Shown here one piece after another: positions 1 through 64,000 of a DNA stretch of 64,000 bases (positions are counted from its first letter, which is position 1; each line of letters starts with the position of its first letter). A program made the position numbers and the translations under genes. The stretch is taken from contig JAPETS010000048.1 in the NCBI GenBank assembly GCA_026023565.1, forward strand, positions 62,001-126,000, read 5' to 3'. Origin of the DNA: Cirrosporium novae-zelandiae (lineage: Eukaryota). The notes under the pieces are model-generated. The model was not told the origin of the DNA, searched no databases, and saw only the letters and a program-made list of their open reading frames with translations.

Positions 1-792
1 TGGGATTGCCTGCGGCCTCAAAAGGGATTGAGTCCAGGACAGCTATATCATCAAATGATGAGCGTATATATTGCAAAATTTCCACAATAGATATATCTTT
101 ACGAGGCATTCTCTCAGAAATAGACTTGACCGATGGAAGTCCACGGGGGGATGAAGGATTACTTCCAGGAGGGGTGGCTCTTGCTGAACTGTCGGAATCC
201 TTGCGCGATTCTCCAGCAGTCGAAGTCCCATCTTCGGGCGGTCCTACACTAAAGGAAGACCCGCTGACATTTCGCGATGTTTTGGCAGACGTCGTGGTGC
301 TCGAAGTCCTCTTCGCGAACCAGTGTGGGAAGCCATGCCTCAAGCCAAACCCACCTGGAGGCAGTCTTTCTTCGTCGGTTGCACTGACAGTATCTGAATC
401 GGCTGTGCCAGCACTATACGTATATGTGGTTAGAGACACCAGCAACGGATGGAACATGTCCGTGTTGAATGTCACCAGCGGTGCTGCATCTGGGTAATTA
501 GGAGGAAAGGCGATTTCGAAACGTAAGATGGCTGGCGCATATGGACCTGAAATATGTGTTGGCCAATTACTTGAATGCCAAAAATTATATAATCCCCACC
601 TTTCCGTATGAAGAGAATACCAGACCAGACCGTGGGATCACCAGGGGTGAGGCTCAGGTAGAATCCATCTGGGGATGTCTGCTTTAGGCTCGCGCTGCAA
701 CCAAAATGTTACCTCTTGTTTTCAGACTGTGGGAGCATTGCATACAACTCCACCAGCAGATTCTGTCTTCGAAACGATTGTAGGAGAGACAT
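1..792 (-). CDS. Ubiquitin-conjugating-enzyme variant (Fused Toes/AKTIP/crossbronx-like, FHF complex subunit); 3' end runs off the window
   Basis: ATG at 792. Exons ~792-746, ~694-600 and 546-<1 joined by GT..AG introns give MSLLQSFRRQNLLVEFASLKQTSPDGFYLSLTPGDPTVWSGILFIRKGPYAPAILRFEIAFPPNYPDAAPLVTFNTDMFHPLL, a UBC-fold N-terminus. This frame is absent from the ORF track. Confidence 0.75.
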
Positions 793-1510
793 GTTGTTGT
801 GGAGCTTGAAAATTATGTTTGAGTGCTCGTCCTTGATTTTATCATTGATAAGTTTATATTGAATAGTACTTGATTTTGAATAGCGAATACGAAGTTGGAA
901 TTCACGTATTAGAATTCACGTGTTAGCGTTGGTCGCTTAAGTGCCCAATTGCGTGAAAGACGTAAATAGCCGGCCGTAGGAAGAGCAGTTTTGCTTTCCA
1001 GGACCCCCATGTGGGCCCCTGAACATTTCTTGATGGACACGGGACGACACAGGAGATTCTTTCACAGCACACATCTGTCAATTCCTTCTTCGCCAATGAG
1101 ATGCATTCTATCTATGTGGATTTTATGATTACATTCATCGTCCATGTTTTTGATCTCCCGGATGTTCCAACAGTCATAGATCAAATATCATTACTCGAGA
1201 TTGACAAGTTCTTTCGGAAATCGCTATTTCTTCGATTATGTAAATAAAGAAGGGGAGTCTATGACATTTCATACAATTGACAGCCGTTGTTCCATTCCCC
1301 TAATCCATATAAACTTATCGAAGAAAGACCAACCGGATATTCGCAAAACAAGAAAAACGAAATGCAGACAGACACATTATAGACCACAAGACCATCCGAA
1401 CATCATGCAAACGTTGTCGACTTCCTCCTTCACAGCAATCCTACGCACGCCAACATCGAAATGAAAACTGACTTTGAAGTAGACTGAAAAGCTGACCATC
1501 CCTCGATCAA

Positions 1511-2207
1511 TTAATTGTTTGTCTTGTCCTTGACTGCTTCCTTGGCTTCCTCCTTCTTAGAGCCCAAGTACTCGCTGATCCAACTCAAGGTATCGCTTGT
1601 GATCACTAGACTAGTTGTAATGAATGCCTTTCCACCAGCAACGATTCCATCACCACCGCACTTTTTGTACTCGCTCTGATATGTCTTGAACACATAGTCC
1701 TTGCTATCTCCAACCAGCTTCAGTGGATATGTTGCAAAGTCGAGAACAGTTCCCTTGACCTTTTCTGTCTCATCTTTGACAATCGGGAACTTCTCATCTA
1801 CCTTGGAGAGACCGGAGTCAGCCAGTGAGTCGGCCTTGTGTACGTAGGGAGCGGCATATTCGTAAGGCTTGGAGAGATAAGGAATCATCGGTTTGGCAAA
1901 GGTCTCATAGCCGTGTTCTGCGAGCTTGATAGACTTCTTGCCGTATGGGTTTGCCTGATAAGCCTCGATCGAGTCGTGGACAACAGGATAAGAGGCCAAA
2001 TGCTGTAATAATAATTAGCAATCACGTTACTTATGATTGAAGATTAAATCACTCAGTGCATTCGGTATAGCACTGAATGAGGACTACCGATTGAGTCATC
2101 CGATAGCTGACTGGGGGATTTGTAGAACTTACGGAAATGAATTGAGAGGATGGCTTTTCGCCATTAACAGCTGGTTCACCCATGTTGTTGTTTTCCGCGT
2201 GGGGCAT
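1511..2207 (-). CDS. CAP20/MPL1-like fungal perilipin (lipid droplet protein)
   Basis: Exon 1 2207-2133 (MPHAENNNMGEPAVNGEKPSSQFIS), intron 2132-2003 (GTAAGT..CAG), exon 2 2002-1511 (HLASYPVVHDSI..PYGKKS..YAAPYVHKADSLADSGLSKVDEKFPIV). These match CAP20-family motifs. Confidence 0.8.
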
Positions 2208-2667
2208 ATAGATAATAGTCGTCTTCAGGATAATGGGTTCAAGTTAGCGAGCGTTGACTATCACAGGAGGGACTGGGTGAGATAAAGTGGAAAATGTAAA
2301 TTGAATAACAATCTTTTGCAGCAGCTTCAGAGGTTAATAAATAAATAGGCTGGGGAACTTTCTCCTGTTTGCCTTGGGGGGTAACAGAAGCAGCTGCAAA
2401 GGTCTCGAGATTTGTCCTAACGGACCTAGCAGGGAAGTAGGGAAGCTATTTTTTGGCATGTGAAAGTCAGAAGCTCTCTTACCTTGCACAGAGATAAGCG
2501 ATTGTTTGCTGTTGAGAAAGAACAAAGAAACAATCGACTTCTTCGGCGGTGAATATAGATGTAAGTAAATGGGAAAGTTGAATTAGAAAGTGGAATTGGG
2601 GAATTTTGAATATAGAGAGAAATTGGTTCGGAATGATGGGAAGAGGGAAAAAGTAGAGAGAGCCATT

Positions 2668-2920
2668 GGGGGGGGGGGAAAGGTAAGGTAAGGTAAGGTA
2701 AGGTAAGGTAAGGTAGGCAGGTGCAGGTGGGTGTGTGTGTACTCGAGTAGCGGTAGCAGCAGTAGCAGTAGCAGCAGTAGCAGTTAGCAGTAGCAGTCAG
2801 TGGCAGTAGCAAGTTGGTAGTGGTAGGGGCAGGGCAGTTGGCAGTTGGCAGTTGGCAGCAGAGTGATAGGTACGGGTAGGCAACTAAGTTAGTATTATTA
2901 GTATTATTAGTATTATTATT
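2668..2920. repeat. Compound microsatellite block: poly-G, (AAGGT)7, (GCAGTA)n, (TTGGCAG)n, (TATTATTAG)n
   Basis: Tandem units read directly from the sequence, upstream of the CAP20-like gene. Confidence 0.9.
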
Positions 2921-3463
2921 ACATGCTAGGTACACATGTGCGTATTTTTCTTCATTACTGTTAGATTTTGACATGTGATCCTGTCCCTTGGCTCTCTTTG
3001 GTACAAGTCGCTTGATACTTTCCAAAACACTCTTGTAAGCCACAGTCAAAGCATATCGCACATATCGCATATCAATTTCTGTTGAATATATGACAGACGT
3101 CTTTTTCAACGGCAACATAGGGCGACCATGGCAAAAACCAAGGCCAACCAACTGTACCTCATACTTGATTTTCATGGCCACAACGGCATTATTCCCCGGA
3201 TCCTTTTCCTGCTTTCATTTCCCCCAACAAATATTTAGCAACTTATCTCGTCCGTCCGTCGGCTATGGACTAATGTATTTTATTATTATTCCATCATGGT
3301 CTGACCATGGTGACTGGATGAGGGAAACTTCAATGACATGATTCGTGTTGCGAATAAAAAAACATCCAAACTTTCTGCTGTCTTTTGACATGTGAAAAGC
3401 ATGTGCTGGACAAACGTTTGCTACACTTTCCATGGGATCATGAATCCGTCAGTGTGCCATCGT

Positions 3464-3500
3464 CAAGCATCTCCAAGCATCTCCAAGCATCTCCAAGCAT
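3464..3500. repeat. 10-bp tandem repeat (CTCCAAGCAT) x~3.7
   Basis: Directly visible. Confidence 0.85.
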
Positions 3501-4169
3501 CGTCAAATTCGTCGAATCCAACATCCAATAGATTCCTTGAGTTCCCTCCACCCCACGTTCTTGCAATCTGTACTTCTCTAATGTTCACAGATACACGCAC
3601 AGGGAATCTCCTCCTTCCAACCCGCTTTTTAGGTCAACCTCCTCCCATCCCACCTTCCCTTTCGCTCAACCTGGTGGCCCCAGCTGTGTGCTAGGCTATG
3701 AACCCTTTCATCATTTCAAAGCTGGAGAAAGCATCCCCAGGGTAAATTGGCCCCCTTCGTGTGTGTAGGGGACTTGGGATAGATAGGTGGAGAAAGCCAA
3801 GGCGGCAAAGATCTCTCCACATCCATCAAACACCCACTGATCGTGCTACACCATTCCCATCCAACATATACCATTCCCCACAACTCACATCTTGAATACA
3901 AATACAGATACAAATGCAAATACAAATAAATAGAACTACAAATCTGGGAATATACATCTTAATTCAAATAACTACGGATATCAAACTAGGAGACCAGAAT
4001 CGTAAAAGTCCCTCGGTCATCAAAAACATCATCCTACAACATAAAGACATCAAAGCAATAATACCATAGACACAACACTCATAAAATAAACGCCACGCTT
4101 CCAGAAACCTTCATTAAAGCCTTATGTCAAAAGACCCGTTCCTGCATATCCTCACCGTCCCCCAAAGTA

Positions 4170-7100
4170 TCACTCCGCCCCCCCTTCAACCGTTGCCGTG
4201 GGGAGATCGCTTCCAAGAGCATTGTCAGCACCTTGTCCAAAAACTACCAGATCGTTCTTGTCAGGTGCTGCCTCATCTGCTTTATCACTGTACTCGCTCC
4301 CACTTTCACCCTCCGAATCCTCTTCTTCCTCGTCAACCACTGCACCGTTGGGAACGCTCATATCTTCTGCTTCTTCATCAGACAGGTCACTACCATCAGC
4401 AGAACTACTCTCAGCCGCATAGCTGTCAGCAGCCGTGTCATCATAGCTCGTCCGCCGTTCTGTCGCTGTTTCACTACCAGTATCGCTCTCATCTTCTTCG
4501 CTGATCTCGTTCTCTTTGTCAACTATTGACGACATTGGCTGCCGCTCGGACCACGAGGGCTTTCTGCTTGGGATATTGGTTTTAACCGAATGGCTGCGTT
4601 TAAGATTGCCCAGCCCTTTGCTTCCAGCGGAGGAGATTATCGATGGCGTTGGAACTTTGTTTGCTCCAACTTCGCTGAGACTAAGGATTCTTCTCTCCTT
4701 TAGCCCAGCGGGCAAAGACATTCGAGCCGAATTAGGCTTTCTTCGTAGTGCCATACCAATCCCGCCACTGAGAGCACTGCCATGATCTTTCCCACCCTTA
4801 GCCTTTGTGCCTGTGCCCGCATTGCTTGATACCCTCTTGAGATTCATCGCTTTGGTGCTGTGGGGTCGACTGATCAACAGACTTCGGGAATGGTCGAGAA
4901 CGCCCTCCAAAATCCTTCTTTCCAGTTCCTCAGCACGATTTTCTACCAAAGAAACCTCCTCCTTTCGTATTCGGAGCGCAGTTTCCAAGGCACTAACATC
5001 AGCTCTGAGCAGGGCTTTCTGAGAGGCAAGCTCTTCCTTTTCTCGTTTCATAGCTTCTACAGCAGAAAGTAATGCATCCTTTTCAGCCTTCAAGTCTGCG
5101 ATTTCGGCCTCAACATGTTCTTTCTCCGCAACACGTCTCTCTAAAGCAACAGCAGCTTCCTGCGCTTCCTTCGCCATATTTTCTTGATCTTCGGCGATGA
5201 GCGTACGTTGAGAAGCGACGAATTGACCAATTTCAGTTGCGGTATTTTTAACTTGTTGGTGGATTTGGTCAAGCATTTGCATCGAGGTAAGCGCTTGCCC
5301 TGCGGCTGCGGCATGACCAAGGAGTTCATTGAGCTTCTCCTGGACAGGTGAATCGTCATATTTTTCTTGAAGACTTAACAGTTCGGCGAGCTTTGCTTGT
5401 ACAGCTGAATCATCATATTTTTCCTGGGAGCTGATTAAAGCTTGGAGTTCATTAAGTTTTTCTTGGACTGCTGAGTCGTCATACTTTTGGCTCAACAGTT
5501 CGGCAAGCTTCTGTTGAACCATTGAATCGTCGTACTTTTCTTGAGCACTAATCAACCCATGTAGTTCACCAAGCTTCTCCTGAATAGTTGAATCATCATA
5601 CTTTTCTTGAGCGGTTATTAATCCGTGTAGTTCATTGAGCTTCTCTTGAATGGCTGAATCGTCGTACTTTTCTTGAGCACTAACTAATCCGTGCAGTTCA
5701 CCAAGCTTCTCTTGAATAGTTGAGTCATCATACTTTTCTTGGCCGCTAATCAATCCGTGTAGTTCGGCAAGCTTGTCTTGTACGACTGAATCATCGTATT
5801 TTTCGCGGCTCAATAACTCAGTGAGCTTCTCTTGAACTGGTGAATCGTCGTACTTTTCTTGATTTAATAATTCACCAAGCTTTTCTTGAACTGGTGAATC
5901 ATCGTACTTTTCTTGGCCGCTGATCAATTCTCGCAGTTCATTGAGTTTCTCGTGGAGCACAGTGTCATCATATTTCTCAGGAGGTGGCATTATAGCCGGA
6001 GGAGGGATTTCGGGCATTGGGATGGCAGATGGTATACCATCTACAGTACACTTGATGACCTCGGTGCTAGTCTTGAGTTCTTCAGTGGTGGTTTTGATTT
6101 CCTCCGTAGCCTTTTGTGCTTGCTCGAACTGAGAGCTAATAAGATCGAGAACATTCTTGATCGAGTCTAGAATCTTGGGATGATTCTCTGCTACCTGGCC
6201 TTCTAAGCCACCAAGTGCAGTCAGGACCTTTGCGACCTCATCCCTTGTGAGCTGGTGATCACCCTTGGCATCGCTTCGTACCTCTTCAACCTTGTTATAG
6301 GTTTCATCGACACGTGTGAAGACAGTCTTGGACTCGTCGCCTAGCCTTTCAGCCGTCTCCGTCACTGTCGCTCCAAGAGTATCAACACATTCTTTGAGAT
6401 CCTTTGAGACTGCTTCGATAGACAGCGCGGCCCCCAGAGTCTTTTCACCATTGTCTTCGAGGGCTTTAATCTTCGCATCACTTGCTATCTGAGAATCATC
6501 ATATTTGGTCATGATTTCCTCAAAACGCTCGTCGATCTTGGCCTTGAGATCTGCAATTATAGTAGCCTGGACTTCATCATGTTTTGCAATTATAGAAGCC
6601 TGAACTTCATCATGTCTTGCAATTATAGAAGCCTGGACTTCATCATGTTTTGCGACTAGATTCGTGTGCTTCTCCTCGGTGTCAAGCTTGGTCGCATCGA
6701 CTTGACCATGGGCGCGTTCGAATTCTTTAGTCACCAGTTCCGATAGCTCTTTGAGGCCATCCGTCGTAGCATGCGTTGCCAAAACTGTAGTATGTGTCGC
6801 TAGGACCGCTTCGACGCCTTCTAGCATCTTCACTAGACCTTCTAGTCCATTTCCGACTCCATTTCCGATTTCTTTTCCACTGTCGTCTATAGCCTCTTTT
6901 AACTCGGTTCTGACAGCCTCGACAAATGATTTGACGTCTTCGATTTTTGTAGCCAGTCCACCGTGCTCAATCTTGCGGGCATCAAAGGCTTGAGCTACCA
7001 GGTCGTTCTCGGCTTCCACATTCTCTTTGAACTCTTTGACCAAGTTTTCGAGCGATTCGATATTTTCTTTAGTTGGAAGAGTATCGGGATCCGGTATCCT

Positions 7101-10100
7101 CATACCCTCGATCAAGACGTTCATTTCAGTACACAAAGTTCCGATTGCTTCAATATCGACCTTGGTGACGGCCTTTTCTTCGTCATCCTTCATCTGTTCG
7201 CGGACTTCCTCGACATTGGATTGGACATCCTTAATAAGTGCTTCCAAAACACCAAAGTCAGCCTTAGAAGCTCCATCAGCAGCCATCTGGGCGGAAAATT
7301 CATCAATCGCAGTCTTGGTATCCTTCAGAGTGTTCTCAAGAGTCTCCAATTGTTCTGCACGAGCCACAGTATCTGGCTGAGGGAAGACTATCTCATCAAC
7401 CTTCGCTTTAGTGTTACGAAGTAGAGTTTCAATAGCATCCGTATCGTCTTTGGTGGCAGTATTTACGTCCTCACGGCTAGCGAGGTCTCCAATAGCAGCT
7501 TGTACCTCTTTTACCGTGAGGTCGATTCCACCCAACGTTTCCTTTAGAGCTGCCTCGACGCTTGCAAGATCCCCTTTGGCGGCTAAATCGTCTTTGAGAG
7601 AGGCTTCTACGTTGGCAAGATCCCCCTTTGCAGCCAAGTCTTCTTTAAGAGAGGCCTCTATGTTTGAGAGATCATCTTTCCTTATGCTATCCTCGAAAGG
7701 TTCAGCTGAGGGGTGCTGTTGACTTGCGAGAGTATCAAGAGCTTCCACTTTGATCCGAAGTTGTGTGATTAGGACTTCAAGATTGGCAATATCATCTTTT
7801 GTTAGTGTCCCCCCAGGTGAGGCAAAATCCCCGGTTCGGCTGAGAGCAAGCTCTTCATTTTTGCCTTTCTCTTCCTTTAAGCTGTCGATCTCAGACTTTA
7901 AGTTTGCAAGACCTTCTTTAAGAGTTTCTAAGATGTCATAGTTGACAGTCATATCCGATGGCTTCGCTATTTTATCGATATCAGCTCGAAGATCCGCTAG
8001 GCCATCGCTAAAGGCGTCAAGAAGTTCGCTTGTATTTGAAAGAATGCTTCCTTCTTTGTGTGGGTTAGGTCCAAGGTCTAGTCTAATACTGTCAATGCCT
8101 TCCCTTAGAGCATCGAGAATTTCATCCTTATCAGCCGAAGATGAACCCCCTTGAAGAATATTTGTCGCGAGCGTCTCCCGAAGATGCTCGAACTCCTCTT
8201 TCATCGTCATAGCAAGGTTCGAGTTATCGTCACTAGGGCTCTTGGACTTTGCCTCTTCAAATCCATCACGAATGGCGTCAAGAATTTCGTCTTTGTCATT
8301 GGAGATATCCGTTCGCACGAGCGAGCTTCCAATGGTCTGACGGAGATGATCGAACTCCTTTTCGAGAGCATCAAGTATTTCGGTGGTATTCCCTGAACCC
8401 AAGTTGCGCGTGTTATTGATAATGGAGGCATCGATCTCATCTCTAAGAGACCCCAGACATCCTTTGACCGTGTCAATGATTTCATCTTTATCTCCAGAAT
8501 CATTACCGATGGTTTGCCGAAGAACATCGAATTCCTTCTCAAGCGCTACTAGAATTTCTGCAGTATTCCCTCCTGCCGGCTGGGGAACGGTAACAAGTGC
8601 CGTTGAAAATTCTTCTTTGATTGAGTCCAAGCCGGTTTTCAAGGCATCGATAATATCGTCTTTATCAGTGGAGCCCTCGCTGCGGACTAAGGAGGTGGCT
8701 AACGTCTGGCGCAAATGGTCGAACTCTCTCTCCAGGGTATCAAGAATTTCACTGTTATTGTCGGCAGAAGCAACATCATCCTGCCTTTTCGCAAGGGATG
8801 ACTCAAGATCCTCTCTTAAAGTGTCCAGTCCACCTTTTAGAGTATCGATGATTTCATCTCTACCAGTCACATCTGCTGTACGATCGACATAGGACTCAAT
8901 GTCGGTTCTCAGAACTTCCAGGCCGTCCTTGAGAGCATCCAGGACTTGTTCAGTATCTCTTCCACTCGCAGCTGAGTATTGCTTAAATTCAGACTTCATA
9001 TCCCCAATAAGGCTTTCCATAGTCGTCAGGACACGTTCTCCAACACCATCATTTGGTGAAGGTGCGCCTTCCAGTCCGGCCCTTACTGCATCCATGAGAT
9101 CCTCCTTGTTGAACTCGATCTCTTTGGAGAAAGACGGCTCAGTAGCTAGTGCCTCTTTCACCGCATCTTGGACGTCATCTTTGGTTAAATCAAGCTCCTT
9201 TGCTGGTGGTGGAGTTGGGAATTCAAAATTCTCGAGACATTCTCGAACGGCACTAAGGATTTCTTCTCGGGTGATACTAGCTTTGGTCTCGATAGGTGCT
9301 GGGACCGGGAAGTCCTGCAAGCCTGCTTTTACTGCTTCAAGAACTTCTTCATAGGTTGCACCCGAATCCTCTCTGGGTTGGTCCTGAGGTTGATATTCCT
9401 GTAGTCCTTCCTTCAGACACTGGAGCAGCTCATCCCTCTCAAGGCCAAAATGTTGGACCTCGATCTCAGGCTTATAGTTCTCCCAAGCCTCTCTTACTGC
9501 GTCAATGATATCTTCCCGCTCGACAGAAATGGCAGAGTCTTGAGGTAGGCCTCTAGGTAGAGGAACTTCCGCAAGGGCATTTTTGACGGCGTTAAAGATC
9601 TCTTGGCCATCAACTTCACTCCGAGAAATCATGGAAGAAGAAGAGGACCGCCGTTTTTCTCGCATGACATGTTGCATGTGTTCCTTGAGTTCAGCAAGGC
9701 TGGTTTGTATGATCTCTGCTATTTCTTCCGTATCAGGACCTCTGGTCTCATCACCAGAGCTACGTTGCTGGGATAATTCGGCCTCTTCTAGCTTTCGAGC
9801 GATCTCGCGTCCCATGCCTAAGACCTCGCCTCGCAGCTCCCGAACCAATGCTTTCACTTCGTTTGTAAGGCCGCCGCTCTCAGCAACACTATCTTTCATC
9901 CTCTTTAAAAGCTTCCATACGTCCTCAGTGACGAAATCGGAAGCTTTGGGGGCTGGCTCATTCCACATATCTCCGCCGTTGCTATGAAGATCTGGGAACG
10001 CTCGCGCAAGCGATCCAGACCGGCCATTAGAGTACTCTGAGTCGCTTATAGGAGGGATATTTCCTGTTCCGCCGCCGTTGTGAACAATGAGGGCGCGGCT

Positions 10101-11432
10101 TTCAGCATTTTCCTTGATAAACTGATGTATTTCTTCGAGTTTTTTCATGGTCGGCTTGTCTGCGTCCTCAGAAGCTTCCTTCCCAATAGCATCTTCTAGC
10201 GCTTTTATTACACGCTCCTGTCCCTCTTTGGTGCCCATTTCTCGAAGGATCTTTTCAAGAAGAGCAATTGATGCAGCGCCCTCCATGGGATATGGTGATG
10301 GAGAAGTCACCATATCTCGGTCAATACTCGGACCGAATCCACTTGGGCTTGGAATTCGGGGGAGGGTAAACCCCTTGGGAGCTCCAGCAGTCATACCTTT
10401 GTTTTCTAGGAGGGAGAATCCGGCCTGTTGATCTTTGACTGATTCAATACGGTTTGCCATATTTGATACTAGTTCTCGTAGACTCCGACGAATGTCTTCG
10501 TCACGGGAATTGGTTGCTTCTCGGAGACTCAATAGGTCGGTAGCGTTATCTTTACTCCTCCTGCTCAATTGCATCATTTCGCGTTGTAAGCTGGTGCAAA
10601 TATTTGTGAGGCTAAGGATCTGTGTGGAAATCGCATCAAAAGACTGAGGGTTTCGGATCAATGCTGATGGTGCGTTTAATGACATATCCTTGAGTGGATC
10701 ACCATCAAGGCTGGAAGGAACAGCCATGTTCTGCAAAGCACGCATGGTAGCGGAAGGAGGTGTGTTTTCACCAAGTATAGGTTTAGAGTAATGCCTGCTA
10801 GACGGCCGTCCCGACGGTATGTCTTGATCGCCGAAATCCCTTTCTGGAGGACTCCTTGGACCATTTCTACTTGGGCTGCATTCTGGTGATTTGTTTTCGA
10901 AATTTCTTAGATTATCGGGAGATCGAAGGAATCTTTCTGGTGACCGCTCTGGGGTCCTTGTTTCGATATATTTACTTAGGTCTCGAACAGTTCCAGTCTG
11001 CAGAGACTGCATGCGCTTATGCTGGGCGCTTCTGATTAAAGTCTTCTCGGGTGATTTAGGTGGAGGTGGATTTGTGATGTAGTTGCCTAAGCTGGCCGTT
11101 GCTTTCTCATGGAGTGCAGCGGCTGCGGCGGCGACGGTCGCAGATGTATTTGGTCTGGTAACAGTAGCAGGAGATCCAGGATTGAGCGGAAGCGGAGGTG
11201 GATTCCGATCCGGATCTGAGCTGTCCCACCTGTGTTTTCCAAATCTCGAGATTAGTTTCATTATCTACCAAGCGCATTGCTGTCGCACACCAGACGCAAC
11301 GGCATTTTTTGACGGAAATAAAGCGAAAACAAAGGAATTATCATACATTGGTAACCGTCCGTCAGAATAAGAATGCTGATGCTTTACTACCAGCTCTCGA
11401 TCGTGAGAGCTATCCCTTTCAACAGCGGGCAT
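4170..11432 (-). CDS. Large (~2380 aa) conserved fungal acidic coiled-coil protein with internal repeats; function unknown
   Basis: Exon 1 11432-11347 (MPAVERDSSHDRELVVKHQHSYSDGRLP-AT), intron 11346-11230 (GTATGA..CAG), exon 2 11229-4170 continuing M|WDSSDPDRNPPPLPLNP. A 7-kb uninterrupted ORF rich in heptad repeats. Confidence 0.85.
5318..5978 (-). repeat. Coding tandem repeat: 11 copies of EKYDDSxxQEKLxEL(xxL)xxQ (18-22 aa units)
   Basis: Counted in the translation; the DNA units TCATCRTAYTTTTC are visible on the + strand. Confidence 0.9.
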
Positions 11433-11956
11433 TGCTTGTGCGCGGCGGATGTCTCAGTCTTTCGGTCAAGAATTAGACGAGGAATGTAAATGTAGCGATG
11501 GATCGGAATGCAATTCTAGCTTAAGTTTAAAGTTAGGAAGGCAGCATTGCCTTCCTTGAGCTCAATTGCAGTAATAATTCAGTCGCAAAGAGCTACTTAA
11601 TAAAGGTGCAGAAGTTTGCGCACAAATTCAAGCATAAGGGATGAAGAAAACAGGTGGGTGGAAGATAAAGGTCATGAGTTGGCAGAAGCAGGTCATGGAT
11701 GGTTAGCTCTTGCAAAACAAAAACACTGTTTACATTTGTCCGTAAGCGGGTTAGCTTAACGCTTTACAATCACTACGAGTACAATGATACCCTAACCACC
11801 CCCATTGGCTGGTTTCTTCGCCTACTCAGCCAATGACGGAACAAAGGCTATTCCGGCTACCGCCCACAAATCCATTCCAACTCCAACATCCAAATTTCGC
11901 ATTGACGATACGATATCAATAAGGAACCACCACCACCACCTTCGACAACATCCAAA

Positions 11957-12628
11957 ATGAAGTGTAAGTATTATCACTCTAGGTATATCCTTATCATCAG
12001 TTGAGCTAAAACATTTTTTTCAGTCCTCAAAGTCGGAAGGGTAGCTATTATCACCCGCGGTAGATACGCCGGAAAGAAGGTACGACGACCTTGATTTCTT
12101 CACAAATATGTTACTCTTGAAGGATACATGCAATTCCGAATCACATCACATTTGAATCAGCTTGCTAGAAGATCTGAAATTAGATCTGGAATCTAAGGAC
12201 TAATCCTCATTATTTCTCTAGGTCGTCATTATCCAGCCTCTGGACAATGGCTCCAAATCCCACCCATTCCCTCACGCCCTCGTTGCCGGCATTGAACGAT
12301 ACCCAGCACAAGTAACCCGACGCATGTCGAAGGCAAAGGTTGCCAAGCGATCGAAAGTCAAGCCTTTTATCAAGACTGTCAACTACAACCATCTCATGCC
12401 CACTCGATACACCCTTGAGCTGGAAGGTCTGAAGAACGTCATCACCCAAGACACATTCAAGGAAGTGTCGCAGAGGGAGGATGCCAAGAGGACGGTGAAG
12501 AAGGCTTTGGAGGAGAGATACACCAGCGGGAAGAACAGGTGGTTCTTTACTCAACTACGTATGTTTCTAACAAGCTATAAACTTTTTTTTTCTGTGGAAT
12601 TGTAGACTAACCGAATGCAGGGTTCTGA
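11957..12628 (+). CDS. RPL27: 60S ribosomal protein L27 (eL27)
   Basis: Exons 11957-11963, 12024-12079, 12222-12558 and 12621-12628 give [54 protein letters not shown]. Confidence 0.97.
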
Positions 12629-13755
12629 GCTTCGGGCGTCTGGGTGTGAATTAGCTGGCAGTGTGAACGATCTCTCTTAGGGAGGATTATGATACAGTCA
12701 AAAAGATTCGAATGAAAAGATTTCAAAATTTCCATTTCTCCTGTTGCTGATCGTTTTGACAATTGGGCCAATACAAAGTAAAGCAGGACCTCGCATAAGG
12801 ACGTCATGGATTTGTCCGAATCGAGATATATACTGAGCTCGAACGTTTTTCCTTCGAATGACCAAAGGTATTCATTCCTAAGTTTCTTTAGGTGAAAAGT
12901 TACGGCTTAGTATTCCATAAATAGAATCAAAAGCACTACCCTTCACCTGGTGACATATCTTTTGCATCTCACACACCTTCTCTTTCCATTGTTTCACAAC
13001 CCATTTGATGACATCGGCCCAATATCAGTGATTGTGGCTCTGCATGATTTCTTAAACAAGATAGCATTCCAACTCCCTATCTATCTCTCCTGTGGATAAT
13101 ACCCGCTACTGTTCCTTGAACCTTCCAACCCAACCAACGGAAGTTGAAAGGTAAAATAACTATATGTAGCCGCATTGTGGATTTACACATTCCAGGAGAC
13201 TCACCAAGTACGGTGACTAAAGTAACAAATACGTTGAAAACACTAATTATATAAAATCCGAATTTGTTTCTAGGACTTGATAAGAAGTATTGTATACCTC
13301 TTCTGCAAAAGTATCTAGGTATTCACCGACCGACTGGCTGGTAATAGGTACCGCGTAACTTGCTCGGGGCCTATTATACAGTGTTCTCAGTGGACCGTTA
13401 CGTACATGTACACGTACAGCGATATGTGTTGATGGGCACAATGCTATTATGAAAGTATGTACTGTACAGTAACGCAACCAGGTTCTCCAAGACGTTTTTA
13501 TTATTAGATTAGCTTTGCCATTCTGCCTACATTAATGCGTTTCTACATAGTGAGACATCTTACGTGGAGTAGATATCCAACACAACACATCTCCCAACTA
13601 AGCCATGATTCAAAAACGTAACTTATCAAATGAACTTTTTGGTATCAGAGCCCCGGTAGTACCCATTTCTTCCCAAGGAGGAAAGTAATATACACACACA
13701 CATGAACATCTGCTCCATCCAAGGTCCTCGTTAATTATATCTTTCAACAATGTCG

Positions 13756-15997
13756 TTATTTAGCCGCCCTAGTGGTCCTCTCAAAGAACTCCAACGTCAT
13801 AGCCGCCAAAAAGCAAGGAATCTCTTTCCTCTCCTCCACCCAAAATCGGATCAAATTTCTCATCTCGAATGCAAAGGGGCTGTTCTCTCCGGCACACACC
13901 TTGATGGTCCCCTTTGCTCCATCCCACAGTAAGCTGTTATCCTCGTCACCGCCCTCGTCCGCGTTCCCGAGATTGTACATGCTGGTGACGCGTACGCGAT
14001 CGTTGGGAAGGAAGTCCATTTTGTAGCCGAGGAGCTGAGCAACCGCTTCACGAAACTCTTGGGTTTTTGCGGTGAAAATTTCACGGAGGCGACGGATGCG
14101 CTTTTCTTTTTCTGAGACCAGAGCTGCCATCTCTTGCGTCTCTGCTCTCGAGTTCTCGAGCGTGCTGACTGGTACGACTTTAGTCCTCACTGGCGCCCCC
14201 TCCAGTTTGGAGAGAAGAATTTTATTTTCTTCACGTAAAGAGTTTAGGGTTTTGAGTTTGATAGCTTCAAAGTCCGACGTTGGATTTGACGCCAGGGAGA
14301 GGATGCGTGTACGCGATGCAGACTGTAGAGTATGGAGTTGATGCTTTGAGGCGGAGAGTTCCTTTTGAAGAAGTGCTGTGGACTCGGTCATCTTGGACAG
14401 TTCGGTCTGGAGTTTGCGATTTTTGCGGGTGAGAAGCCCAAGGCGTTCGTCTGATTCTGAGCTGGAATCATGGCTACGCTTTTGGGGAGTTTGGGTTGTA
14501 GGTAGGGGAACCAATGATTCGCGTTGGGAAAGCTCGGTGTGTAGAGTCTGTATTTCCTTACGATAGTCGTCGATAAGTTTTTCGAGAGTTTCGATCTGTT
14601 TAATCTTTTCCTCGTCGAAGTTATTTCCTTCATGTAATGTGACTTCTTCCGCATCAAACGTCTTCAGCTGAGCGCGAAGGTACTCAATTTCCTTGATTGC
14701 AAGAGTTCTTTGACGCTCAAGGCGCATCTTTGCTTTACTCTCTCCAGCTCCACCGCTCGCCTTGAGTTTTTCAACCTCGGCATGCAATCTAGTCCTTTGG
14801 TCATCAAGGGCTTTGATAATTTCGTCTTTCTCTAAAAGTTCTGGTGTCACTGCGCCCAGTTTATCAATTAACATTGCCTTTTCGGTCTTCTCCTGCATAA
14901 GAGCTCTAGCGACATCTTCGGGAGATTGATATTCTTCTTCCTGACCATCGCTTTGGAGAAGTGATGTCCACGCTCTTTTTTCATCTTCAAGGATATGTTT
15001 TTGCAATTGCGCCTCACGTAGTTCTCTTCGTAAATCATCAAGGCCCTGTAATCGTATTTCCAACGCTCGTTTCTCTTCTTCCACAATTTCCACGGCTTTG
15101 TGTATTTGACGGAAATGTTTCAACTCGCGTGACTGATCCCGATTGGTGGCTTCTAGTTTTTTGATATGTGCTACTTGATCCGAAAGTTCTCTCTTGATAA
15201 CATTCAGGGTTTCCACATCGCCAGTCTGAGCTTTCAACCTTAACACTTCCGTTTCGAGACGCCCAACTTCCTGTTCTCGTTGAGAAAGACGATCCTGGGC
15301 AGTGTGTAAAAGCGACGATTGGCTCTCAAAGTCGCTCTGTAAATCATCTAGAGTACTCTGCAAGGCCGCCCGTTTTGATTCCACCTCGCTAATTTGATGC
15401 CTATATTGGCGCTCTTGTGCTTGTAGCTCAGATTGCGCTTCGTCGAGATCTTCTTGTAGTGTCCGAGCCTGTTCCTGGGATGCTCGTAGCCGCTTTTCGA
15501 GGCCTCTTTTCTCGCTGGCTGCTTCGTCCTTCGTTCGTGACAGCTCCCGTGCTAATGATTCATATTTCTTGGTGGTAATGTTGCTCGTGCTCTGCGACGC
15601 CTAGATTCTGTAAATTAGTCTCGCCTATATATTTAGCATTGGCATATCTCGTACCTGTGCCTTCTTGAAGTCGGCATCAGCTTTCACTTGCAAATCTCGT
15701 AGCTCTTTCTCATGTTGTAAACTGGTAAGCTCTTTCTCCTGCTTCAGCGTATCCAACTCGTAGCGTAGTGTATTAATCTCCACTCGAAGTTCTTCATTTC
15801 CAATGTCTGTTTCATATGTTAGCACCAAGGTCATACTTGTTTCCTTGATTGATAAAGGATTTCTGACCTGCTTTTGGAGGTTGTGACTCTCGAAGACTCA
15901 GGGGAAACGAGTTTGAAGGCTGGGGCGATTGCGATTCGCCAGTGAGAAAGTTGTAAGTAGGTTCAATGTTAGCACGCCGAGTAGTAGCAACCTTCAT
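13756..15997 (-). CDS. MAD1: Spindle assembly checkpoint protein Mad1
   Basis: Exons 15997-15868, 15806-15655 and 15600-13756. Long coiled coil, then the Mad2-binding region (RILSLASNPT), the RLREIF (RLK-like) motif, and a C-terminal IPCFLAAMTLEFFE. Confidence 0.9.
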
Positions 15998-16428
15998 TTT
16001 TTATAAGCATTATTAGAATAAAATATCGACCCTGACCGGTCTAGGAAGCTATATGTAACGTACTGCTGATGTTGCTTTCTCAGGAGGTTCTAGAGGAGCT
16101 CTCAGGCTCGCCCTACCAGCGGGGGAACCCCTAGAATTAGACATGCGACTCTTTCTATAGTTGTCTTGTGGTGAATAACTCATTGTTGCTTAGGGGCCAG
16201 GCCGTAACCCTGGCCTGTTTGAGTCGAGCTTGGTTGGATGTCTTTGTTGATATTTCGGAAAAGAGGTTGTTGTTACCGACAATGCGACAGCTTTCAGCCC
16301 TACAGCGCTCCGGGGATCTTGCACTAACACCTCTGAGTTGTTTTTATAAAAGCATGTTTTCCTATATGAATTGGTCTACCTGTTATGAATCATTCATTTT
16401 CTACCTTCCTTAGTTTGACGCTTGGATT

Positions 16429-18351
16429 ATGGCCAACTACCGCCCTTCGGTTCCTAGATTCATGACTTCATCGACCAGAGCAACCTCCGACTTCGAAGCC
16501 AAGCTCGATTCTACTCATAGTAGCTCATTGCCGAAGGAACCACGATCTACATCAACATTAGGGGGCATGACTCCAATTATAATACCATCTCTAGACTCTC
16601 ACGTAGAGAACAGTCGAACGGATACGGACTACGGCGATGAAAGCTCCAATTACGGCTCTGATTTCTCTGCAGACGAAGAATTACTTTTGCAGGACCTGGT
16701 GACTAGTTTTTCTACACCAATAATACCAGCAACGGCTTCTGTGCCCCTTCAACGAGAGAACATATTTATCAAGAGTATTAAAGATGATGAATGTTTTGAG
16801 AAAGGAAGGAATTCTGGTGGTGCCGGAGAGCCTCGCACACAATCGTGGTCGACTACTGTTCTCGGTGGGGATTGCCCTCGTTTCTCCTCATTGCCACCTC
16901 CGGATATCATCCCTCAGCGGCCGAGGCTATGGAAGACGGGGAAACGCAAGTCTGACTCGCAGGGTACGTCTGGCTTGCTCGATTGTATAAGTATACTTAG
17001 CTGACGAAAGACTGGTGGGCTGACGCTCAAGCGTTTAGTTGAGAGCTCTGATAGCAGGCAAAAACTTCGAGCCATGTCAGCAGAACCAATACTGGAAAAT
17101 GTATCTGGGCCTGCGATCGCTATGGGAAACTTCGATACACGGTCCCCTATCAAACGGTTTCGTACTGCACCCAAGAAACCTTTATCGGTAACAGACCTAG
17201 TGTCTCCAGCTTGGTGCGAGCTGCAATACTGGTATAATCTCACAAGATTTGGCAAGAAACCACGGACGGTCGAAATGAAGGCAGGATCGCGGATTCATGA
17301 GAAACTGGAAGCACAGGTACATGAAGTTATACCTGTGGAAGTTCAAACAAAAGAAGATGCATGGGGCTTGAAGATTTGGAATGTTATCCAAGGACTGAAG
17401 ACTCTTCGTGAGATAGGAATAACAAGGGAATTGGAGGTATGGGGTGCAGTGGATGGGCATCTTGTCAATGGAATAATTGACCAGCTGGATTATATTTGTC
17501 CAAATGAAGAACTAGAAGAATCCTCTCCAAGTTCTGAGAAGCAGACATCTAGAAAGTCCAAATCGAAAAAGAAAGAGAAATTAAGTCCGTTAGACTCTCA
17601 AAAGTCCATCGCAGAGTTTCTGACGTCTAATGGTGGTACCATCCTCGAATATCCCTCCGTGAAGCAATTACCGCGAAAAATATATCTTACAGATGTTAAA
17701 ACCCGAAGATCCAACCCTAAAGCACGATCTCGATCTCTCCCCTCCGGTGCAGCTATCCGTCCCACCTATTTTCAATTAATGCTTTATCGCCAGTTTCTTT
17801 GCGACCTCGTTTCTGGTTCCTTTTCTCCTGACATCATCTTTTCTCGTTTTAAGATTAACCCTGAATTACCTTTCACTGATAGTTTCATCGCTCAGATCGG
17901 GAGTTTAGAGGAGATATTTTATAATGCACCAGAAAGCTTAAGCGGCAGTTCAATAGATGTTTCATCACAAGATAGCATGAGCGTCATTTTAACTCATAAC
18001 TCCCTCTCTAAGCTCTGGTCTTTCTTGGAACACCAATTCTCCCTGACCTTCCCCGCTGGCGCTGACTCTATTGGTCACGTTCTGCAAGCCGAATATCGGG
18101 ACCAAACTACCTCAGAGGTTATCGGCTCAAACAACTTTCGCTACGACGAAGATATGCTCTCTAACTACATAAAGGACGAGATGCAATGGTGGAATGGGGA
18201 AAGACCAGCTAAAGGTGTGGAGGTTGAGGAAGCCTATAAATGTGGGGTTTGTGACTTTGCTGATGAATGCGACTGGAGGAAGGGAAAGATTGAAGAAATG
18301 ATAGAGAAGAAGAGGATGAGAGAAAGGGGAAGAAATAAGAGCACGATATGA
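16429..18351 (+). CDS. EXO5: Exonuclease V (Exo5/Dem1), PD-(D/E)XK nuclease with 4Fe-4S cysteines
   Basis: Intron 16964-17038 (GTACGT..TAG) joins the two ORFs in frame. Motifs: LSVTDL..AWCELQ, GIIDQL, DVKT, and a C-terminal CxxCxFxxxCxWR. Confidence 0.88.
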
Positions 18352-18520
18352 CAATAAAGAAGGATACGGAATTTGTGCAATTTAACTAAAAAATATTTTG
18401 CATTCCGTTAAGCCTGGGTTGGTATATTGAACAAGAAAATCGATGCCGCCATGCCCGCATTTTCACAAGGCCTTAAGCCTCAACCACAACAACAAAAACC
18501 ATTCATCTAGCTCGACCCTA

Positions 18521-19897
18521 TCAGAACGGATACGCCCTAACCTCATCCTCCTTTTCCATCTCTAGCCCATTCGCAACTTGCTCCTCATGCGCGCGATCTA
18601 AATATTCCAACAGTACCTCCTCATACTTATCCTTTCCCTTATACCGACTTACATCGTCACCCCAACTCCTCACCGCGCTCGCCAGTCTCCCAGGGACATA
18701 CGGCTCTTTCACAATCTCCGTCACTGGATGGAAGTACGTACGGATCGTGAACACAACACCCCCGCTCCGCGGCAGGCGTCGCAGACTCTGCCTCTCAGAG
18801 CGGAAATGATGGTGCTCGATAGCGCGGTTCTTGGCCGCCGTGTTCCAGTTGATGACCTCGCCATCTTCGTCACCGATGCTATGACTCCAGGCGAGCTCAT
18901 CATCAACTTGTATGAAGTAGTTATTTCTAACAACAGGTCCATCCGGCCGCACCCTTCTGAAGAAATTCATCATTCCCTTCTCGAGTTTTTCCTTGTATCC
19001 AGGCACCTCGCCGGAGGTGTGGATTTCCGAGAGGGGCATTCCGAACTTATCGCGCAGACGCCAGAAGCCTGCGAGGCAGATGGCACCTGCTAGGAGGTAG
19101 TACTGGCCATCTGGTTTTTCGAACATGATGGCTAGGTCATCCTGGACCATGCGGGCGGCCATGGCCATGGGATCTTCTATGAGCGGTCGCTCGAGGATAT
19201 TGAACTGCTCGCCCGTGACGAGATTGTTCATGCCGACGGCGGTTTCACGGAAGAGGGTTGGGTAGCGCTGGGGGAGGTAGGAGGTGAGTTCTTCGAGGAG
19301 CTCGATAGCGCCATCGAAAGCTTCCGGTGCAGTACCGTAGCATTTATCGCCGCGGGAGGCGAGGCGTTCCGTTTTTTGTGCGTGGTACTTTAAGAAGTGA
19401 TTGTCGAGTTCGATCCATTGGTCCCAGGGCAGGCTGCGGAGACCCATGGTTATGAAGTATTTAGGACCATATCGGAAGGGACGATATGGGAGGGGTTTGG
19501 TGTTGTGGACATCCCAGTCTGGATAGGGAGATGCGGGAGGACGTGAAAAGGTTTGGGGGATCCATTCTGAATGAGATGTTCGTTAGTAGGGGATTGGTGG
19601 TGAAAAGGTAGATAAATAATCGCGTATACCTCCGGGACGACGTTGGTCTTGTGTGTTGACAACCTTTGTATGGTCGCCCTTTTCAAGAGATTGAGTTGGG
19701 GTTCCAGGGCGGTTGGAGAGGCGACGACGAAGATGAATTGCGCGAAGGGTTTTGAGAAATGCCCAGAGGAGGACGAAGACTGCGAGGGTGCCGTAGATAA
19801 AAGGCCTATAGATTACCAACGTGTCTGCTGCCGTTCTAACACTTTCTGAATGCAGGGCTTCATCTGCCCTCTTGAGGAGGGTATCCATGGCATCCAT
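18521..19897 (-). CDS. DUF3445/HRQ-family protein (heme-dependent oxidative N-demethylase alpha-subunit-like) with an N-terminal TM segment
   Basis: Intron 19629-19566. Motifs: PYRPF..MGLR, QDDLAIM, LSEIH..VP, RNNY, RSERQSLRRLPRSGGVVFTIRTY. Confidence 0.82.
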
Positions 19898-20602
19898 GAT
19901 CTATCAGACTTTTGAGAGGTAAGAATCTTGGAAAGGGAAAGGAAGCGAGATATATCTATCGCCTAGAAAAGACTCCGGGAAAAAGCGAGAAGAGAGTATT
20001 CATTCATATGATGATATAGGATATAAGGAAAGGGTTGGTTTTAGTCAAGGCTATCACACACACAAAAACCACATCTGCCCCGTTGATCAATTGAAATAAT
20101 TACCCAGGTAGTTATCCAAAGAGATCAAATTCAAAGTCCCGGATGGGTCATTGTTCCACAGCGTTGTGGGGTAGATGGATGTTTGAAAGTATGCCTGGGT
20201 TTCGTTATCTACCCCAATTGATAAGAGAAGAGCAAGCCTCTGGACCCGATTGCTTGTTTGGGTTAAATGTACCACTTCAAAAAACCTTGGATCTTGACCC
20301 CGACTCGGCTTTTTCTTGGAACATTGGATCTGAACAGGAAACGACATGCGGTACAAACGATAGACTGACTGACTGGACTGCCACTTAACTTGTCAATTCG
20401 ATTTGAAAGAATTTGAGAGGGTGGTGTTTGGGTCCTTGTTGAAATTCAACATCCTTGCTGGGGCAGTTACCAATCATCATCTTTCGTTGCGAATAATCCC
20501 CCAAAAATCATAACTAACAGTAATAACAATTCAATGTTTGAGCTTGCATCGCTATTGACCTAACAGACTAATGCAAAAAATAAAAATAAACAAGCAACTT
20601 TT

Positions 20603-22573
20603 CTACGTTGATGACATCCGTCTTTGAAGCAAACAGTATTGGCCCCATTTCCGCTGGAACTGTTCTGGGATTAGTGCCGAGTCAGGAACCCACAGCATTC
20701 GCCCTACAATATCTGTTTGCGAATGGTCCAGAAATTTGCTGCAAGTCAACGCTTCCCATGTGTCTGTATCCAAGATATAGTTTGGCTCTAGGTCAGTGCC
20801 GTTGACACCGGGGAAGTAGGAATCTACCAGATAGTTGCAATGGGATATGTCAACCTGATACATGTTAACTTTGATAGCTTCATCGGTTTGCACCATGTGG
20901 ATAAGACCGTTTGCTTACATGTTTCCCTGGATCCTCCTCATTGCGATCATTCATTCCTGGTGGGATCAGCCAGGTTCCGGGAAAGAAGCCAGATCCAACG
21001 TCTGCTTCACGGAACTCGCCTGGAAGTAGTCCATTGAATTCGCTCTTGATGAACTTTGCATGCATTCCGTTAGGCAAAAAGTGCGAAGATGGAAAGCGAT
21101 ACCACTCTTTTCCAAGACAAAGCACGTCCGAGGGCCTGGCTACATCATTTAATTTTTGATATATCTGTAAAGGGGCATTGTATGCTGTGACGGATCCCAG
21201 AGTCCGCAAAATGCCTATATCCACAGATGATATGATGAGAGAGCTAACGAACAGGAATTTGATTCTGGCAGGGATGCGGCCGATTAACTCCCTGGGGTTG
21301 GAAGATCCAATGTAAGAGAGGATAATGTGTAATCCTATGGCTGCATTCAATGCGAGAAAAGGATATGCTGGATACATGAACCTTTCTTCTTTGTGAGCCT
21401 GCAAGGTAAAAATACCAAGCCATATGTAGAATGGTGCGATAAAGGTAAAGCTTCGCATGATTGTCTGTTTCGTGGTAGATTGAGTACGAAAGACAAGCTG
21501 TAGTAAGAGGAGAGGGCCAACCGCCACGGCAAGGACAAACCAGACATTGAAATTGAGTAGTAGATTGCGGATGTAGAAATGCCATGGCTCTGTACCAAAT
21601 ATATCGGGGCCATGGTCTTTCGATGCGCTAAGGACATTATAGAAGACGATTCTCCAAGGGACAAGAACGATCTTGTGATAGAAGAATGCATCGATCCCCA
21701 TCTCAATTGCCTGTCAACTGGTTAGTAGGAAATTTAGAAGTGCTGGAAATGAAGAGTATGAAAAGTAGGCAGCACCACAACAAGCAAGGACCGAACTGCT
21801 CCGTCAAGGAATCTTCGCGTCACTTCAAACCATTTCTTGGTCACAAATGTCGCCATTATTTCATCGGCTACAAGTGGTTCTATCAGAGCAGCAGAAAAAG
21901 GCCATCCAACGATACCACCAATCCCAAACCACATAATCCCTTGAGCGGTTTTAGGACCGCCATAACAATCCATAAAAGCTGTCAATCCTAACATGGACGT
22001 AGTCATAGCAAAGCTAGAGGGGAGATAAGCAGTAGCGGCGTGAAATGTTCCCGGGCTAAATACCATAATCATCAAGAAGATGACGCCTAACCGGGGGTTC
22101 AAAGTACGGGAAATTGCTGAATATAATCGTGTCTCGGCAATAGAGCAGAAAAGGCCAAGCATGATTCGGATAGAATAGAACTCCACCATTTTTGATCCTG
22201 AAAGGAGATACATGGCTTTCCCGGGTATAGCATGTAGAATGATATAAAACCAACTCCGGATTGAATATTCAGGAGAATACTCCCATGTCTGTAGGCCATA
22301 ACCATGGTTTAAGTAGTGAGTCGGTTCCCAGTAATTGAAAGTCTCGTCACAATCCTGGATGGGGGCGAATAGAGCAGAAAGAATAGTGTAGAGGAAGAAA
22401 ATATAAAATGCAATTATTGGAGGAATGAAGAATTTATGACTTGGTTTAGGGTCAGGTCTTAGATCGTTAGCAGGCTGGTTATATTATACAGAAGTAGAAA
22501 TTCCATACCCCTTGGATGTAGCCGAGACATTTGTGATAGGAGAAGCTCTTGATCTTGGTGGTTTTTTAACCAT
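20603..22573 (-). CDS. ALG9: Alpha-1,2-mannosyltransferase Alg9 (GT22)
   Basis: Exons 22573-22509, ~22457-21776, 21710-20919 and 20854-20603. Motifs: DCDETFNYWEP, HKEERFMYPAYP, CLGKEWYRFPSSHFLP, GMNDRNEED. Confidence 0.92.
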
Positions 22574-22847
22574 TGTGAAAATATACAGAGATAGATACTT
22601 TGTAAAAAGATTCCTTTGATTTAGTTGTTCAGATGAAGATTCAACGGCCGTCGGCTCATATCTTCTACGGTAGACGTTGCGGCCAAATGTGCAAATCTTT
22701 GGAAACGGAAAAGTAAAAATTTCAAGACTTCCCAGGAATTTCTCCATTTAACTTTGTCAACCTCTCGTCCCTAAAATTCTCCACCAAACCTTCTACTTCC
22801 TAACTTCATCCATCTATTATATCCTTATAATAGGACAAACAATAGAT

Positions 22848-25052
22848 ATGACAGGAAGCAGCCCTATGAGCGTGATGGAGGCTCCAGACCTCAGTCCCCC
22901 CCCATTGAAGAAACAGCGCACAGCAGAGGAGCTTCATCCGAAGCCATTAGACCCCGATGAGATGCCAATTGATGATCCGGATGATTTCTACGATGATCCT
23001 CCAGAATCAGGCAAACATGGAAAAGCTCATCAGGAAAACCCAACTGGCAGTCTTTCGGGTCTTGGACTTGATGGGACGTCGCAATCAAGTGAGAAGTTGG
23101 AGGGCCCTTCTTTCGAACTAGATGCAATCTCCCAGAAGAAGAATATGACCAAGGAAGACCAACCTGACACTAGGAGGGTAAATCGTACTGACGATCCATC
23201 TTCAAGCACGAGCAATGTAACAAATCTAGCACTAGTTACATTTAACAACCACATCCCCATTGAGAATTCCCAAGGATCTAGTGTTCCCTCTGGCTTTGAG
23301 GCTAATGCAATGTCCACATCAAATGGGCTGCTTTCAGCAAATGGCCCTACATTACTTTCTCGTACCGAAAGTCATATTATAGCATCCGTCGCAGCGGAGC
23401 ATTCAATGGATATCGATGAAGCTGTAGCGCCCTCAACTTCGGCCAAGTCTACTGAGAAATCTGCAGGTAGCGAAAACAAGGGGCAGCAAGTCTCTGAAGA
23501 CGTCACCCAACATCCTGCCGATGGTGCACCTGAAGTTTTACAACCAGCAAACACATTTCCCAATCCTATAGCACACCTTCATGATACCCTCCTCGAGCCT
23601 ACTAACTCCAACAATGACCACGAAGCAGAGTGGGAAATCGACTCCTCCCCTTACGAATCCGATTCCGATTCCGACTCTAGTAGCTCGTCTTCCGACTCCG
23701 ATGATGATTCCGACTCCGATGAAGCTGAACCGTACACCCTCCTTTCCCCTGCTGAGCAAGCCCGCATCCTAATGGAAGCCGAGGGTGGCTCAGATGATGA
23801 AGGCAACTCGAAGTCAACAAAACCCGGCGCTGGCTCTCACATTCGTACGGTGAACGAGAAACCCGAAGAAGTAATACCCAAGCCTGACATCGTAGTCACA
23901 CCCGACATGAAGATATCTGAGCTCGGATCTGTGGAGCATATTGTTGAAAATACTGTTGTTATCAAGGCGAAGACGAGTGGCGAATATCAGGTCCTGGAAA
24001 TGAATTCACTTCTCTGTCTCTCGGACCGCAGCGTCATCGGTGTGGTGGCAGAGACACTCGGACAAGTTCAACAACCTTTCTACTGCGTGCGCTTCACGAA
24101 TTCTGATTCAATTTCCGAAGCTGGAGTAAAAGAAGGAAGCGATATTTTCTACGTGGACCAGCACTCCACGTTCGTGTTTACACAACCACTTAAAGCCGTC
24201 AAAGGAAGCGATGCTTCCAACCTCTATGACGAAGAGGTAGCCGAATCCGAAGCAGAATACTCGGACGACGAAGAGGAGGCTGAACATAAGCGGAAATTGA
24301 AATTGGAAAGACAGGCCAAACGAGCTGAGAGAAATGGTGGGATGCGCGGAAGAGGTGGACATAATAAATCCAACCATAACCCTATGCCTATAGTGTCCGA
24401 GCTCTCCTATGATGACAATCAGGACCCAGAACAATATACGCGGCTCTCGCGGCCTACAAATCTACATGAATTGATGGGAGGGAAAGAAGCCCCTATTGAA
24501 CGTCTTGTTCACGATAGCAATTCTAGTGGCGGTAATAATAGAGGTGGTCGAGGCATGGGCCGCAACCGTGGTGACCGCGGAAGAGGTCGTGGAGATCGTG
24601 GTGGGAGAGGGGGGGGTCGAGGAAGTAGGTTTAATAATGGTCGAGATCGAGACGATGGGAGGAAAAACTATAACGATCGGAGTGGTGGACAAAGTCAAGG
24701 ACAAGCTGGTGGAAATTTCAACACCTCTTACTCGCTCCCACCATCTGAATCTCAATTTCCAGCCACTTCTGCTACCACAAACGCTTTCCAACAGCAATCC
24801 TATCTCCCATCCCACCCACTCCCGCAACAGCAAAACTTCTCCCAACTCCCGTTTTACTCCCCACAGCCACCAAGCAGTTTTATTCCTCCAACGACTCCCT
24901 ACTACTGGCCCCAACAACAGCCGCAACAACCTCCATCCCAGGGACAAACTCCTCAGCAGCAGGTCCAAGCAGCACTATATCTACTCCAGCAGTATGGGGC
25001 ACAGGCTCAGGGGAGAGGACCACAGGGACCACCAGGACAAGGAGGACAATGA
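22848..25052 (+). CDS. NAF1: H/ACA snoRNP assembly factor Naf1
   Basis: Single ORF of 734 aa. Gar1/Naf1 core (IGVVAETLGQVQQPFYCVRF, KGSDASNLYDEEV..EYSDDE), an acidic Ser stretch, an RGG box and a Q/P-rich tail. Confidence 0.9.
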   Translation: MTGSSPMSVMEAPDLSPPPLKKQRTAEELHPKPLDPDEMPIDDPDDFYDDPPESGKHGKAHQENPTGSLSGLGLDGTSQSSEKLEGPSFELDAISQKKNMTKEDQPDTRRVNRTDDPSSSTSNVTNLALVTFNNHIPIENSQGSSVPSGFEANAMSTSNGLLSANGPTLLSRTESHIIASVAAEHSMDIDEAVAPSTSAKSTEKSAGSENKGQQVSEDVTQHPADGAPEVLQPANTFPNPIAHLHDTLLEPTNSNNDHEAEWEIDSSPYESDSDSDSSSSSSDSDDDSDSDEAEPYTLLSPAEQARILMEAEGGSDDEGNSKSTKPGAGSHIRTVNEKPEEVIPKPDIVVTPDMKISELGSVEHIVENTVVIKAKTSGEYQVLEMNSLLCLSDRSVIGVVAETLGQVQQPFYCVRFTNSDSISEAGVKEGSDIFYVDQHSTFVFTQPLKAVKGSDASNLYDEEVAESEAEYSDDEEEAEHKRKLKLERQAKRAERNGGMRGRGGHNKSNHNPMPIVSELSYDDNQDPEQYTRLSRPTNLHELMGGKEAPIERLVHDSNSSGGNNRGGRGMGRNRGDRGRGRGDRGGRGGGRGSRFNNGRDRDDGRKNYNDRSGGQSQGQAGGNFNTSYSLPPSESQFPATSATTNAFQQQSYLPSHPLPQQQNFSQLPFYSPQPPSSFIPPTTPYYWPQQQPQQPPSQGQTPQQQVQAALYLLQQYGAQAQGRGPQGPPGQGGQ

Positions 25053-25999
25053 ACGGGCTTTACATGTTTACTTAATTATTAGACAAGGGACTGGAAACTG
25101 GGGGCCGAGATAAAAGTTGACCACAGAGCGACTGCATTTGTACAAAAAAGGCTGTATTATTACATGCATGTATTATCTAAAGGGACAAAGAAAGCAAAAG
25201 TACATTGTTACTGGATATAATAATTTATTTAGGGTTCCGAGGTCCAGAGGTTTCGTTTATGGGTATTTTTCCCCTTCTTTCTTTCTGTCTGTCTTCGTTT
25301 CGTCGACTTAGTTATTCCCTCTCATTATTCTATAAAATTATCCTAACCCTCATCCTTAATCTCATCCCATCGAATCTGTCTCTAGCATCTCCCTTTCTCT
25401 AAAAGAAAACCATCACGTCATATCCAAAAACCACATCTCCTGCTATACTATTCTTGTCGTCGTGATTTTATTATTTTGTTATTTGCTCCCTATAACGTAA
25501 TATAGAAAGCCTAATAATGTCTGTGTAATAGTAATAGATCCAAATCTAGAACAAATTCCAGCTCATTTACCTAAATAAATCAACAGGCTATTTACTCGCC
25601 CGCTAATAACCCCTATAACTAACTCCCAAATAATTTCTTCGGCTTTTTTGTTACCAATATCTATATCCGATATTTTGAACCGGGTCACATGACCCGCATT
25701 AGTGAGATTTTACACTTGAGCGCCATTTTATAGGAGACATTTGCCATGTGATTGGGTTCTGGATGCTTGAGCGAATGTGTTTGCCTGATTAACTTCTTCC
25801 CTGCGGGGTTCTACAAAAGCCTTGGCATCTCTATCATGTCCGCAACAATACATCGACTCCTCTAGTTGTACAACGTTGACCAAAAATGGTTGACAGCAAG
25901 ATCAATTGATTTAATAATAGTGACTGAGAACCATAGGGTAGCAGAAGCCCTGGAGGCTACAGCCTTTCGTTGTAATTAAAAACATGATTATTCATCCAC

Positions 26000-27689
26000 T
26001 CAAACCTCCTCAACCTGCTCCTTCACCACCACCTTCTGCATGCCTAGATCCGCCGCATATGTAGTATGCGGCTTCCAATTTGCGCTCTGTCTAGGTGTGC
26101 ACTCCTCCATCATCTGGTTGACCTGCTCGAGTGTGAGACCCTTGGTCTCAGGAACGAAAAAGTACCCGAACAGGACGCACAAGGTGCAAGTAGCGCCCCA
26201 GACGAAGAAGACCTTGGGGCCCAGATTTCCAGAGCTCTCGTCCACCATGTACGGTGTAACATAGCCGATGACGAAGTTCCAGAACCAATTTGATGCCGTG
26301 GAAAGGCCGACACCCTTGGCTCTGATAGGTAGGGGGAAGATCTCCCCGATGATGACCCAAGAGACTGGTCCCCAGGTCGAGGCGAAGAAGAAGATGTAGA
26401 CGCAGACGAAGACGACGAGGACGTAGCCTGCCGCCAACGAATCGGGGGCTGCGGTGCCGACAATGGCTACAATGAATTCGCAAACACTGGAGGATTGATC
26501 AACGTGGAACCGCCATAGGAGAAGAACGGGACTTACAGCATGCCAATTCCGCCCCAAAGAAGGAGTGGACGGCGGCCAAAACGTTCAATAGTCCATAGAG
26601 AGACAGGCGTGGAGACGACATCGACGGCCGTGGTGACGATACCAATGACAAAGGCGCTTAGAGGAACATTGGCTTGCTGGAAAAAGGTCGTACCGTAGTA
26701 AAAGATGAAATTCACGCCCGCTAGAATAAAGATTAATTCGAGGTCTTCTTCGCTTTATCAGATCAAAGATTCAACTTACTCCACTGCTGCATCATTTGCA
26801 TGGCAACACCGACACAAACGCGACGCAAATTCCCACTTGGTTTCCAGCCGCCCGTAAAACAGTCGGCCCAACCGCTCTTCATGAGACGTGCGTCGTGTTC
26901 ATAATTCGCAACCAGTTCGTTGAGTTCCTCAGTAACATAGGCCGAATCCACAGGTTGCCCGCGAAGCGTGCTCAGGGCAGCAGCGGCTTTTTCGAGTTTG
27001 CCATATTTAACATACCAACGAGGAGATTCTGGGAGGAAGAACAGGCCTATCCCAAGGATTAGAGCCCACAAAAACTGAATGGCGATTGGAATGCGGTAGG
27101 CGCCAGAATCCAAGCGATTTTGGGTTGAGTAATCGACACAGGAAGCCAAGAGAAGACCGAAGGTGACGGCGAATGCATATCCGGCAACGATACTACCACG
27201 AACAGCCTTGGGTGCAATCTCGGCCATGTAGAGGATGATAATAGCGGAGACGAAACCGACCCCCAGACCAGCAATAAGACGTCCCGCGATTAGGAGGCCA
27301 ACGGTGGTCGACGCAGTCTGAAGGACGACACCGACGGTGAAGACGAGGCAGCCCAGGATGATTGTAGTTCGGCGGCCAATCCAATCGGCAAAGGGACCAG
27401 CAAAGAGGGCACCGAAGAAGGTTCCCGCGGACAGTATGGAAGTGATCAGAGATTTCTGCCAAGTCTCATACATGTAGTATTTCCCGTTGTAGTAAAAGGA
27501 GGCCGAATCATAGTCGGAGGAAACAGGGGTTCCAAACTGGTACTTGAAGTAGTCCATTCCGAGAACGCCGCTGATATATCCAGAATCATAGCCAAAGAGA
27601 ATACCACCAAAGGCCGCAAAGGCACAGAGGAAGTAGGCTTTGGCAGTAGTTGGGGCCTCGACGCGGTTCACTGCATTAGGAGAAGCCAT
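26000..27689 (-). CDS. MFS sugar porter (hexose/monosaccharide transporter)
   Basis: Introns 26779-26721 and 26536-26487. Motifs: FGYDSG, DWIGRR, PESPRW, QQWTGVNFIFYYG, ERFGRR, PETKG. Confidence 0.93.
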
Positions 27690-28697
27690 GATGCTGGCTC
27701 TGAGTTGTCAATGGCAATGAGCCTAAGAGAAAAAAAAAAGGATGATCTGCTGGAGTGCTGATGGTTGAACACTGGGGATGAAGAAGGTAAATCATCAACA
27801 GGGAGCGTGCTTTATATGTTTTCCAGTTTTCTAATTTTCCAATGGCCCGTGGGGGATGTGATCCAAACAACCGGGAACCGGGATATTCCCCAGACTAAGG
27901 CTAGAACGCGGAGAGAAATGAGGGAGGGCATATAACATGACAGATAACGGGGGTGGCTAGTGGAGAATGGGAAATTCTACGAGAGAACGTGGTTCTGTGA
28001 TCTGCTTGGTTCTTTTCTGTTACCATTTAGTCTTTTCGCTCTAAACAGGGATGGCCAAGAGCGGCGAAACTCGTCCAAAATAAGCTCAGCGGAGCGGAGA
28101 AATAGGGGTCGAGATAGGAGAGATTCACCGACCATTAACCAAATTCATCCCAGCGTCGGAGATACTTATTAGCGCTACTTCCGAAAATCGAGTAGCGCAT
28201 ATTGTTTTACCGCCGCTAATTATTAGGGAATTGCTAATCTCGCATCGTGAATCGTGAGATACTGAGGCTGGGCTCCCCTCAGCGACTGTGCATTCGTATA
28301 CATCATACTATAGATGAATATGATACCATCCTGTCGGCATAACTACAAGGTTTCACTCGATTCTTGAGAACGCTAAGTGATTTTCACACTTGTCAGTGTA
28401 TCTTTCAGATACTCGGAAGATGCTCACGTGCGGGGGATAACACCGCCATATCCTCGGCCCTCCCCACAACAGATCCTTGGGCCCGTTGCATGGAGCTGAG
28501 CTCTTATTCCGATGTTTTTCCAGGGCCGAGGACCATGACCTCCAGGTGAGCAAAAAGTAAAATCCGACCGATGTTGATGACGGAAGGTGTTAGAAATGGA
28601 GACACGGTTATCCCGTTGTAACACAATATGTAAATAAGAGCTCCCTCGAAGATCCATCTCAAAACATTTCTTCTACGCATGAGAATCTTCATCAACG
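27690..28697. promoter_or_regulatory. Bidirectional promoter of the transporter and GH3 genes, with CGG/SYGGRG-type elements
   Basis: Lies between divergent starts. GAACGCGGAGA at 27904, GCGGAGCGGAGAAATAGG at 28089-28106, and several SYGGRG hexamers. Confidence 0.5.
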
Positions 28698-31408
28698 ATG
28701 GCTAGTAACCTAGATATAGAAGAGCTGCTTTTGCAGTTGACTCTGGAGGAGAAGGTTGCTCTTCTAGCAGGTATGGAAAGAGCAATAAAAAACATCGAGG
28801 AAGATGATTGCTAACAGCAGTAGGAAAGGATTTTTGGCACACGACTAATATTCCCCGGCTTAATATCCCTTCGATACGACTCTCGGATGGCCCCAACGGT
28901 GTTCGCGGGACACACTTCTTCAATGGCGTCCAAGCCGCTTGCTTACCTTGCGGCACAGGCATTGCAGCGACTTTCGACACCGAGCTGGTACTGAAGATTG
29001 GAAATCTAATGGCAGCAGAAGCAAAAGCCAAAGGAGCGCACGTGATCCTGGGACCGACCATCAACATCCAGCGAGCACCGCTGGGAGGACGTGGTTTTGA
29101 ATCGTACTCGGAAGATCCCATCTTGGCGGGAACGTTAGCTGGGCACCTCTGTAAAGGCATTCAAGATGAAGGAATTGTGGCGACTCTCAAACACTTTGTA
29201 TGTAATGATCAAGAGCATGAGCGTATGGCAGTGAATACCATTGTAACGGAACGCGCTCTCCGTGAGATCTACCTCATGCCCTTCATGGTTGCAATCAAGC
29301 TATCGCACCCAGGTGCGATCATGACTGGATACAATCAGGTCAATGGGGTGCATATCGCGGAAAATGACCGTATTTTGGACGGTATCCTTAGAAAAGAATG
29401 GAAGTGGGACGGTCTAATTATGAGCGATTGGTAAGACTTTACATCTTTATTATTTCTTTTGGCTTCTCTCCAATGCTAACGGGTTACAATATTATAGGTT
29501 TGGTACCTACAGTACTTCATCAGCAATATGCGCCGGGCTCGACCTGGAAATGCCTGGACCAACACGCTGGCGCGGTTCGGCCCTATCGCATGCTGTTGTC
29601 GCAAACAAGGTCAAACAATTTCAGCTGGATGAGCGCGTCCGCGCTGTTCTCAAATTGATCAAGCGGTGCGGTGCATCTGGTGTGCCAGAGAACGCTACAG
29701 AGGCCAGACTAAATCGTGAAGAAGATAGGCTGTTGCTGCGGCAGGTTGCGGCCCAGTCGGTGGTTCTGCTGAAGAATGACAGCGGTATTCTACCTTTCCA
29801 GAAGTCCAAGCGGACTGTTGTCATCGGACCAAATGCCAAAATCACTACTTTTTGTGGTGGAGGCAGTGCTTCTCTGAACCCTTACTATACTGTCAGCCCA
29901 TTTGACGCCGTTCAGGCCAAATGTCTTGCCGACGTGGAATTCTCGCAAGGTGTTTATGCACACCAATCTCTGCCTCAGTTGGGCAGTGTGCTTCGAACAA
30001 TTGATGGAAAAAAAGGATTCACCCTGAGGGTCTACAATGAACCTCCTGAAACCAGCGAAAGGCGGATGATTGAAGACATGATACTCACTGATGCAGGAAT
30101 TTTCTTCCTCGACTACAACCATCCAAAACTTGCTCGGATCTGGTATGCCGAAGCAGAGGGCATATTTACGCCAGAAGAAAGCGGCATCTATGACTTCGGT
30201 CTCTGTGTGCAGGGCACCGGGAGGCTGTACATAGATGGCAAGCTTATTGTGGACAACGTCGCTAACCAGAAATCCGGCCCTAGTTTCCTAGGCGCTGGCA
30301 CGGTAGAAGAAGTTGGAACGAAAGAACTAGTCGCTGGGAAAGATTACAGGGTCGTCGTTCAATGGGGCTGTGGGAAAACAAGCACCTTGAAGGCCCCAGG
30401 GGTCGTGGATTTCGGACATGGGGGATTCCGATTCAGTGGCTGCAAGCAGCTGGAACCTCAACAGGCAATGGAGGAGGCGGCGAGGCTGGCCAAGACGGCA
30501 GACCAAGTGGTTATTTTTGCCGGTTTAAGCGGAGAGTGGGAAAGCGAGGGACAGGACCGAGAGCACATGGATCTGCCACCAGGCACCGATGACCTTATAT
30601 CCAAGGTCCTCGAGGCCAATCCGAAAACAGTAGTGGTCTTGCAAAGCGGCACACCGGTAGCAATGCCATGGGTCGATCAAGCCAGCTCCATCGTCCACGC
30701 ATGGTATGGAGGAAATGAAACAGGCAACGGCATCGCTAATGTTCTCTACGGAGATGTTAATCCAGTACGAATTCCCACCCCTAACAAAAAAGCCTACCCC
30801 CCTATCCTATAGCAACACAACAAAGCTAACCAATACACACACAGTCCGGCAAACTCCCCCTCACCTTCCCTCGTCGCCTCGAAGACAACCCAGCGTACCT
30901 AAACTACCGCTCAGAAGGCGGCCGGGTGCTCTACGGCGAAGACTCGTACGTCGGATACCGCTACTTCGACAAATGTTCCATCAAGCCGCTCTTCGCCTTC
31001 GGCCACGGGCTCTCCTACACCACCTTCTACTTCAGCCACGTCGCCGCCACCCTCAGTCCATCCTCTAACGACCTCACTATCACCACCACGCTCCGCAACA
31101 CCGGTACCCGCGCTGGTGCTGAAACAATCCAGGTATACATCTCCCCGCCAAAATCAGCGCGCGTCAACCGACCCGTTAAGGAACTGAAGGGGTTCAAGAA
31201 GGTGGTTTTGGATGCTGGGGCTGAGGCCGCCGTCGATGTTGTGTTGGATGTCAAGGCCGCCACGAGTTTTTGGGATGAGTATCAGGGGTCCTGGTGTAGT
31301 GAGGCGGGCACCTATAGGGTGCTGGCGGGGAATAGCAGTGCACTGGAGGCGGAGTTTGTAGAGACTAAATTTGAGGTGGAGAAGACGGGGTTCTGGGTTG
31401 GGTTGTGA
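28698..31408 (+). CDS. Intracellular GH3 beta-glucosidase with a PA14 insertion and an Fn3-like C-terminal domain
   Basis: Introns 28771-28823, 29431-29497 and 30765-30844. Motifs: [34 protein letters not shown] nucleophile, [22 protein letters not shown]. No signal peptide. Confidence 0.95.
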
Positions 31409-31755
31409 TTAGCATTTTTAGGAGTTAAGGGAGGGTTTAGAATTTGTTTTATGTCGTGATGATAATGTCAAGATATGTACATATGCACCACTATTACAAT
31501 TTTCGGGCTGTAAGAAGTTTATTGTCTAACTGTTCCGCCATGGGATTTTAATGTATAACAACGTCTTTTGTGTCTTCTTCCCTGTCTATTTCGCCTAGCT
31601 ACATGTGGCTAGGTGTGACGCACAGACCCTTTGAGGTTATCCCATCTACGACTCCAGGTTGACCTTAACAACATCCTTCAACAAAATAACACAGATCATT
31701 ATATCAGCTGCTCCCACTATATGAAGTAATTTTCTTGTCACTCTTTTTTGCAGAT

Positions 31756-33060
31756 TTATAAAAACTCTATATTTGTAGGCAAATTTACGCCATCGCCCCC
31801 CAAAAGCCATGTCATGGGGTTCGGGGGTGTGACTATGATCTTATCACCAGAACTCGGATCAATCTTCTCGGCCCATTCCTCCTTTTTCCATTTTCGCGTT
31901 GCAGAAGTGACAATGACCACATACGCGAGCACCGCCGTAGTGGACGACAAGTCGGACAAATTAACCTCAAACGAGTCTCAAGATCCTGTATGCCACTAAG
32001 TTTATGAACACAGTCTTGCTGGATCTTCAGAACTTGCTGGGGAATGGGTAAAAGTTCCCCTTCACATGTGGCTTTCCGGTGGCGCGTTTGCTCAAAATAC
32101 AAAGTCCATACCAGTGTCGCCTCGAGTGGGTTCTCGGAATTTTCCATCCGGCGCTGCAAATTCGATCCATGGCCAGGACCAAGAAGGTTCCGGCCAGCTA
32201 TCTGATTCATGGAAGCAGCCCTATCTGATGCTCTCGCCCTCTTTGAAAACTGTTGAACAGAGGTATGAATTCGACACTACCATCGTTTTCGAAAACCATA
32301 ATAAGCTCCCATGCAAGAGCTCTTTGGAACGAAAACTTCCCAGCCGAAGGGGTAATTCGCACAGCAGGCATGCGCTCTGACATGGACAGCGCCATTACTT
32401 CCCCACCTTCAGAAGGCTCCAAAATAACTTCTTTGAAAAATATATACGAAATGTCCTGTCGGAAGTCGGAAAAGGCCATTTTTATGCTTGTCGGTGTGGC
32501 TCCTAGGGCTAGTGCAATGCACGCAAAGACTTGCCATTCACAAACAAGGTATGTTATGTCTGCTTTCAAGCTAGAATCAACCACACAGCGCCGTTGCTTC
32601 TGTGAATGCTTATCTAAGGGTATAAAAAGTTGGAGCAAACCCATCCATGATGCACTGAGACCATCATCATTCAAAAAGCCAAAATCTTTCCTTTGACTTG
32701 GGACTTGTCCAGATTTCAAACTTGCAAGAAGCGTGGTATATAATAAGGTGAGCTCATTACTCGAACAGGTGACCGTGCCGCCGACCGGGTCAACGTTGAA
32801 GTGCACCAAACTCTTAGCTGTATCAGGCAGTGATATGGCGTGGCGAGGCGTCGCCAGATGATAAGACTCTTTAGGAGGTTATATATTAACGGGAGGACTG
32901 GACAGACTATAGAAACAGCGAAGAAACCTTCAATACATGCTTAAATAGTGCATACCTCCAAATACTGCAAGCGGAGCCCCAATATAGGTTATCTATTGCC
33001 ACTATTAACGCTATCCAATTTATAACGCGTGTCACATACAATGTCCGGCACCGATGCCAT
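31756..33060 (-). pseudogene. Frameshifted gene for a fungal protein with an N-terminal TM helix (..DIITYIGAPLAVFGVLPLIYN..)
   Basis: ATG at 33060, then two short introns (GTATGT and GTATGC donors). The coding frame must shift near ~32850, ~32245 and ~31970 to link ORFs 32207-32809, 31833-32210 and 31756-31959. Confidence 0.6.
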
Positions 33061-33591
33061 TTTGTGGGTAAAGAAGTACAAAAATTGTGAATCGATTGAA
33101 GCAGTTGATGTTTAGTAGAAGATCCCTTATGATTGAAAGGTTTATACGCATATTTGTATTAGGTATGTGATGAAAGTTTTGGATTTCTTTTATGATAATC
33201 ATGCCAAACCATCTATTCCGGGCACATATACTGCGCATTTACTATACAAGGCAACAGGGTAAGGCCTAGAATATGCTTATAGATAATTACTAACTATTTA
33301 TTGGAAACATACTCGCTTAATTGCAGTGTCTCGCTGAAGTTGGCACCCGATGCAGTCTGTCCTCAGTTACGCCCTTATCCTACGGCCGAGTATCTAGTCA
33401 TGCCTACGCACGTTCTGCAAGGCAATATCCAATTTGAGTTTTATTTAAACATATATATGAACTTATAGCCCAATCACGCGGTCTCCGCTAAGGTCTCCGC
33501 TTAAAACCCATGTAAGGCTGGGTTAGACTAATCTCCAAGGTGGTCAGATGGCAGCCGTATCACATTTCAGCCTTACTATTACAGCTTCCCT

Positions 33592-36500
33592 ATGAAGGGC
33601 CATAAAGACCTTAAAAGGCTTTTGAAACCCATCATCTCTTCACGTGTTTGTGTACTTAAGAGCGCTATTAACATCGTAGTTGCTGCTATAGACGGGCGAA
33701 TGAACAACAATTCCGCTGCTCTTATGCATTTTCCAGGGGACGATCCAAACGAGATGTGGTCAAGGACTCTGCAAGACAACCTCAATTCATTTAGGAAACT
33801 GCTTTCTAGCTGTGACGATGCCTATGATCTCTTAACAGCTTATGACGCAGCTAATGAATTAGCATTTGACCAATTTATCAAAAGAGCAAATCAAACCCAA
33901 TCTAAGATCAACCCGGAAGTAATTGGCCGTATTACAAATGTTTTCGGGACGCTCATCACAACCGCTCAAAGTATTGGAACAGCACAATACAATTTGAATC
34001 AACTATATGGAGTGTTGCAATGTAGCTATTCAGTCGGTTACACAATTGGCAAAGGGTCTAGGAGAGCTGCGGAGAAGTTAGAATCTATTGGCAGTTGGAC
34101 AACCAAGTTCCAAGCATCAGACTTCGAAATTGTGCCAGTGCACATAGTCTGGGACCATCTTGCCTGGTTTTCTTCTGAAGTGGTGCGCTTCTTCGGGAAA
34201 CTGGTTTCTTGCCGTACGGTACCCAGCGCTACCTCATGCTAGTAAATATTGACATTGCATAGGAACACCCGACGAAATTTTCTTTCTCAAACCACCTGAC
34301 CTTCAGTTACGACGTATCTGCGAATTACTGCAGGAAGAAGTCGCGAAGAGGCAGAATAAAGGTATTGGGCAAAAACAAGAGGAAGATTTACGCGAGAGAG
34401 CTAAAACGGAGGAGATAAACCGTCAGAACAAGGAAATTGAAAAAGTCGCCTTGTGACTGAAAAGACTCATGCCACAGACTAAAAATAATCGACATGCCGC
34501 ATTGTCGAATGCTCGACAAAGAGGTACAGGCAGATTGTATAGTGAGGAGCAACAAAAATGTGTTCTGGGCTGAGAGTGAACCCGGGGTTGGGAAGAGTAT
34601 CATTGCCTCCACTATAATTGACCAAGTTAAGGACTTGTTGGAACAGAATGCACCGCCCTCGGACATGACAAAAAACACCATCAAAAGCGATAGTGGCTCA
34701 GCATTGAAAATCAGTGCTATCGCATACATCTATTTTGCTTTCGACGAGCGTGATAACCAACGGCTAGAGTCTGTATATGCTCATTTACTACTTCAGCTAT
34801 ACCCTAAGGTCGACTCGTTAATGGAGCCATTGAGCAGACTTTACAAGGTTCAAGAGGGTTATAATGAACCGCCGTCTGCGGCGCAACTTCTAGGGATCCT
34901 GAAAACTCTCCCACCCACAGTGCTCTTTGTCTTCGATGCATTAGACGAAACGCTTCTAGTGATTCGTGATAATATTTGCTCTTGGGTTTCAACGATTGGG
35001 ATGTCCTCTTCCCGGCTACTTATATTTACTAGGACGGATGTGCAAAAACCAGAACTCTCATAGAAAGCCTTAAGAACTCTGAGGATTGAGGCTCGCGAGG
35101 ACGACATGGAGAGCTTCGTTAGAAGCAGGATCAAAGACAATAAAGGTGCTCAAAAACGAATTCAATCAACTCTTGGCGAGGATAGTGAAAGGTGGACAAC
35201 GGCACGAGTCAAAGAGATACTTAGTAGCTCTCAGCGGATGTAAGGAATTTTCTAGTATATTTTACGTCGTACTAATGTGAGACAGGTTCTTGCTTGTTGT
35301 TTTCCGAGTTCAGGATTTCTGCACACAACAGACAGTTACAGGCATGGAGCAAGCGGCGAAAAGGTCCGATTCCAACCCTGGCGAGTTCTATACACGTATA
35401 CTGGTGCAGATCAAATCGCAGCCATCTGAACAGGCAGAACTTGCTTTTAGAGTACTTGCGTGGCTTACCTTTACAAAAATTTCGATAGATGCTAAGGAAC
35501 TTGCCGAAGCGTTAGCAATAAAACCCGGGATTTACAACATCGATCCGAAGGATACCGCTCTTGTGGAAGATATGGAAAGAAATTGTCGAGGTCTAGTTGT
35601 TCTTGATATGCAAGATGGGTATGAATGCCTCCGACTTGCTCATCAGACAATACAAGAATATTTCTCAGCCCTACATGAATTTCAAAAATTTAAAGAAAAT
35701 ATTTGCTGTTCGCTTTTTACGTATCTTACATACGTGTCCAGATCAAGTATTAGGGTCGAAGATGAAGACGAAGGTGAAGGTGAAGACGAAGATGAAGATG
35801 ATTCGGCAGTGAATGCTCTGACCGAGGAAATGTTAAGTAGTTATTCGGATGAAATCGATGATGACATGACCCACAGCCTTACCCTCTCTAGCAATAGCTA
35901 GGAAGATCCAACAACATTTAATGAATTAGCCCGAATCGATCCCTTAAATCACGATTTCGATTTTGGTAGTCCGGACAGCGAGGAGGTATTCGGGGAAACT
36001 GCAAACACCTCAGCACCCCGAGAACGAATAGTTGCATGGGACGATGAAAATGCTGAAGATTCCGAAGGAGGAAAGCTTGCCTCGTATTCCGAGTCAGGTT
36101 TTTCTCACCAGGTCGACCAGGTTCGGCATATGTCATACTATTATTTCAATGAAGAATATCTTTTTGATTATGAAGATGAGTATCGTGGAGTTGCTGTGCG
36201 TACTATATGGCCGCGAAAGTTGCTGAAAATATTTCCACAAACCTTGCTACAATGGACCTTGATCCGGGAGCGGCCGTTATTATTTTACACTGGCGAATAT
36301 TCACTTGTACATCTGCAAGATATCAGCTATGCATCCCTACTGGCCGATACTACCACCCACACCAATAATAGCTCCATTACAAGGGAGGTAGAGCGTTTTG
36401 TTAAAGCAATGTTTCCGTTACGTCGACAAACCACATTATCGACTGAGACGAATAGTTCAGAACTAGGTCGATATGGCATTACAAGGACTCATCTTGCAGT

Positions 36501-39500
36501 ATTTATTGGGTTGCGGTCGGTTTTAATGCAAGTTCTAAATCATCCTGATGTGAGGATCAATTCGACCGATAGATTCGGTAGAACTGCACTTCTATGGGCA
36601 CTATATATGAATAAAGATGATCTTGCCGATTATCTAATCACCAGAGGTGCTGATGTAACCGTTAAAGACCGCGATGAGGATATGGCTATTTACTATACGT
36701 CCAAATCTACGAAAAGAGATGTACTAAGATAGATTGTCGAGAAAACGTCCCGGGAAAATCTCGATGGGAGAGCTTTGCAGTTTGCGATATAAAAAACGAA
36801 CATGGATCTTCTTGAGATACTACTTGAGCGCGGAGTCTCGCCGAACTATGGGGTTGATGGTATCAGCAACTCAGCACTACATGATGCTGCGTTGCTTGCT
36901 CAGGGAGCGATGTTGGGTCCCCTGCTCTCTTCAGGGGCTGAAATATCCGCACGAGATGGGAAAGAGAGGACAGTTCTACATATTTGCTGTCAGTTTGGTT
37001 TGTTTGAATCTGGAAAAATGTTACTAAGACAGAATGTGGATCCTAACCAGGTGGACAATAACATGCTCACTCCACTACATTATGTAGCCGGCGTTGAAAT
37101 CGGTGACAAGGAAGAAGATTGTTTGAGCTTGACAAAGCGCCTCATCAAAAAGAGGGCTATCTGCTTGGTACAAGATCGTCAAGGCCGAACCCCATTGATG
37201 CAGTTCTTGACTCGGAATAAACAGATGAGCAAAGCAAAAAAGATATCTATGCTTAAACTAATTTGCCCTAGTTCTAGCGCTGTGCTCTGTCAAAATAAAG
37301 ACAACGCGAATGCCTTACGTCTCGCTACTCAGTGGCATGATTATTCAGTTATGTCATACCTCCTAGAACTTATACATGGTGCTGGCATGGACACTCATGA
37401 TGAGGTTGGCTGCTTTCCATTGTATTTGGCATTTAACCAACGTGACAAAAAGCTCATGAAGCTTGTGCTCGAACTCAACCCCCCACCTCTGAAAAATTTA
37501 GTATACGAAGGTCAGTCGATATTGGACCAAGCTATCATTCACGGAAACAAAGCTATTGTACAAAAAACTTTGGAGCTTGCACCATCATTGATCAATCCAA
37601 CAGACGATATGGACCATGCGCCATTGATTACAGCAGCAAATCATACCAAGGTTGAAATATTCAGGATCTTGCTTGAACAAGGTTGTAATGTATTTTTTGC
37701 TTGTGCAGATAGAAGTGTGGTCTTCCATCAAGTTTGTAAAATGGGGAATGTTGAAATGGCTCAACTTCTAATAAGGTATAAAGCTTGGCTGCACCCTTAC
37801 CCGGAAAAAGGTACAGAGCCAATTCGTGATATAGTCAATGAGACTGTCCTGCATAGTGGGGCGCAGAGTTTGTCACCAACTCTAATTCAGATCCTTCTCC
37901 AGCTACCAGGTCTCAATGTCAATGACACGAACGCTGTAGGGGAGACAGCTCGCATCTTTGTGTCCGGCATGGCACTTCAGCGGGCCTGAAACTCCTTCAG
38001 GCTGGAGCCCTAGTGAATGAATTAAATAACGCAGGAAAGTCTGCCCTAGACTTCGCCCTCAAAAGGGGAGATCCTGCTATACTGGAGGTCTTGTTTGGGT
38101 CTCGCCCTATTCCAGGTCTCTTGTGGCCCGAAATGTCCCCAGAAATCGTCAGATGGGTTAAGTATCCGTGGTTTCGTTTATTAGAGCCTTTCCAAGGTGA
38201 TGCCATGTCTCAACCAAAGAGCAAATTCAAGCGCGATCCAGGCTGGCGAGTTCACAAGGCTCGCACAACGAAGTACGGCCGATTTTCAGAGAACTCTCCT
38301 GACGTCCCCTACCTGAACTTTGCGGTTCCTGGTTCTGGCACATCACGAGTACGCCGAATTATATTTAAGGCCATTTCACATGATCAAGGCAAGTTCTCCA
38401 TGACAATTTGATTTTCTTGTCTAATTAATTAGCAGCTTTCAGCTGGGAAGAGGAGACGTGGGGACAAACATTTCAGCACTCATGGACATGGTTTGAAGCT
38501 GGTGTAGCTGGAATGCAGAGCATGAGGACTGCGAGACCTTTGGAATTACCACGCCGAACCATCCATCGCAATGTTCACGCATCTGGCAGATATTATCAAC
38601 GCATTACCATTTGGGATTATAGGGACCCAGAGCCTGGATTGCGGTCTTGGCTAGCTTCCATTAACCCGGGGGATATCGTAAGCATTTATGTAAAAGCATT
38701 GTATGGTGCTTGGGAGAATCATGTAAAAGAGGTGGAGATACTCCTATACTACGAAGAGACCCCGTCTTTGATCACGCCCAGGTCACCCTTGAGGAGTAAG
38801 GATTCCCCTGGCTTTTTATTACCCAGCCAGCGTCATTCGCCCAAAATCATTTCTTACATTCAGACACATCATACGGATTCAGGATCCCCAATCTCCCTCC
38901 GCCCACTGGCCGATAAAGGCACTAGTGTTACCACGTGATCATAGCAGCAGTACACCTCAATGAAAACCCTGAAGAAATAACGTTGAATGACGATCCTCCT
39001 AGTTCAAAAAAGTATAACACTCTCCGGGATGACATTATTTACCTCCAAAATGCAAAGATCAAAGTCCTCGCAATGCTCGGTGGCGCAGCCCGTGGCTCTT
39101 TCAAAAGACTCGACGGCGACCCGGAGAGTTTCATCAAATTCTACTACCCCCTTCGCAGATTTCTCAAAATCCATAAATTCGACGGCATTGATCTCGATAT
39201 TGAGGAGCCGATGCCACTAGATGGAGTCACCCGTCTCATTGATCAGCTCCGTCTCGACTTTGGACCTGTATTTCTAATCACACTTGCGCCCGTAGCCACG
39301 GCTTTGCACAACTCAAACAGCCTATCCGGATTCGACTACGAGCTATTAGAGCTATGACTTGGACACGAAATCGCGTGGTAAAACACCCAATTCTACTGTG
39401 GATGGAGTCGATCGCAACCAGAGTCGTACGCAAACATCGCAAGACGTGGCTGGCCACTGCACAAAGTCATCTTGGGACGATCGACCAACCCGGAAACACA

Positions 39501-39945
39501 TGGGTATACGTCCATCGACGACCTTGATCAAATACTAGCGAAAATCGCAAATGATATTCCCGATAGCCATCTAAACTTTGGCGGGGTGATGGGCTGGGAG
39601 TATTTCAACTCCATGCCCGGTGGAACAGACCGTCCCTGGGAATGGGCCTCATCGGTCTCGTCTTTAATTAAGAAGCACTTTGATCAGAATACAAACCCGC
39701 CAAGCCCAAACAAGAACGATAACGTTACGGTAGGTCTGATGGCATCAGAGGTGTCCAAGATCGCGCATGCTCCCGTGGATGATACCGTCAATGTTGAAAT
39801 GAAGGTTATTGATCATTCTGGAATTCATAATGTGGGAAGGAGAGATGATAATGATGATGAACAAGGTCGGAATAATGACGAAAATGGTGGAAATTTTGGA
39901 AATGATGATGTTGTCTCTATGGAAATGAAAATTGTGAAGAAATGA
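33592..39945 (+). pseudogene. NLR-like pseudogene: helical N-terminal domain - NACHT - winged helix - acidic linker - ankyrin repeats - HDQG/SWTWFE domain - GH18 domain
   Basis: Walker A EPGVGKS, Walker B LFVFDALDE, M|FLLV across intron ~35240-35285, RLAHQTIQEYF, ankyrin motifs (GRTALLWA, LTPLHY, GRTPL, GKSALD), GH18 FDGIDLDIEE and GGVMGWEY. In-frame stops at 34454, 35061, 35899, 36730, 36790, 39355 and 39379; frameshifts near 34540, 37950 and 38930. Confidence 0.85.
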
Positions 39946-40794
39946 CCAAAAGAAAAGGGGAGGGGGTGAGGGAGGGAATGCCCTTGACTGCTCTTAATAG
40001 CGCATTACTACAGGCTCCGCTACTATTTATTGGGAGGAGGAGGCCAACAAACTCTTTTTATCCATAGGAGAGTCCTCCCTCTTTCCTCCAAAATTTAGCA
40101 AAAAAGAATTCTATTCCTTCGTTAAGTCCCATGAGCAAAAAGTTTTTTTACCAAAACAAGAAACTTTCCGCCCATCATTTTATTTAATTACTTATGCACA
40201 AGTTACTCCATTCTACTACATTCTATATTCTATACCCTTTAATTAAACTAAAAAGGAACGTGTGTGGGATAATTATCTATTACTTATTTACCTACCTACT
40301 TACTTACTTGAGCGGATGCCACCACCCAGTGTTAGTACAGTACAGTACAGTACAGTATTATATCTATATATATATATATAATCTAGCTATGCCGTAAAAA
40401 CCACAATCACAATCACAACTACCTATAAAAAAATAACCCCCCCTCCCCCCTCCCCCCTCACTTCACCCCACCTTACACCATTACATACATATCGTATGTT
40501 TCCGCCCCTAACATCCTTACACCTTGCTTTAATTAAAATCCACAATCCCTAAATTCCCAAAAGCAAAATAATAGATAACTAGATTTTTGGGTTTTTTAGT
40601 TCGTTAAGAAAGGGGAAAGAAGAAGAAACCAAAATAACCAAACAACTAAACAACGAAACATACGTAGCTGTGATTTGGTGTTGGGGGAGATATATGTAAT
40701 TATGTATCTAGACTATAGCGTATCACTTAGCTGTACTATGACGATTATATATATAGGATTTTGTAAAAGAGGATGGATAGATAAATCTAGTGTG

Positions 40795-40831
40795 TATGTA
40801 TGTATGTATGTATGTATGTATGTATGTATGT
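40795..40831. repeat. (TATG)n microsatellite in a low-complexity intergenic region
   Basis: Directly visible; (CAGTA)n and (TA)n are nearby at ~40335-40380. Confidence 0.9.
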
Positions 40832-40993
40832 ATATAGTAGCTATATATTTTCCCAAGCATCATTCAACGAATATACAATCCCTTCTTTCTATCCACCACT
40901 TACTACTACCGCCAACCCCTCCCCCACACCCCACACCAATTTCCCCAGAAATTATATCCATCCCTCTTCCTTCCCTCCCTTCCCACAACTCCC

Positions 40994-43565
40994 TCAAACC
41001 CTATCCTTATCAACCCAACTTTTCAAATTAATCGTATTCAACGTTTCCGAACCATCGAGTCTAGATAGCACGCCCGCAAAAGCGCGCATGTATTCGTTTG
41101 CTCGACGGGCTTCTTTGCTGTCGGGGCCGTAGGGACAGGCTAGGAGGGTTGCGGCTACGTCGCGGATTTTGTGGGTCTGTGAGGAAAGAGGGGGGGGGGA
41201 TGTTGAGTTGGGTGCTTTTTTTATATATTTTTGTTTTTGGGGGATGGGGGGACTGGAGGGGTAGGGTGGGGTGAGTGAGACTTACTAGGTGATTCCCATT
41301 CGGCTCGAGATAGACATGCGGGGCATCGTGAAGGATATGGAGGAGCTGGCGACAGATATCTTCGCGTTCGTTCCAGAGGGCTTGAATTTTTTCCTCCGAT
41401 TGAGATGCGCTGCTTGTGGTGGTGATGGCGGTGGAAGGGGTATTGGTCAAAGGCGCGCCGTCCGGATCGACGGCGCTTTCTAACGTGTTGACTTGCTCAA
41501 AGAGGACGCTTTGGAGCCAGAGATGCGTGACGTGGATGTTGATGCGCATGGATTCGAATTGTGCTTCTAGAACTTTTGGGCTTGGGATGGTGGCACGGGC
41601 GCACATGAGATCTAGGGAGGATATGCCGACATCTATGTCGTAGCAGGAGGTGCAGTGGGGATCGCCACAGCCAGTACCATGGCAGTTGATACCGCCGCGA
41701 CGAACACTACGACGAGAACCACGACTAACACTAGTATTGATACCTGCATTAGTATCTGCGCCAACATCAGCACCAATGTCAGTATTAATACTAGCACTGA
41801 TATCGGCGTCGATGTCGTAGCAACTGGTACAATCCGGATCACCGCAGCCAACACCACGACAATTAATGCCACCACGACGAACATCACGACGACCACTACG
41901 ACTAATACCAGCACCAACAACATCAGTACCAACACCATCATCAATACCGGCATCAATACCAACACTGCTGCTCTCGCCGTTCCTTGTCACTTTCCATTGG
42001 CGGAAGGGCTCGGGAATCTGGTCGATGACGTATTTGACATTGTGAAGACGTTCTTTAAGGTCTACAAGGCGGTGATTGTGCTGGGATAGGCCCGTGAAGC
42101 TACAATATTCCTCAACTCCAGCAAGGGACTCTCTCTCGGGAGAGGGGTAAGCCGAGGAGATGCTTGCCCAGAAGACGCGAGAGTTGATGTTGAATCCGAT
42201 AGTTAGGGAGAGCTGCGTCTCGGGTTGAGGGAGAATTCGGCCCTCGTGAATGTATTCATCGTCCACTTCGATTGGCATCAATTCATGAAGCTTAATGGTC
42301 TGCAGGATCGTTGCGTCGAGAAAATTGAGCTTTTCTTTCCTAAGGTTTTGTAGCTGGGCGTGTCTAGTTGAAGAATGTCGAATTAGACGATTGGTATAAA
42401 TTGGAGGATACCATTTTTAGAGAAAACTTACACATAGCCATAGAACGTCAACCAGAACGCCTTTTTACGGAGTTGAACTTCAATGCAATTCAGCCCATCA
42501 TAACTGGAGATATGATGCAAATCCAATAGACGTGCAAGCTGCATAGCCTCTACCTCTAGCATACGTGACCGGTTGTGCTGACCGATCTGAAAACATGCCA
42601 AGTACAGCAAAAAGGACACACTCCATTTGTTGAAGCTAATTTCGTCAAAATAGCTAGGACTACGCGCATGCACGATCATGTCACAGCAGAAGTGCACCAT
42701 TGCAGTTCGTGTTTGAAAACGCAGGGGGGTGCTGCAGGTTCGATATTCCTGGAATTTCCGGGGGATCGTTGCCACCAGCGCAGCGCATAGAGCTATGATT
42801 AAGCTCAAGAAATCAGCATCATACGAATCCCGATATCGTGTTAGATCTTGCCGAAACGACGGGCGGTGAACTACGGGAACCATTGGGTACAAAAGTTCAA
42901 GATAATCGTTGAGCATGCGGTCTATCAGTGGTCGAGGGCACAGTCGATCACTAGAATAGCGTGGCGTAAAACGATCCGAGTGCGAATCCAGGGTCGACCC
43001 GGATGGGTAGCTAAAGTGCTGACTCTCTGGCGTTCCAGCGCTCATTGGCTCCGTGGACATAGCATGCTGGCCAGGACTATTATTGTTTGCTGCACGTTTC
43101 ATGGCTTTGTTTAGGGTTGGGTATCTTGAAACTTCATCGTTCCGCAATATTGGGTGAAGCGAAATATAATCTCGCAGACGGGGTAAAGCTGAAGTCTGAT
43201 CATGAGATGATGAGGAATGCCCATGGTTATCGGCCAGCGTTGCCGCGGACCTGGGAAACGACGTCAGTGGTTGATTTATATTAGGATGAAGATATCGTTA
43301 CATACCGCTTCCGGGGACCACGGGCTTTCACTGGTCGATCAAACGTGCATCGCAGGTTTAGAGTAGCACATCTTTGACATGGAGATGGTAGTGGCGATAA
43401 TGGTGTACCTGGCGATTGCGGAGAAACCGGGGAATGACCCCTGGAGACACTTCTGCTAAGCGGCATACATCGCGTTTTTCTTGCACGACAAGCATCACAT
43501 GCTCGTCGAGCAGGACTGAGTGGCGATACATGGCTAGAACGACGATTCAGTCTGGGTGAGTACAT
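40994..43565 (-). CDS. Zn(II)2Cys6 transcription factor with a fungal middle-homology region
   Basis: Exons 43565-43306, 43250-42432, 42363-41286 and 41176-40994. Zinc cluster ACDACRARKTRC..PCQRCATLNLRC; MHR motifs YPMVPVVHRPSF and EVQLRKKAFW; ends KSWVDKDRV*. Confidence 0.9.
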
Positions 43566-44122
43566 GGATCAATGCTGGGGCTGCCCATTGGGATGAAAGC
43601 TAAAATTGGGGTGCGGAGAATTGGGGTAGATAGGCGGAGAATTGGGGAATGGGCGGAGATATATAAGGTGTCCTGTTAGTGGTGTGTTAGTGGTGTGTTA
43701 GTGGCTTGAGATGGAGGAACGCGGAGAAATAGGAAGAGCTTACCCCAGCTGCCCAAGAACCAATTTTGCACGTGGAATCAGGATCTTGGGAATTAATTAT
43801 TTTCTTTCTCGTATTCGCAATAACCCAAGAAAAAAGGGCTGAAAGTCAACGGTAAACTTTAAATATAAAGCAGGCTTGTTGGCCATCGTATGACTAGAGA
43901 AACATATATATTATATCTTGAGTATTCACTTCTAGACATCCAATTCTTCTCCAGAGTAGAGTTTCAAAAATGATCAGGTCAGGTTGGGTTGGCAGGGATC
44001 TTAATTATTCGCGATTTTGGTCCCCACCGCTGTTCATTTTAAAGAGTGATCGTGACTTTTGTGGTTGTGGTTGTGGTTCTGAAAGTTGAGGTGCAAGCTG
44101 CAGCTAGTCGCTAGTTTAGCAC

Positions 44123-44237
44123 GTGCTATGCTGTGCTATGCTGTGCTATGCTGTGCTATGCTGTGCTATGCTGTGCTATGCTGTGCTATGCTGTGCTATG
44201 CTGTGCTATGCTGTGCTATGCTGTGCTATGCTGTGCT
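44123..44237. repeat. Perfect 10-bp minisatellite (GTGCTATGCT) x~11.5
   Basis: Directly visible, between the divergent TF and dehydrogenase genes. Confidence 0.95.
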
Positions 44238-44552
44238 TCTTATCTAATCTATACACAGCTAGGGTTAGATATTGCAGGTGATTTATGGTAATCCATGACA
44301 GTAATTTGATTCCTAGAGTCCTTTCGGACCTTGGCGGACCCCTCCAAGGCATTCCACCAATCTAAGTCTTTATAGAGGTCCATGGTTCTTATCGTTATCT
44401 ATCCATGTCCGACAAGGGCTTGTCAGTATCATCTATCAAGAGTTTAATTATTTAATATAAATGTTAAGCCATCTTATTTGAAGATGATGATTGTTTCTTT
44501 GTCTCGTATATCTTGAACTTTTTTCATTAGTGTCAATAATTGTCTTGTCATT

Positions 44553-45893
44553 ATGTCGCCTGCGACAACATTCCCAGATAAGCCCAAGGTTCTCTCCTTG
44601 GGTTATCCAACTTATGCTGGCGAGGAGTACATGAAGGACTTCGAAGAGAAAGTCGACCTCCATGTAAAGTACTCCTCCACATTTGACATGCATACAAGCT
44701 TTCAATCAATTGCAGCACCTGCTAAGTTTTGAATCAATTTTTGTAATAGATACTCAAAGCCAGTGATCGCAAAGGCACAATCGCAGCTGTAGCCGCCAAA
44801 GTAGCCACGGATGGTCCCTTTGACGTTCTCATGGTGCTCATGGGATATATGGGCTATATGCCCTTTGATGTATGTCCGTAGTCTAACCTATTCATCCCAG
44901 ACATATTCGTCCCGACTGTCTAGAATAGCTAGCGAGCTCATTACCAACCCTCTTGCATACAGGCCGAATTTCTCTCACCACTCCTTCCCCATCTTAAACT
45001 CGTAGTCTGCGCCTCCGCAGGCTACAATGAGTTCGACATCGACTGGATGACTCGTAACGGAATCTATTTCTGTAACACCAGAAACGCAGTTTCAGAAGCA
45101 ACGGCCGATATGGCAATATTCCTGATGTTAGCTGTACTGAGGGATACCACTAGGCTAGAGAAATGTTTAAGAGAGAGAATATGGAGAGGGGGATTGGCAC
45201 CAACAAGGGACCCATCGGGTTTGGTGTTAGGGATTGTGGGAATGGGGAGTATTGGGAAGGTATAACAAGTCCTGCCCTGCTTTGCTGATTGCGTCGTTGC
45301 AATTTATTCCCCGGGTTGATCGTTGTGCTACGGGTATACAGCATATTGCCCGAAAAGCCGCAGTCTTTAATATGAAAGTGAAATATTACAACCGCACCCG
45401 CCTCCTGCCGAAAGACGAACAAATATATCAGGCCACATACACTTCTTCTTTGGAAGAACTTCTCCGATCTGCAGACGTGGTCTCGTTAAGTTGCCCACTC
45501 AATGAGAAGACAGCAGGCATGATTGGTGCAAAGGAATTCGCCCAGATGAAAGATGGGGTTTTCCTGATAAATACATCCCGTGGAGCTGTTATAGACGAGG
45601 ACGCCTTAATTGAGGCTTTGGAGAGTGGGAAGGTGGAAAAGGCAGGATTGGATGTCTTTCATAACGAGCCCAAAATTAAGTATGTTCCTTTCTGGTCGTG
45701 TTCTAGGCTGTGGATATTTGTTGCTGACAGTACATCTAGTCCTTATTTCATCAACAGCGATAGATGCATCCTTCAACCCCACATGGGTGGCTTGACAGAC
45801 ATTGCATGGAAGAAGGCGTACCAGGAAAACATGGAAAACATCAAAGCCCTTTTTGCTACAGGAAGGCCCATCGCACCTGTTAACAGTATTTAG
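44553..45893 (+). CDS. D-isomer-specific 2-hydroxyacid dehydrogenase (glyoxylate reductase/D-mandelate DH-like)
   Basis: ATG at 44553 and four introns (~44664-44749, ~44869-44961, ~45260-45341, ~45680-45739). Motifs: SAGYN, GIVGMGSIG, INTSRG, GLDVFHNEP, QPHMGG. Confidence 0.9.
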
Positions 45894-46533
45894 AACCTTG
45901 CATGTTGGATGGATATTTCCCGAAACAGACAGCTATAGAAGATAATATTGATATGAATAATAACATTCTGTTTTCCTAATACAATCCTAACGAGCTTCGA
46001 TAGCCACTCCAATATAGGTATTGTAATATCGATAATAAGCTGATCCTCAACCTGGGGGAGGCGATTCTGCCCCACAAACAAAAGATGAAAAATATATGTC
46101 CATAGACTTAAGTGATGTAGACGATTTGTTTTGAAGTTGGAGTTGCCCGCACTAACGTAAATTTAATGGATTCAGATATGAATTGCGGTAAGCTTGTGCA
46201 ACCATGTCTATCCACCACGTCATTATCCTGAACCAAAAATTAGCCCTAGGGACTGGAAATGGATGAAGCAACATGGGAAGGGCCAAAACCAAGAATGGGG
46301 ATTTATAGAGCCCAAGTACCCAACCCTCCATACCATGGAAATACTGGCGTCTGGAACAAATGTGAATCAGGAGAACGAACAGAGGATTGGGTTTAGTCAT
46401 ATATTTCATAGAAGCGAGCGAAGGCTCAAGGACGAGACACTTCTCAGAATATCGCTTCCTCGGAGGGATTTTAACCATCACGGTAGTCGTGGCGAAAGGA
46501 TTGAAGGAAATCTATATATAAAAAAGGAATCGT

Positions 46534-47673
46534 TCAAGTCTCGAAGGTCTTTCGTTGCCCCCAACCCCACCGCTTTCTGATGTTTCGTCGTTTTTCACCA
46601 GCAGCAACCATATCCACATCTCCAGCAATACCACCCGAATAAGCTTTGCTGCTTCCTCTCTTCCTGCCCGTCCTAACATCTCGTCTGCTGGCGCAGCAGC
46701 AGCACATGCTTGTTTGTACGAGCCAAGCAACAATCGAAAAGCCCGCGGCGATCCACATGAAAGCAAACATTTCAGTCCCTAGGCTAGGCTTTACGTTGAA
46801 AGATGCTATTCCAGAGGCGGTTTCAAAAACGTTGCAGAAAATAACAAACATGACGGTTGCTGCAAGAAAAAGTCATTAGCAATTACTCTAGGGGTGTACA
46901 GATTCTAGCATTGATCCAAATACTGGGCTGATCATTTGTGAAAATTCAGACATACCTATAATTACCGCCACCGTAGTTGTCAGGGCTGCCAGAAAACAGA
47001 GGATAGCAATTGGCAAGCTAGCCCAACGGGTATAGACGGACAAGGGGGTTAAGAAAATGGCAACGAAGGATAGCACAGTGCCAACTATAAAGAAGCCAAA
47101 CATCCAATGGGATGCTATGCGGACAAGACCCAGAGCAGCAGTCACATTAGAGGGGAGAGCAATACTTGCTCCAGCGAGTAGTTCATTGAGGATAATAGTC
47201 ACTGGGTCAAACCAGTACATTGTCTTAGGTGTACCACAATTTGTCACTCCATCGGAATTGTATCCTTCACAAAAGTTCCATAATCCAACCTGGTAAAAGT
47301 CATGTAGGCCGATTGTTTGGGCTATACTGTTTATCAAGACGGCATTTGGAACGCTGAGTGGGACAATATTGCTGAGGTCGATTTTCAAGAAATATATCTT
47401 TTCCAGGATAGGATGTTTGTGGGTGCTGCCAACCAGAACCAGGATCAGGAAAACGACAGTTACTAAGAAGAAAAAGGACGAGAGTAGGGAGAATATTCGA
47501 CGAGTCCGAGTGGCTCGTTTGATTTGGGTTGGTTCGAGAGACGGCGTTTGATTTTGAGAGGATTGGGAGGATTCGAGTGGTTTTTCCGTTGGCGGAGTCG
47601 TGTTTTGTGATACTGAAGAGTGTTCAGACTTGTCTAGAGAAGAAGTCTTGGAGCGATGAGAAAGGTTGGCCAT
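46534..47673 (-). CDS. SUR7/PalI-family tetraspan membrane protein
   Basis: Intron 46955-46860. Claudin-like motif YQVGLWNFCEG..C, four TM helices and a C-terminal CCCASRR. Confidence 0.88.
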
Positions 47674-48574
47674 GATGATATTTTGGAAGCCCTTGCGCTA
47701 TTATGGTTATATCGGGCCTTCAAGGTCAACTGGAAGGAATCTGTTGGTAGGCCTGGGACCTTGGAAGAAAGAGAATTAATTAATGAAAGTAGAAATGACA
47801 AAGCATATCCACAAGAACTGCAGTAACAAGCCGTAGTCAAAGTGGATAAAAGCAAGAAGAAAAGATAGATAATGTATGGTGTATAGAATGAAGAAAATGA
47901 TGATGTTTACGACATGGTTTCGTTGGAAGAAGTGGGTTATTATCCTAGGGACAAAAGTAGGTCAATGGAAGATACAGATTTGTGGAAGCTCATTCGACAG
48001 TTGATTCAAGCTTTGAAGCTTCTCTTTCGATGCCCGAATACTTAGGATGATGGTGGGACTTTTTTTGGAAGGACGGCAGGATCAACGCGCGGCGACCGGG
48101 TACAGCGGCGGTTCGGATTCCTGTGACTCTGTGAGCGCATACTGAGACATCCATCAACACTAACAACATTAGCCTTAGGGTCAATTATCCACTTTGCATC
48201 AACTCCAATTTCTCATTGTTTCCTTTTCTGCTGTTAAACTGTTGCCTCAGCGATACGGAGGAACAATAGGGGTAAATTTGTATAATTTAGAAAATGATAC
48301 TTGAGTAATATATGAGAGGAGATAGACTTGGCATGTATGGAGGGAAGGTGTGTATATTATTATACTTAGGTACTGTACATTTAGTACGCTGGTAATTTCT
48401 CTACTTGTGGTTAGGTATTGTCGAAATGGGTACTTAGATACGGTACAGTACATATATATAGATGAGAAAGGTGAAGGCCGGCTATTTCCGAATGGACTCC
48501 CAACCCGGTAAAACAGCCCTAAGAGAAATGGCTTAGACTACCAAGTTTAACTCGAGTACCAATGGAAGGCCACA

Positions 48575-48652
48575 GGGAACCCACAAGGAACCCACAAGGA
48601 ACCCACAAGGAACCCACAAGGAACCCACAGGAAACCCAAAGGAACCCCCAAA
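48575..48652. repeat. 11-bp tandem repeat (GGAACCCACAA) x~7, degenerating toward the 3' end
   Basis: Directly visible. Confidence 0.9.
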
Positions 48653-49419
48653 GAAAAGGCTTCGCTAGGCTTCGCTGCGCCACGTCAAAAGGCCCCTCCC
48701 ACCCTTTACAAGGAAACGCCAAAATCCAAAAAAAAAACCGTTCCTGGACGTCATTGTAGCCATCTTAGCCATCTCCTGCAGCCTTTCTTGTAGCCCCATT
48801 GTGCTTCAGCAGCCTCAATCTCAATTATGATTTGGTTTGATTCGGAAAACTTCAAAGCTTTCGCTTTTACTGCTCACTAAAACTGTGCTAATAATTTAGA
48901 ACGGCCTGTTATTATCCGAACAAACAGAGAGGGTCTCCCTACAACGCCCCGGGAGTCCTGGCGCCTTTCTACTTCGTAATAGGAAACCTCACTCTTTTAT
49001 CGCGACAAGAGATTTGTCTACTTGCCAGTGTAAACTTTTCCTTTTACTCCAGTCAACTCTCTTCATTTGATAATAATCTCCAATCAACCTCAGGTCACCT
49101 ACCTCCTTTGAATAAGGACCCACTCTCGCTGCCTGTCCTTGATATTTGATCTACTACTTTTTGATTCTCTAATCATCATTAAACCCAACAAGCTTAACTA
49201 CGCCATTCTCTCAATCCCATCATTATTACTTTGTCCCCAGAGTAGCTTCTAGAGACTAGATTTCCAGTTCATGCTTAATCCCCCCCCCCCCATCTCTTCT
49301 CCTCGGCTGTAGTCCCGAGCTACTCTTTTTACCTTATATACATCCTTACTTTTCCAATCCGATTGTAGGCAACCAGGACTGGACAGTCACAGGCCCCCTA
49401 CTGTCTTTCTTCAGTCGAG

Positions 49420-50988
49420 ATGCTGCTTCGATTCCTACCTATATTATGCCTTCTGGTTCTCCAGGGATATGCAGCAGTAAAAGATACCGATGAATCCACC
49501 ACCGTTCTATCCGGTACATCAATTGCAAATGATGGAGGCGACTTGGTTCCAACCAGCGGAGTCACCTATCTCAGTTATACATCCACCATTACGCTGACGA
49601 ATACTAAAAAAACCAAGACCAAGACCAAGAAGAAGACTACAACTACCACTGGATCCACGAGCGATGATTTTAGTAGTATGGCTGCTGCCAACTCCTCCAC
49701 CACAACCACCAAGAAGAAGACCACCACTACTCCTTCAGTCACGGTGCTTTCTGGGCACCACAAGACAACCAGTACTTCAACAGCCCACAATGGAACAATG
49801 ACTACCAACAATGGAACATCCACCACCACATCTACTACCACAACGCCCCTCAATACTCAGCCATGCAATAACTATCCCGAGTTTTGTATACGGAAATATA
49901 GTAACATCACCGAGGTTGGAACACATAATAGTCCATTCGTGAGGGCTTCCAATGCCGCCGCCAACCAAGAACTAGATGTGACCACCCAATTGGATGATGG
50001 CATAAGAATGCGTATGCTCCCCGCATAGGTTTTGGATGCTGGAATTATGAATGCTAACAATCTTCTAGTTCAAGGTCAAACACATCTCGTCAATGGCACG
50101 GTATACTTTTGCCATACCTCCTGCGATATCCTTAATGCCGGGACAGCTGAGAGCTATTTTACCAAAGTCGCGTCATGGGTGGCAACCCATCCTTACGACG
50201 TGGTGACATTATTAATTGCGAATGGAGGTTATATTAAAGTGACCAACTTCACCCAACCACTTATAGATAGCGGACTAGAAAAATATGCATATACTCCGCC
50301 TAAAATTCCCATGGTATATATTCTCCTTCAACTCCTCGTATCGCAATGTTGGCTAACATATGTAGGGAATTGACGACTGGCCCATTCTTTCCGAACTGAT
50401 CTTAAATGGCCGCCGAGTTGTGATTTTCATGGACTATCAAGCCAACCAGACTGAAGTGCCTTATATTCTCGACGAGTTCTCCCAAGTATGGGAAACGCCT
50501 TTCGATCCGACAAACCGATCTTTCCCTTGCACCGTCCAAAGGCCACCAAAGATCAAGGAAAAGGGTGCCAAGGAGAGGATGTATCTCATGAATCATAACT
50601 TGAATACGGATATTACAATAGCAGGGATTGAAATTTTGGTTCCAAATCTAGTGGAAATGAATATAACAAACAATGTGACGGGATATGGTAGTCTCGGAGT
50701 GAGCACGAATAATTGTGTTGGTAAGTTTTGTGTCCTACTCTCGGGCATGCTCGATAGACTAATTCGTCTATTTCTGTAGATGATTGGAGTGTTCCTCCAA
50801 ACTTTCTTCTGGTAGACTACTATAATATTGGGGACGGCTCTGTATTTGAAGTCGCTGCCCAGCATAACAACGTCACCTACACCTCCAAATGCTGCGGTCT
50901 TGCCCAATCTGCCGCAATACGGTTAGTGAAGTCGAATGTGCTGGGCACAGCAGCCTGGGCTTTGGCTTTAATGGTGGTGCTGGCATAA
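49420..50988 (+). CDS. Secreted, probably GPI-anchored PI-PLC-like phosphodiesterase with a Thr-rich N-terminal stalk
   Basis: Signal peptide; introns 50012-50068, 50314-50365 and 50721-50780. Motifs: CNNYPEFC..HNSPF..NQ..QLDDGIRMLQGQTH, CHTSC, WETPF, PNFLLVDYY; hydrophobic C-terminus. Confidence 0.87.
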
Positions 50989-53900
50989 TCATGAATGCAC
51001 GACTGTACGATCCATGGATGATACGGGTAGACAAAATTTGTTCATATGGGATGGCTATTCTTTGGGCATTATATTCGGGTAAGCATAGCATGGCGTTTTG
51101 TTGGTGTGGCTTCTTAAGTGAGCTGGCTCAGAATGTCGAAGCAGGGGAAGAGGAGGTATATTATTACAGCAGATTAGACGGAATTTTACTGTTTATAAAG
51201 ACAATATTTAATCAGGTACCAGAGGACCTTGATATTGAACTAGACAATCGCGCTCTATTTTCACGTGCACTCGACTTGTCTGGTGTTGAGGTTTCAGGCC
51301 TTGGAAATAAATTTCTAGTCCAGACTTCATTATACTCTTCACCGCGAGATTCCTTCGATGTTGCCAAAAATCTCCTGTTTCATCATTTCTCTCTATCACC
51401 AACATCCCAATTTGACTCGGGTAATCTACAGCATGATTGTCGATTTCTCAAACTCTCTCAGCGTGTGATCAAACTATCCACAGCTCGCCTCTCTTCCTTT
51501 TCGTTGGATGGTTCACTCGGATTACATATCATCGCGACGGCATCCATCGCCTATGTTGTACTATCTAACCACAACCTCGGCCACCATAGACTGCAGGAGC
51601 GCCAAAGTTTCAATGAAGCTCTTTAGTGTTTAAAAGCGCATGCTTTTCGGGAACCTTGGGCCGAGGGAAATATCCCGCAGCAAGCATTCGTCTTACGAAC
51701 CCAGTAAGTCAATCCAATCCCTACCCTCAAAGTCTACAAACAACGTACGCAGCATCTTTACCTATCTATCCATCTATCTAAATATTTCATTCTTAAAGCA
51801 CATACTCTCATTTCCATTTTCATCCTCATGTCCCAGAAATGAATGCGCCAATAGTCTTCCTACTTGCGCGGTAAACAACATTGAATGGGTTAGGGCTATT
51901 GTAGCTGCTATGTATAGACATGGACATGGCTATACTTAGTATTAATATTACAGCAACGTCCATCTGACCTATGTTGAGCCAACAACGGTGTGCTTGTTCT
52001 ACTTATTCCCATCTCATCTCGTCTCGTCTCACCTCCCTTTATTTATACCTATGCCCATGCCCGTTTTGTTACGATTTCTTATGAAAAACTTGCTTGGTTC
52101 TCATTTTGGGTGTGCTCTTTAGGCCTATTTATGCTACTTTACAGGTGCTTCGTTACTTCTCTAATCCGTCTTTCCTTCCCAATCGTAACAACATCCCCCC
52201 CTTTCCGAAAAACCTCAATGTCCTTATTGATTTGTTTTTTAGTTTCTTTATTCCACTATGGGCGATCCTAAAACCAGTCCTCGTAATCCAGCTCTATCTA
52301 GTGAGTAGCAAATTCCGACTGGCATCTAAATGAAGACGGACGGGTCAAATCTATCGACTGTTTTAGTGACTGGAGGAAGCTGAATAAGGGTGGAGCTTGG
52401 TTAACCCAACCCAACATAGTCGAAGGTGCTGTATAACAATACCGTAGCTTCGAGTACAGAAAGCTTCAGCCAAGAGTCCAGAAAGCATTCATCATAGTGT
52501 CAAGTACCCGGGACCTGAGTTAAGGACATCTCAGCTATTTCTCCCGTCTGGCATATAATTCAAACTCGTAATTCAAACTCCTTCCAACCCAATCTTTCTA
52601 GCACCCCCCCACAGCCCTACCCCTTTCCTAGTTTACCTTCCCAATCCCATTGATTACGCAAGCAGCGAAGTTCTTTACCCTTTCTCTTTGCATGTCCCAT
52701 TCATGACTGCTTAGGCTCAAGTTAAGTTATAATACCCGGTGTGTGGTAGGTAGGGGGGGGCACAATGAGTGAGGTGTAACGTAGATGATTTTTGAACCAA
52801 AGGTCACTCAAAGCATAACCAGTTGGAATAATGTCATCAGTCAAAAAGGGTCTGGGCTCACCCATGGACTAGAGGATGCTCCAGGCAGGTTTCCTCAACG
52901 GGAAGGCTCAACCCTCGACAGGTATTCGAATACAATAAGTAACCGGTTTGAGATAAGATGAAATAACATGAAAGAAGTGAAGTTAAAGCAGTTGAAGTAA
53001 AATTAATCAAACATGGATAAAAGTGGGTGTAGTGAGCCATCGAACCCATTATATCCACATATGTGTACGGAATGATAGCCCCGAGGAGATTATAATCGAG
53101 GGTGTGATATAGAGTAAATACTGTAAGATCAACAATAAATAGAAGAAAAGAAGAAGAAGAGATTCCCCCCCCCAGCCCTCAGCCCCACCACCCCCTTGAA
53201 AAGAAAAAACGCCAAACAAACCCCCCCCCCCCAAAAAAACTAACCACCCCTCTGCTAGAGACATCCTTTGTATTCTCCAGTATTTCCATCTCTACTCCAA
53301 ATTCAGATTTTGAAAAAACGGGGGGATGCACTCATAACCCACCAAGCTCTCTAGTAGATTTTTGTACAGTACATGTGTACATGTACCATCCTCTAAAAAA
53401 AATCAATAAAAAAACCAAAAAAATATACTTCAATGCCAAAATTATACAAATCCAAAAAAAAAAAATGAATTTCAGAGTATGCATAACCAGTTAGGTGCCT
53501 GACATCTTCAGGATCTCGAAAATTAAAGAGTAAAATTCCTTTTATATGGTTAGAAAGTGTTGTTATTATTATGATGGTCATCATGCATATATGATTTAAA
53601 TGAATTTTTCGACAAGGAAGGTCCACGGAAGCGGATATATATAGATGCATAAACATAATCTATCGGAAATGGGTACCGATGTAATGTAAATGTATAAGTA
53701 GGTGGGTGGTATAGGTATAGGTATAGGTTGGTGCTGAACGAACGAAAAAGTCTACCCACCCACAGAACAGGAGCAGAGCAGAATAGAGCAAAGCAGACCA
53801 TATTCCATCAACCAACATTCGTTCTCTGTGTTCGCAAACCCAACCAATCCAACCCCCTCCCCACCACATTCTCATAAAAAGGAAATATAAATTCCAAATA

Positions 53901-54500
53901 TCCCAAATGATCACCCCCAAACTAATAAATAATTCCCACTACTATCTGAATTTTCTTATCGCCTAGGCTAGATCAGGTTTTTTGTCGTCGGTCGATTGAA
54001 TCTTTCGGCGCCCAGAAAGAGAACGCAAGTGTAACTGCCATGTTAAGATTCTCTTTTTTGGTGTGATGGGGAGGGGGGGGGGGGAATACAGGGGAAATGG
54101 GAAGGCGATGAGATATGAAGGGGATGGGGTGTATAAATAGTGTGGAGATGGGGGTTGGTTGTTATTTAGGAGGTAGATGACGGTGGTGACGGTGATAGAG
54201 ATGGTGATGGTAGTGGGGGGGGTTGAAAATTTCGCAGTAGTTGTGAGTGGTGGGATTTGGGAGAGTAAGTAAGTATGTAAGTGTGGAATGTATGTAATGT
54301 AGAATAATGGTGGAAAGAAAGAAGCTATCACGCCCCCCCCCCAAACCCCCTCTCTCCATCCCCGTCACCCTTTTCCCAAAAGAAAAAAAGCAGGAAACTG
54401 CCACAAATCCAATCGAATGGATATGTTCATATATGTCCACCTCTCTATCCATCAAAGGACATTGATAACATTATATACAGTACAGCCCCCTTTTTAGCCG

Positions 54501-55620
54501 TTATAAAATTAATCCAAAAGCGTAGAAGTATAGATCCCCAACAGGGATGATATCTCGGACACGTTTGTCGAAGGCGGTTTTTGCAATGGTTACCCAAACC
54601 CATATTTCAAATATCATGGCAGCTTCTTCGATAATGAGAATAACTCCGATCCCGCTATCCGAAGATGCGAATACATTCCAAATGATGTCGCATGTAGCCA
54701 AAGCAGTAGTAGTCACGACACAATGAGAGTCTCCAATGACGTGGTTGTATAAGTTTTCCCAGTAACGTACAAATCCTTTCTTGTCCGCATGGCGTAGGTC
54801 TGGAATAATGCCGGGTGAGCATTCATGTGCTCGACAAAAATTCGTGCTAAATTAGGGTTCTTGAGTACTCCCGCGCGAGCTGATTGTCTGCATGTTTCAC
54901 GGTGCGGAAATGCGTTATATTCAACCAAAAATTCGGAAATCTTGAATATCGAGGGTTCGTAGTTCAGGACACCCGAGACCGTGATCGATTAACGTCGCCA
55001 CAAAATCTTAATCAGGACTGATATTTGCTGGCGGATCGAATTCCGGAACGCTTGGATGGAATTTTCTACCAAAGTCTATCCCCAAAATCGATAGGCGTCG
55101 AAGATTGAGTTGTTGCTTTCCGACTTCGTCTCTGGCTCGGTTCTGGTATTCTATATCATTAGCATCCCATTGAAGGCTGAGGCGCCTTACGTCGATAACG
55201 GCGTGCATAATGAATGTCGAACCTATAATTTTTGCTGAGACATCAGTTCCTGTGGGGTCGAACTGGGATTGTACATCCTCTGTTTGTTTGAGGAAAGTTT
55301 GCGTAGCTATTGGAGCATTTTCAAGACTATAAATGAACCTTGGTTCATTTTCAAAAAATTACGAAGGATAAGATATTAATACTTACTCTTTCTCTTTAAA
55401 TGCCTCTTCTAATGCTTCTATTAGGAAGTATAGACAGAAGACGCAAAAGTGGAGAATTTGTTCGTGCCGTAGAACCTCAAGGAAACGGAAGTCTGATTCG
55501 AGTTAGACGGTTCCAGATAGGAGCGCTGTTGGTGATCCCATGCTTGGTCGATAGTCGCCGTATCACCCATAGTCCTGAGATCGAGATCGGTGAGATTGAT
55601 ACATTCGGTCCTGGTCCAAA
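54501..55620 (-). pseudogene. Degraded coding relic with LRR/F-box-associated-like segments
   Basis: Collinear minus-strand fragments separated by stops or shifts (CINLTDLDL, LNLRRLSILGI, GCPELRTLDIQDF) and a GTAAGT donor near 55385. Confidence 0.35.
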
Positions 55621-55965
55621 ATAATCTGTCTCAACTGGGATCTACCCTAGACTCCTGCTAAGAATATATATCTTTCCAATGCATTGGTTATTCTATAGAT
55701 ATAAAGAAAACAGCTGCAAGAGCATTCAAGTGTAAAGAATAGTAATTAGGTAAAGAAACTTAATAAAGAAGGGTTAGTAGCTGACGAGATCTAGGTGGAC
55801 GAAAAGGTTTTTCAGATCGTTTGAGTCGGTATATCGACCCCGAGCTAGCAGTATGAGGCGGGAACGATATGTTATAAAAAGAGGCCATAGCAATGCAATT
55901 CTATATGAATGCTTTTGGTGGAGATAGAATTGCGACTTCGGGGGTTTTTGATTAATTGGTATTTA

Positions 55966-58282
55966 TTAAGTACTGCCATATGTAGGGGGCCAGCTGGTGA
56001 GCTTTGATGAAACAAAGGAGTAGTCTCGCATGTTGACAGGAATCACATATTCATGCCACCCGGAGCGTCCCTGTTGCTGACATATTGCAATACCAAGAAA
56101 TATTTGAGTCGCTTTATATTCTTGGACGTTGGTATACTGACCATAGCAAAAATTGGCTCTCACGGACTTTTTAACCTCTGCTATGTTTTCCTTCGGTTCA
56201 ATATTTGCTAGCAGTGGGTTTGTCGAAAGAAAACACTGAAACGGTATTAGCTAACGCAAGCCACTCTAGCTCTGCTTTACAGATCCATCCGCAACGCGAA
56301 GCTAGGTGTGGAATTTTGTCTTGGTTTGCACCCTCCTATCAAATTCTTTGGCTCCTTGGCAGGTAGCCAGTTTGGCTAGAATACTGGAGAAAATTCTCAC
56401 TAGTCTCTTCTGGTATCCTATTTAGTTTGGTGATAGTTTGTATTTATAAAGCCAACAGGTCATGGTGAAAGGTCTGTTTGCAAGTGATTAGGATAGGTTT
56501 GTTCTTGTAAAGTTCGACTTGATTTTCCTGGCTACTAGGAAAAGATTTTAAGATCGTATAGGGGCATAAATTCCTTAAGTAACAAAGAGTAGAAAAGCAA
56601 TGGCAAAATTACACATGTAAAAGATGATGGAAGTATAATATACATTTGGCTGATATAGTAATTTTTCCCGCGCTTTCATTGTTGGAAGGAGCTGACTAAA
56701 GGTCTTCTAATTCCTCAGTTGCATGTCCATGAAAATAGCTGAAGGTTCCAGATGAAAGGTTCTAAAATTAGGACAACCTCATGTCAGTAACTTCATTTGT
56801 CCTTGTGGAATGAAGCTGCTACAAAAAAGCAATATGACATTTTAATATCGAGTATGGTTCTCTACTGGAATGTTCAAGTGGTCTGCACTATCGCGGCAGC
56901 ACCGTTATAGAGTCCTATCATTGTTTCTTATAAGCTTCTCGGAAGATATAACTTTACCTAGAATTATCGACGCTCTATGGGTTAAATTTAGATACGTAAA
57001 ATACTTCGTCTGTACGGCATTACCGGAGCCTCTGGAATTCTGCCTATCATCGGTGCAAGCATCATGGGTATCGTTGGACCCTAGCCATCTTCGTTTGACT
57101 ATTTTGCCATCAAGATCTTGCAAGATTTCAATTGCTTTGCCGGTTGTCAAGTAATTATTAGCTCTATTCCGTAGGATAGTTTCTTGTTAGTTACGGTTAA
57201 TTTTCGTTACCGTAAAAGTTTCTATGGTCGGTCCAAGAAAAAGATAGTATGCACTTCGAATCGTTTAAGACCATGACCCCTTCTGAGTACTCAGGAAGGC
57301 TAATGTTGCAATCATAATAATAGTGTAGTAGTCTGAATAGCTTTGGTAATCAAAGCTCAATGCAGTCAAACTATTTTCGTGGCGACATGCTTCGCTAAGA
57401 TGTTGATACAAATTAGAGACAATAGGATATCGAGCCGTATGTAAAAATCTGCCGAGTTCAACGTCATTAACCTATGCCCCTGGGAGTAGACAATACACTC
57501 TAGTTGCAAATATAAGCATGTTCATTTGCCTCTAAGCATGGAGACTTTTAAGGGGTATTCCTTGGGTGATTAAGTTAAACAGTCTCGGTTCCAAGAAATA
57601 TCAAGAAGAGTCCACCTTTTCAAATATCCATCCCGTTTAGTGTATATAGTACTACCAGCCAAAGGCCTACCTGAAATAACGAGAGGTAAGACCTGTATCG
57701 TTTAATGCTGGTAGTGGCGACTGGCGTGAGGATTTAATGAGTTTAGTGGTAATGCCCAATTAGCGGGAAAGGGTTGTCATTATTGTTATGATCGGAAAGA
57801 GCTGTTTTGTCAGAAGCTTCAGCTTTGGGATTTTTAGTATGATCAAATTGCTTCTTGAAGTGAGATGTGAAGCTGGGCCTTTCAACTCCAATTGTAGTAC
57901 CTCATGCTCGAAGCCATTAAAACTAGTCTCTTCTTCCAACTGATATTAACTTAGTAGGCCTTTGAAAGCACTTTGATACTTTGAATAGCATAACGGTATT
58001 CTTGGTTAATATTTCATCATTTTATTAAATGCCTGGCTAGTCTCGGTTGTTTTACCAAGCAAGACAATATTATTAGTAGTTAGTAGTAGACCGCAAGAGG
58101 ACAATCAGAGGATCCAGTAGGACAACAAGAGAAGGATTCCTTTCGTGATGATCCAATTCCTGAACAATGTTTTCGAGTAATTTCTTTCTTTCGCCAATGT
58201 TTGGGGATATTCCATCTGCTTTATTTTTGAGTCTTGTAAAGAAGTTAGTTTTCTGTCTAACTCTTTGAAATTGTCCCTCCAA
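55966..58282 (-). pseudogene. Possible heavily degraded coding relic of unknown family
   Basis: Several short collinear minus-strand ORFs with protein-like composition (55966-56163, 56905-57150, 58073-58282); no diagnostic motif. Confidence 0.25.
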
Positions 58283-59692
58283 ATTTCTTGGCTAGTGCCA
58301 AGTAGTCATCATGATGACCAAACGCTAGATAGAAGAAACAACGATTAAGAACATGAAGAGGACTTAAAACTATCTCCAAGAGCCGATTGAAGAATCCAGG
58401 AAGAAGAAACAAACGCAGCAATCTAAAATTTGTTCTTTACGGAAGGTGTATCGCAGGCAGGATGCTCGGCTTGCGCAACATGACTACACACCAAATCTAG
58501 GACAAGATCACATCGTTAATACCCCCCGTCAGTATGGGTCCTCTGCATAATGGTGGCAAAGATAGGCAAACTTTAGAAGCCCATGGAATGAATACACCTA
58601 TGCGGTAGATTTTCTGGAGGCCGAGTGATCGAGGAAGGCCGTAATTCAGCCTTTCCCGTTATGTAAATAACTTAATCCTCCGCCCTGGAATAAGAAGATT
58701 ATAAATAGCGGGGACATTAGTGTGGGTACAATAGATTTGAAAAGCTGTCATTTTAGAAAGTTTCCGCAAGAAGACTTTAAAATCAATTGAAAGACAGCTT
58801 CTACGTCTTGGTATGAATTCGTTAAGCGAGACTTAATCGCTGGTAGTATATACCTAGGTATATACGAAGATTGTATGTGATCATTAGGATCTCGTTTAGT
58901 AGTGTGTTGACTTTGAGTATTAGTTATTATAGAATATTTATTAGATCATTCGTTCATATGTTTTGAACTTCCTTCAACACAGTGTATAGAAATTTCATGT
59001 CAACCGAAAACAGTTACCAATGTAGCAAACTAGTTTAGGAATAGAGATTAATATAATTATCGAGGTGTTGGGTCACTGGAGAGTTGAATATATTGAGGGA
59101 ACCATGTAAGAGAAGGAATGCATATCCACGATAAAAGTTCATTCGGTATATATCTATAAGCCAGAGAAAAAATCCAAAGGGGATGATGATAGGATGATGA
59201 ACAAGAAAGAAACAGGAAGAGGGGAGCATAAGATCCTTAAATATTCAATTCTAGAAGCTGGAGTGAAGTGAAGCAGAGATTAATGAATAATAGGGAAATA
59301 AATCACTTATTAAGAATTTCAAGGTATGCAGAAAGATTCACTTGGCCAGTGACGAGGCTGACGAATCCCTTCTCTCGACGTCATCGCCTTTGAAGGAAAT
59401 ATTGGCATGAGTGAAGTAGGAAGCTCAACCATAAAATTGGCAGGACAAGCTAATCGCAGAGAAGGTGTCGATGGAGGTGTTGAGGAGACGAAATATTTCT
59501 CCTTACACTTGTGATTTGGCGTTCTTCTATTGATAGAAATTTGGCTTCATCCTTGATCACCAATGACCACTCATCGGATAAACACCACGAATTCTCAACC
59601 ATATTATCAAGGCTCCTTATATTGTTGCTGACTCTCCATTTATACCTCTTATGGCGCAGGGACAGAATATTAGAGTTCGATCAAGGGATTTG

Positions 59693-61314
59693 TCATGTGG
59701 CCTTTCTAGATAACCTGAAAGCATTTCTCAAGCTGCCAGTCCTGCTCAGCGACAATGCTTGCAGATTAAGTCTAATAGCCGCTGTTGATGAATGCGTTGA
59801 TGCTTTGGAAGGAACAGAGCCTTTCGATGAGGTCGAGGCTTCCGGAGATTCAGGGACCTTTGAAGGTGTCGAAGATACCATGGATTTATAGCCATCGTCA
59901 TTAGGCTTAAACAACAACGATTCCATAGACGGATCTGCAATGAAGCTTTTTATATCAAAAGGTATGAAAGTAGGAAGCCGAGGAGTACTCTCTTGAATTG
60001 ACAGAAGTGTACTCTTCATCTTCCTTAATGCAGCTCGGATGACGATTCGGGAGCTGAATGAGTATCCCTCATAATCAGGAACAGCCCACTGAGAATATAG
60101 CCTACCGTGGGAACTTTGAAGGTAATATACCCCTTGATATCTCATAAACATTTCACAGAGGAAGCAAGAAGCTTTACTGGTTCCAATGACTCGAGGACGG
60201 AGGTCGGGGGGATGAAGTTCCAATTCTGCAAAAAGCTCCATCTCAGCATGTACCAGTCGGTCTTTGCCACGAAGACGTTCACTTTGAGGAAGATGGAGCT
60301 GAAGGCGGACACGCGAAAACTGATGTCGTGGTAATAGTTTGAGACCTTGGCATAGATCGATACACACCCCCAAATATCGTGATAACTTCTCTAGTTCTCT
60401 GACAGATCTTTCTGGCACAGATTCATCCATATCACCCTTTTCTATAAGTGCCTCGCTAAGTGTTCTGCGTCCCATACACGAAGTCGCGGCGTGCGCTTGC
60501 CTCAAGAGCTGATCTAAAAACATTCTCTCTTCCTCAAGATCTTTAGGACTCCTTAACTTCACAAAGGAATTATATATATCTAGCGTATGGGATTCGAGGT
60601 GAAAGTATGTATCGCAATGTTCCTCCTCGTGCTGCTTGCAGGTCTTTCTTACATATTCCCAAAGTCTAGAAATGAAAGGCTGACGTCGTAATGATGGATG
60701 CAGCGGCCCGTTTCCTTTCGCCGTTCCCAATCTCCATAGTATTCGCTCGTAATGAAGATCGATCACAAGAGGAAAGATCTGGTTTGCGCATTGTAGAGGC
60801 TCCGAATCTACCAAAACACATCAACTCCACTGCCCACCAAGGATTGGTAGCTTTATCCAGTTTAGGTACCTGGGCGCAGCGCTATTTCCAATTGTGCTAT
60901 AATCTTCCGCATGGTTTCCTCTACATGCTCTTTGAACCTCGCATTTGAAGCCGCCTTCACAACCAATGTCTTCTCGGAGCTCCTCTCTTCAATCGCAACA
61001 GCAGCCATATTTTCGACGCCGGCATGCGTTGATACAGCTAATAAGAAAGCGAGGTCCGTAGCTAGCCGTCTCTCCAAAGAAAAGCTTAGAGTTCTTTCTC
61101 CGCTATAATCATGGTTCCCTCTTCGCTTCCATTCCCAATGATGAAAGGTCTTCTCGGGCGCAAGGTGGCGGTTTTGTCTCTCCAGGGAATCGACAACCTT
61201 GTAAAAAGAGCGATCGTCATCGACACCGCGCCAGATGGAGGTTTGTGCTGGTAATCCACAACAGGAGCACTCTCTTCTCAAAGGGGCCTGTAATGGTGCC
61301 ATGGGAGATAGCAT
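59693..61314 (-). CDS. OTT_1508-like nucleic acid/nucleotide deaminase (CDA superfamily)
   Basis: Exon 1 61314-60870, intron 60869-60808 (GTACCT..TAG), exon 2 60807-59693; 519 aa. Zinc-deaminase signature VHAEMEL..IGTSKASCFLC..SHGRLYSQW; N-terminal RTLS..E..LA.DLAFL..AAVAIEE. Confidence 0.8.
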
Positions 61315-61872
61315 TGATGTACTTCACTTGAGAATAATCATGGCTAGACATGATGACAGTCATTTAAAGATTGAGAATGCGCAATTTGGCCTGAACGATG
61401 ACATTTCTTTTTCTCCAATGATTACGTAGATCGATATGCACCTTAATATGTACCTCGCATATATCCAATAAGAAACATATCTAGGTTGCAACAATACTGC
61501 GGGGTCTACGCATATCGCAAAGTATAAATATCAATATTTCACTCTCAAGCTCTTGGATAGGCTGTGTCATGATGTTAACAAGAACGTGACACAGGTTTTA
61601 CTTTCTAAGCTGACCAATTCCATTCTGAACATAGGCCGCAACCAGACTAAATGGAAAGTTTTATATGTTTCGACTAGTCATCTAGGGTCTACATAATCTG
61701 CTATGTACCTAGGTCTTATTTCTAATATTGTAGCTTCGAGTATCTACGCAGTCCCATAAAATCATGGCCCAGATATAGATAACCGTGAATCAAGCCCATG
61801 CAACCAATATCCCATCTCACATGAAAACATTCCATGATGCTGCAAAACTTTTCAATAATCGAGGCCAGTTGA

Positions 61873-64000
61873 CTATCCTGTGGTATTGGAAGTATCAGGC
61901 TCATCTCTCGCATTTATAAACGGCTGCACCTCCTTGGTCTTTACATCCTCCAATTTTGAGAAAGCGGCATCTTCTTTCTCGATTGCTTCCTCTTCCATTT
62001 TTGGTACTAGAGATACGCCCCCTTCTTCCTTGTCATCTTCGACAAACACCTCCTTTGCAGCTGCAGCGACACCGTTTTGGGGGTCGATAGGTTCAATTTC
62101 AGGTTCTGGTTTCAAAACCTCGGTTTTACCGTTAGGTGTAACTGCCTCATGCTCTTCATTCTTAGCTGCTGTGCCGCGGTTGTGGTTGTGGCTCAGAGTT
62201 TCGTTAACAAGAGGGGTCTCGTCATTGAAGAGACGAAGTAGCATGGCTTTGCGCTCCTCCTTCGGAAGCATGAGATTGAAAGAATAGAGACTACGCCAGA
62301 GAGGAAGGACCATGCGTTCCCTAGAGAAAAGGTGTTAGTATTCTTAATACATTCAAGTCGCTTGTAAGAGGGATATACTTGAATCCTTTCTCATCATCGC
62401 TTTGCTCAACCCTTAGTACACAGCATCCCATCTCGATATCTCTTGCTCTTTCTCCAATTTCTCCCAACTCCATCCAGCCATTACCATTGATTTTTGGAAA
62501 CATCTCCACTAGCAGCTTCTTGAGCGTTGGCCGTTTATACAGTCGCACAACTCTACCCTCTCCAATCCATGCCTCCAGTATGGGAAGACCGTCTGTTTGA
62601 ATTCTCCAAGGACATACACCTTCTTTCTGGACCTCTTGTTTGACAAACATCTTGACACCACAATGCACAAATTTCATGCCTGAACCTTCGTTTTTGACAA
62701 GAATGTCCCGTGCCAATGTTGAGGTATAATAGATAGTTTTTGCAGGTTTGCCATCAGAGTTTCGGACCATGAAACGGTCACGAGGGAAACGGGGGGAAAC
62801 TTTATAGAAATCATAGATGAGTTGAAGTTGCTCGTGGTTTGGATCTAAGTATTTGAATGGTTCTTCAAACTGTTGTCCACCGTTTTTCTTCTTTTGTGGT
62901 AAAGATGGAAGATTGGCATCGGACGTATCAGGCTTTAATTCTAACTGAGTAGGCTGTGGAGGCGAATGAATTAGTTGTTTTGCTGCTGGTGTTTTGTCAG
63001 GGTCTTCCGCTAATTTTAGTCGTTTGGTAGCAGTTTCGGCATCAACTTCCTCTTCTTCAAGCTTACGTTTTGCAGATGCAGTATCATCATTTGGTTGATT
63101 TTCTCTGTCGTCTGTGGCAGTCGTTGGAAGAGGCCTAGTCTCTTCGTTGTGCAATTCGAGGATCTTGGCGTTATCTAGAGATTCAATCTTCTTGACTGAG
63201 TCGACAACTGAGTCAGTTGATCTAACCTCAATTTCTTCTACAGCACTAGCAATTGGTGGCTTGGGTTGTACTTTCTTCGACGTTTGTTCAGGCTTTGCCT
63301 TGATCTCAGATTTTTTTTCCAAGACACAGATAAAGAAGCCACCGGTATCTTGCAAGTGAGGATACACTCGCATAGCGCGCTCCAGATGAATGGTTTCAGC
63401 ATCTCCAGGAGGGAACATTCCTTCAGCAAGTCTACCAAGACCGTCGATACCTTCTTTTTCCTTATGCTCTTCAACATCTTTCCACGAATCCCATATTCTC
63501 CCTTGCTTGTCCATAACCTTCCAGCTTGTAAGGCCTGGTCGTCGTTTCAGTCCAGGAAGAGCTTCACTGCAATCGATGACGGAAACATTGTCGAGTCCTC
63601 CACATCGATATATTGCGCTAGCAACAACGGCTTCGTTCTCAATTGGGTTCATACTACAGGTGGAGTAAACCACCCTTCCACCGACCTTGAGCATTTGCAA
63701 TGCCCGTACAAGGATTCTTTGCTGGGTAATATAGAGGCCAAGACCATTTCCAGGATTCCAATCCTTCCAGACATTTGAATTTTTCCTCGCAGTTCCATCC
63801 CCGGAGCACGGCACATCCGCTAATATCCTATCAAACTTGAGATAGTGCTTCCTTTTGTCACCGGTGGGTTCTGGTATTCTAATGGAGGGATAAAGGGTGG
63901 CATCATGATTAGTAACAATCACATTAGGTGAATTAAGACGTTTCATCTGATGAATGAGTAGGTGCGCCCGTTTATAATCGGCATCGTTGGCAATTAATAA
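61873..64000 (-). CDS. NCL1: tRNA (cytosine-5)-methyltransferase Ncl1/Trm4 (NSUN2); 5' end lies outside the window
   Basis: Motif IV FDRILADVPCSGDGT, motif VI YSTCSMNP.ENE, and PHLQDTGGFF; intron 62378-62321. Confidence 0.93.

Follow-up and report, generated by a model that had tools for sequence, protein, structure and literature searches.

A decayed fungal NACHT receptor gene ending in ankyrin repeats, an unnamed domain and an ENGase-like GH18 domain in Cirrosporium novae-zelandiae

The locus and its lesions

The window analyzed here is a 64-kb stretch of DNA from Cirrosporium novae-zelandiae, and an earlier note had read positions 33592-39945 on its plus strand as a single gene of the fungal NLR type. 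This reading was borne out by P0309, an intact relative whose alignment to 33736-39855 is collinear and falls into seven ordered pieces with 38-50% identity. The counts given in that note, 7 in-frame stops, 3 frameshifts, and 3 introns, were reproduced exactly. The order of domains it described (helical N-terminal domain, NACHT, winged helix, acidic linker, ankyrin repeats, a domain with an HDQG motif, and GH18) matches the intact relatives P0309 and P0305. The HDQG domain, called X here, is present, but its boundary had to be corrected, as it begins at about 38110, in the fragment preceding the intron. The start had been placed at 33592, which is an upstream in-frame ATG; ATG 33700 is the likelier start, because alignment A4 shows it to be where P0305 and P0140 begin.

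Exon 1 (33592-34213) is an open frame encoding the helical N-terminal domain. It aligns with the N-termini of P0305 and P0140, and parts of exons 1 and 2 align to P0309 residues 23-182 (41% identical) and 185-538, respectively. For the helical domain, no Pfam family was found at E<=0.01, the first Atlas matches were Goodbye clusters at 0.90, below the recognition bar, and the AF2 model made from a 3-row alignment was unusable (pLDDT 37.2). All three introns are of the GT..AG type. Intron 1 (34214-34262; 49 nt, GTACGG..CATAG) falls at a site across which P0309 is continuous. Exon 2 (34263-35239) encodes a coiled linker and the NACHT/NPHP3_N NTPase, with Walker A (PGVGKS) at 34581-34598 and Walker B (DALDE) at 34935-34949, where FVFDALDE ends at 34949. 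Intron 2 (35240-35285; 46 nt, GTAAGG..TACTAAT..CAG) is spliced across in P0309, and the ORF-called relatives P0005, P0269, and P0272 all start just past its position.

The Pfam search was run on the stop-to-stop fragments of the window. NPHP3_N was found in 34461-35063 with 64.7 bits (cut-off 24.8), and Pfam NACHT scored 17.2 bits in the broken window copy (cut-off 26.7) compared to 36.5 bits in P0309. The putative winged-helix domain after NACHT (35286-35760) is about 50% identical to the N-terminus of P0005. GPIID_WHD reached 19.2 bits in 35281-35901, under the cut-off of 27, and was above it in P0269 (45.7) and P0272 (42.9). A poorly conserved acidic linker (35761-36480) leads into the ankyrin-repeat array (36481-38110), which is also defined by alignment to P0005 and P0309. 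Ankyrin families were matched in 35902-36732, in 36793-37989 (Ank_2, 112.6 bits, 6 stretches), and in 37926-38411. Three fragments, 33532-34242, 38429-38938, and 39382-39945, gave no Pfam match. Domain X (38111-38760) and the GH18 catalytic domain (38837-39680) follow the array, and the gene finishes with a C-terminal tail of repeated, strand-like V-x-V/M-E-M-K motifs (39681-39945), with the natural stop at 39943-39945. Only P0309 and P0004 share this tail.

The internal stops lie at 34454 (TGA), 35061 (TAG), 35899 (TAG, placed in the acidic linker by a codon check), 36730 (TAG) and 36790 (TAA), both in the ankyrin array, 39355 (TGA), and 39379 (TAA). In the aligned relative, the residue opposite 34454 is W (P0309), and those opposite 39355 and 39379 are R and Y. 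The frameshift in exon 2, at 34550-34553, reflects a loss of about 23 nt compared with P0309. The other two are the single-base losses that had already been noticed, one in the ankyrin array at about 37950 (GETA[L]HL) and one in GH18 at 38932 (VT|HVII). Because of its seven in-frame stops and three frameshifts, we regard the window copy as a pseudogene, and, judged by its reading frame, the gene no longer works in the Cirrosporium novae-zelandiae genome. RIP was considered as the cause of the stops and was rejected, since TpA/ApT (0.70) and (CpA+TpG)/(ApC+GpT) (1.30) are the same as in the flanking genes.

It is highly improbable that the organism carries an intact gene and that errors of sequencing or assembly produced the stops and frameshifts. 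The source is labeled a MAG, which speaks for such errors, but ten lesions are found within about 6.2 kb, whereas the neighboring housekeeping genes keep long open frames (e.g., 2364, 614, and 448 codons). Moreover, the lesions include substitutions to all three stop codons and are not solely homopolymer indels. A second assembler also yielded the same sequence, as there are 0 differences over 33500-40000 from a Logan contig of run X1, which has a word depth of 361. This contig is probably from the same sample and, therefore, represents an independent assembly, not an independent specimen. The public 953-aa gene model for the locus, P0001, is a patched artifact and ought to carry a pseudogene flag. 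Elsewhere in the 64-kb window, no further match to NACHT, X, or HET was found. Since the window copy is dead, it is valuable as a pointer to its family.

Fused relatives, domain X and the GH18 domain

The search for intact NACHT, ankyrin, and GH18 relatives that the earlier note had proposed found P0309, in which NACHT, ankyrin repeats, X, and GH18 stand in one protein, and P0305. P0309 is an uninterrupted 2043 aa, with NPHP3_N/NACHT at 269-478, then ankyrin repeats, and GH18 at 1696-1909; P0305 (1955 aa) has the same domain order and is collinear with the window from NACHT to GH18. P0309 equals the genomic ORF P0005, itself a single 1515-codon ORF from the winged helix through GH18, minus an 18-aa in-frame insert. 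This insert (54 nt) lies at the position of intron 3 of the window (38393-38442; 50 nt), which splits X directly after HDQG, and P0306 has the same kind of insert. P0309 has no introns and, therefore, we infer that it derives from mRNA. The junction of X and GH18 was found in four further sequences, including P0004, P0154, and P0085, so that X immediately precedes GH18 in six sequences. P0269 and P0272 have the winged helix, ankyrin repeats, and GH18 without X, with GH18 joined straight to the ankyrins. By these alignments, at least one other fungus has the architecture of the locus in an uninterrupted protein, and a lichen fungus has it as a full-length gene model.

That the fusion is a gene-model or assembly artifact, with the NLR and X-GH18 truly being separate neighboring genes, is scarcely credible and already largely refuted: the public model P0001 is artifactual and several long database GH18 'fusions' resemble merged neighbors (e.g., P0089, kinase+NUP+GH18), but in the window open fragments span both the ankyrin|X (37926-38411) and X|GH18 (38429-38938) boundaries with no ATG-led independent start between X and GH18, P0005 is open from the winged helix to GH18, and P0309 is uninterrupted from its N-terminus to GH18. 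The two additional C-terminal domains are thus part of one NLR-type gene and not of two genes, as had been claimed.

Domain X is recognized by its motifs (HDQG / SWTWFE / NVHA / GD / W.N.V) and has 433 representative relatives at E<=1e-3. None of the 58 long members scanned had a relevant Pfam family for X, and newer precomputed family lists contain X-bearing proteins without any family for it. PF26639 is listed in precomputed Pfam for P0307, a protein with X and HET, but it is probably not X because it is absent from the lists of the X-bearing P0001, P0005, P0122, P0305, P0306, and P0308. The architectures of the 58 long proteins were X with HET (20), NACHT..Ank..X (16), ankyrin repeats with or without a winged helix plus X (17, one of them with an F-box-like domain), X with GH18 (1), and no family (4). 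X lies at the C-terminal end of NLRs and at the N-terminal end of HET proteins. The earlier statement that fungal NLRs end with repeats is, therefore, too simple, since X is often C-terminal and NACHT/NPHP3_N is found in 16 of the 58. Canonical N-terminal effector families were seen in 4 of these 16 NLR-X proteins (MLKL_N/PigL_N, SesA, NACHT_N, and PigL_N).

AlphaFold modeling of X, also proposed earlier, gave an AF2 model with a pLDDT of 83.4 and a predicted jelly-roll fold. Its fold matches were mixed: PGP3 (Z 8.8, the best, in a range that the fold-search tool calls common), the lectin PLTL (Z 8.7), a CBM (Z 7.9), TNF/C1q, and viral capsids. Since these jelly-roll matches are generic, lectin function is only a candidate for X. 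An F-box-associated (FBA) sugar-binding domain is another candidate, on account of a resemblance in motifs and of one Atlas row, an F-box cluster at 0.89, and FBA was absent among the listed fold matches. Identity with C-type lectins was rejected: the X profile matches three snake-venom C-type lectin-like chains (best E 1.7e-4), but this is a motif resemblance only, because the predicted fold of X is an all-beta jelly-roll.

The description of the last domain as an ENGase-like GH18 with an intact DxxDxDxE motif was confirmed by PDB matches and a motif check. Glyco_hydro_18 scored 47.4 bits in 38926-39357 (cut-off 29.6), and the N-terminal 140 residues of the domain matched PDB 2y8v (1.7e-46) and 4ac1 (Endo T; 4.4e-32). 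Its C-terminal half is 50% identical to P0005. By similarity, the domain is closest to the ENGase Endo T and 2y8v and appears to be of the ENGase type, which is the subgroup B-V branch of GH18. The motif reads DGIDLDIE at 39181-39204. A check of 6 GH18s, fused or linked to X, found it retained in 5 (the window, P0005, P0154, P0269, and P0272); P0305 has DGFEFDLE. The domain has no signal peptide because it is internal. The enzymes most closely related to it are small, about 290-370 aa long, and many of them contain a UBA domain; ankyrin repeats were found in only 2 of the 120 GH18 relatives listed, among which stand-alone forms dominate.

A GH18 phylogeny, another of the checks proposed in the earlier note, placed the X-fused and X-less fused groups in separate starred clades. 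In an AU test, whose group was named after the FastTree tree had been seen, a single origin with all 7 fused rows held together was rejected (p-AU 0.00028). On this tree-based evidence, NLR C-termini have acquired a cytosolic ENGase-like GH18 on at least two occasions. In a metagenome scan, P0269 retrieved 79 GH18 loci, none of which (0/79) had ankyrin repeats, X, or NACHT upstream; P0269's own contig was not among the 79, as no row was near full identity. Winged-helix-ankyrin, X, and NACHT queries run by tblastn on these loci found nothing at E<=1e-6, and at E<=1e-2 there were three weak matches, not one of which lay upstream of GH18 on its strand. As a rule, GH18 stands alone.

Proposed function and alternatives

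To our knowledge, what fungal NLRs recognize is almost entirely unknown. We favor, as on balance probable, a joint reading in which a STAND/NACHT fungal NLR gene, ending in ankyrin repeats, X, GH18, and the tail, has become a pseudogene at this locus, and in which the ankyrin-X-GH18 end would be the recognition side of the receptor in living relatives. X would act as a lectin-like or ligand-binding module, one that HET cell-death proteins use as well, and GH18 would be a copy of a housekeeping cytosolic deglycosylating enzyme. Together, they could bind GlcNAc-containing glycans when these turn up in the cytosol, or they could be a bait for antagonists that target the enzyme. Engagement would release NACHT oligomerization, and the helical N-terminal domain would then carry out the response. 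A sensor or decoy function for GlcNAc glycans is suggested by analogy, and the retained catalytic residues would fit an enzymatic role as well as a bait.

Another explanation is that GH18 is a C-terminal enzymatic output, with NACHT oligomerization concentrating or activating an ENGase or chitinase that cuts glycans of invader glycoproteins or self proteins. We consider this unlikely, and it is unlikely to the same degree that X has the part of a substrate-binding module of GH18. The conserved catalytic motif and the position of X directly before GH18 in six sequences agree with such an output, as do the carbohydrate-binding modules and TNF-like lectins among the fold matches of X. However, X mostly occurs without GH18, at the ends of NLRs or ahead of HET domains, and the second lineage has GH18 without X. 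Furthermore, NLR-X relatives already have canonical N-terminal effectors (4/16).

It is distinctly unlikely that the protein was a proteostasis regulator and not an immune receptor, that is, a STAND ATPase scaffold controlling a paralog of an ERAD enzyme with no role in non-self recognition. This would suit the small size of the closest GH18 relatives and the UBA domain of many of them. According to a preprint, the cytosolic GH18 ENGase in Neurospora is an active, ERAD-linked deglycosylating enzyme (bioRxiv 10.64898/2026.03.25.714127). Nevertheless, HET (heterokaryon incompatibility) proteins also contain X, and the domains fused here are ones typical of fungal NLRs. The gene was also dispensable in this genome, where it has decayed, and such decay is typical of fast-turnover NLR repertoires.

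Returning to the recognition-side reading, a broader proposal can be made only tentatively, and we think it rather unlikely as a whole: fungi may have intracellular receptors that monitor cytosolic N-glycans or ERAD deglycosylation, X may be a new lectin-like domain of NLR, HET, and F-box-like proteins, and ENGase may have been captured at least twice as a bait or sensor. If so, exposure of GlcNAc-glycans in the cytosol or an attack on ENGase would trigger NLR-driven cell death, which would be a fungal counterpart of animal glycan-danger sensing and of plant NLRs with integrated domains (NLR-IDs). Integrated decoys in plants first came to light through this kind of pattern, in which one housekeeping enzyme is captured repeatedly. 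X connects three kinds of fungal proteins that decide on self, non-self, or protein fate, namely NLRs, HET proteins, and an F-box-like protein. A receptor that senses through an enzyme acting on a defined class of substrates (GlcNAc-containing glycans), together with a conserved, unnamed beta-sandwich, would offer two parts that can be purified and whose ligands can be tested.

Comparison with known systems

A study on Sordariales NLRs describes non-canonical C-terminal domains, including SPRY after ankyrin repeats, zinc fingers, and a CHK-2-like PKinase as a putative integrated decoy (PMC12258605). The gene described here is similar in that a NACHT NLR with ankyrin repeats has an additional C-terminal non-repeat domain, and here, too, a housekeeping protein could have supplied the copy that serves as an integrated bait. 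It differs in that the additional domains are the unnamed jelly-roll X and a GH18 enzyme. In the domain tables of that study, Glyco_hydro_18 had 0 entries in 12 of the 17 supplementary files, where Glyco_hydro_16, 47, and 61 occur once each. In the literature searched, with the same 12 of 17 supplements covered, we found no paper with fusions of an NLR and a GH18 or chitinase in fungi and none with the motifs of X.

Fungal GH18 ENGases (the secreted Endo T, 4ac1, and the cytosolic gh18-10/Eng18B type) and the Aspergillus fumigatus 'class III chitinase, putative' (2y8v) share sequence similarity and DxxDxDxE with the GH18 domain of the locus. These known proteins are small and either single-domain or UBA-linked, whereas GH18 here belongs to a protein of about 2000 aa, in which it is C-terminal and follows X. 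HET-domain proteins share X, as 20 of the 58 long X proteins have an N-terminal X followed by HET; in contrast, the window gene has no HET domain and carries X at the opposite end of the protein.

Plant NLR-IDs contain integrated decoys such as WRKY or HMA domains. The locus differs from them in that the repeats are ankyrin and not LRR and in that no paired or head-to-head helper NLR lies within the 64-kb window, and we know of no effector that targets ENGase. The likeness consists of a host-protein domain fused to an NLR, recurrent independent integration, and the existence of stand-alone paralogs. GH18 is fused in P0309, P0305, P0005, P0269, and P0272 alongside stand-alone relatives, a fusion pattern in keeping with the NLR-ID concept, which is also cited in the Sordariales study (PMC12258605).

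Anatomy and decay of the locus

The region from 32 to 42 kb was translated stop to stop, and Pfam was run on eleven plus-strand fragments. A helical piece with no Pfam assignment (33532-34242) is followed by NPHP3_N/NACHT (34461-35063; 64.7 bits, cut-off 24.8). Next come a winged helix, matched weakly (35281-35901), ankyrin repeats in three fragments (35902-38411; highest Ank_2 score 112.6 bits), another unassigned piece (38429-38938), Glyco_hydro_18 (38926-39357; 47.4 bits, cut-off 29.6) and an unassigned C-terminal piece (39382-39945), all on the plus strand. Open fragments span both junctions of X, the HDQG/SWTWFE domain, with the ankyrins and with GH18. On reading, the DNA retains Walker A as PGVGKS and Walker B as DALDE, and GH18 keeps its motif, DGIDLDIE.

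The earlier note had counted seven stops, three frameshifts and three introns, and DNA reading with a scripted codon check reproduced these counts exactly. The internal stops are at 34454 (TGA), 35061 (TAG), 35899 (TAG), 36730 (TAG), 36790 (TAA), 39355 (TGA) and 39379 (TAA), and the short GT..AG introns are at 34214-34262, 35240-35285 and 38393-38442 (all +). The DNA reading placed the first frameshift at 34550-34553, where about 23 nt are missing, and single-base losses at about 37950, within an ankyrin repeat, and at 38932, in the first GH18 strand (all +).

Sequencing error would explain these lesions without any loss of the gene. A single Logan contig of sequencing run X1 spans 33500-40000, showing 0 differences and 0 gaps at a word depth of 361; run X1 may be the window's own sample, so the contig counts as another assembly rather than another specimen. 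The neighbouring genes are open, with frames of 2364, 614, 448 and 766 codons that include MAD, Exo5 and Naf1-like proteins, and an Alg9-like gene, a sugar transporter and a GH3 gene are interrupted by ordinary introns only. Error is thus a very improbable source. RIP was rejected as the source of the stops, the dinucleotide indices being without a RIP signal. From the open neighbours, the identical contig and these indices, we conclude that the locus is a pseudogene, a dispensable gene in ordinary decay.

Used as the query of a word-based search, the unassigned piece matched a single protein, P0001 (953 aa, 99% identical), labelled 'MAG: hypothetical protein M1834_007149 [Cirrosporium novae-zelandiae]' at NCBI; this fungus is a member of Xylobotryomycetes. 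Mapped onto the window (36802-39942, +), P0001 starts at an internal ATG at 36802, bypasses both one-base frameshifts via invented introns and passes two GH18 stops through a 19-residue wrong-frame excursion, with conserved GH18 segments deleted. Because of this start, these introns and the wrong-frame stretch, P0001 is a patched, artefactual model of the pseudogene.

Several other features of the window were recorded. Just downstream of the pseudogene, 40000-41000 is AT-rich (GC 0.37, TpA/ApT 1.19) with ATGT/CATA microsatellite runs, and has a RIP-like dinucleotide index, seen nowhere else in the neighbourhood. The uninterrupted 2364-codon frame (4173-11264, -) matches none of the Pfam families, even with the threshold relaxed to E<=0.05. 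In a 451-codon frame (41064-42416, -), a Cys-rich unit, ..RRGGINC.G.GCGDP.CTSCYDID.., is duplicated internally; the frame by itself matches no Pfam family, and it is probably one gene with the Fungal_trans transcription-factor fragment (42431-43297, -) immediately upstream of it. An open frame at 59696-60820 (-) encodes an OTT_1508-like deaminase domain (E 3.3e-17).

Relatives and the recurrence of the GH18 fusion

Among longer proteins, the 120 of 534 matches to the GH18 fragment that were listed were nearly all GH18 proteins 255-420 aa long, many of which carry a UBA domain, and only P0001 and P0005 had ankyrin repeats. P0005, a single 1515-codon ORF on a 28-kb Logan contig, runs collinear with the window through winged helix, acidic linker, ankyrins, X, GH18 and tail. 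P0309 (2043 aa), a member of its 90% cluster, has an additional N-terminal domain and NPHP3_N/NACHT; otherwise it equals P0005 in sequence, minus an in-frame insert of 18 aa that immediately follows HDQG. Residues 23-2038 of P0309 align with window 33736-39855 in seven ordered pieces at 38-50% identity, and the gaps between pieces coincide exactly with the three introns and three frameshifts. Since P0005 starts right after intron 2 and keeps intron 3, it was called from unspliced DNA, and P0309 is therefore most simply taken to derive from spliced transcripts. The intron directly after HDQG is conserved in distant members (P0005 residues ~1019-1036, the C-terminal part of P0306, window 38393-38442); where it is short and in frame, ORF callers translate it as extra residues.

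The NCBI model P0305, 1955 aa long and derived from a MAG of Loekoesia (Lecanoromycetes), is likewise collinear, from NACHT through a GH18 that is divergent, and the X-GH18 junction also occurs in P0004 (near-copy P0310), P0154 and P0085 (Glonium stellatum, partial). The earlier note had read the locus as an NLR-like gene with a fused GH18 and suggested looking for intact relatives; P0309 is a full-length NACHT-ankyrin-GH18 protein, and in P0309, P0005, P0305 and the bridging window fragments GH18 is not a separate gene. That an artefact joined the domains is, given these proteins, barely credible. The observation in the note is borne out and its interpretation holds in part: several lines of sequence evidence show that the NLR-X-GH18 architecture is real, and the window copy is a pseudogene.

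The tail after GH18 (39690-39942, +) repeats strand-like motifs, VVSVELK, VVTVEMK and VVSMEMK/R, of which P0004 has three copies (residues 364-414), the window two that are clear and P0309 a single one (residue 2015). Outside this clade, the fused or X-linked relatives checked (P0154, P0305, P0002, P0085, P0269 and P0272) lack it. One idea is a short beta-repeat signalling or aggregation motif.

Against PDB, the N-terminal 140 residues of GH18 scored 1.7e-46 with 2y8v, an A. fumigatus protein labelled 'class III chitinase, putative', and 4.4e-32 with 4ac1, the ENGase Endo T, compared to 1e-6 or worse for true chitinases, suggesting by similarity an ENGase-like branch.

Searching long proteins with the X-GH18 part of P0005 gave 44 matches, including P0269 (936 aa) and P0272 (984 aa), which carry winged helix, ankyrins and GH18 with no intervening X and start at the same post-NACHT point as P0005. 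A FastTree of 157 GH18 domains placed the window, P0005 and P0004 together (support 97) and P0269 and P0272 with P0077 (support 96). The same two clades fell on opposite sides of a 94/94 split in an IQ-TREE 'quick' tree of 42 rows (7 fused or X-linked, 9 near neighbours and 26 random), from which P0305, P0302 and P0112 were excluded for being long or odd. When the 7 fused or X-linked rows, a group named after the first tree had been seen, are constrained to a single clade, 47 log-likelihood units are lost (AU test, p-AU 0.00028). As far as sequences can tell, GH18 is thus shown to have been captured twice, independently. The catalytic motif is intact in both fusion lineages, with a D-to-E change in P0305 only. 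Ankyrin, X or NACHT coding was found upstream of GH18 at 0 of 79 metagenome GH18 loci, and the fusion remains rare. A PhoD-like phosphatase is joined to a related GH18 in about 30 Aspergillus and Onygenales proteins, through fusion or merged neighbours, and P0089 (kinase, NUP, GH18 and UBA) looks like merged neighbours.

Distribution and predicted fold of domain X

An exhaustive HMMER search with P0001 residues 416-623 brought up 433 representative proteins at E<=1e-3, 92 of them at E<=1e-10, with named members in Ascomycota and Basidiomycota. The family consensus, R..F...SHDQGWS..GTY..SWTWFEA..RR.IQ.NVHA..H..W...GD..V...A...GW.N.V, agrees with the HDQ/SWTWFE motif string first noticed in the window. 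No relevant Pfam family was found in any of 58 aligned short members. In 58 long members analyzed with Pfam, an N-terminal X precedes HET in 20, X follows ankyrins in 17 (three also with a winged helix, one with an F-box-like domain) and X stands at the extreme C-terminus behind NPHP3_N/NACHT and ankyrins in 16; X precedes GH18 in one, and four had no family. X elsewhere is thereby shown to be an NLR terminal domain and a partner of the HET death domain. In P0191 (Schizophyllum commune, 1336 aa), an NLR-ankyrin-X protein, a DOT1 methyltransferase-like domain (1143-1278) follows X, which therefore seems to be a spot where further domains get attached.

AlphaFold2, with a 58-row alignment, gave a confident all-beta model (pLDDT 83.4, pTM 0.79). 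Foldseek and VIA-align matched it to jelly-rolls of many kinds, including TNF/C1q and viral capsids; the best scores, at a level that the tool rates as common, were for the Chlamydia PGP3 C-domain (Z 8.8), the TNF-like lectin PLTL (8.7) and a porphyran CBM (7.9). The near-invariant residues G93, S107, W110, F111, N137, A140, A179 and W184 (query numbering) map to loops and to the ends of strands in the model and may form a loop-borne binding site. The profile of the X alignment (A2) also matched snake-venom C-type lectin-like chains among PDB sequences (1wt9_A, E 1.7e-4) via GWS..Y..S.TW..AE, in contrast to the predicted jelly-roll.

Proposed mechanism and known fungal NLRs

We hold with high confidence that the family combines a full NLR chassis with a C-terminal X-GH18 bearing an intact active-site motif, that X occurs at NLR ends and with HET partners, and that GH18 was captured twice. 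More tentatively, intact relatives may act as sensors or decoys. The ankyrin-X-GH18 end would hold the NACHT switch off and recognize a trigger, possibly GlcNAc-containing glycans in the cytosol or molecules attacking the housekeeping ENGase; engagement would lead to oligomerization, upon which the N-terminal helical domain would act. Taken jointly, the structural statements and this sensor/decoy mechanism are our best explanation, and a reasonably probable one. GH18 might instead be the enzymatic output, a role for which its motif is intact; as X mostly occurs where there is no GH18, closing NLRs or preceding HET, we consider this unlikely. The Neurospora cytosolic GH18 ENGase is reported to be active in deglycosylation and linked to ERAD (bioRxiv 10.64898/2026.03.25.714127). 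A protein regulating proteostasis would accord with that enzyme; set beside the NLR chassis, it is quite unlikely.

The sensor/decoy reading has parallels in Sordariales, where one study counts 185 non-canonical C-terminal domain types in 378 NLRs, places SPRY behind ankyrins in every case and proposes that a CHK-2-like kinase serves as an integrated decoy (PMC12258605). The 12 of its 17 supplementary files that were searched do not list GH18 as a domain, and the consulted portion of a survey of NLR N-terminal domains makes no mention of chitinases (PMC9815663). Neither an NLR-GH18 fusion nor the X motifs were found in the literature searched, and the pseudogene copy points to a real NLR-X-GH18 receptor family that we did not find described there. 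Fungal NLRs with non-canonical C-terminal domains are already published, whereas here the additions are an integrated enzyme, GH18, and X. Therefore, the novelty lies in the identity of the integrated enzyme, in the fact that it recurs and in X, a family without a name.
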